A DNA stretch of 64,000 nt. It comes from Octopus sinensis (Eukaryota). A program made the translations under genes and the position numbers. The notes under the pieces are model-generated. The model saw only the letters and a program-made list of their open reading frames with translations, was not told the origin of the DNA and searched no databases. The stretch is taken from positions 27,528,001 to 27,592,000 of the forward strand of contig NC_043016.1 of assembly GCF_006345805.1 (NCBI RefSeq), read 5' to 3'. Below are positions 1 to 64,000 of the stretch, one piece after another (position 1 is the first letter of the stretch; each line of letters begins with the position of its first letter).

Positions 1-12860: not shown

Positions 12861-13274
12861 TAATGTTTCATAATTAATTTTTATCAGATCTCAACAGTTC
12901 CATACAACATTTTTCATCTGAAGTTTTCTTTCTTCCCTTGTGATCATCATCATCATCGTTTAATGTCCACTTTCCATGCTAGCATGGGTTGGATGATTTG
13001 ACTGAGGTCTGGCGAACCAGATGGCTGCACCAGACTCCAATCTGATCTGGCAGAGTTTCTACAGCTGGATGCCCTTCTGTGACTTTAAATCCTCACTGAA
13101 GTCAAATTTGTCTTTCATCTCTTTGGGGGTTGATAAAATAAAGTACCAATTATGTATTGAAGAGGGATGGGTCAATATAAATAACTATCTTCCTCCACTA
13201 AAATTGCTGGCCTTATGCCATAATTTGAAACATTTATCCTCCTCCTCCTCCTCATCATCATCATCATCATTATC

Positions 13275-13515
13275 AAGGTGATGAGCTGGTAGAACAACTG
13301 TTAGCACTCTGAGCAAAATGCTTAACAGTATTTCATATGCTTTTACATTCTGAGTTCAAATTCTGCCAAGGTCTACTTTACCTTCCATCCTTTTGGGGGT
13401 CAATGAAATAAAAGTACCAGTTAAGCACTGGGGTCAATATAATTGACTACGCCCCTCACCCAAAATTGTTGGCCAAATGCCAAAATGTGAGATTGTTTTA
13501 TTATTATTATTATTA

Positions 13516-13569
<54 letters not shown>

Positions 13570-13785
13570 CATTATTAAGGTGGTGAACTGGCACAATCAT
13601 TAGCATAGGTAAAATGCTTAGCAGCATTTCATTAGTCACTACGTTCTAAGTTCAAATTTTTCCAAGGTCGATTTTGCTTTTCATACTTTCAGGATCAATA
13701 AATTAATTACCAGTTGAGTACTGCAGTTGATGTAATCAACTAGTCCCCTCCCACAAAATTTCAGGCCTTGTGCCTATAGTAGAAA
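13275..13785 (+). mobile_element. Two tandem SINE B copies separated by (ATT)n
   Basis: Heads at ~13275 and ~13577; (ATT)n at 13500-13575. Confidence 0.75.
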
Positions 13786-13788
13786 GTA

Positions 13789-13861
13789 TTATCATCATCA
13801 TCATCATCATCATCAGCAGCAGCAGTAGCAGCAGTAGCAGCAGCAGCTGCTGCAGTAGTAA

Positions 13862-13916
<55 letters not shown>
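13789..13916. repeat. Compound (ATC)n(CAG)n(TAG)n microsatellite
   Basis: Read directly from the sequence. Confidence 0.95.
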
Positions 13917-14545
13917 CCACTGAACATTTCAGTTGATTAGGTGGCAATTTTCTTTCCTTAACTCTCTCTCAAGGACTTTTTAGAGGATTATTACAGAATG
14001 GTGAATGGCGGCTTCCTGTAACTACACAATAGAGGAATCTCAGTTTCATTAGAAACTGCTGGTCTCTTGTGCAACTGTTATTGTTGTTGTTGTTGCAGTT
14101 GTTACCATTGTTTCAACAACAATAGGAATCATCTTCAAACATCAATAGCAATTGTTTCCTTGGTGTTCCCTCAGTTCTAAGGTTAATTTCAAATACTTTA
14201 TAATTTTTTTCTTTCTTTGATTCCATTTTCATTATCATATGGAAAGCGTTGTTGTTGTTGCTGTTGCTGTTGTTGTTGCTGCTGCAGCTGCTGTTGTTTG
14301 GCCTCAAGCTGGATCTAGGATTACTTGCAAGCCAGCCACGGTCATACCATTTTCATTCAGGAATAATTTATCTTGAGTTGTATTAACCAAAAAGTTGTTG
14401 TTGGTGCTGTTTTCTGAGACCTGTAATGTGTGATTTAAGGTATATTTAGCTGCTATTTCAAGTGGGTTAAGCAATCACAAAGAATCTCAGTTGTTTGTTC
14501 AGAATATATGATGTATGAGAATTTCGTCTAACTGACCTTCTTTAA

Positions 14546-14766
14546 CTCTTTAGCATGTAAACCAGTCATATCTGGCCAAAGTATTTCACTTGTTCGATGT
14601 TCAAATTGACCAGATCATGCCTCTCACACCTACCCTACAATATTAGTCTAAAACATATACAGCCACATAATTGAAATCTCAAGGCTACAAGATAATGCAG
14701 GATAAATTCAAAACAATGTGAATGAATAAGTGTTACATTTACAAGAATAATCTAAACGCCAAAGGG
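14546..14766. mobile_element. TTAA-specific MITE
   Basis: TTAA|CTCTTTAGC...CCAAAGGG|TTAA; body matches 10791-11012. Confidence 0.8.
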
Positions 14767-14922
14767 TTAATATAATCACAGCTAATTCCTAAACCTCTTC
14801 TGTCTTGACCACAGTGATACCATATTTCCTAAAATTCACTGAGGAAGAGTATTAGAGTATAAAGTGATGTTAAATAGAGAATATAACATTAAAACAGCAC
14901 ATAATCTGTGTTATTGCATATT

Positions 14923-15550
14923 TTTTACTTGTTTCAGACATTAGACTATGGCTATAGCTGAACAAATCAATTCAATTAACTATTTTTTCTTTTAAAGCCT
15001 GGTACATATTCTATTGGCCCATTTTGCCAAACCACTAAGTTATGGGAACATAAACAAACCAACACAGGTTGTCAATTGGTGGTGGGAGACAAACACACAC
15101 TCATACATATGTGTGACAGGCTTTTATCAGTTTCTTATTTCTTTACTACCCACAAGGGGCTAAACACAGAGCGGACAAACAAAGACAGACAAACAGATTA
15201 AGTCGATTATATCGACCCCAGTGCATAATTGGTACTTATTTAATCAACCCCAAAAGGATGAAAGGAAAAGTTGACCTCGGCAGAATTTGAACTCAGAACG
15301 TAGTGACAGACGAAATACTGCTAAGCATTTCGCCCGGCATGTTAACGTTTCTGCCAGCTCGCCGCCTTTTATCAGTTATCAGATAAAAGCCTTTTATCAG
15401 GCTTCTTTCAGTTTCCATCTACCAAATCCACTCACAAGGCTTTGATTGACCCAAGGCTGTAGCAGAAGACACTTGCCCATGGTGTCACGCAGTGAGACTG
15501 AACCTGGAACGATGTAGTTGGGAACCAAACTTCTTATCATATAGCCACTG
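14923..15550 (-). mobile_element. SINE A with a nested SINE B (~15135-15368)
   Basis: The two halves of SINE A flank a complete minus-strand SINE B. Confidence 0.7.
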
Positions 15551-15873
15551 GTAATTTTAATCCATGATCTGTCTTCTCATTCCTTTTATATTCATTGTTC
15601 TGCCTCATTGCATTCCTCTTGAATGCCAACTCTAGCAAGACCACTGCTAGTTCTAAGATGCAAACTTCCTGTTTTAAAATTATCTTAAAGCTGTCCTTTA
15701 GGATTTCATGTTTCCATTGATACTCTAAACTCCATATTAACAACAAAGTTATTTTATCAAATTCTTCATTATAGGCAGTGAGCTGCCAGAAACGTTAGCA
15801 CACCGGGAGAAATGAAAAACGGTATTTCGTCTGTTTTTATGTTCTGAGTTCAAATTCCTCCGATGTTGACTAT

Positions 15874-16280
15874 TAGGAGTGGCTGTGTAGTAAGTAGCTT
15901 GCTTACGATGCACATGGTTCAGGGTTCAGTCCCACTGCGTGGCACCTTGGACAAGTGTCTTCTACTGTAGCCTCGGGCCGACCAAAGCCTTGTGAGTGGA
16001 TTTGGTAGATGGAAACTAAAAGAAGCCTGTCGTATATATGTATATATATGTATGTATGTGTGTGTATATGTTTGTGTGTCTGTGTTTGTACCCCCAACAT
16101 CACTTGACAACCGATGCTAGTGTGTTTATATCCCTATAACTTAGCGGTTATAGAGACCGATAGAATAAGTACTAGTCTTACAAAGAATAAGTCCTGGGAT
16201 TGATTTGCTCGACTAAAAGCAGTACTCCAGCATGGCCACAGTCAAATGACTGATACAAGTAAAAGAGAGAGAAAAGAGAG
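15874..16280 (+). mobile_element. SINE family A, full length
   Basis: Matches 283-717. Confidence 0.85.
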
Positions 16281-16503
16281 AAAGAGTATTATTTTCAAAA
16301 TCAACTGAAACAAAGGTAATATATAACAAAAGTGTTAAAGTGATATAAATTAAATACTTCCATTAAAATTTTATGTTAATTTATGTTCTAAACACCAGTT
16401 TAATAATTACAAGGATATTTTATGAAATTCTTCATTATTTTCAAAATCAATTAAAACAAAGGCAGTGTATGCCATCAGAAATATGGTAACAGAATGGTTA
16501 ACT

Positions 16504-16735
16504 AAGGTGGCGTGCTGGCAGAAACATTAGCATGCCGGGCGAAATGATTAGCGGTATTTCGTCTGCCGCTATGTTCTGAGTTCAAATTTCGCTGATGTCG
16601 ACTTTGCCTTTCATCCTTTCGTGGTTGATTAAATAAGTACCAGTTATGTACTGGGGTCGATATAATTGACTTGATACCTTTCTCTGTCCTTGTTTATCCC
16701 CTTTATGTTTAGCCCCTTGTGGGCAATAAAGAAAT
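16504..16735 (+). mobile_element. SINE family B, full length
   Basis: AAGGTGGCGTGCTGGCAGAA head through CAATAAAGAAAT end. Confidence 0.85.
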
Positions 16736-17637
16736 ATGAAGGGTTAACTTTGGCACTGTTTTTGGTGGAGAACCATAATCATCTGAAAATAATTACATGA
16801 CTTGTACTTATTGACTCCTCAAGGAGGGAAGACAAAGTCAACATTTTGGGGTTTGAACTAAGAATAAAAAAAGTGATGTATTAGATACAGCCCTCTACCA
16901 TCACTACAATTCCTACACCACTACCTTCCACCACCAGCATCACCTCCATCCTCAGCACCACTACCAAAACCACAACAACAGCAACAACAGCATCATATAT
17001 GCTAGATTAGATGATTAATACTTTTATCCACTAACGATATTCGCTTACTTTAGGCTAAGTTTTATTATTTGTTTTATTCTTTATGCTAGCTTTTATTTAT
17101 TTTTTTTCTAATCTTTTTATTGAACCACATTAATTGTAATTCTTTGCTCTTGTGAAGCCATTGTAAAGATTTCTGTTTCTCTTTATAATCTTCCATGTTT
17201 GTTCATCTCCAGTTATTGTATACCTGAAAAACTTCACATATAACAATGTTCTTTCCTAGATTTACATTCTACATTATTCATTTTCTGTTGCTTGAATTCC
17301 TTTTCTGTCTCTCTGTGTATTCTCTATTGATCAATATGGCTGCACCATAAAATTCTTTTTGCTTTTTCTAACATATTTCTCTGCTTGAATAATAGCTAAA
17401 TTTGTTGTATTATGATGTAACCCTCTGCCTTCTTCTTTTATTGGTATCTGTTGCTCACAAGCAGCAGTTTTTACAAGCTTCTATGCTACAATTCCTCAAA
17501 CATAAGTTATGGCCTTCAGAACTCATTTGAGAACCATTCACCCACAAACAAAACTTCTGCAAGATGACTATCAGGGAGCAGAGAGCAATGTTCTTATGCC
17601 TTGTAGCTTACAAGCTCTTTCTCTTTTCTTTTTCTTT

Positions 17638-17883
17638 ATACATACATATGTACATACATGTGTATATACACATATACATACACTTGTACATATACATATA
17701 TATATATGTATATAAATCTATAAATCTATATCTATATCTATATATATATATGGAGAGAGAGTGATAGACAGATAGATATAGATATAGATATTGATATACA
17801 TATATAATATACACACGCACAGCATACATACATTTACATATATACACATACGCGTACATATATATACATGTATACATATATAA

Positions 17884-17928
<45 letters not shown>

Positions 17929-18131
17929 TACATATATATATATATATACGTATAAATATATATATATACACATATATATATATACAAGCACACACACACA
18001 TGTATACATATACAAATGCATACATACATACATACATACATACATACATACATACATACATACATACATCATACATACATACATACATACACATACATAC
18101 ATACACTCATGCATACATACATACACATATA
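17638..18131. repeat. Compound (TA)n/(CATA)n microsatellite
   Basis: Read directly; source of the spurious YI/MYVC ORFs. Confidence 0.95.
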
Positions 18132-18640
18132 TTCACCCACCTCTGATCTCTTGCTAAAAGGATCACTACTTGCTTTTTACTTTGAGGAATTCTTTTACCC
18201 ACTGTGTTCCATAATTCAAATAGAATTGCAAGCAGTACCAGCAGAGATAAAGCTTCTCTTTTCTCTACCTACTTTGATGCTTAACAAACTCTGCATACAC
18301 AGTTAAAATCTTGCCAAAATTTACTTCTTGATCCCATCATCTTTACTACTAAGAAATATTTTCCATAACTCAATAAGACTTGGAATAATACCACTTTTGA
18401 TTTTTAATTTCAGTCAGTGATTCTTTGCCACAGATCACTGGATCAACTAACTGTTGGCTTTTATATTTCCTTTCATTCCACCATGGATGCCAAATATTTT
18501 CAAACCCTCAAAAATCCAAGAATGAAGTGATTATATCATTAGTTTAGCTTTCCAATAGTTAATTCAGCTCATTCTTAGATTCGTGTATTCTTATTTTCCT
18601 TGATATACCATTCTGTTAATATATATTACTAATGAAAAGT

Positions 18641-19029
18641 GGAGGCGCAATGGCCCAGTGGTTAGGGCAGCGGACTCGCGGTCATAGGATCGCGGTTTCG
18701 ATTCCCAGACCGGGCGTTGTGAGTGTTTATTGAGCGAAAACACCTAAAGCTCCACGAGGCTCCGGCAGGGGATGGTGGTGATCCCTGCTGTACTCTTTCA
18801 CCACAACTTTCTCTCACTCTTACTTCCTGTTTCTGTTGTACTTGTATTTCAAGGGGCCGGCCTTGTCACTCTCTGTGTCACGCTGAATATCCCCGAGAAC
18901 TACGTTAAGGGTACACGTGTCTGTGGAGTGCTCAGCCACTTACACGTTAATTTCACGAGCAGGCTGTTCCATTGATTCGGATCAACCGGAACCCTCATCG
19001 TCGTAACCGACGGAGTGCTTCCAAAATCC
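18641..19029 (+). mobile_element. tRNA-derived SINE family D with TSD
   Basis: A box TGGCCCAGTGG, B box GGTTTCGATTCC; imperfect ~16 bp direct repeat ATTACTAAYGAA..GT on both sides. Confidence 0.85.
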
Positions 19030-19350
19030 ATTACTAACGAATATGTCAGATGATCATTTATATTCTAGAAGCATTATTAGACTTTTCTTCTGTTTCTCAA
19101 CTTCTGTGAAGTAATATATCTCATCAGTTACCAATGCTGACAGTCATTTACATACAAATAGCAGTGCCCAGCACAATAGCAACCTTTAGGTTGGAATACA
19201 TAAAGGAAAAGGAATAAAGAAATGCACAGTAAATGTGCAATATACCCGATGTTGTTTGTTTCAGCTATTTTTGACCTTATCTTTCCACATAAGAATTGTT
19301 CCCCCTGCTTCTTATCCATAATTGGTAGCTGGAAACTAGAAATAGCCTGT

Positions 19351-19386
<36 letters not shown>

Positions 19387-19544
19387 TAACACACGCATAT
19401 ATATAACGGACTACTTCTAGTTAAAAAATTAATAATGCAGGTTGATAGTTAATATTATTACCTGGTATTTCAGGTAATATGTATTAAGTTTTTTTTTAAA
19501 TTTTAAAGTATTTGTGTGTGTGTGTGTATATATATATGTATATA

Positions 19545-19590
<46 letters not shown>

Positions 19591-19615
19591 ATATATAATA
19601 TATATATATATATAT

Positions 19616-19781
19616 CATGACTTCATAATTTGAAACTGACTTATTGGAAGTCCACCTGAAGATTGTCGATCAAGACAAGAAACGATTGTAGTGGCGGTTT
19701 TTTTGACTATTTATTAAAATTTTATGTATTGATTAAGTCTTTCCTTGTTTGTTTTGCAAAATAGTGGTTTTGTCTCTAATA

Positions 19782-19790
<9 letters not shown>
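19616..19790 (+). mobile_element. Penelope-like terminus in (TA)n
   Basis: Short unique segment between TA tracts, with a hammerhead followed by ATTAAA and a T-rich tail. Confidence 0.7.
19652..19694 (+). ncRNA. Minimal type-I hammerhead ribozyme
   Basis: CCAC CUGAAGA UUGUC-GAUCAA-GACAA GAA AC-GAUU-GU A GUGG: full core, 4 bp stem I, 5 bp stem II, GUA cleavage triplet. Confidence 0.85.
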
Positions 19791-19820
<30 letters not shown>

Positions 19821-19821
19821 C

Positions 19822-20090
19822 AGTTATATGACTTTCTGAAGGATAGAAGTCAGGCAGTAGTGACCAATGGAAGCCACCTCAAAGAAAACAAAAATAGTGA
19901 ACGATGTTGCACACCTGCAGCAAGAGTTGGACTCAATTTACAGATGGGCTGAGGACAATAATATGCAGTTTGATGCTGAATAATTCCAATACCCTGCACT
20001 ACCAGCGTCTGCAAGGGATTACAATCCCAGAACTTAAATTAGTGAGGGACCTGGGTATCGACATGAGTGATGATACCTCTTTCCACAAAC
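19822..20090 (+). pseudogene. CR1-type RT fragment
   Basis: LYDFLKDRSQAVVTNG and LQQELDSIYRWAEDNNMQF motifs. Confidence 0.6.
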
Positions 20091-20099
20091 ATATATATA

Positions 20100-20276
20100 T
20101 ACACATATATACGACAGGCTTCTTTCAGTTTCCGTCTACCAAATCCACTCACAAGGCTTTGATCGGCCCGAGGCTATAGTAGAAGACACTTGCCCAAAGT
20201 GCCACACAGTGGGACTGAACCTGGAACCATGTGGTTGGTAAGCAAGCTACTTACCACACAGCCACTCCTGTGCCTA
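20100..20276 (-). mobile_element. SINE A, 5' half
   Basis: Reverse complement of the SINE A head. Confidence 0.8.
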
Positions 20277-20285
20277 TAAAAGGAA

Positions 20286-20378
20286 TCTCACAAGACAGAT
20301 TCGAACCACTGACCTAAGGATAACAGACATGATTTACCATGTTACAGTCCTCTGCTCTACCAACTGAGCTATTACGAG
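20286..20378 (-). tRNA. Intron-containing tRNA-Tyr(GTA)-like gene, probably a pseudogene
   Basis: CTCGTAA TA GCTCAGTTGGTAGAGC A GAGGA CT GTA A [20 nt intron 20322-20341] A TCCTT AGGTC AGTGG TTCGAAT CTGTC TTGTGAG A; C1-G72/A73 present; T-stem mismatched. Confidence 0.8.
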
Positions 20379-20651
20379 ACACACATGAAGTATTTCTTTA
20401 TTTGCTGTGAGTATGTGGTATGTCATTGACCACAGACAGATCCTCAGAGAAGAGAACACAATATGTAGGATTTAACTTGGAAAACTGAGCAACATGAAGT
20501 TCATGAGCTGATGTTTGCAAATTATACAATTAACAGAACACATCAGCTGTACTCAAACTTCTTATTCTTGTGGTTCACTTTAAAGTAAATAAAAATATTC
20601 TGGTTTTATTGGAAATCAGAGTAAGAAATGTATTAAAGAGCAGTATTCGCA

Positions 20652-21030
20652 CAGGCATGGCTGTGTGGTTAAGAAGCTCCCTTTACAACCACATGATTTT
20701 GGGTTCAGTACCACTGTGTGGCACCCTGGGCAAGTGTCTTCTACTATTTCCCTGGGCTATGAGTGAATTTAGTAGGTGTAAACTGAGTGGAAGCCCATCA
20801 TATATATGTATTGCATATATGTGTGTGTTGTTTGTTTACACCACACTGCTTGATGACTGGTGCTGGTTTGTTTACATCCCTGTAATTTAGCATTCCAGCA
20901 AAAGAGACTGATAGATAAGTAGCAGACTTTAAAAAATAAGCACTGGGCTCAACATGATCAACTAAACCCTTAAAAGCAGTGCTCCAGCATGGGAGTAGTC
21001 CAATGATTGAAATAAGTGAAAAATAAAAGA
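20652..21030 (+). mobile_element. SINE family A, diverged
   Basis: Head and 3' half recognisable. Confidence 0.7.
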
Positions 21031-21218
21031 AATGTATAAAAAAGAGATATTTTAGTTTATAATGAAATATAAAATATAATTATGTGAGCATAATTTCATA
21101 TTCTTTTGACCTGTAACACAAGGAACTTTTTTCTTTTGTATTTGGTATTATTAAAGGAAACCACAATACATGGAAAGAAATATAAAAGTTTGTATCAGGT
21201 AATTTTTCTTTTTTTAAT

Positions 21219-21762
21219 TCCAATTTTTAAAGGAAAGAAAAAGGTCAATAAATACTTGCCATTACATTTTTAATCAACCAAATTTGAACCATTTTGTTGC
21301 ACAATGCATCTCCACCTTTCCTTGAACTTGAAAATACCCTCTTCCCAGAACTGAGGTGGTTTCATGACAAAGAATTCATCAAGGTATCTTTTTACGTCAT
21401 TCAAGGAATTGAAATTTTTACCATTAAGACTATTCTGCAGATACATGAATAAGTGGAAATCCGAAGGAGCAATATCTGGTGAATATGGAGGGTGGGGGTA
21501 ACACATCCCAGCTGAGCTGCAGCAATTTTTGTCTGGTTCCCAAAGCATCAAGTGCCGAAAATGAACTTTCTTATCTTCCTTTTAAAGGGTTACAGAATTA
21601 ACACAGGTTATAGGAACATAAACCTTCTTCCACGAAAAGATAGTTTAAACTGTGCTCTAAATGGAGGTGTAGTCAAATCCTATTTTATGGACTCAACCAT
21701 GTTCTAAAATAAGTCAAAAGGTAAGCTACTATAAATCAGCATGAACTTTCCGGACAACCCAA
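21219..21762 (-). mobile_element. Second copy of the internally deleted mariner
   Basis: Near-identical to 3255-3820 including the deletion junction; one TIR lost. Confidence 0.9.
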
Positions 21763-22876
21763 TAGTTTGGTCCCACTGAAGGGTTCTGTCCCTGGCCTTC
21801 TTGTTTCCTCTAAGATTGGTGAGATTAATATCACTAAGCAAATATTAATGCTATTTTTGGACAAGAACATTATAATAAATATTACAGAATATTTTTCACA
21901 TTTTACATTAAAAATTTTTTGTTGTCAGTTACAAAAATAACAATTTAGCACGCCAGGCAAAATGCTTAGTGGCATTTCGTCCGTCTTTACGTTCTGAGTT
22001 CAAATTCCACAAAGGTCAACTTTGCTTTTCATCCTTTCAGAGTTGATAAAATAAGTTGAGTAGTGGGGTTCATCAAATCAATTTATCCCATCCCTAAAAT
22101 TTTGGGCCTTGTGTTTATAGTAGAAAGGACTGTTTAATTAGAAAAAGTGATCTTATCACTCAAATTTTTACATAAATTTCTTTGGTGCTTTCTAAAAAAA
22201 AAAAATTTTTTTTAAATTTAAGTCCTTGCATTCAAATAGTAAAATTCTCATATTTTTCATTGCAATATTGTACCTAATTGTCCTTAAATGAATGAAATGG
22301 CGCGAAGTACTGCCTAACCTTCCATTCCGGTATTATTAAAGTTGACATGTTTACAGTTATATTTCCTACATTTATAATTTCAGTTTTGTATTTTTTCCTA
22401 TACTTTTTTTTTTTATTATTATAATGATCATCTTTGAGACATGCAGCAAACTATGTCTCATGATACACCCATGTGCTGCAGAATGCAGTTCAGGGACTGC
22501 CGATATAATGTGTGTGCAATGAAGTTAGGTTGTGTTTTATTGTGTGGGGTCATTGTGTAGAATATGTGCTCTGCTCTGTGAGTTGTGTTGTAGCACTGAG
22601 TGTTGCATGTGATGAGTGTGCGTTGTATTGTGGTGACTGTGTGGAGTAGGCACTGGCATGGCTGTGACGTAAGAAGCTTGCTTTCTAACCACGTGGTTCT
22701 GGGTTTGGGAATATAGTGTCTTCTACTATAGACTTGGGCTGACCAAAGCCTTGCAAGTGAGTAAGTGGATTTGGCTGACAAAAACTGAAAGAAGTCGTCC
22801 ACCATGTGTGTGTGTGTGTGTGTGTGTTTAGGTATGTGCGTATTTAGGTGTGTGTGTGTATGCATTTAGGTGTGTA

Positions 22877-23513
22877 CTAGCAGTATCGCCCGGCGTTGCT
22901 TGGGTTTGTAAGGGAAATAACTATATAAGCATTTTTAGAGAGTTATAGCCAAAAAATAGCCAAAAATGCATTAAAAATGGAAATAATATGATGGTAATTT
23001 TTTTTAAAAATCGTTGACTCATCGTAGACATTTTTAGAGAGTTACTTCCCTTATATAATAGCGAAAAAATGCATTAAAATGGAAAAAAAACGATGGTAAT
23101 TTTTTTTTTAAATTGTAGACTCATGTAGACGCTTTCTTAGCCATTTCTGTTTTGGTGTCTTCAAGCCATGAAGTCGTTGTTCTAAAAGAACGCTGGTCTC
23201 CTTGACAACGCATTACGACGTTGATTTCCTTACACTCCCTTCCCCACAGGTGCAGGTGTGAGCGTGGACGCCAACTCCGCCGCCATCGACACACGAAAAA
23301 TTATGCATTAAAATGGAATAAAAAATTATGTTAAATTATTTTTAAAATCGTAGACTCATCGTAGATGCGCGCTAATACTCAGACGGACTCGATATGAATC
23401 ACGACTATAAGCTACCTGAATTTGGTTAAACTGCACCGCAAAATGTGGGAGTAGTTAGGAATCTAAATGGAAGGGGACAGACACTCACACAACTACAGTT
23501 TTATATATATAGA
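22877..23513 (-). mobile_element. Non-autonomous Helitron-like element
   Basis: Minus strand starts TCTATATATATAAAA and ends with a GC hairpin plus CTAG; second copy at 57702. Confidence 0.75.
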
Positions 23514-23526
23514 TATACATAGCGCA

Positions 23527-24122
23527 GAAGTGGTGAGATGTGACAGCAAAGAAAAGCATACATTCACTCCCTGCATGCAATTAGACTCGGAAAGTTCGTG
23601 AGGAACCCATTGACCCAATTTGCTGACTTTTCCGATAGCACACAGGTCTGAATGAATGGTTGAATGACCAAATCCAAGCTTCTCTGCTAGTTCCTCAACA
23701 GTTACGATGAGATTTTGTTCCACCAGGGTTTTCAGGATGTCCTTGTTGAGTTCTACAGATCTTTCAGGATGAGGCTCGTCTTCTAGGCTGTAGTTTATGG
23801 CTCAGAATTTCTGGAACCACCATTGACACTGCCTTACGCTTATTGTCCAATCCCCATATACTGCATTAATATTTCTTGTACTTTCCGTTGCGTTGTTGTC
23901 TTTATTGAACTCATAAAGCAAAATATGCCAAATATGCTCCTTTGTTACTTCCAATATAGCTTTGAAAAAAATAGCTGTTAAAATCGAAATGCACTCTTCA
24001 AAACTTGCACTATGAATAAGGACAAGATAAAATTACTACCTGCTTTTATAGCAAGTTAATATAAGTGGTTTATCCCATTCCCCTCTGACTTTTAGTTCAA
24101 GCTGTTGAAAAAACCGCATTAT
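23527..24122 (-). pseudogene. Mariner 5' fragment
   Basis: VEELAEKLGFGHSTI...LGQWVPHEL; same family as 47138-48369. Confidence 0.85.
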
Positions 24123-24484
24123 TATATATATACATACATACATACATATACACACACACTCTCTCTCTCACACACATGCACACATTTATATTCTGTTATT
24201 CTTTTATATGTTTCAGCCTTGAGGTTGTGGCCATGCTGGATCATGTGTGTGTGTGTGTGTGTGTCTATCTGTCTGTCTGTCTGTATGTATATATGTATAT
24301 GTATGTGTGTGAACAATAATATTTTCAACAGATGTGTTGCAAATGTATCTGATTGTTCTCAAGCTTCAATACTGTGTGTGTGTGTATGTGTGTGTGTGTG
24401 TATGTATGTATGTATATGTATGTATGTATATGTATGTATGTGTGTATGTATGTATGTGTGTGTGTATGTATGTGTGTGTGTGTA

Positions 24485-24515
<31 letters not shown>

Positions 24516-25462
24516 GTGTGTGTATGTATGTATGTATGTATGTATGTATGTATGTATGTATGTATGTATGAGTGTATGTTTACTTTATTACTAACACAAG
24601 CCACTACGGTTATTTAATGTAAAGTCTTCCTCAAATCACTCTCTGTCGCTATTTACTCTCTTCCAAGAACATTTTCACTCACTCTTATGTGTTAGCTTCC
24701 CATATATTTTACTCATGTATCTATCAGCGTCATAGACAGAAACAAATATTACATCTAGTTTCACTTTATTCGTTGCACACTGTGTGTGTGCGTTTGCGTG
24801 TGGTGTAAACCAGACTAAGAAAAGCATTTGACACACACACCAGAATGTGAGTTTTCTGTAAATTTTGCTTAATTGGAGTTTAAATTTTAAAAAGTGGACC
24901 TGGCATGACGCGATGCATTGTACTCTTAAAAATGCTAGGTAAATTGTAATTGAAGAAATCCTATATTGTAGATTTCTATAACTCCCAAAGGGAGGCAGAT
25001 AAAATCTGCCTTTTATAATAAGAGATGTGTTGGTGCATGTGTGTGTAGGTGTGTGTGTGTGTGTCTTTGTGTCTGTGTTTGTCTCCTACCACCCCTTGAC
25101 AATTGGTGTTGGTGTGCTTACATCCTCATAACTTAGCAGTTTAACAAAATAGACAGATAGAATAAGTACCAGGCTTAAAATAAAAATAAGTACCGGTGCT
25201 GATTTGTTCAACTAAAATTCTTCAAGGTGGTGCCCCAGCATGGTCACAGTCTAAAAAAACAGTATCTGTTGTAGGGATTGTAATGTTCTGGTGTACTCTG
25301 CTAATATATTTTTAAAATATATTAAGAAAAGATGTCCAACCAATGCTAGCATGGAAAGCGGACATTAAACGATGATGATGATGATTTGCATTCCAAGGCA
25401 GTACCCCAGCTTGGCCACACTCCAATGACTGAAACAAATAATATATATATATATATATATAT

Positions 25463-25864
25463 AGGCGCAGGAGTGGCTGTGTGGTAAGTAGCTTGCTAAC
25501 CAACCACATGGTCCCGGGTTCAGTCCCACTGCGTGGCATCTTGGGCAAGTGTCTTCTGCTATAGCCCCGGGCCGACCAATGCCTTGTGAGTGGATTTGGT
25601 AGACGGAAACTGAAAGAAGCCTGTCGTATATATGTATATGTATGTAAGTGTGTGTGTATATGTTTGTGTGTCTGTGTTTGTTCCCCTAGCATTGCTTGAC
25701 AACTGATGCTGGTGTGTTTACGTCCCCATCACTTCGCGGTTCGGCAAAAGAGACCGATAGAATAAGTACTGGGCTTACAAAGAATAAGTCCCGGGGTCGA
25801 TTTGCTCGACTAAAGGCGGTGCTCCAGCATGGCCACAGTCAAATGACTGAAACAAGTAAAAGAG

Positions 25865-25865
<1 letters not shown>
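25463..25865 (+). mobile_element. SINE family A, full length and CpG-rich (young)
   Basis: GGCGCAGGAGTGGCTGTGTGG head through GTAAAAGAGT end. Confidence 0.9.
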
Positions 25866-25902
<37 letters not shown>

Positions 25903-26299
25903 GATTCATTTGTACACGTGTGTGAATATGTATAGGTGGTCGGGTGTGTATGTATATAGATGTGTGCGGGTATGTACATATATGGTTTTACGCTTTGTAT
26001 ACTTCTTCATGTTTTTTCTGTATTGTTGTTTTTTTCTGTATTGTTACCTTTAACCATGTTTTTTCTTGTGCTTATGCGTATATAGACGTATGTATGAACC
26101 TTTACGGTACGCGTGTGTGTGTGTATGAGTTTGTATATATATATATATATGCGTATACATTTGGTTTGTATATATATATGCGTATACATTTGGTGAAAAA
26201 TGCAAGTGAAGATGTGTACGTTTTCATAGTGATGTATACGTACGCACGTGGATGCGCGAGCGCACATGTGAGCGTATGAGTAGCCATGCTTACGTGTTT

Positions 26300-26568
26300 A
26301 CTATGAACTTTTAACCTTAATTTATATAAGTAGCGGAATAATAACACAGTAATTTCCCTTTGTATAACGGTCTTTTTTCATAGCGTTTTTCAGATGGCCA
26401 GATAACCGAAGAGATGGTATTGTAGATTTCCACTTTGGCATTCGAAGCTCAGAGATTTATCTTGGCTATTGAATAATGGTAACATATTAATTTACAGATA
26501 AATTTCCTCTATTTACATAATATTGAGGTCCCTTTCTTTCTTTTGTTATCTTACCGTTTTTACCAATA
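26300..26568 (+). mobile_element. Penelope-like terminus with a degenerate hammerhead (26401-26461)
   Basis: GAUAA CCGAAGA GAUG...CAUUC GAAG CUCAGAGAU UUAUC; tail shared with 1996-2080. Confidence 0.55.
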
Positions 26569-26594
26569 TATATATATGTATGTATGTATGTGTG

Positions 26595-26650
<56 letters not shown>

Positions 26651-26764
26651 ATGCATGTATATATGTATATATATATATATATGTATGTATATATATATAT
26701 GTATGTATGTATGTATGCATGTATATATCATCATCATCATCATCATCTCATCATCATCATCATC

Positions 26765-27079
26765 TCATCATCATCATCATCATCATCGTTTAGCGTCCGC
26801 TTTCCATGCTAGCATGGGTTGGACGGTTCAACTGGGGTCTGGGAAGCCAGAAGGCTGCACCAGGCCCAGTTTGATCTGGCAATGTTTCTACTGCTGGATG
26901 CCCTTCCTAACGCCAACCACTCCATGAGTGTAGTGGGTGTTTTTTACGTGCCGCCGGCACAGGTGCCAGATGAGTCTGGCAAACGGCCCCGATCGGATGG
27001 TGCTTTTTATGTGGCACTGACACAGGGGCCAGGCGAGGCTGGCAACGGCCACGAACGGATGGTGCTTTTTACGTGCCAC
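26765..27079 (-). mobile_element. RTE LINE 3' end
   Basis: (GAT)n tail, shared 3' module and two array units. Confidence 0.8.
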
Positions 27080-27098
27080 ATATATATATATATATATA

Positions 27099-28376
27099 CA
27101 GGGTATGTAAGGTATTTGAAGATGTACCTTTTTTGGGTCATTGCTACATTGTTTGCTAACTCTGTATAATCTTTGTTTCAGAAAAGAATAATGGCAAGCC
27201 CTCAGCTTACTCAAGAAATGAAGAGGCATGCTGTTATTATCGTTATAAAGGTTGAACGTAGTGATTTAGAAATATCTCAATTTTAAAAAGTTGCCAGATC
27301 TTTCGTCTACAAAGTTCTTAAGGAGTTAGAGACTGAAGATAGAAACGTATCACCAGTAATCAAAGCATAAAAGGCATTCTAAACACTCTGAAATCATCAG
27401 AACACCTGAATTTATCCAGCAAGTTCAACAGACCATTGATTACAATGCCAGAAAGTCCATGAGGTCAATTGCAAGAGATCTCTATATGTCAGAAGGAACA
27501 GTCAGAAATGTTGTCCATGAGAACATTAGATATATGTCTTATGTGATGCGGAAAAGTCAATTTATGTCAGAAGAAGCAAAAGAAAATCACTACATCAGAT
27601 CTAACAGGTTCTAAAGCAAACTGAAAAATCCAGCAGAAGAAGATTTGATTTGGTTTTTTTCAAACAAGAAAAACTTCGACTAAAATCAAAAAGTTAACAG
27701 AAGAAATGATGGATGGTTATGTGCAGATCTTTCTAAAGTTCTAAGTGTTATACATACAAAATTTCTTGCAATTGTCATGGTTTTAGTGGTTATAAGCAAT
27801 GAAAGACATGTGATGCCTCCTTACTTCTGTCCACAAGGCCTTAGAGTTAACTCTGCCACTTACATTGGGATCCTGGAAACAATTATTAAGCCCTGTATTA
27901 TTAGACAGTGTATGCAATATGGAAGGCCATATGTGTTTCAATAAGACTCCGCACTATCACACATGATTCTAATAACACAGGAATGGATGGCTGAAAATTT
28001 TCGCGATCACATAACCCCTAACATTTAGCCTCCTAATTCTCCAGATCTCAATCCATTGGACTATTACACGTGGAGCATTGTTGAGAGAGAGAGAGAGGTC
28101 AATGAACATGCCCATAACACCAAAGATTCTTTGAAAGATGCCATAGTCAGACTAATGTCCAAAATGAACAAGGACCACTTCATTTGAGCATGTAGATGAT
28201 TTAGATCTAATATAGAAGCAGTTATTGGAGCTGAAGGTGGCTTTTATTGAATAACATTATAGAAAAGAAGGTTTATTTTTATCCTCATAGCATTTTTTGA
28301 TAAATAAAGTTATCTGTTATTATATATCTGTATTTTTATAAACATAAATCTGTCCTCAAATATCTTACGCACCCTA
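27099..28376 (+). mobile_element. maT/DD37D-like Tc1/mariner transposon, decayed
   Basis: TIRs CAGGGTATGTAAGGTATTTGA.../...TCAAATATCTTACGCACCCT; WFFSNKKNFD, FQ*DSALSH and PPNSPDLNPLDY motifs with stops. Confidence 0.85.
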
Positions 28377-29054
28377 TACATTATCCATTAATTTACTATA
28401 AAACTTAATTATCAATGAGAAACCAATGCTTGGTAATTTAGTGAATGTATTTCATATGCTCATTTGATCTTCAATACAATGCTCTTTTTTCATATATATA
28501 TATATCTTTGGTGTTAGTGAAAAAATCCCTATTTAGAGAAAGAAAAAAATTAATAAAAGAACATGTAAAGTTTGTATCTTCAGTTTACATCTAGTAGTTA
28601 GTCTGAATGAAGATCTGTGTTCTTCATAAATCTTCTATGGGATTAATATCACAAAGCATAAGAATATATAATTAAAAAGTTTTCAAGTTTTAAAATAGTG
28701 TCTATTGAATTATTAACCTTTTTGATGTCGACCTGACTGCAATCATTTCTGGTTCTATCAGGTCATCGCATAAGTTCTGTCTGATTTTACCTTTTTTAAA
28801 ATAGAAAGTCTAATGGAATTAAAAATTATTTTTATGCATTTGTCTACAGTTAAACTAATTAAATATTATTTTACAGAATAATAGAATTAAAATGCCTTTG
28901 ATTAAAGTCCTTTCTAACATGGAAGTATCCAAAGAGCATTTGAGGTACATAATGCTTTATGAGTGCAAAAAAGGAAACTCTGCAGCTGAAGCGACTCAAA
29001 ACATACACTCAGTTTATGGGAAAGAATGCTTGAATGAAAGAACTTGCAGAAGAT

Positions 29055-31503
29055 CATCATCATTATCATCATCATTTAGCATCCGTTTTCCATGCTAGCA
29101 TGGGTTGGATGGTTCAACTGGGGTCTGTGAAGCCGGAAGGCTTCATCAGGCCCAGTCAGATCTGGCAGTGTTTCTACAGCTGGATGCCCTTCCTAATGCC
29201 AACCACTCCATGAGTGTAGTGGGTGCTTTTTACGTGCCACCCGCACAGGTGCCAGACAGAGCTGGCAAACAGCCACGAACAGATGGTGCTTTTATGTGCC
29301 ACCGGCACGGGGGCCAGGCGAGGCTGGCAACGGCCACAAACAGATGGTGCTTTTACGTGCCACCGGCACAGGGGCCAGGCGAGGCTGGCAACGGACACGA
29401 ACAGATGGTGCTTTTACGTGTCACCGGCATGGGGGCCAGGCGAGGCTGGCAACGGACACAAGCGGATGGTGCTTTTACATGCCACCAGCATGGGGCCAGG
29501 TGAGGCTGACAATGGACACGAACGGATGGTGCTTTTACGTGCCACCGGCACAGGGGCCAGGCGAGGCTGGCAACGGACACGAACAGATGGTGCTTTTACG
29601 TGTCACCGGCATGGGGGCCAGGCGAGGCTGGCAACGGACACAAGCGGATGGTGCTTTTACATGCCACCAGCATGGGGCCAGGTGAGGCTGACAATGGACA
29701 CGAACGGATGGTGCTTTTACGTGCCACCGGCACAGGGGTCAGGCGAGGCTGGCAACGGACACGAACGGATGGTGCTTTTACGTGCCACTGACACGGGGAC
29801 CAGGCGAGGCTGGCAGTGGACACGAACAGATGGTGCTTTTATGTGCCACCGGCACAGAGGCTAGACAGGGCAGCGCTGGCAACGACCACGATCGGATGGT
29901 TCGCTTAACCACAGCTGCAATTTCCACTGATGTTGATCGACCTCAATTTTTGTTCTGCTTTCTGATATGTGATTTGATTTGGTTTGATTTTGATTTTGAT
30001 TTTGATTTTGACTGTTCTCACTGGTCTTGCCGGGTCTTCTCATGCACAGCATACTTCTATAGGTCTCGGTCTCTAGTCATTTCCTTGGTGAGACCTAAAG
30101 TTCGAAGGTCGTGCTTCACCACCTCGTCCCAGGTTTTCCTGGGTCTACCTCTTCCACAGGTCCCCTCAACTGCCAGGGTGTGGCACTTTTTCACATACCT
30201 ATCTTCATCCATTCTCGCCACATGACCATACCAGCGCAATTGTCTCTCTTGCACACAACAACTGATGCTTCTTAGGTCCAACTTTTTTCTCAAGGTACTT
30301 ACACTCTGTCGAGTTTGAACACTGACATTACACATCCAACGGAGCATTCTAGCTTCATTTCTTGCGAGCTTAAGCAAATCCTCAGCAGTCACAGCCCAAG
30401 TTTCACTACCATGTAGCGTGGCTGTACGTACACATGCATCATACAGTCTGCCTTTTACTTTGAGCGAGAGGCCTTTTGTCACCAGCAGGGGTAAGAGCTC
30501 TCTAAACTTTGCTTAGGCTATTCTTACTCTAGCAGTTACACTTTCAGCACACCCGCCCCCGCTACTGACTTGGTCACCTAGGTAGCGGAAGCTATCAACT
30601 ACTTCTAATTTTTCTCCCTGGAATGTGGTAGAAGTTGGTCTCTGCATATTTTCAGAGTCTATTGCTCCTGAGCATCTGCCACAGATAAAAACTATTTTCC
30701 TAGTTAGTCTTCCTTTGACATTACTACATCTCTTATGTGTCCATAGCTTACATTTGGTGCATCTTATAGAGTTTCTACCTACGCCTTTTCTACAGATCGA
30801 GCAGGGCCATCTACCTGAAGGCGTTTGTGATTGGTCTACCTTCCTACTTATTAGGACTTTGGTTTTGGCTAGGTTGATTCTAAGGCTTTTTGATTCTAAA
30901 CCTTGCTTCCACACCTGAAACTTCTCCTCCAGTTCTGATAGAGACTCAGCAATTAGAGCAAGGTCATCAGCATAGAGGAGCTCCCAGGGGCAACCTGTCT
31001 TGAATTCCTCCATTATTGCCTGGAGGACTATGATAAATAGGAGGGGACTGAGGACTGAACCTTGGTGGACCCCAACCTCTACCCTGAATTCTTCACTGTA
31101 CTCGATGCCAACCCTCACCTTACTAGCAGCGTCTCTGTACATGGCTTGTACAGCTCTCACTAACCATTCATCTATCCTAGTTTCCTCATTGACCACCAGA
31201 TAAGGGATCGGGGGACCCTATCGAAGGCTTTCTCCATATCGACAAAAGCCAGGTATAGGGGCTTGTCTTTGGCTAGGTATTTCTCCTGCAGCTGTCTTAC
31301 CAGGAAAATAGCATCAGTAGTACTTTTCCCTGGCACGAATCCAAACTGCATCTGATCTAAGGTAACTCTCTCTCTAATTAGTTGGGCTATAACCCTCTCC
31401 GTAACCTTCATTACCTGATCCAGCAGCTTGATACCCCTGTAGTTATTTGTATCTAGGGCGTCACCTTTACCTTTGTAGCAGTTGACCATTATGCTGCTAC
31501 ACC
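29055..31503 (-). mobile_element. 5'-truncated RTE-clade LINE
   Basis: NYRGIKLL, FVDMEKAFDRVPR, GVHQGSVLSPLLF and YADD motifs; one frameshift and one stop; (GAT)n tail; AGAT duplicated at both junctions. Confidence 0.92.
29222..29900 (-). repeat. ~61 bp tandem array (~11 units) in the RTE 3' UTR
   Basis: GATGGT-initiated units recur at 29282, 29343, 29404, 29465, 29525, 29586, 29647, 29707, 29768, 29829 and 29895. Confidence 0.95.
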
Positions 31504-33391
31504 AGATGGTTTGCAAAATTCAGAAGTGGAGATTTCAGCCTTGAAGATGAAAATTGAACAGGACGTCCAGTTGGGTTTGATGATAAGCTCCTTGAGGCAT
31601 TAGTTGAAAAAAATCCTGCGTTATCAGTTGAAGAATTAGCAATAATGCTTAGTTCAAACCATACAACTGCTCATCGTCATCTTCAACAACTTGGAAAGGT
31701 TCCTAAACTTGAAAAATGGGTGTCTCATGAATTGTCAGAAAGCAACCGCAAATCCCGAGTTGACATCTGCTCTTCTTTCCATTCTCACCAACTCATTTCA
31801 TCCTTTTTGGATAGGCTTGTGACTGGTGAGGAAAAACGGATCTTCTATCAAAATGTTAAACATCGTAAACAGTAGCTTGGTAAAAGGGAAAAAGCTCAAC
31901 CAACACCGAGAAGGGAACTTCATGGGAAAAAGGTTCTTCTCTCTATCTGGTGGAATTGCAAAGGACTAATTCACTTTGAATTGTTACTGCCTAATGCAAC
32001 AATCAATGCTCAAGTCTACTGTCAGCAATTAGAGTGTTTGAACCAAACTTTGAAGAAAAAAAAACCTGCTTTAGTGAATCGAAAAGGAGTGATGTTTCCT
32101 CGGGACAATGTGCGACCCCACACTGCAAAGATCACATCACAGAAGATCGAAGAGCTTGGCTGGGAAAAAATTCCTCATCCACCTTATTCTCCTGACCTTG
32201 CTCCTTCAGACTACCATATATTTCGTAGTTTACAGAATCATTTGGGGGGCATAACTTTTGCAAGCCAGGAGGAGGTCGAAACTGACATTTCAGAATTCTT
32301 CGCTTTGAAACCAAAAGAGTTTTACATTGATGGGATTAAAAAGCTTGTAAATAGATGGAAGGAAGTCATAGATAATCAGGGAAAGTACATTGATGATTAA
32401 ATTTCAATTAAATATAACATTTGATCACTTGTTTTCTTTATTCAAAATTCAGACAGAACTTATGGGATGACCTGATATAATAAAAGTTTTCTATTTAAAA
32501 GCACTCTAAATCTCATATTTTGTTTATTTCTATATAAAAATATTTGTATTAATGACCAAGTAATTCATTTTTATTAGAAAAAAATTAATTGTATTTGTAT
32601 TAGTGTTTGCTAAAAAAAGCTATTTATTATTTTTTTTTTACTTGCATATATGCAGTAATTCTCATATTGCAGTATTGCACCTAAGTGTCCTCAGATGAAT
32701 TAAATGGCACAAAGTACTTCCTAACCTTCCTCTCTGGGATTATGCTGACATGTTTACAATTTTATTTCCCATTAAACTTTTATTTTATCCTCAACAGGAA
32801 CGTAAGACTTCAGTCAGGTACAAAACTTCAGAGCTGCCACCACCAACATTGGCATGATGAAAGGTAGGTCTGGAGGGTTTATAAAAATATCAGAGCAGGG
32901 GCAAGCAGATATGTTCTGGGTACATGAGGTAAGATGGGGTGGGTGTCCCTGACATTGAGAAAAACAACAGTGTGAAAATGGTACTGTGAGAGATTGCCTG
33001 AATATAGAACATATATGACAAAGAGAAGATGTATTCCATGTAGACACAACAAAGAGACCAGCTACTGATGTTGATGACTGATGATTGAAAGCACAATTAA
33101 ATATAATAAAAACAGAGAAAGCAGCTGGATCTCCAGGAACAATCACTGAAATATTGAATATAACCGGTTCTAATCTTCCATTCAAATTAGATGTCTCCAT
33201 GAATATAGCCAGGAGCGTTGTCTCAATAATTAAACAACTCTTCCTTTTGTGTGCTACATCAGGAAATAGAAAAATACATACAGCTTTGCAAATTTTTCCC
33301 AGCCACTCACTGACAACTGCCAAAATCAAACCAACTGTTCACAGCAGGGATTCTGATTTTCCAGTGGAGTTGTCTGTAAGCTAATTCTTAA

Positions 33392-33727
33392 TCCCTTCAC
33401 ATTCAATCTGGCCATATCTGGCCTCTCACACATACCTTACCATGTCATTCTGAAAACATACAATCACATTATCAAAATCCCAAAGCTATGAGATGATAGA
33501 TGATTAATTCGAAACGATGTGAATAAATAAGCATTACATTCGACAGTAATCTGAATGCTAAACAGGAGTGGACCCAAGGGAGGGTCTGATGGGGCATGTA
33601 CCCTCTCAAGCAAAGAAGTGTGCCTTCTTAAATAATGTTATCATGCCCTTTTTTCCTGGAATTATATTCCCTTCTGATCCTGTGCCTTACTTTTGAAACA
33701 TTTCTGGCACCGCACCTGGCTAAAGGG
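33392..33727. mobile_element. TTAA-specific MITE with a nested insertion
   Basis: TTAA flanks; body matches 10791-11012. Confidence 0.75.
33563..33718. mobile_element. 156 bp CAGG...CCTG MITE with a 6 bp TSD
   Basis: GCTAAA|CAGGAGTGGACCCA...TGGCACCGCACCTG|GCTAAA. Confidence 0.7.
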
Positions 33728-34330
33728 TTAATCCACAAAATGATAACCTGAGAAACTACATGAAATTCACAGCTATAGATTGTAATATCACATATTATAA
33801 ATGCTGCCCCCTAGATCTGTTTTTCTCCTTGATATCCTTACCATGTCTAACACTAGTCACTGCTTATCCAAATCCTTTTTGCCAAGAAACAAGCAAAGTT
33901 CTGAAAGTAATCCTCAAGTAATCCTATAACACAGGGAATGAGGTTAGATCACTGAATTACAGCTACAGTCAATCCAACAGGCTTCTTCACAGTTTCCTTC
34001 TATTCCGTTTCACTCACAAGGATAAAGCCAACCCCAGGATATTGTAAAAGACATATAACTATGATATTACAGAATGGAATTCAACCTGCAAATCAAAACC
34101 ATTGAGTCATGCTGAATAACTTAACAACTGCTTTGACTTCGCTGACCCAGGAGGGCCTCAAAGACTTTTGGCATCACCCTATCTTTTTAGGTTAATTTTG
34201 TTTCATTTAATTTGTAAAACTTGCAATTATTGATGAAATAGGATTGGTGAAGTACAATAGCAAGCTCTGGCCTACATAGTTACAGGTTCAAAACTCACAT
34301 ACTAATGACATTTTATATGTGTGTGTGTGT

Positions 34331-34632
34331 GGAGGCACATGGCCTAGTGGTTAGAGCAGTGGACCTCACGGTCGAGGGATCACGTGTTTGAATCTCAGAC
34401 CAGGTGATGTGAGTGTTTATGAGCGAGACACCTAAGCTTCACGCGGCTTCGCCAGAAGGTAATGGCAAACTTCTGCTGACAATTTCACCGCAACTTTCTC
34501 TCTTACTCTTTCCTCTTGCATCTTGCAGCTCATCTGCGATGGACCGGCATCCTGTCCAGGTGGGGAACCTATACACCAAGGAAACCGGGAGACCGGCCCT
34601 ATGAGCCGGGCGTAGCTCAAGAAGGAACAAAC
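34331..34632 (+). mobile_element. SINE with a family-D head and a different 3' part
   Basis: First ~190 bp align to 18641 onward; diverges after the CT-rich segment. Confidence 0.75.
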
Positions 34633-35014
34633 AATGTATATATATATATTTATTTGTTTTGCAAGATTCTTGATGTGAAATCATCTGTTGTAACAGATAT
34701 TGTTAAATTTGTGGACGATCTTTTTGTTTTTCTTTTTTTTCCAATAAACATACGCATTATTTATTTGATCTTCACTTTAGCTTTAGTATCAGAGTTCATT
34801 TGCCACACATTCTGCGACTTCTTCAGTGAAGCATACCACAGGAGGCCAAAATGGAATAGACAGGACAAGACCAGAGAGGATAGACAAAATGTTATGAATT
34901 AGAAGCAACACTATAGTGTTGTAAACATTATCAACCACTCATACTCAAAATGTGTGTTTTGCTTGTTCGCCAGTACGCTGGTGTTAGATGGTGGGGATGA
35001 CTTCCATATATATA

Positions 35015-35200
35015 TATAGTTGGAATTTACAAAAAACAAAAGATGAAGACAGGTGTGTAAACAACAAACAGGTGTATTAGTTTAATGTTCGGGAAGCTGA
35101 GAAAGTCTTTTATGTTTCGAGCCTACACTCTTCAACAGAAAGGAACATGAGAAAATAAACAGAGAGAATAAAAAAAGAAAGCTTTAGTAGCTAGCAGTCA
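35015..35200 (-). mobile_element. Penelope-like terminus with a hammerhead-like variant (35107-35142)
   Basis: CUUU CUGUUGA A GAGU-GUAG-GCUC GAAA CA UA AAAG; TA-flanked; paralog at 60025. Confidence 0.6.
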
Positions 35201-35206
35201 ATATAT

Positions 35207-35755
35207 ATCAAAATCAAAATCAAAATCAAAGTGAAATTCGATGACGGGCATGAGCACCATACGAGCGAGATCGTTGACAGAGCAGCTAACCGGCTTCTGT
35301 GCCAGTGGCACATAAAATGCACCATTTGAGTGTGATCATTACCAGCTTCGCCTTACTGGCACTTGTGCCCCGTGCTAGTAGGGTGCTAAGAGCACCATCC
35401 AAGCGTGATCGTTGCTAGAGCGGCTAACTGGCTTCCATACTGGTGGCATGTAGCAGGCACCATTCAAGCGGGATCGTTATCAGCATCGCCTTACTGGCTC
35501 CTGTACTGTTGGCATGTGTAAAAAGATTCGAGCGAGGTCGTTGTCAGTACCACCTGACTGGCCCCCATGCCGGTGGCACGTAAAAGCACCCACAACACTC
35601 TTGGAGTGGTTGGTGTTGGGAAGGGCATCCAGCTGTAGAAACTGTCAGATCAAGACTGGAGCTTGGTGCAGCCATCTGGTTCGCCAGCCCTCAGTCAAAC
35701 CGTCCAACCCATGCTAGCATGGAAAGCGGACATTAAACGATGATGATGATGATGA
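35207..35755 (+). mobile_element. RTE-type 3' UTR with 5 alternating array units
   Basis: (ATCAAA)n, GCACCAT... units, shared 3' module, (GAT)n tail. Confidence 0.8.
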
Positions 35756-36175
35756 TATATATATATATATTTATATAAGGCAAGTTGAGTGAAAATCCTG
35801 TGTTAGCAATGGAAGCAATATTAATGCAGAATAGCATTCTGTATAGCTTACTTAATGTGGATATATTTTGAAAAAGCCACAACATAGCAATATTCATTTT
35901 GAGAAAGCATCTCATAAAAATTAATAGTGTTAAAAAGCACAGAAGTATCAACAGTAGAGTTGCTTTTGTGATTTTTAGCACATATACATCAATGTGTGAT
36001 TTTTTTTCTCAAGATAAATATTGTGATATTATGGCGTTATTGCAGTATAACCATATTGAGTAAGATATACAGAATGTTATATATATGTAAGCATGCATGT
36101 GTGTGTCTGTGTGTGTGATGCGATGCTTGTGTGTGTGTGTATGTGTGTGTGTATGTGTATGTGTGTGTGTGTGTG

Positions 36176-36206
<31 letters not shown>

Positions 36207-37249
36207 TTCTGTTTACCCATGTCTAGACGTCATGTGATAGTTGTAAATGAACATCATCATCATCATCATCATACAAGCAAGGTTGTTTGTTTCCAGTTCT
36301 CTGTGAGAAATACATCTAGCTATGGGAAACATATTACCTTCCTTGGAAACACGTAAGGGTTGGCAAAAGGAAGGGTATTCAGCCATAGAAGACCTGCCTT
36401 AACAAATTACATCTGACCCATGCAATCATGAAAAAGTGGACACTAAATGATCATAATAATAATAATAATAATATAATAACTATACTGATTAACCTCATTT
36501 CAGAAATGTATATTTAGAGATAGGAATAGGATCCAGCTGCAAAAATAATTGCAAAAGAGTATCACTTACCTATAAAGCATTTGTCTTCATCTGTAATAAT
36601 TATATAAGCTAAAATAATCTTGGTTTGGCTTTAACCAAAAACATCTATCACAAATTGAAATATATTTACATATTCACAATATGTTTAGCTGTGTCGTATC
36701 ACATATAAATAATTTTATTGATTTTTCTCAAATCATCACCACTTGTAGATTACAGAATATTAATGTAAGTCTGTGCTTAATTCAAAATACATGTGGCAAG
36801 CATAGCATTTCTAACAACAGTCTTGAAATTGTCTCTTTTTCTGAACTCATTAACCTCTTGTTAAACCTGAATTTTAACCCAAGGCAAATTTCACAGCAAA
36901 TGTATGTATAGGTATACACACACTTACATATACACATATACACATATACACATATACACACACTTACACACGTGCACACACACACACATACACACATACA
37001 CATGCACACTCATATATACACACACACATGTGCACTCATGTACGCGCACGCACACACAGATGTGCACTCATGTACGTGCACGCACACACACACACACACA
37101 TACATATACACACGTGCATGGCTGTGTGGTAAGAAGCTTGCTTCCCAACCACATGGTTTCAATTTCTGTTTCATCGTATGGCACCTTGGCAAATGTTTTC
37201 TACTATAGCCTTATGAGTGGATTTGATTGATGGAAATTGAAAGAAGCCT

Positions 37250-38062
37250 GTACCAGACTCCAGTCTGATCTGGCATGGTTTCTGTGGCTGGATGCCCTTC
37301 CTAATGCCAACCACTCTGAAAGTGTAATGTGTGTTTTTATGTGCCACCTGCACAGGTGCTAGTTGCATGACATCATTATCTGCCACAACTACAATTTCAC
37401 TTGGTTTGATGGGTTTACCTTCTCAAGCACAGCATATTACCTAACATCTCAGTCATTTGTCATTACCTCTGTGAAGCCCAACACTCAAAAGATGCTTCTT
37501 ACGTGCCACCAACATGGCTGCCAGTTACATGACACCAACAACGGCTAGAACTATGATTTCACTTGGTTTGACAGGTCTTCTCAAGCATGGCATATCACCA
37601 AAGGTCTCAGTCATTAGTCATTGACTCTGTGAGGCCTAATGTTCGAAGATCATGCTTCACCACTTCATCCCATGTCTTCCTGGGTCTCCTTCTTCCACAG
37701 CTTCCTTCCACTGGTAGAGATTGGCACTGCTTCACACAGCTGTCCACATTCATATGCATCACATGACCAGATGTGGTGTGCAGTCATCTCTCTTGCACAC
37801 CACATCTGATGCCTCTTATGCCCAACTTTTCTCTCAAGATATTTATATTCTGTTGTAGATGCACACTGGCATTGCACATTTCTTTCAAGCCTACACATGT
37901 ACTCAGCAGTCATAGCCCATGTTTCACTGCCATGTAGCATGGCTGTTTTCACACAGGCATCATATAGTCTGCTTTTTACTCTGAGGGAGAGGTCCCTTGT
38001 TACCTACAGACGTAGGAGCTCTCCGAACTTTGCCCAGCCTATTCTTATTCTAGCAGCTATGC
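37250..38062 (-). pseudogene. Degraded RTE 3' fragment
   Basis: KTAMLHGSETWAMTAE motif plus 3' module. Confidence 0.8.
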
Positions 38063-38177
38063 TCTTGTTTGTGTGTATGTGCTACTGTCTCCTTTCCTTG
38101 ATATTGTGCAATAGTTGCAAGCGAGTGTTACTGTCATGATAGCGGTATCCATATATATATATATGTATCCATATATA

Positions 38178-38213
<36 letters not shown>

Positions 38214-41200
38214 TGTATGTATGTATGTATGTATCATCATCATCGTTTAACATCTGTCTTCCATGCATGCATGGGTAGGACATTGACAGGAGCTGGCCAG
38301 GTAGAAGACTACCCCAAGCTTCTGCATCTGTTTTGGCAGGGATTTTACGGCTGGATGCTGTTTCAAGTGCCAACGACTTTACTGTGTGGACTGGAGCATT
38401 GGAGTGAGCATTGGAGGTGGTGAACCAATGACAGATGATGAAAGGTTAGAGTGTGACAGAGAAATACAGAGGCAGATACAATTGTCCTGCTACAGTGGAG
38501 GCACATGACCACCCAGCAAGAGGGAGAGTGGAGGTGGAGAAAGAGAGGGAGAAGGATAGAAAGAGAGAGGGGAGGAAGAGAGAGGGAGAGGAAGAGAGAG
38601 GGAAAGAGAGAATGAAAGGAAGAGAGAGAGTCAGGGAGAGTGAAGTACAAGAAAGAAGACAAAAGCAGGTGTGTTGATGTAAAGGAGATACCTGGTTACC
38701 CAGTCAAAGGAAAAGCAAGAGAAGGAGAGAGAAAGTGATCAAGAATGAGGGAAGAAACAGGTGTGCTGTTGTAGAGGAGATACATGGCCACCCAGTCATA
38801 GTGAAAAACAAGAGAAAAAAAAAGAGAGTGGGAAACAGCAAAAGTGCAAAAGAAGTGCCAGGGTTTACTCACAAGTAACAAGGACCAGAGTACAAATGTA
38901 ATGGCAGAGTAAGGGAGAGAGCGGCATGAAGGTCACAATATATGTGGTCAGGTATTGCCTAGAAGGCACAAGTAGGAAGTGGGGATTGCAGTAACTGGCA
39001 AAAACCTGGGTAGAAAAATGGAGTAGGGGAAAGGTGTGATACAGTGAGCAGGGCAGTGAGGGCATAGAAGGGGATTGAAAAACAATTATTGTTTATGAAG
39101 AAAAAATGTGAGGAAAAGAAAGACGCAGTTTAGAAGAGGAGATGTAGGGTGTGTGAAAAATTGTTACATGTGGGTAGGACACAATGCTCCTAGCACTCAG
39201 TTATGCTGACGTGGGTGGGTATTCTCTAGAATCTCATATTGCCCAATATCTCGGTGAATTGTTATTTTCTCTATGAGCCCCAACATTCTAAGATCAGACG
39301 TCACTATTTCATCCCATGTCTTCCTAAGTCTCCTTCTTCCACATCTACTTTTAGTGACTGGCACTTCTTTATACAGCTGTCTTTACTCATACACATTACA
39401 TGTCCAAACTAACACATTCTCCTCTCCTGCATGTCACATGTAATCCCTCTTACGCCTATCTTCTCTCTCAACACAGTTGCACTTTGTCAGTCATGCACAC
39501 TGTCTCCAGTCTATGCATGTCCTCCACATTTAGAGCCCATATCAACTACCATGTAATATAGCCATTCTCACACAAGCATCATATAATCTACCTTTCCACT
39601 CTGATAGAAAGTCCTTTTGCTGCCATCAGAGGTAGCAGTTCTCTGATCTTCCTCCATCCTATTCTTATTCTAGAAGCAATACTTTCAGAGCATTCACTAC
39701 CATTACTAATTTGATCACCTAGATAACAGAAACTATCTACTACTCCAAGAGAACCTCCTGGGCATTTGATAGAGTCTAAGTCCCTTGGGCTGTTAATGCT
39801 TATTGTTCCTGTGCATCTACCACACACAAAAGTAATCTTATCTGTTAATTCCACTGCATCTCTTATGTGTCTATTGCTTACACTTGGTGGAGCAAATGGA
39901 ATTACTTCTCACTCCTTTCCAACATATTGAACAGGGCCATTCACCTGATGAAAAGAGTCTTATCTGCTTTCTTGCTAACAAGTTAACTGTAAGGCCCTTT
40001 AATTCCAGGTTTTGCTTCCAAGCCCAGAACTTCTCCAATTCTGCTTCAGATTCTGCAATAAGAGCAGAGTCATCAGCATATAGCAGTTCCTATGGGCATC
40101 CAGTTTTGAATTCTTTTGTTATGGCTTGGATAACTATGATGAGTAAGAGTGGACTAAGAACTGATCCTTGGTGAACACCAAATTCTATGCTAAATTCATC
40201 ACTGTATTCGAAGCCAACTCTCACTTTACTGACAGCATCACTGTACATGGCTTGAATGATTTTAACAAGCCACTCCTCTACTCCTAGCTTTCTTAGAGAC
40301 CACCAGATAAGAGAGCAGAGAACTCTGTTGAAAGCATTCTCCAGGTCAACATTGGTTTACTTTTGGCCAAATACTTTTCCTGCACTTGGAAGATGGCATT
40401 TCTGGTACTTCTCCCTGGAACAAAACCAAACTGCATCTCATTTAGTTTAATTCTTTCTCTAATCAGTTGATATAACCCGCTCTGTAATTTTCATTACCTG
40501 GTCCAGCAGTTTGATACCTCTGTAGTTGTTTCTATCAAAGGTATCACTTTTACCCTTGTAGCAGCTAACTATAATACTACTACATCAGTCTTTGGGAATG
40601 ATGCCTTCTTGAATAACCTGATTAACTATGTGAGTAACTAGGCTGTATCCCACACTGCCTGATATTTTAATCATCTTGGCAGTGATAGCTGATGGTCCAG
40701 GAGCTTTCCCAGTTTTCATATTCTTAATTGCCTTATCTATTATACTGCTATCAACTCTGATGGGTGGTCTGTCAATTGGTTCAATATTTAATAGACTCTC
40801 CTTCTCCCAATCATTCTCCTTTCATAATGGCATCACCATGCATCTTTCCTCTGTGAGTCACTAAGCAAAAGCATATCATTATCCATTTGCACACATTTCA
40901 CACCTACCACATCTCTGATACACTGCTTTGCCTCTGATCCTCGTGTTGTAGAACATTGGTAAACTTCTTACATTCTGCTATTCCTTTTGCTATGTAAACC
41001 TGTAGCCTAGCTTCCCTTCTGGCTCCCTAATATAAAGCTCGGTTTCCACCATTTTTCCGGTCTTTCCAGGCCCATCTCTTTGCTTTTATAGCACTGTCCA
41101 CCTCCTTCTTCCACCACCATGTCACCTTTAGCTTAGCTGGGACTTTGCGCCAACCAACCATAGTTTTGGTCAGAGGTTCCCAGGAAATTGTCCTACAGGA

Positions 41201-41425
41201 CCTTCCAGTTGTCCTTTAAGCTATATGTCCCTTCCTCCTTGTCCTATCTATTATCAGAGGCTTCCAGTAGAATGTCTCTAAATTTCTGTTGGTTTGCTAT
41301 GTCTTTGGGCTTACATAATCTTCTTTTCTTGTGTGGTTTATTTCTCTAAGTCTCTCTAGCACTAACTCTGGAGTCACGATAAACCTGACCATGATAAACA
41401 GTCTCCTGTTGACACAGAGTCACCC

Positions 41426-42415
41426 TTGATTTCTTCCCTGGAGTCGTCCAAACCGAAGGGAACAAAATCGAAGCGGCCAAAGAAGGCGAAGGAACCGGTG
41501 GTCGTTTCTGCACATGATCGTTCCTGTGCGGATTCTTCCTCATCTGCCTTTTCGGTCCCGGAGGTTTCCCAACCTAATTTGAGGAGCGTAGACTCAAACC
41601 CTCCTGAAGACCGTTGTTCTCCCCAAAAGAAGAAACGTAGTCAAAACTCCAGAGGGGCAGATTTGGCTATGAAACCTGATCACGATAAAATCCGTTTGGA
41701 TTCTCCCTCACCTGTCCTTCCCATTAATGCCATTGCTCAACCAATTCTGAACGATCTCGATGGGAGTTCATCTGGGGAGTGGCGCTCCCCCAAACCGAAG
41801 AAGAGGCAGTGCAGTTCCAAACCAGGTGGGAAAATTATGACCACTAAACCCATTCCGATCGACCCCACAGGCCGACATAAGTCCGATGGCTATGAAACCA
41901 CCCTTTTGAAATCCTCCAATGAAGAATCGAATACCACAGCTCATAGTAGAGAACATTTTGCCCACTCAAGATCAGCAATAATTTACGGTAAAGCTGAATC
42001 CACCCGTGATACTGGCATAAACCGCCTAAAAGATGACATTAATTTTGTTTCCATTTTGGTTGGAGAATTGTTCTCTGTGAATGAAAAGGTCAGTGTCCTT
42101 AAGGTCGCTCGGCTAGGAAGATTCCAAGCGAACCCAACCGCAGATACTAGACCACGCCCAATAAGGGTAATCTTTTCTTCTGATCGGGAGGCTTCAGTCT
42201 TTCTGAACAGAGCTCAGACGCATGCCTGGGAGGACCCCAATATGGGTTTTCGCAAGGAATACTCACTAAGAGAGAGAATTCGCCGGAGAAACCTGATATC
42301 CAAACTAAAGATGAGGAAACAAATGGGAGAGAAGGGTTTACGAATCCAAGATGGACAGATAATCAAGTCCTACCTCTGGTCCCATGCTGTAGTGCTGACA
42401 GGGAAAGTGATGTGA
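41426..42415 (+). CDS. LINE ORF1 protein (true start uncertain)
   Basis: 329 codons open; IIYG..ES, RPRPIRV and ER.RRR.L...L..R...GE..L.I..G.I motifs typical of CR1-type ORF1. Confidence 0.8.
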   Translation: MISSLESSKPKGTKSKRPKKAKEPVVVSAHDRSCADSSSSAFSVPEVSQPNLRSVDSNPPEDRCSPQKKKRSQNSRGADLAMKPDHDKIRLDSPSPVLPINAIAQPILNDLDGSSSGEWRSPKPKKRQCSSKPGGKIMTTKPIPIDPTGRHKSDGYETTLLKSSNEESNTTAHSREHFAHSRSAIIYGKAESTRDTGINRLKDDINFVSILVGELFSVNEKVSVLKVARLGRFQANPTADTRPRPIRVIFSSDREASVFLNRAQTHAWEDPNMGFRKEYSLRERIRRRNLISKLKMRKQMGEKGLRIQDGQIIKSYLWSHAVVLTGKVM

Positions 42416-45300
42416 GGGCAAATCGAAGTGAAGTTGATACCCCCGTCAACGATGCTATATCTGATACCCCTTATTCTGCTTGTTCCCCAACTCCCGCCCC
42501 TCAGACTTCACAGCTCAGCATCGTCTACACCAACTCGTGCTCCTTATTCCCAAAGTTCAGTGAACTATTTACACTGGCCATACGTGACTCCCCTGATGTG
42601 ATAGCTATCACCGAGACTTGGCTGACTCCAGCAGTAAAGGACTCAGAAATCCACCTGCAGGGCTACGTCCTTTTCAGATGTGACAGAGGAAAAAGGCGAG
42701 GTGGAGGTGTTGCTGTGTATGTTAAGTCTGACCACAAACCGTCCAACGGTATTCTACCCACTAATGCTCAGCCTACAACAAAATTCGATGCCATCTATTG
42801 CAAGCTGAGCCTATCTGAGTTTTGCCTGCCCGTGTTGGCTGTCTACAGGCCGCCTCTTGCCGACCCCCAGGACGATGCACATTTACTCGAAGCGATAAGA
42901 TTTGTTTCAGCTTCGCATGACTGTTTGGTACTAGGAGACTTCAACGCTCCCACGATCGATTGGCCCGCATCAATTTGTACAACATCTTCCCGGTTCGGCC
43001 AGGCCCTTCTTGACGTGGCTGAAGATTGTTTTCTATCGCAACATGTTGAATATCCGACAAGGCATCGGTCTGGGCAGCAGCCATCTATGCTAGATCTGGT
43101 ATTCTCCCGCTATCCAAGATCAGTGTCAGACGTATCTGTGTGCGCCCCTCTTGCCAAGAGTGATCATGCAGTCCTGAAGTTCGTCATGCACACAACTTTT
43201 TCTGCACCCACGACTACTTCGCTGCCACGTAGAGTCTTCTCTGCAATTAATCTTGAAATTCTAACCGAGGCTTCCGCGCTTCTGGACTGGCGATCCCTGA
43301 TGACGTTGTCCTCAGTTGACGAACTATGGTCATCCCTCAAAGCATATGTAATCTGTTTGACTGACCAGGCAGTTCCCGTTGGGCTTCCCAAGAGGAAGAA
43401 ACACAAGCCCTGGGTGACAAAGAGGGTTAAACGAGAACGTCGACTCAGAGATATTGCTTGGGCTGAATTCAAAAATCTGGATTCGACTGCAGCTTTTGAG
43501 GTGTACAAAACACAACGAGACCGAGCCGTGAAAATCGAAAAGAAAGAACGCTTCAGTTATGAATACAAAATCGCGGCAAATGCCAGTAGCAATCCAAAAA
43601 CCTTCTTTGCCCATGTCCAGCGGAATTCCCGCTTGAACAACCAGATTGCAACGTTGGTAGACTCAACAGGCGTATCGATTGAGGACCCTTATCAACAGAG
43701 TCAATTATTTGTCGAGGCTTTTTCAACTATTTTCAAACAAGATGATGGTCGTGAACCCCCTCCATTTGATAGATCGGTACCTCCAATGCTTCGATTGGTC
43801 ATCACGCGGGACGAAGTCAAACGTGTTATTCAAGGCCTCGATGTCAACAAGTGTCACGGCCCTGACGGCATACACCCACGGGTTATCAAAGCGTTGGCTC
43901 CGGTCATCTGCGAGCCCTTAACGCGACTATTCAATATGTCATTGGCGACGGGTGTTATACCTGCAGACTGGAGAACAGCGATAATCTGCCCAATTTTCAA
44001 GAAAGGGAGCCGCGAAGACCCGCTTAACTACCGACCGGTTTCCCTTACATCAATAATCAGCTAGATGTTCGAAACCATCCTTAAGAAAAGTATGATGCTC
44101 CACCTCCTAAACACAGCCTCTATCTCTGATTCCCAACACGGCTTCATGCCGAAGAGATCATGCTTGACCAACTTACTAGTAATGGAAGAATTGGTGACGC
44201 ACATCCTCGATGATAGTGATGCAGTTGACATTGTTTTACTGGACTTTGCCAAAGCTTTTGACTCGGTAAACCACCGCCTATTACTTGTCAAGCTTCAGGC
44301 ATATAGTTTCCATCCGGATATTGTACGATGGGTTGGTGCCTTCCTCTCAGATCGCTCCTTCCAAGTCCAAGTTAATGGTTCGCGGTCCGACGTCTCCAGT
44401 GCGAGCAGTGGCATGCCTCAAGGTTCAGTGCTTGGGCCCTTGTTGTTCTTAGTCTTCATAAATGACTTGCCCAACGACCTCACGCAACACACCCTTCTAT
44501 TTGCCGATGATATCAAACTGGTCGCTCCTCGCGGTAATATAGAGGATCTTCGTCGATGCCTCCACCAAATTTGGAAGTGGTCTAACGATTGGGACCTGTG
44601 TCTGAACGTGTCAAAGTGCTGTCATCTGCCTGTCGGCTCTACTCCTGCAACTCAACTTGATTTCGAGCCGGGTCGTCTGCTGCTGGAGAGGACCGATCAG
44701 GTAAAGGACCTAGGTATCTTGGTGGATTCCTCCTTTTCGCCTTCGGCCCAGTGCGTCCATGCTGCCAACAAAGCACGCGGAATTCTGTTCTTGATTCGAC
44801 GGTCATTCGGAATGCTCACAGCAGCCATATTCCTACCACTCTATGTCATGCTGGTGAGACCCATATTGGAGTATGGGATTCAAGCCTCTTCTCCTTATCT
44901 CCTCAAAGACATACAGCATCTCGAAAGAGTCCAGAAGCTGGCTACCCGCATGGTTCATGGTCTCAAAAATTTGTCCTACGAAGAAAGGCTGAGGAAGCTC
45001 GACCTTTATTCTCTTGAAAAACGCCGCCGCCGTAGTGATCTCATTCTCGCCCACAACATCATAAGCGGAAAGTGTAACCTCTCGAAAGAGCTGTTCTTCA
45101 CTCCTGCTCCAGAGTGTCGGCTGCGGGGTCATTCCGAAAAGCTCTACCTGCGACGATTTCATCTCAATCGAAGGAGAGGAGCTTTCTCCGTCCGGGTTGC
45201 GGATCCGTGGAACAAGCTGCCAGACGAGATGGTAAAGATGCCGATGACCGCTTTGTTCAAAGCCTCCCTGGACCTCAAGTGGCCTGAACTCTTTACATGA
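42412..45300 (+). pseudogene. ORF2 AP-endonuclease/reverse transcriptase with one in-frame TAG (44062-44064)
   Basis: ITETWL, GDFN, SDH, NYRPVSLTS, LDFAKAFD, PQGSVLGP and FADD; the two ORF-track pieces share one frame. Confidence 0.92.
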
Positions 45301-46320
45301 ACACCACCCTGTACTTAACTCCATGTCCCCTTACATGGCCTTGCTATTTGCTTTTGAGCCAAATTAACTAACTAACTAACTAAGTCACAAACTAGTAGCC
45401 TATGTTTGGGTGTACACTTTTCCCCTGGGAAAGACTTTGTATTTGTGAACATCAACCTATCTCATTGCCTGGTGAGAATATAATTAACCTGGCTTATGTT
45501 TCCATCAGACTGATAAGTGATCAGGTAGCTGGCTGGTTTTCTGAAGTTAGTGTTGCAGATCATGAGATCATTTGCATCACAGAACTCCAGTAAGTTTGTT
45601 CCCCCCTCTTTCCTTAGGCCTAAAAGATAACTATCACGTACACCATGGAATTCATGGGAATGCTGCACAACATGTCCATTAAAGTTGCCAGCTACAATAA
45701 TGAAGTCTCTGTCATTTGTCACTGAGGTAGTCTGCAAAAGGACCTCATAGAATTGGTCCTTCTGATTATTAGCCCAGCCTGTGGAACATAGGCAGAGGTA
45801 AATGTAACCGTTAATCTATCAATGATAAGTCTCAGCTTAACCCTATCATATACTCTGACAACCTCAATTATCTTATCTATACAATTTTCTGCTAAGAGTA
45901 TTCCCATACCACTCACATTGATCTGGTGATGCTCCATCATTTCAATAATCTCACCAGGTCTCTCCTTCATTATACCAATGTTGATGGTTGTAGCCCTAAA
46001 AATGTGTACTAGGGGCTTTTGTCTGTGTCTGAAAGGGAGATCTGTGCAAACACTTGCTAGGTAGTGTAGAACCTTGGTACATCATGCATTTGATTCAATG
46101 AAGCATAATTTCCTCATTCTCATACAGCATCCAGATCAAGGGCCAGTAAGAGTGGGGTAGGAAGAGCATGATGTAGTCTTATATGTCTACATACGTACCT
46201 TGGCACATCTTGTATTCAATTCAATGAAGTACAATTTCCTCACTCCCAGAATAAGAACCAGTACAGAAGAGGTAAGAATGGCATGAAAGTTGTCATATAG
46301 TCCATATATATATAATATAT

Positions 46321-46364
<44 letters not shown>

Positions 46365-46370
46365 CATATA

Positions 46371-46638
46371 CAGTAATCCCTCAACTATTGAGGGTGTTAC
46401 ATTCCAAACCCCACCTCCCCATGATAGGTGAAAATCCGTGAAGTAGAAACAGTACTGTACTGAATTTTTTAAAATTATTTCTATAATTTGTATATATTTA
46501 TTTTATTATAAATGCAAAGCAACATCATGGAGGAATCGACATAAGCTTAAATAATAAACTGTAATAGGTGAACCACGATTGGTAAACTGTGATAGGTGAA
46601 CCATGATAGGTGATCAGTGATATGGTGCGGGATTACTT
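46371..46638. mobile_element. Tigger/pogo-type MITE
   Basis: TA|CAGTAATCCC...GGGATTACTT|TA with internal GATAGGTGAA repeats. Confidence 0.7.
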
Positions 46639-47137
46639 TATACAATATTAACCTTATATGTCTACATATCCAAACACTACACAACATAGTATGAATCTTA
46701 CATATTCATCCATACAGGCACACACACATACAGACATACCCCTATACATACACACATATACCCACATACACATATATACATATACGCATATGAACATGCA
46801 GTCCACATGTAGATGTACATACATTTGTACACATACATATACTTATATAAAGTAACACTAAAAGTGTTACTCATGTTCTATGGATGCAAATTGTCTCTTG
46901 CTGGTGCTTTAACAAACTTTTTGGCAAATGGAACAAGGTGAGGACTCAGTTTGCTTGAGTGCTTGTGAGTCATTTGCTAGGTGTTTTCTTGATGGATGGC
47001 AAGGCCTACTTTGCTTTATACCACAAAACCGCAATGACAGGTAAAGTTTCCATTTAGAGGAGCAGTGTTTTACTACCGTACCTTCATGTATCTATGTATG
47101 TATAACAGTGATGATGATGATGATGATGATATATAAA

Positions 47138-48369
47138 TTGGGTCATCCCATAAATAATATAGTTCTTTAATTTTTCTAATTTTTCAAAAGTAAGAAAAAA
47201 CAAACTTCTTTTTTATTCTAAAATATACTCTCCTTAATTTTCTACAATGCTCTTCTATCTATCAGGTAGACTCACAAGGCCCCCTCTTCCAAAATTCACT
47301 TGTCCATGATGAAAAATACTTCTCCGGTACCTCGTTTACAGAATTCATATTTTTTCTGTCCTAATGATTTTGAAGACTGCAGATGGGGCAATATCTGGTG
47401 AATATGGTGGGTGCGGCATCGTTTCCCATTCAAAGTACTCCAGTCTTTGGAATGTCATCCTTGCTGTATGTGGTCAAGCATTATCCTGATGAAAGAACAC
47501 CTTTCATCTTGAAACCAAAGATGGTCGTTTTTCTTCTAGCTCTGACTTAAGCCACTCAAGCTGTTCAAAGTAGGTCTCCTTTGTTATCATTTGGCTGGGG
47601 TTTAAACGTTCAAAGGGGACTAAACCTTTCATATCCCACCAAACAGATAACAACACCTTATGTAGGTGAAGACCTTCTTTAGCCTGGGGTACTGGTGTTT
47701 CTCTTTTCCCTACCCACTGACATTTATATAGAGAATCCAATTCTCATCACCAAAAAAGGTTCATTTGTGAGACATGACAGCAAAGAAAAGCACACTTTCA
47801 CTCTCTGCATGTGATTAAACTCGAAAAATTGGTGAGGAATCCATTGAACTAATTTGCTGACTTTTCTGATGGCACGCAGGTGTTGATGAATGGTTCAATG
47901 ACCAAATCTAAGTTTCTCTGCTAGGTCTTCAACAGTTATGATGAGATTTTCTTCCACCAGGGTTTGCAGGACGTCCTCATTGAGCTCTACAGATCCTTCA
48001 GGATAAGGCTCATCTTCCAGGCTGCAGTTTCCAGCTCAGATTTTCTGGAACCACCAATGACACTGGCTTATGTTTATTGCCAAATCCCCATATACTGCAT
48101 TAATATTCCTCGCACTTCCCATTGCGTCATTGCTTTTATTGAACTCATAAAACAAAATATGCCGAATATGCTCCTTTGTCACTTCCATTAAAGCTTTGAA
48201 AAAATAACTGTTAAAATTAAATTGTACTCTTCAGAACTTGCGCTAAGAATGACAAGGTAAAATTACTACATGTTTTTATAGCAAGTTGCTGCAGATAGTT
48301 TGTCCTGTCCCCCTTGGACTTTTAATTCAGGCAACTGAAAAAAACCGCATTATTTATGGGATGACCCAA
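47138..48369 (-). mobile_element. Full-length decayed mariner
   Basis: TIRs TTGGGTCATCCCATAAATAA/TTATTTATGGGATGACCCAA; KVLLSVWWD and HPPYSPD motifs. Confidence 0.9.
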
Positions 48370-48394
48370 TATATAAGCATGCATGTATGTATGT

Positions 48395-48556
48395 AGGCGT
48401 AGGAGTGGCTGTGTGGTAAGTAGCTTGCTTACCAACCACATGGTTCTGGGTTTGGTCCCACTGCATGGCACCTTGGGCAAGTGTCTTCTGCTATAGCCTC
48501 AGGCTGACCAAAGCCTTGTGAGTGAATTTGGTAGACAGAAACTGAAAGAAGCCCGT

Positions 48557-48601
<45 letters not shown>

Positions 48602-48820
48602 GTGTGTATGTTTGTGTGTCTGTGTTTGTCCCCCCAACATCACTTGACAACTGATGCTGGTGTGTTTACGTCCCCGTAACTTAGCGGTTCGGCAAAAGAG
48701 ACCGATAGAATAAGTACTAGGCTTACAAAGAATAAGTCCTGGGGTCGATTTGCTTGACTAAAGACAGTGCTCCAGCATGGCTGCAGTCAAATGACTGAAA
48801 CAAGTAAAAGAGTAAAAGAA
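48395..48820 (+). mobile_element. SINE family A, full length
   Basis: Matches 25463-25865. Confidence 0.88.
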
Positions 48821-49084
48821 TATAAGAGTATGTATGTATGTATGTATGTATGTATATAAGTATACATACATGCATGCATGTATGTATTTGTGTGTGTGTA
48901 CATGTTTGTATGTATATGGTAATGTGTCCTTTCCCTGATATTGTGCAGTAGTTGTAAGCTAGTGTCACTGTCATGATAGCAGTCTTTCATTTCCAATCTA
49001 CCAAGACATGTGGTCATGGGGGAAAATATTACCTTGCTTGGAAACAGGTGAAGATTGATAACAGGAAGGGCATCTGGTCATATA

Positions 49085-49570
49085 CATACCAGCTAAAAAG
49101 CTAATAGGCTGACCAAGACATTCTCATCAAGTGTGACCAAATGAGGTTTATTTTTCAACATAGTTCCCCTTGCAGTACACATACTTCTTCCATTGGTGTT
49201 GTAGTATTTGGATCCCATTCATGTGTTGATCGAAAAGGTCATCATTAGCAGATATGACATTATCATCACTGCATTACAATACTGGTTCCCAGCCAAGCGT
49301 TTTTTCATGTTGGAGAACAAATGATAGTCAACTAGGACCAAATCAAGAGAACAGATAGGGAGATCAACTATCTCAAAGGCACAGTCATGCACAACAGCCA
49401 TTGAAACCAGAAATTTGTGTGCTGGAGCATTGTCTTGATAAAACAAGACCCTTCAATCAGTTTTCCTGAGCATTTGGTCTCGATAGGCTTTCATAACTCC
49501 CCTCAGCAAGTTGGCATAGTACCCACCATTGATGATGTGGCCCTCTTGAAGATAGTCAATAAACACAATG
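49085..49570 (-). pseudogene. Mariner 3' fragment (different subfamily)
   Basis: QDNAPAHK...DYHLFSNMKKRLAG. Confidence 0.75.
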
Positions 49571-50062
49571 TCTGTGAGAGGATCCATTACAATTGTAGGA
49601 AAAAACATCAATTGAATAACGAAATCAAAGAGAGGTTATCTTCATTACTTAGGAAAATAACCAGAGATGGTGATAGAAAGAGAATCCAACAAGATCTAGT
49701 GTTAACAACAAACAAGATGAGGACAAATATCCGTCAACTGAAAATAATGTAAATAATGTACATAATTCCTCATCTCTTAAATATAGAACTGTTTGTTTGT
49801 TATTCCACAGAATAAAGGAGAAACATCCTTAATCTAATGTAGGATCATCTCAAAAGTATGTTCACTAATATAGATGTAGGAGTGGGTGTGTGGTAAGTAG
49901 CTTATTTACAAACCACATAGTTCCAGGTTCAGTCCCACTGCATGGAACCTTGGGCAAGTGTCTTCTACTATAGCCTTAGGTGACCAAAGCCTTGTAAGTG
50001 GATTTGGTAGACAGAAACTGAAAGAAGCCCGTCATATATATGTGTGTATATATATATATATA

Positions 50063-51196
50063 CTAGCAGCATAGCCCAGCGTTGCCCAGGTATGTAAGAG
50101 CCCCTAGTAGGCAACAACTAATCCCAATCTAGTCCTTTCCCTCTAGGGAACGAAGGCGCATGTGTAGGTTGCAATGTCTTCTCTTCACTCCCAAATAACT
50201 ATCAAACAGCTATTGATAATTCAACCCAACCAATTCCTACCAGGAAGAAATTACATTCAAGACTTTCTGCTAATAGCTGCTGCAGCCGCAAGTTATTCGG
50301 ATACTTTTTTTGTTTAAACTTTCTTTATAACTACCACCCCAAACGTTTTACCTTAAATTTTTGACATACCCTAAGGGTCCTCAGATGCTACTTGCAAACT
50401 CTTGGTTTATTATAAACTGCTTTTGTCGTGTGCACCAAAAAACCTTTTCTATTCGTTTGTTCAGTTTGGTCACTTTTGACTTTTTCGTTGTTGTCACTCA
50501 CATTGCTGCCTGCTTTTTTGCCGTTTTTGTATATTTTTATACATTTTGGGATACTTACTCCACGTGTTCCGAGAGTTAAAAAGGTCGAGTTGCGTCCCCT
50601 AGACTGTCTGTGGTTTGTGTTTAATACACAAATCGGTTTGCTATGTGTGCCACATATGATTTAATTAACCGATTTTTTCCAGTAATAAAGTATCCTATTG
50701 GAATAAAAAGGGCCATATAGCTCCTTGGAGCAGACATGATGCTCGCTGTGAATTTTTAAAAAATTCCTGCCGATTTATGAAAGATATTGTCGAAAATATG
50801 TCATCTTGAATTTGAACGCGATTTCCTAAAATGGCATGATTTTATCGATTTTTTCTGATGGTAAGGTATTGCATGGAAAACTAACGTCAGAATTAAGTTT
50901 CTTAGGGTAACATTAAGCTTCACCATGAGTTTGGTGAAAATCGATTGCAAGTTGTGAAAACTACAACAGAAAATGCGTTGCATATAAAAAGCTTAGATTC
51001 TCGACCCCATGTCGAATTTATCGATTTTTTCAGAACTCGGGGAACTTTTCAAAATTTTCGCTACGTTAGTTTTGAATTATGACATTGGGATATGTGTGTG
51101 TTAAGTTTCATCAGAATCTCAGAATCGGTTGAAAGCCGTGGTCAGGGTGAGGGTACAACTTGACAGACACACAGACGCACAGACAGACAAACTGCC

Positions 51197-51205
<9 letters not shown>
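50063..51205 (-). mobile_element. Helitron-like element
   Basis: A|CTAGCAGCATAGCCCAGCGTTGCCCAGG end resembles 22877; other end (CAGA)n...ATTTATATATAT. Confidence 0.7.
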
Positions 51206-51240
<35 letters not shown>

Positions 51241-51492
51241 TACAAATAAGGATGAAGTTTTTTTAAAGAAAAAATTCCATCAAAAAATGTGGCAGCATAT
51301 TAAAATACCTTTAAGGTTAAAATTATAAACAACTTATAAATAAGGGCTAAAGAAAATGATTTCTATGCCAATATGCTGATAACAGATTTTTAAATCATCA
51401 ATTTCCACATATTATTTACTCATTACAGAAAACACGTAGAGCTGAAAATGAGGAAAGCCAGCCAATAGAATTTTTTTAAAAAGCTCGTTATT

Positions 51493-51551
51493 CCTATATT
51501 AAATCAATTTTGGAATTAATCTCATAATAGATTTTTTCCTCTTCAGTAGAA
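51493..51551 (-). ncRNA. Hammerhead copy with a GAAA>AAAA core mutation
   Basis: Reverse complement of 51993-52052 with a few changes. Confidence 0.6.
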
Positions 51552-51992
51552 AATATGAAAAGAAATTCTATTGGCTGGCTTTCCTCGTTTTCAGCTCTAC
51601 GTGTTTTCTGTAGCGAGTAAATAATATGTGGAAATTGACGATTGAAAAGTCTGTTATCAGCATTTTGGCATAGAAATCATTTTCTTTAGCCCTTATTTAT
51701 AAGTTGTTTATAATTTTAACCTTAAAGGTATTTTAATATGCTGCCACATTTTTTGATGGAATTTTTTTCTGTAAAAAAACTTCATCCTATATTAGTAGTA
51801 AACTTATTACTATTCGCTATAGGGACTGGTAACCACTATAAGCTGTAGTGGAGAACAGTTCACACGTGTGCTGAGGCTGACCAAAGGATTTTATTTTTAG
51901 ATATATCTGGGGTACTTATATGTACTCATGATTTTTGCTTTGGCTTTTTTCCATGGGTGCATGTAAGTATCTTATTTATGTCTTTTTGTATT

Positions 51993-52052
51993 TTCTACTG
52001 AAGAGGAAAAAATCTATTATGAGATTAATTCCGAAATTGATTCAATATAGAA
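51993..52052 (+). ncRNA. Type-I hammerhead ribozyme
   Basis: UUCUA CUGAAGA GGAA-[AAAAUCUAUUAUGAGAUUAA]-UUCC GAA AUUG-AUU-CAAU A UAGAA: all three stems and an intact core. Confidence 0.85.
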
Positions 52053-52203
52053 TTAACGAATTTTTTAAAAAAATTCTATTTCCTTGTTTTCAGCTCTACA
52101 TGTTTTCTGTAGTGAGTAAATAATATGTGGAAATTGACGATTTAAAAGTCTGTTATCAGCATATTGGCATAGAAATCATTTTCTTTAGCCCTTATTTATA
52201 AGT

Positions 52204-52299
<96 letters not shown>

Positions 52300-52504
52300 T
52301 GTGTGTGTGCGTGTATGTGTTTGTTCCCCCAACATCGCTTGACAACCTATGCTGGTGTGTTTACGTCCCCGTAACATAGCAGTTCAGCAAAAGAGACCAA
52401 TAGAATAAGTACTAGGCTTACAAAGAATAAGTCCTGGGATCAATTTGCTCGACTAAAGGCAGTGCTCCAGCATGGCCACAGTCAAATGACTGAAACAAGT
52501 AAAA

Positions 52505-53070
52505 GAGAATATCTGTATCAAATTTTGATACAAGTTAACAAGTCCAATAGAAATATTATTATGAAAATTAATTCCATGGTCTTTCAATAAAAAATATATA
52601 GCTGCTAACAGGTTTAAGAGATTTCACTCTTTATGACTTCACTCTCTCTATGTTTAATTTGGAAGCAGTTTTCTAGCCATCTGGGTGTATCTGGTTGAAA
52701 GTATTCCAAAATGTTTTCTGATAAGTGCTGGTAATGGATTTCAAAACATGACCATTTGCTATAGATTCTTAGTTTAAACAGAGTGCACATGAATGTCCCA
52801 CGAGCTATGTATTTTGTTTTTATTTATTGCTTTATTCATTCATGTCGTTCAGTTCTGGGTAGAAAGGACTGTTGCATTTTCTGAATTTGATATTTCTTAC
52901 GGGTTGTGAAAGGTTGGCCTCAAAGGGTTGTGAAAGCCTATTTATTGGTGGCCAGTTATTTGATTTAAAACCAAATTCGAAGCTATTTCTAGAATATTCT
53001 TCTTGTTTATCAAAGTAATAGGCTGCCACCTCAGTCTTTTAATAAAGTTGTTAGCCTTCTGTCTGAATTA
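52505..53070 (-). pseudogene. Penelope-like element ORF remnant (N-terminal to RT)
   Basis: FGFKSNNWPP...FEANL...NIKFR matches my recollection of the PLE ORF motif fGfks..pp....FE.dl...ni.Fr. Confidence 0.6.
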
Positions 53071-53087
53071 GGCAACACTAATATATA

Positions 53088-53137
<50 letters not shown>

Positions 53138-54069
53138 AAGAAAGAGATAGATCTATATATATATATACACACACATACATATATACATATATATGTATGT
53201 ATGTATGTGTAAATATATGAATATATATATATATATATATAAATGCGTGTACATGTGTATATACATATACTTATACATACATACATACATACATACATAC
53301 ATACATACATACGTATATACATACATACATACATACATACATACATACATACATACATACATACATACATACATACATGCATACACACATATATACATAC
53401 ATACTTACATACATGCATCCTACATACTTACATACATCATCATCATTTTCTTCCTTGAGGTGCAGAAGATATTAAAGCTATCTGACCTTTTGATTCACAC
53501 ATTAAATTGAAGTTTTCCCATAATTGATAGCAAGTCACCTGAAAAGTTCAACAAAGCCAATCTAATAAGAGACTCTAACAATACATTTGATCAATAAGGC
53601 AAGCAAAGTTCAGATGGAAAGCCACATTTATGAACTGAGAATAGTTAAATATATTAAAACTGACAAAAATAGTGTATCTATCAAACATTGCGGTATTTGT
53701 ATGTGCATATGAGAATCTATCAAATAAGTTTGTATGTGGTGGTTATGTGTGACTATGCATAGATAAAAATGCTACACCATGACACCAAATCAATGAATTT
53801 TACCAAGTTCAGTACCCATCTGCCAAACCAACTAAATTAGAAGAGAATTCTGAACATCACAAGAATCAAAGCCAAAAGAATCTGTTAGGTGAAAGAAAGA
53901 TTAAGAAATTCAAATGGAGAAAAGAAAAATCATTCAAATATTTTAATAATATTCTATTAATAATAACACCCTTGCATACTTTCTAAAGCAAAATTTCACT
54001 ATTGCTAAAGAAGAGTGGTAATGGTTTACAAATTTATATTTAGATTAAGGAAAGAGATGCATGTTTCAG

Positions 54070-54385
54070 TGTGTAATGAGAAGTTTACTTCCTAACAGCA
54101 TGGTTTCAGGTTCAGTCCCACTGCATGGCACCTTGGGTGTGTGTCTTCTACTATAGTCTTGGACTGGCCAAACCTTTGTGAATGGATCTGGTAAACAAAA
54201 ACTGAAAGAAGCCTGTTGTGAATGTGTTCATATGTGTGTGTGTGTGTGTGCATTGTTGTTGTCTTGCCTTGACATCACATGATAGTTGCTAATGAGTGAC
54301 ACCATCATGCAAGTTGTATCCTTCATTTCCAGTCTTTCATGAAAACATGCCAGGCCATACGGTAATATTACTTTATTTGGAAATA
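54070..54385 (+). mobile_element. SINE with an A head and an alternative 3' body
   Basis: Head A, (TG)n, then a body also seen at ~8670, 36200 and 48920. Confidence 0.7.
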
Positions 54386-54387
54386 AA

Positions 54388-55500
54388 TTCACTACCCACA
54401 AGAGACCACTGTTTCACTACCCTTTTCTACATCATCATTGTTTAAGTACTCACACTACACCACCACTGTTTAACTACCTGCACTGGACTACCATTGGTTT
54501 ACCACCCACATTATTCCACTCCTTCACTTTCCTAACTATATGCCTGTTTCACTAGTGACACTACATCACTGTTTCAGTACCCACACTCCATTGTTTCCCT
54601 ACATACACTGCACCACCACTTCACACTACAGCACCACTGTTTCACTAACCACTCTACAAAACCACTTTTTCGCTATTCCCACTACACCATCATGTTTCAT
54701 TACCCACACTACACAACCACTGTTTTCACTACCCACACTAGACCACCATTGATTTACCACCCACATTACACCACTGCTTCACTTCCCAAACTATACTCCT
54801 GTCTAACTAGCGACACTACACCATTGTTTCAGTACCCACACTACAACTCCCTTGTTTCACTACCACCAATACACTACCACTGTTTTACTCCCCATGTTGC
54901 ACCAACACTGTTTCATTACCCACATAACATTGGCACTGTTTCACTACCTACACTACACAACTGATTCAATACCTGCAATAACGAATGTTCTGCTACCTAC
55001 ATTACACCAACATGGTCTGTGTAGATACAGTACACAAATAGACCAATACCCACAATACCACAGTTTCACAACCCAAACCACACCACCAGTACTACACACA
55101 TTACACCTGCATTTATTACTACCCTACTGCAGCACTGTTTCACTACCTACACTACAGCAGCATTGTTTCAATACCCACAGTACACCACTACTGTTTCATT
55201 AGCAAAAATACACCACCACTGTTTCACTACCGACACTACACAAACCACATTTTCATTACTAACACTGCATCAGCACTGCTTCACTATCCATATTACAGCC
55301 TGTATCGATACCTACAATATCCCATTGTTTCACCACCCTACTTACACCACCACTGATTCACAACCAACACTGCATGACCACTGTTTCACAACATTGTTCC
55401 ACTATCCTCACTACCCCACCACTTTTTTGCTACCCACACTACAATACACTATTCTTTCTGTATTCACACTACACAACTGTGCCATTACCCACACTACATC
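54388..55500. repeat. Degenerate ~28 bp CAC/ACT-rich minisatellite
   Basis: Recurrent CACTGTTTCACTACCCACACTACAC. Confidence 0.8.
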
Positions 55501-55769
55501 ACAGTTCTGTGTTGCCAATCAAATAGAAAAGTAGCATATCTTTTTCTAAAGATATCTTCAAATCCTTTCGAAGGAAATTTTAGAAGAAACTGTCCTACAA
55601 GAGATAGGATGAACTTCAGGATGGGTAATGAAATAGTTAATTTATTTTCATGCTTTTGTTGTTAATGTGGCCTATGTAATTACAACAATAATGAAGAGAA
55701 GAACAATAGAGATCACTTGAGCAAAAGATAACAGTTGCATCTCTATGAATGCTCTCCTCTTCATTATTG

Positions 55770-56605
55770 CTTTAATGTTCACTTCTCTCTGCTTGCACAG
55801 GTCAGACAGAATCTGTGGAAGCAGATTTTCTGTATTCTGATGCCCTTCCTGTTGTTAACCCTCAATTGTTCTACAGTTGGATGCCCTTCGTAAAACCAAC
55901 CACTCCAAGAGTGTGGTAGGTGCCTTTTACATGTCACTGGCACAGAAGCCAGTCAGGTAGGCATGGCATCGATCACTTTCGTATAATCCTTTTTACATAC
56001 CACCGGCACGGGAGCCAGTCAGGCAGACCTGGCATCAACCATGTTTGGATGGTGCTTTTTACATGCCACTGGCACAGGAGCCAGTCAGGAGTCACTGGCA
56101 TTGACCACGTTCAGATGGTGCTTTTATGTGCCACTGGCATGGGAGCCAGTCAGGCAGACCTGGCATTGACCACGTTTGGATGGTGCTTTTTATGTGCCAC
56201 TGGCATGGGAGCCAGTCAGGGGGCACTGGCATCAACCATGTTCGGATGGTGCATTTTACATGTAACTGGCACAGGAGCTAGTCATGGGGCACTGGCACAG
56301 CTGTGATTTTGGTTTTACTTGACCCGACAGGTCTTCTCAAGCATATCATATAACCCAATGCATTGGGGGTACTCTTAAATGGGCCGGACATGCAACACTG
56401 GCATCAGCCATGGCTGCAATCTCACTTTAGTTGCTGGATCTTCTCAATCACAGCATATCTCCAAAGGTCTCAGTCTCCTGTAATTACCTCTGTGAGGCCC
56501 AACGTTCGAAGGTCATGCATTACCACCTCATCCCAAGTCTTCCTGGGTCTACTTCTTCTACAGGTTCCTTCCACAATTAGGGTGTGGCACTTCCTCACAC
56601 AGTTG
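55770..56605 (-). mobile_element. RTE 3' end with a diverged ~66 bp array
   Basis: ORF end (TWDEVV), ~6 array units and 3' module. Confidence 0.8.
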
Positions 56606-56739
56606 CATTGCAGAACTCCAGGAGCCTAGTTCCCTCTTCATTTCTAGTACCAATTCTATGGCCGCCATGTACACCGTGGAAGTTACCAGATTGCTTTCCA
56701 ACATGCCCATTAAAATCTCCAGCCAAAAACACACATAAA

Positions 56740-57438
56740 CATCATCATCATCATTTAATGTCCGTTTTCCGCGCTAGCACGGGTTGGACGGTTCGACCGA
56801 GGTCTGGGAAGCCAGGGGCTGCACCAAGCTCCAGTCTGATCTGGCAGAGTTTCTACAGCTGGATGCCCTTCCTAACACCAACCACTCCGCGAGTGTAGTG
56901 GGTGCTTTTTATGTGCCACCGGCACAGAAGCCAGTCGGGGCAGCACTGGCATCGGCCACATTCGGATGGTGCTTTTTATGTGCCACCGGCACAGAAGCCA
57001 GTCGAGGCGGTGCTGGCAACAGCCACGTTCGGATGGTGCTTTTTATGTGCCACCGGCACAGAAGCCAGTCGGGGCAGCACTGGCATCGGCCACATTCGGA
57101 TGGTGCTTTTTATGTGCCACCGGCACAGAAGCCAGTCGAGGCGGTGCTGGCAACAGCCACGTTCGGATGGTGCTTTTTATGTGCCACCGGCACAGGCATC
57201 ACAACTACTATTTCCATTGATATTTATTTCGATGTTCATGTTCATGTTCATGTACTTGACTCAACAGGTCTCCTCAAGCACAGCGGGACGTTCTTGAATC
57301 CAGGGTACTTTGAATGGGCAGGGGTTATGCGGAGCTGGTGCAGGAAGCAGCCCGGGTCTTTGCAGTCACAGCATATCTCCAGAGATCTCGGTCCTTCGCC
57401 ATTGCCTCAGTGAAGCCCAACGCTCTGAGGTCATGCTT

Positions 57439-57441
<3 letters not shown>
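56740..57441 (-). mobile_element. RTE 3' end with a 67 bp ABAB array
   Basis: GGTGCTTTTT at 56901, 56968, 57035, 57102 and 57169. Confidence 0.85.
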
Positions 57442-57484
<43 letters not shown>

Positions 57485-57701
57485 TATATATATATATGAG
57501 AAAACCTTCTTTTTCCTGTCGAGGGCTTCTATGTCGTGTTAGACTATTTTCCTTAGTCATTGCACAGTGAATGGCATAAGCTTTAAGCTTATATAAAAAT
57601 ACCATTATTATTATTTACAGGATTGCAAAATACGGCATCATATAATAAAGCCATTCACACCGAAAGCATATGTATACTATATATATATATATATATATAC
57701 A

Positions 57702-58210
57702 CTAGCAGTATCGCCCGGCGTTGCTCGGGTTTGTAAGGGAAATAACTATATAAGCATTTTAGAGATTTACTTCCCTTATAGATGCCAATTCGAGCTCTCT
57801 TAGCCATTTCTGTTTTGGTGTTTTCAAGCCATGAAGTCGTTGTTCTAAAAGAACGCTGGTCTCCTTGACAACGCTTTACGACGTTGATTTCCTTACACTC
57901 CCTTCCCCACAGCTTCACGAGGGAGGGAGGAGGGGGAGAAGCAAACAGGTGCAGGTGTGACCATTGACGCCAACTCCGCCGCCATCGACACACGAAAAAT
58001 TGTGCATTAAAATGGAATAAAAAATGATGTTAAATTATTTTTAAAATCGTAGACTCATCGTAGACACGTGCTAATACTCAGACGGGCTCGATATGAATCA
58101 CGACTATAAGATACCCGAATTTGGTTAAACTGCACCGAAAAGTGTGGGAATAGTTAGGAATCTAAATCGAAGGGGACAGACACTCACACAACTACAGTTT
58201 TACATATATA
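57702..58210 (-). mobile_element. Helitron-like element, shorter copy of 22877-23513
   Basis: Same termini and CCCGGCGTTGCTCGGG hairpin. Confidence 0.75.
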
Positions 58211-58216
58211 TATATA

Positions 58217-59081
58217 TCATCATCATCATCATCATCGTTTAACGTCCGCTTTCCGCGCTAGCACGGGTTGGACGGTTCGACCGGGTCTGGGAAGCCAGGG
58301 GCCGCTCCAGGCTCCAGTCTGAATCTGGCAGAGTTTCTACGGCTGGATGCCCTTCCTAACGCCAACCACTCCGTGAGTGGATTGGGTGCTTTTTACGTGC
58401 CACCTGCACAGGGGCCGGAGGGTCCGGCATCGTCACGATCGGTTCGAGCATTTTAACGTGTCAGCGGCACGGGGGGCAACGAGGTCCGGGGTACTTTGGG
58501 GATCGGGGTACTTTGGGGATCCAGGGTACTTTGGGGATCCGGGTACTTAGAATGGGTAGGGGGTATGTGGAATTGCTGCAGAAGCAGCCCGGGTCTTTGT
58601 AGTCACAGCATATCTCCAGAGATCTCGTCCTTCGCCATTGCCTCAGTGAGGCCCAATGCTCTGAGGTCATGCTTGACCACCTCATCCCATGTCTTCCTGG
58701 GTCTACCTCTCGCCCTGATACCTTCAACTGTTTGGGAGTGGCACTTCTTCACACATCTCTCTTCATCCATCCGCAGCACATGACCATACCATCGCAAGCG
58801 TCGCTCTTGCACACCACATCTGATGCTTCTTATATCCAGCATTTCTCTCAGGATACTTACACTCTGTTTTGCGTGCACACTGACACTACACATCCAGCGG
58901 ATCATGCTAGCTTCATTTCTTTCAAGTCTACGCATGTCTTCTGCAGTCACAGCCCATGTTTCATTACCGTGAAGCATGGCAGTTCGCACACATGCATCAT
59001 ACAATCTACCTTTTGCTCTGAGGGAGAGACCTTTTGTTGCCAGTAGGGGTAGGAGCTTTCTGAACTTTGCCCAGGCTATCC
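58217..59081 (-). mobile_element. Young RTE 3' fragment
   Basis: ORF 58603-59004 (LRWYGHVLRM...GRPRKTW), short GGGTACTTTGGGGATC tandem, (GAT)n tail. Confidence 0.88.
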
Positions 59082-59862
59082 GTTAGCAGTGGACATTCGT
59101 TATCGTCACTGAGTAACGTAATTAGGTAGAGGAAAGAAATACAGATATTCTAGAGTTGAGTTGGGGAGGGGGGTCCAGTTGAGGCGGGTAGTATAGGGGA
59201 GCAACCAGTGGGGAAGGTTGGGGTAAGGAGGAACGATGGCAGGAAGGATTGGTGTAGGTTCGTAAGAAATAAAAAACGTAGGATATTACGAGGCGGGAGG
59301 GTACTAAAAGGGGATGGTCGGATTGAGGCAGTGTCAGGAGGAAGCAAAGATCGGTGGGCAGTTGATGAGCTATGGCGCTAGCAGCTTGTCTTTTCACAGT
59401 GAAAGCATATGAGGAGAAGGGGTAGTGGGGGGAGGAGGAGGGAAGTGTTCACCGGTATTGGTGGTGGGGGTGAGAACAGTGTTCATCGGTATTGGTGTTC
59501 ATCGGTATTGGTGGTGGGGGTGGGGGGCGGGCGCACCGCCAATGGCGGAAAGATGGGAAAAGATAGGATTACGGCTTGAGGTAGCCTAAGGTTAAATTTC
59601 GTAGAGAGAGAGATAGGAAAGATAAATCAAGTTATGGCGAAGGCTTGAAAGTAGCCTAAAAGGTTAAATTTTCGTAGCGAATGAGATGGGTAAGACGAAT
59701 CAAGTTATCAATGTATGAATAAACGTAGTAACAACGAATAAAAATAGTAAGATAAAATTTTAAGAACTTGCTGCGGGCATCGACCGGGAGTTGAAATTGA
59801 AGAAGAAAGTAAGTTGAATGGGAATTAAATTGCAGAATCGTAATGGTAATGGCGATTTTCAA

Positions 59863-61320
<1,458 letters not shown>

Positions 61321-61324
61321 AGCG

Positions 61325-62652
61325 TACCTGTACATGGCTTGCATAGCTCTCACTAACCATTCATTTATCCCTAGTTTCCTCATTGACCACCAGATAAGGG
61401 GTCAGGGGACCCTGTCAAAGGTTTTCTCCATGTCAACAAAAGCCAGGTTCTGAGGTTTATCTTTGGCTAGGTATTTCTCCTGCAGCTGTCTTATCAGAAA
61501 TATAGCATTCTTGGTGCTTTTCCCTGGTACAAACCCAAACTGCATCTCATCTAAACTGACTCTCTCCCAAATTAGTTAAGCTATGAACCTCTCCGTGAAC
61601 TTCATTACCTGATCCAACAACTTGATACTTCTGTAATTATTTGTATCTAAAGCGTCACCTTTACCTTTGTAGCAGTTGACTATGGTGCTGCTACACCAGT
61701 CATTGGGTATAACTCTTTCGTGTATCACCTGGTTAACTATATGGGTGACTAGACTATAGCCAACACCACCAGATATTTTGAGCATCTCTGCAGTAATTCC
61801 AGATGGACCAGGGGATTTCCCTGTCTTCATACTCTTAATTGCTTTATCTACCAAGGTACTGTCAACTCGGATAGCTGGTTCCTCTGTTGGGTCGACATTC
61901 GGTAGACTCTCTTTCTCCCATTCATTTTCTTTATTCAGCAACATTTCATAGTGGCATCTCCAAACCTCTCTCTTTACAGCCTCATTTAGTGCAAGAGAAC
62001 CATCATCCATGCGGACACATTTCTCCCCTACAACATCACGATTCTCTCTCACACACTGTCTTGCAACATGAAATACCTCAAGTCTTTGATCCTCACGGTG
62101 CAGAACATTGGCAAATTTTTTCTTATCTGCTTCCCCTCTGGCTAAATAAACTTGCCTCCTGGCTTCCTTTCTGGCAGTCTGATACAATTCCCTGCTACTA
62201 CTGTTCTTCCAGTCCTTCCAAGCCTGTTTCTTTTCTCTAATAGCCCTATCAACATTGTTCCACCACCACATTATTTTGGGTCGAGAGGAGACTTTGCACC
62301 ATCCACAGATCTGGTCAGTGGCCCTCAGCAGGTTGTCCCATAGAAACCTCCAGTTGTCTTCTACATCGTGTGAAGCTATATCCCCTTCTATTTCATCAAA
62401 GGCTTCGAGTAATATGTCTCTAAATCTCTGTCCATTTGCAGGATCTTCCAGAACCTTCTCCTCCATGCTGGTCGTCTTCTGGGCATCCACTTAGCCCTGA
62501 TCCTGAAGTCACTAACTACCAGTCTATGTTGTGGGGTACATTCTTCGCCTGGGAAAGTTTTGGCATTTATAAGCCATCTTTCCCTTTTTCAGTGAGGATG
62601 TAGTCAATTTGACTAGTGTGTCTGCCAGAACGGTAGTGACTAGGTGACTGGC
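61325..62652 (-). pseudogene. RTE ORF internal fragment
   Basis: WWWNN...GKSPGPSGITAEM...NYRSIKLL; overlaps the 31172-31516 sequence. Confidence 0.88.
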
Positions 62653-62683
62653 AAATAATAATAATAATAATAATAATAATAAT

Positions 62684-63607
62684 CCTTTATACTATAGGCA
62701 CAAGGTGCCAGATATTTTGATTTACATTAAATTTTGGGTGAGGGAACTTGTTGACTATATTGACCCCAGTGTTTCACTGGTACTTAATTTATCAATCCTG
62801 CAAGAATGGATAGCCAAAGTTAACCCTGGCAAAATTTGAACCCAGAATGTAAGGACAGATGCATTTTACCCAGCATGCTAATGATTCTGCCAACTCACCG
62901 CCTTTTGTTTTTCAATAATAATGATAATAATCTTTTCTGAAATAGGCACAAGGTCTGAAATTTGGGGGAGGATGCTAGTTGATTACATTGGTATCAAATT
63001 TTGGCATGTGGCTGGCAATTTTTGTGGAGAGGGTAAATTGATTACATTGACTGGCAGAAGTGTTAGCACATTGGGCGAAATGCTTAGCGGTATTTCATCT
63101 GCCATTATGCTCAGAGTTCAAATTCCGCCGAGGTCAACTTTGCCTTTCATCCTTTCGGGGTTGATCAAATAAGTACCAGTTACGCACTGGGGTCGATATA
63201 ATTGACTTAATCCATTTGTCTGTCCTTGATTGTCCTCTCTGTGTTTAGCCCTTGTGGGTAGTAAAAGAAATAGGTACTTATTTTATCAACCCCAAGAGGA
63301 TGACAAACAAAGCTGACCTCAGTAGCATTTAAAGATAGATGAAATGTTGCTAAGCATTAAGGCAGCTTTCTGCCTTAATGAAAATGATAATAACTGTTTG
63401 AAATTCTGGCACAAGGCCAGTAATTTCAGAGGCAGGGGGAAGTCAATTACATTGACTCCAGTGTCCAACTGGTACTTATTTTATTGACCCTAAAAGGATG
63501 AAAGGCAAAACTGACCTTGGCAGAATTTGAACTCAGAACACAAAGACAGATAAAATGCCACTAAGCATTTAGCTTAGTGTGCTGACAATTCTGCCAACTT
63601 GCCGTCT
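62684..63607. mobile_element. Cluster of nested SINE B copies, both strands
   Basis: Copies at ~62684-62900(-), 63052-63270(+), 63272-63360(-) and 63405-63607(-). Confidence 0.75.
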
Positions 63608-64000
63608 TAATGTAAAGGATAATAATAACAGTTGTTTATTAATAATGTGCAGACACTTTTGATATCTTGGGTGGTACCAATAGTTTACGAGAATGATATT
63701 TTTAAATAAAGTCAATTTGGTGAGAAAAGAAATACTCCATATTACTTAGAATGAATCAGCTACTGATACAGTAGCATTAGTATCAGCCATTTTACACTAC
63801 TATGTTGATTTACATTGAAATTAATTAGTTAGTTCATTAACATTCTCAGAATGTAATGGAATATAAATGTCATCTTGACCTTAAGTCTATGTGTGTTCAC
63901 GAGTGTTGGTGCTTAGCTTTGTTTCCATAGCAACAGAGCAGATGCAAGACAAACCTCACCCTGGATAAGACACTAGTCTATTTTGGGTAACATTTCTAAA

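Follow-up and report, generated by a model that had tools for sequence, protein, structure and literature searches.

The genomic copies of a Penelope-like element in Octopus sinensis show an excess of arms that start just behind the predicted cut of the hammerhead motif that the element carries, and this excess is shared by both arms of head-to-head pairs. The observation is new here, in that a literature search, covering few subscription papers, returned no earlier report of Penelope copies starting behind the cut or of spliced genomic Penelope copies. We consider it likely that this Hydra-clade hammerhead cuts its own RNA, inefficiently and as a dimer, in some of the transcripts, and that the copy found in the window analyzed here (the whole 64-kb stretch of DNA) stems from a capped message that was left uncut.

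A Minimal Type I Hammerhead within a Short Stub

The motif presents the CUGANGA, GAAA, and NUH core elements in type I order, and its letters and coordinates agree with the original prediction, which had described an intact CUGAAGA/GAAA core, perfect stems I and II, and a GUA site. The motif and the stub that surrounds it are laid out as follows.

19527–19615, no strand: (TA)n tract 5′ of the stub (Tandem Repeats Finder), the likely insertion target
19619, forward: extra G before the inferred transcription start, likely a copied 5′ cap by analogy to L1
19620–19642, forward: exon 1, 23 nt, with a GTAAGT donor after it in long copies
19642–19643, forward: splice junction, where long copies hold a 1828-nt GT-AG intron (L025 5738–7565)
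19652–19694, forward: minimal type I hammerhead with a 4-bp stem I, CUGAAGA, a 5-bp stem II, GAAA, and the self-pairing ACGAUUGU
19652–55 and 19691–94, forward: stem I, CCAC/GTGG, read from the letters
19656–62, forward: core CTGAAGA, with G5 at 19658
19663–67 and 19674–78, forward: stem II, TTGTC/GACAA, with a 6-nt loop
19679–82, forward: GAAA, with G12 at 19679
19682–89, forward: stem III octamer ACGATTGT, predicted to pair between two molecules
19690, forward: A17 of the GUA site, with the cut predicted after A19690
19691–19789, forward: remaining 99 nt of the pseudo-LTR, between the cut and the "short" 3′ end
19788–19819, no strand: (TA)16 tract 3′ of the stub (Tandem Repeats Finder)

The bare core pattern is weak on its own (10 matches vs. 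4.0 expected). A strict type I descriptor, made of the core, four Watson–Crick pairs in stems I and II, and a self-pairing stem III, found two sites in the 64-kb window and none in 300 dinucleotide-shuffled windows, by which a chance origin of the motif is ruled out. Rfam gave no hammerhead at the motif, neither at the gathering threshold nor at E ≤ 10. Judged from its sequence, the motif is a genuine, small RNA motif of hammerhead type; taken singly, it is an ordinary one, of a known kind in a known clade, within a new family.

A pair other than G-C at positions 10.1–11.1 slows cleavage. Here, the first stem II pair is U-A, so that the description of the hammerhead as clean overlooked the missing G10.1–C11.1 pair, which is highly conserved according to PMC4209133. 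This pair is present in sister family D and is missing from many of the Hydra entries in file S2 of PMC8557442.

The window also holds the following features.

51993–52053, forward: another type I hammerhead candidate, unrelated to the first, with stem I TTCTA/TAGAA and CTGAAGA
1366–1397, reverse: weak hammerhead-like site, matching the loose descriptor only
41366–45300, forward: LINE with AP endonuclease and reverse transcriptase (RT)
30513–31217, reverse: RT-PHD fragment
31876–32400, forward: mariner transposase fragment
20286–20378, reverse: tRNA-like sequence (42 bits) whose anticodon loop carries a 21-nt insert
26936–27079, 29222–29861, 35392–35517, 55919–56297, and 56901–57195: arrays of related 61–67-bp G/C-rich units

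In the second candidate, stem II starts with a G-C pair and has a long loop, stem III is palindromic, the cut would fall after AUA, and a (TA)n tract follows ~150 nt later.

The Host Element Is a Young Hydra-Clade Penelope-Like Element

In the 2.7-Gb genome, 1607 copies match the 43-mer of the motif exactly (control, 0), and 750 match its ACAATTGT variant. The window copy had been singled out as the best candidate for a direct assay; it proves to be one of more than 2300 near-identical copies, with neither a partner copy nor other pieces of the element in the 64-kb window. Among the recorded runs that contain the stretch, none is labeled as RNA. Contigs from four runs, bearing four organism labels, cover the stretch, and the G-to-A stem III variant occurs in three of them, as judged from contigs only.

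The host is a young Hydra-clade Penelope-like element present in thousands of copies, and the motif sits in its pseudo-LTR. In long copies of this ~6.5-kb element, an ORF is followed by a ~1.85-kb 3′ region, the 23-nt exon 1, the 1828-nt GT-AG intron, 9 nt, and the hammerhead, past which 99 nt lead to the short end and an 84-nt tail leads to the long end, giving two fixed 3′ ends that lie 99 and 183 nt past the cut. The long end is followed after 55 nt by the next unit's ATG, so that the hammerhead lies 238 nt before this ATG. Beside the pseudo-LTR with its hammerhead, the element shows the inverted truncated copy and the one-sided tail, and its copies have (TA)n as insertion target. Its single ORF combines a telomerase-like RT with a C-terminal GIY-YIG, as in EN+ Penelope-like elements, through the linked motifs RIKWK, DKT, YRDD, CxCx5C, VYxC/YIG, CxxC, and CxH, and it bears the Hydra-type linker CTCRDKSNC along with CYLC and KCRH (KCRN in one copy). 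The protein model (pLDDT 83.8) had telomerase RT as its top six fold matches (best E 3e-9). Pfam named neither RT nor GIY-YIG in the element's proteins, with a sub-threshold GIY-YIG in one relative, and a PDB sequence search left the protein unnamed.

By these motifs, and with the published alignment compared by eye, placement in the Hydra clade fits the definition as given in PMC8557442, and the original assignment to the minimal Penelope hammerheads with a short stem III is borne out: the motif is of type I and its stem III is self-pairing. Three other assignments were excluded: Naiad, as the endonuclease is C-terminal; a non-LTR retrozyme made of tandem noncoding units, as the window copy is solo and the family is tied to an ORF; and Hydra-1_Obim itself, whose hammerhead sequence differs and whose protein is similar by eye only.

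Some copies have features of their own: an Asn-rich low-complexity insert lies between RT and endonuclease in L172 (ORF residues about 456–559), and the 3′ region of L022, L023, and L025 has internal duplications of ~1 kb and 0.4 kb, which take in further copies of exon 1 together with the donor site. A 13-bp hairpin stands in the tail of L025 (7727–7756), ~15 nt past the short 3′ end (z −2.7; 3 of 200 shuffles), and the stretch past the long 3′ end folds no better than its shuffles.

The Stub in the Window Is Spliced and Bears an Extra G

In the window, the element is represented by a solo 170-nt stub between (TA)n tracts, in which exon 1 is joined exactly to exon 2 and starts in a YYANWYY context, which we take to be initiator-like. 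Genome-wide, exact junctions amount to 752 spliced and 1185 unspliced, counts that cover one of two exon 1 variants. Sister subfamily B has the same intron and acceptor, and spliced copies of it are present. Four further spliced loci retain upstream sequence, so that splicing extends to read-through RNA.

In the window stub, exon 1 is preceded by G, and in the intron-bearing element by C. Scored by eye in the first 100 of 340 matches, obtained with a search pattern that left out starts preceded by A, a G precedes the start in 19 of 32 spliced copies versus 0 of 68 unspliced ones. Most of these G starts are ambiguous, since a 2-nt microhomology with the partner arm could supply the G; at six loci, the window included, the G cannot derive from the partner arm, four of the six having been retrieved by a search that favored the sequence of the window. 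In L1, an untemplated G of this kind is read as a copied cap in PMC9341517. The absent intron and the extra G together point to a stub that was likely copied from a capped, spliced, and uncut RNA, and if the G does stand for a cap, then the template was linear and the hammerhead within it uncut.

Self-Pairing of Stem III and Predicted Folding

Stem III had been said to lie one change from a palindrome. As RNA, ACGAUUGU already pairs with itself at 8 of 8 positions, two of them G-U (−5.8 kcal/mol), and the natural variant in which stem III is a perfect palindrome is ACAAUUGU, with 750 exact genome copies, rather than ACGAUCGU. The accompanying claim that such a stem suits dimers agrees with the predicted folding: two 43-mers co-fold into a double hammerhead (−21.4 vs. 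2 × −6.5 kcal/mol), when the 43-mer monomer is of ordinary stability (z −0.70) and is predicted to disfavor stem III (−5.4 kcal/mol with it vs. −6.2 open). In a context of 171–325 nt, predicted pairing probabilities are 0.0 for stem I and 0.03–0.31 for stem II, that is, mostly open. The transcript proposed for the assay, 19640–19710, is predicted to fold into another hairpin and to lack all three stems, whether as a monomer or as a dimer, when 19652–19694, 19646–19695, 19643–19697, and 19620–19700 are all predicted to form the three stems as dimers. This alternative predicted hairpin spans 2–12 nt behind the cut. Moreover, for published hammerheads of this type, cleavage is slow (PMC4209133) or requires the element's protein (PMC11167929), so that the absence of cleavage in a bare assay, which the original prediction would have taken as decisive, would leave the motif standing.

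Across about five sister families, stem III is palindromic in 68 of 70 matches (by eye), with three different centers: the core and GUA are kept, stem II is replaced, and stem III reads ACAATTGT, ACACGTGT, or ACAGCTGT. The sequence of stem II differs among families and, by an unscored inspection by eye, still pairs in most. Covariation was computed on 10 related rows, for which the search pattern had fixed part of both stems: 92.5% of stem I cells are paired, with a double change in two of its four pairs, and the covariation score was 0.297 versus 0.125, higher than in any of 500 shuffles, with 96% of cells pairing. The catalytic core is invariant in 10 of the 10 aligned rows, most of its letters having been fixed by the pattern, while stem II is replaced. 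Self-complementarity of stem III across the sister families supports cleavage as a dimer. CpG decay was rejected as the source of the G-to-A change in stem III, which occurs in 19 of 120 copies there versus 0 of 120 at the CpG of stem II. The predicted folding fits a weak ribozyme that would depend on dimer formation and may be assisted by protein, in line with PMC4209133 and PMC11167929.

As it stands in the window, the stub looks inert. The case implied by the original prediction, in which this copy would be a free-standing, efficient ribozyme active at its locus, could appeal to an intact sequence that is identical to another copy over 171 of 171 nt; we hold it to be very improbable, as the stub is solo, without a partner or upstream promoter sequence, and as stem III costs the monomer energy.

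Arm Starts Pile Up behind the Predicted Cut

Within ~46 nt behind the predicted cut, 1021 arms start, versus 139 in the 44 nt up to it, the two counts having different anchors and filters, with the filter letters placed on the partner arm; as raw counts, arms that start behind the cut make up about three in ten of all arms. We inspected the first 100 of the 1021 matches and 100 of the 139. In the former sample, 98 are true truncations (two were dropped), and the starts per 5 nt toward the cut number 1, 3, 7, 4, 11, 21, 22, and 29. The six letters directly behind the cut are G/C-rich and starts are rare in them: genome-wide, there are ~2.5 starts per nt at 1–5 nt behind the cut versus ~59 per nt at 7–11 nt. 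Cap ends are trimmed less, 12 of 26 losing 3 nt or fewer.

The pile is shared by the two arms of a pair. Where one arm starts behind the cut, the partner also does so at 43 of 48 loci, versus 8 of 26 for arms that start before it (Fisher p 3e-7), 22 loci of this upstream set having been dropped before counting. The first fraction becomes ~46 of 52 by a correction by eye, which takes in one misfiled locus (L248, scored as crossing the cut, with a partner that starts in the tail) and four missed partners (L249 and L280, crossing; L232 and L259, not crossing). Among loci without a detected partner, 14 of 26 start 7–13 nt behind the cut. Independent stalls do not yield such concordance within pairs, and deletion of palindromes does not yield a pile in solo arms, when a barrier in the RNA molecule yields both.

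These observations bear on a rather improbable explanation by joining or repair, whereby A/T-rich ends would join more easily and palindrome centers would be deleted after insertion, with no barrier at the RNA level. Indeed, unlike the motif, the zone behind the cut is very rich in A/T, microhomology is seen at junctions, and deletions at the center would shorten both arms together. However, in a zone that is equally A/T-rich throughout, the first 10 nt hold 4 starts and the last 10 nt hold 51, the partnerless loci, which are not palindromes, show the same pile, and unequal pairs do occur (18 of 26), so that symmetry is not forced.

Starts also fall at the exact site. Exact-cut starts total 21 matches, about 11 of them independent, and in a map of 78 truncation events, from which 16 rows with indels or internal deletions and duplicate loci were dropped, they number seven, where a position holds 1.46 events on average (Poisson p 8e-4), one of these events (L090) being ambiguous. 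Two further positions are raised in this map, with 5 and 10 events, some of the five, at position 32, being indel artefacts. Starts at 1–5 nt behind the cut are as rare as the background (nine events in five positions). In subfamily B, scored by eye, 19 of 74 arms start behind the cut, five of the 19 piling at 7 nt, and three to four events start 3–9 nt before the cut, so that subfamily B has a weak step. As this subfamily lacks the U7 run and piles at the same 7 nt, slippage on U7 was rejected as the sole cause.

The pile may reflect either a cut end trimmed to its first A/T letters or a stop of the RT at the folded motif. A reading in which the ribozyme seldom cuts in cells and the RT stops at a folded or protein-bound motif, leaving the excess behind it in both arms, seems to us unlikely, if clearly less so than joining or repair. 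The density of starts falls not at the cut itself but at the G/C block 6–7 nt behind it, close to the foot of stem I, the alternative hairpin covers 2–12 nt behind the cut, the rarity of starts at 1–5 nt, alongside cap ends that are trimmed less, speaks against a plain cut and also fits a stop, and core mutants of another element left insertion in vitro unchanged (PMC11167929). Against this stand the stems, which are short and predicted to be mostly open, a core that stays invariant in the 10 rows while stem II is replaced, even if the pattern fixed most of its letters, and the small excess at the exact cut, which would be unexpected from a stop at the stem foot. This small spike favors a cut over a stop at the folded motif.

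Proposed Mechanism and Template Strand

Among scorable head-to-head pairs, 74 of 77 join a short 3′ end to a long one, the outcome expected if the RT starts at two internal sites on two nicked strands (PMC11167929). Often the two arms of a pair are both spliced, which favors a sense template over the antisense one proposed for head-to-head Penelope copies in PMC3846280. At L284, an arm that starts 9 nt behind the cut is joined to 5′ sequence of the ORF and repeated at 320 bp, an arrangement as from a template jump or a small circle.

Under the cutting that we favor, the element's protein would nick both strands of a (TA)n tract, and reverse transcription would begin internally, at two positions that lie 99 and 183 nt behind the cut. 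The sense RNA would then be copied to whichever 5′ end exists: a cap end would give stubs like that of the window, a far-upstream end would give long copies, and a ribozyme-cut end would give stubs that lack the motif and are trimmed, when joined, as far as the first A/T-rich letters, before the two cDNAs are joined head to head. As long copies need the site intact, a slow and dimer-dependent ribozyme would suit the element. That some three in ten arms of the family were copied from hammerhead-cut RNA, with both arms of a pair made from the same cut or capped sense molecule, is a proposition on which our judgment is evenly balanced.

If this were true, a minimal Penelope hammerhead would cut in the germline and would limit, rather than make, full-length copies, and head-to-head copies would arise from spliced or unspliced sense RNA primed twice, with no antisense template. 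Whether Penelope hammerheads cut in cells, and to what purpose, is treated as an open question in PMC8557442 and PMC4209133. In this regard, a young family offers natural reverse transcripts by the thousand, with starts that fall into cap, behind-cut, and long classes; it names the exact RNA ends to look for, so that a role of the hammerhead in vivo becomes testable. Likewise, the spliced, cap-marked arms bear on the choice between sense and antisense template left open in PMC3846280.

Comparison with Known Systems

With the Hydra-clade elements of PMC8557442, the octopus element shares a C-terminal GIY-YIG and the RWK-like, DKT, CxCX5C, CxxC, and CxH motifs, as well as (TA)n targets, an inverted truncated copy, a one-sided tail, and a type I motif with a short self-pairing stem III. 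Many of the Hydra hammerheads in file S2 of that paper also have A at the cut and a first stem II pair other than G-C. The octopus element is larger, at ~6.5 kb versus <3 kb, and has an Asn-rich insert, an 84-nt tail, and a pseudo-LTR interrupted by a 1828-nt intron; the available text of PMC8557442 mentions neither an intron nor spliced copies for Hydra.

The metazoan minimal hammerheads of PMC4209133 are likewise of type I, with a stem I of 4–5 bp and no evident tertiary loop partner; a palindromic stem III region and a dimer model are common to them and to the octopus motif, and they show low activity. In D. virilis, as in the octopus element, an intron ends next to helix I (PMC4209133). 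The octopus motif differs from these hammerheads in lacking G10.1–C11.1, in a stem II of 4–5 bp versus their 7–8, and in a stem III octamer that is longer than their minimal core.

In PAc, the Poseidon element of Anolis described in PMC11167929, two internal RT start sites lie behind the hammerhead, both DNA strands are nicked and extended, and uncut RNA serves as template, as proposed here. The PAc motif overlaps the start of the ORF, whereas that of the octopus lies 238 nt before the ATG; and for PAc no RNA-seq reads ending at its cut are reported in PMC11167929, whereas octopus genomic copies pile up behind the motif.

Finally, the Penelope elements of D. virilis and A. vaga (PMC2377424, PMC3846280) share with the octopus family an initiator and an intron in the pseudo-LTR, head-to-head palindromic junctions, and Asn-rich inserts in the ORF. 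They are described in these papers as intron-keeping, whereas the octopus family has at least 752 spliced arms.

Follow-up and report, generated by a model that had tools for sequence, protein, structure and literature searches.

Layout of the hammerhead element

We analysed a 64,000-nt stretch of the Octopus sinensis genome (NC_043016.1, positions 27,528,001 to 27,592,000; hereafter the window, from whose first nucleotide all positions are counted). An element flanked on both sides by (TA)n tracts occupies positions 51238-52205 (Table 1), and no open reading frame of at least 100 aa, counted from stop to stop, overlaps it, in agreement with a preliminary description of this DNA that had seen no coding capacity here. 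The period of ~510 bp given in that description was recovered as well, since the segment 51559-51583 recurs 508 nt downstream; a second direct repeat (51580-51712 and 52079-52211, 95% identity) has a spacing of 499 rather than 508 nt because 9 bp are absent from its second copy. The palindrome, described as having arms of ~235 bp, has arms at 51258-51477 and 51559-51778 (220 nt, 95% matched, loop of 81 nt), which BLAST widens to 51238-51476 and 51560-51800 (~239 bp). The direct and inverted arms of the element overlap by ~4 nt at 51563-51566, and the inverted arm, whose outer end at 51238 is start site 2, extends past the junction between units and through a hammerhead copy that is broken.

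Table 1. Features of the hammerhead-bearing element and its flanks (positions in the window)
Feature	Position	Strand	Remarks
Left (TA)n target tract	51199..51240		From sequence; (TA)3+ at the far end in 33 of 42 inverted-arm copies
Inverted arm, ~329 nt	51238..51566	-	Unit 1-241 and 419-511 on the minus strand
Broken hammerhead copy	51492..51551	-	AAAA in place of GAAA; stem III with C>T
Direct arm, 643 nt (1.27 units), terminating at start site 1	51563..52205	+
One full 508-bp unit, family A	51563..52070	+
Two inferred RT start sites with the 93-nt "tail", internal copy	51698..51800	+	Site 1 at ~51707, site 2 at ~51800
Splice-donor-like GTAAGT	51963..51968	+	35 nt upstream of the hammerhead core
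Intact type I hammerhead	51993..52052	+	Core nucleotides, covariation; predicted cleavage after A52047
Repeat of the unit start with 9-bp deletion, terminating at site 1	52071..52205	+
Right (TA)n target tract	52206..52268		From sequence

The complete hammerhead that had been noted near the junction is present with all core nucleotides. An inverted ribozyme copy had also been described, and it exists as sequence (51453-51566 against 51978-52091, 89% identity), but it is broken by the two changes listed in Table 1, leaving the window copy with a single intact ribozyme, on the plus strand; the locus is not "active" by the rule of Li 2026 (bioRxiv 10.64898/2026.07.22.740005), which asks for two consecutive complete hammerheads. 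Since the inverted hammerhead is broken, the window locus alone cannot release a monomer, and, considering that it has one intact ribozyme and that its own repeats are ~5% divergent, it most probably represents an old, dead-end product.

Copy number and sister families

A search of the genome with the unit of the window (family A) gave 3116 first-look candidates, 40 of which were scored, and the longer matches were 86-96% identical. An exact hammerhead pattern gave 126 matches and 0 in the reversed control. Since ~11 of the ~100 listed matches to site 2 (see below) adjoin one of these 126 hammerheads, these results suggest, as a rough estimate, that family A comprises in the order of 10^3 insertions. 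The copies are dispersed and ORF-less, as anticipated for a non-autonomous, hammerhead-bearing element, and both independent and circularly permuted tandem copies, which the preliminary description had proposed as a check, were found. Most family A loci contain <1.5 units and are not long arrays; the monomer of one tandem locus (L002) is 506 nt with 31% GC. Two intact ribozymes one unit apart occurred at 3 of 197 loci, and these 197 loci held 9 same-strand hammerhead pairs.

Three sister families, B (~478 bp), C (488 bp) and D (468 bp), are 69-80% alike and likewise ORF-less. Family B (G000:C1:207479329-207479799, i.e., L100:5380-5797, and L179-L206) is 69-78% like the window unit, gave 3900 first-look candidates and has the same two ends as family A. 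Families C and D (L207-L211, L334-L350) share the architecture of family A, and in the family C copies examined the customary G10.1-C11.1 pair of the hammerhead is missing. One further loose-end motif, beyond families C and D, gave 0 matches. Among about 250 loci of families A-D the longest array was ~2.3 units, a figure that collapse of arrays in the assembly may have lowered. The GTAAGT upstream of the hammerhead is present in all four families (55 of 71 family A copies), and among 100 spans none lacked the putative intron as a spliced copy would.

Ends of the copies and pairing of the arms

The ends of the copies were located from two anchors. Of the 126 hammerhead matches, 90 loci were used, and 82 of these enter (TA)4+ within 330 nt, the tract being reached at 140-179 nt past the cleavage site in 39 and at 240-279 nt in 32 (71 of 90 together). 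Copies therefore end ~170 and ~260 nt downstream of the predicted cleavage site, at two sites 93-94 nt apart, a distance that exceeds the usual Penelope tail length of 30-40 bp. These positions, together with truncation that ignores the cleavage site (see below), give no support to the earlier claim that the copies are defined by self-cleavage. The second anchor was site 2, for which 103 matches gave 87 analysed loci after exclusion of duplicates, of loci already included and of 3 unlisted matches. An inverted arm terminating at site 1 was present in 37 of the 87 and a short site-1 stub, scored by a looser motif test, in a further 18; the arm terminates at another position in 6, a site-2 stub occurs in 1, and 25 have no inverted piece. 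The far end of the inverted arm commonly lies in TA repeats (Table 1). The window locus obeys the same rule, its inverted arm ending at site 2 and its direct arm at site 1; L021, in which both arms terminate at site 1, is a counter-example. BLAST overlaps at the junctions, used to look for microhomology, ranged from -36 to +9. Four family A copies (L004, L041, L043 and L140) show an added (GTA)n stutter between site 2 and the TA tract, which suggests slippage at priming.

Taken as insertions, the copies display 5' truncation, partial tandems, an inverted 5' copy, a microsatellite or AT-rich target and two fixed 3' ends with the tail on one end only, all traits of the Penelope type. In the Penelope-like element (PLE) system of Frangieh 2024 (PMC11167929), a protein is described that cleaves the two DNA strands and extends them, using two internal RNA starts that define the tail. 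By analogy with that system, the region 51698-51800, whose sequence is strongly conserved across the sister families, may provide paired RT start sites. The arrangement is the two-start "tail" signature of Penelope elements, and what was described as an "inverted cap" with a Penelope-style terminus most probably represents a second arm of cDNA, terminating at the other start site. The published descriptions of EN+ PLEs that we cite (Craig et al. 2021, bioRxiv 2021.04.23.441226; Poseidon PAc, PMC11167929) have in common with the family 5' truncation, partial tandems and an inverted 5' copy, AT-rich or (TA)n targets, and a one-ended tail from two internal starts downstream of the hammerhead. In contrast to those elements, the unit has no RT/GIY-YIG ORF, its tail is 93 nt rather than 30-40, and its start region is AT-rich, whereas theirs is an AC-rich stem-loop inside the ORF.

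A predicted dimeric hammerhead

The hammerhead is composed of stem I (TTCTA/TAGAA), CTGAAGA at 51998, stem II (GGAA/TTCC), GAAA and a palindromic stem III, and the segment 51998-52047 carries all hammerhead core nucleotides. No hammerhead was among the 28 Rfam matches at E<=1, and an unconstrained fold of 51975-52075 formed stem II with hammerhead stems I and III absent (z -0.37); the identification of the ribozyme is thus based on its core nucleotides and on covariation. The core was intact in 43 of 60 family A hammerheads at loci chosen without regard to the ribozyme. In a set of 21 hammerheads chosen from the four families (14 pairs, 294 cells), 98% of cells were paired and 9 of the 14 pairs showed two-sided changes, compared with 20-54% of cells paired in slid controls, counts that represent few independent events since the four families are related.

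Stem III is a 5-bp palindrome around a single unpaired base. Its innermost pair, which is unable to close in a monomer, is A-U in 58 of 60 family A ribozymes and G-C in 27 of 29 family B ribozymes, and the predicted energies are +1.8 kcal/mol for the hairpin and -6.7 for the self-duplex. From this palindrome the hammerhead is predicted to act as a dimer, and the substitution pattern suggests that selection favours the dimeric ribozyme, in the mode of Cervera 2014 (PMC4209133). The dimer-type metazoan type I hammerheads described there (Cervera & de la Pena 2014) share the palindromic stem III, predicted to be unstable as a hairpin and stable as a self-duplex; compared with those descriptions, stem III here is longer (a 5-bp palindrome rather than 1-2 bp) and its innermost pair covaries A-U/G-C between families.

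Truncation of the arms and co-stopping

Truncation was scored in 100 arms, with the loci left out of the 87-locus set put back. Results showed steady 5' truncation of ~0.005 per nt and a mean arm of ~194 nt; 42 of the 100 arms reach the cleavage site and 33 go past it. Stops within 20 nt of the cleavage site numbered 9, where 8.0 were expected, and 2 of the 42 fell within 5 nt. An impression that 5' ends cluster at the cleavage site, which came from a biased set, is ruled out by these counts. A pile-up marking a transcript start upstream of the ribozyme was likewise absent, the rate being flat in 90 copies. Since both profiles are flat, copying is not limited by a cleaved 5' end, nor by the start of a transcript.

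Divergence inside one insertion was 3.6% (19 tandem pairs) and 4.4% (25 inverted pairs), compared with 9.4% between loci, and minor variants held in common inside insertions numbered 49 (tandem) and 95 (inverted), nearly private ones 9 and 10. This likeness fits one template read repeatedly, either circular or a long multimer of homogeneous units. Of the 36 copies with two arms, 18 have arms that end no more than 20 nt from each other on the template, while 20,000 permutations gave a mean of 5.5 and a maximum of 14. Among these 18 copies the site-1 arm leads in 12, ties in 2 and lags in 4. We infer that two polymerases travelled along a single RNA; alternatively, the co-stopping may have arisen by snap-back or when palindromes were remodelled at a later time. 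In contigs assembled from 4 sequencing runs guessed to be RNA, 27-29 of 29 unit bins were covered, and those of three runs extend over the junction between units; since this junction is also present in DNA, such contigs say nothing on expression or circles.

Search for an autonomous partner

The genome contains 5029 GIY-YIG PLE candidates, 150 of which were scored. Using an A-C profile, unit homology in the termini of 86 PLE loci, a small sample of the 5029, was confined to bystander copies. In a tblastn search, PLE fragments lay near 4 of 197 loci (L009, L108, L123 and L124) and belonged to different families without a common junction. One PLE family (L100:174-4958; L161-L175) has two ORFs, of 479 aa and of 781 aa (RT and GIY-YIG), and is young, its copies being mostly 97-99% alike. 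Its two ends lie 40 nt apart in (TA)n, with 25 of 36 rows at one site and 8 of 36 at the other (some loci are duplicated), and it bears a hammerhead-like motif with the core TTGATAA. Judged by its behaviour alone, it is a candidate mobiliser. A link between this PLE, the dominant one, and the unit by way of L100 was rejected: L100 holds a bystander family B copy, which is absent from 16 further PLE stretches save L176, a duplicated neighbour of L100. We also rejected as partner links a 21-23 bp unit match in L056, which sits inside an unrelated insertion, and a GC-rich PLE beside L108, which has its own 3' end.

Class of the family and proposed mechanism

The unit, in which an RT and GIY-YIG ORF is absent, is not an autonomous PLE. 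It has a type I hammerhead, is non-coding with 31% GC and forms two-hammerhead tandems; by these traits the family is a non-LTR retrozyme, putatively a non-autonomous PLE, a class already known, and retrozyme versus Penelope is, in the text of Li et al. (2026), not an either/or choice. With a probability of about 0.85, we consider that this ORF-less, hammerhead-bearing 508-bp family was copied into (TA)n by the RT/GIY-YIG enzyme of a PLE. In the accounts of animal non-LTR retrozymes cited here (PMC7229834; bioRxiv 10.64898/2026.07.22.740005), a non-coding low-GC unit, a type I hammerhead, head-to-tail repeats and PLEs alongside are common features. The 508-bp unit falls within the 51-972 bp of Li 2026 and is larger than the 150-450 bp of Cervera & de la Pena 2020 (PMC7229834). 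In contrast to those retrozymes, family A mostly has <1.5 units per locus, is known here from DNA alone, has no matching pLTR among the 86 PLE loci, and possesses fixed paired ends, a feature absent from the cited portions of both descriptions. Cervera & de la Pena 2020 describe mussel retrozymes in a text where "cephalopod" occurs 0 times, and the text of Li 2026 names no mollusc among its 35 genomes, while its supplementary tables could list related families. A literature search of titles and abstract starts found none describing family A or a cephalopod retrozyme; Repbase or Dfam may already catalogue the family. Relative to the portions of the literature cited, the 93-nt tail, the co-stopping arms (18 of 36) and the covarying dimer-only base pair are new.

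In the mechanism that we propose, the enzyme would cut both strands of a TA tract, each DNA end would prime cDNA at one of the two internal RNA sites, and the two cDNAs would be joined head to head to give the palindrome. The template would be a circle, formed by dimer-dependent self-cleavage of transcripts from the rare two-ribozyme loci and subsequent ligation; we lean slightly towards such a circle, which would yield arms of more than one unit without a fixed 5' end. A bolder version, which we offer tentatively and hold to be rather doubtful, is that the four families are ribozyme circRNA parasites copied by two convoyed Penelope RTs on one circle, primed on both sides of a (TA)n break at sites 93 nt apart. 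The fossil record of such a convoy would be the arms with opposite ends, the co-halting arms with site 1 slightly ahead, the lack of a fixed 5' end and the dimer-only pair under selection, and retrozyme circles would then be tied directly to the Penelope tail mechanism. Several observations weigh against the preferred reading, namely the lack of an autonomous element with the unit among the 86 PLE loci, the long tail, the scarcity of loci with two intact ribozymes together with arrays of at most ~2.3 units, the arms of L021, the missing Rfam hammerhead, and the report of cleavage in only 1 of 9 frog dimers tested (Li 2026, in the text cited).

The rival closest to this reading differs from it in the template only and otherwise overlaps with it: the same Penelope mobilisation would act on an uncleaved linear multimer from a long tandem master locus, with the hammerhead a passenger or acting elsewhere. 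Arms pass the cleavage site freely, as such a template would allow, and in vitro insertion was unaffected by hammerhead mutants, cleavage being dispensable in that assay (Frangieh 2024, in the sections cited); yet no array beyond ~2.3 units is known from the A-D loci, assembly collapse being conceivable, no 5' pile-up marks a transcript start, and the hammerhead stems covary across families, and we consider a linear multimer a serious though less than even prospect. Should the template instead be a linear monomer cut at both ribozymes, the self-cleaved monomer of the preliminary description, with tandems arising by template jumping, 5' ends should pile up at the cleavage site. Four loci (L002, L011, L020 and L311) do start within ~11 nt of it, but the set containing the first three is biased, its query having begun 23 nt past the cleavage site, and the flat truncation profile largely refutes this improbable template.

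Two further rivals concern the nature of the element itself. The copies could be 5'-truncated pLTR ends of an ORF-bearing Penelope, as the preliminary description had allowed as its own refutation, and both the insertion architecture and the PLE fragments near four loci agree with this; against it, long copies span from site 2 to the next hammerhead without an ORF, and the nearby fragments come from families with their own termini. This explanation, very unlikely in general, is refuted at the 197 sampled loci. Inverted arms in a TA context would also be expected of a DNA transposon of the fold-back or MITE-like kind, bounded by long terminal inverted repeats, but the ends differ in sequence (site 1 at one, site 2 at the other), the arms form a continuous range of lengths, and no inverted piece is present at 25 of 87 loci, making such a transposon scarcely credible.

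On the route of retrozyme integration and the use of circular templates by PLEs, circular templates were proposed by Cervera 2014, hammerhead cleavage was dispensable for insertion in vitro in Frangieh 2024, and Li 2026 call the mechanism unresolved. With its short ORF-less unit, high copy number and clean paired ends, the family provides insertion-level support for mobilisation of a retrozyme by PLEs; it delimits a ~100-nt cis signal and allows a direct circle-versus-linear test. The system itself is not new, and its value is as a clean natural data set on retrozyme integration.

Other repeats in the window

The element has repetitive neighbours on both sides. Positions 50061-51199 hold another element bounded by TA tracts; it has internal repeats of ~176 bp and one (CAGA)-rich end, and presumably resembles non-autonomous Helitron-like elements. 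At 52320-52506 lies a SINE-like repeat, which we take to resemble octopus SINEs and which is frequent beside many of the family loci examined. A degenerate minisatellite of 25-28 bp occupies 54388-54978. Further upstream, an RT and PHD fragment lies on the minus strand at 30513-31217, and a LINE-like element at 41366-45300 has endonuclease (PF14529/PF03372) and RT (PF00078) frames with one in-frame stop between them.
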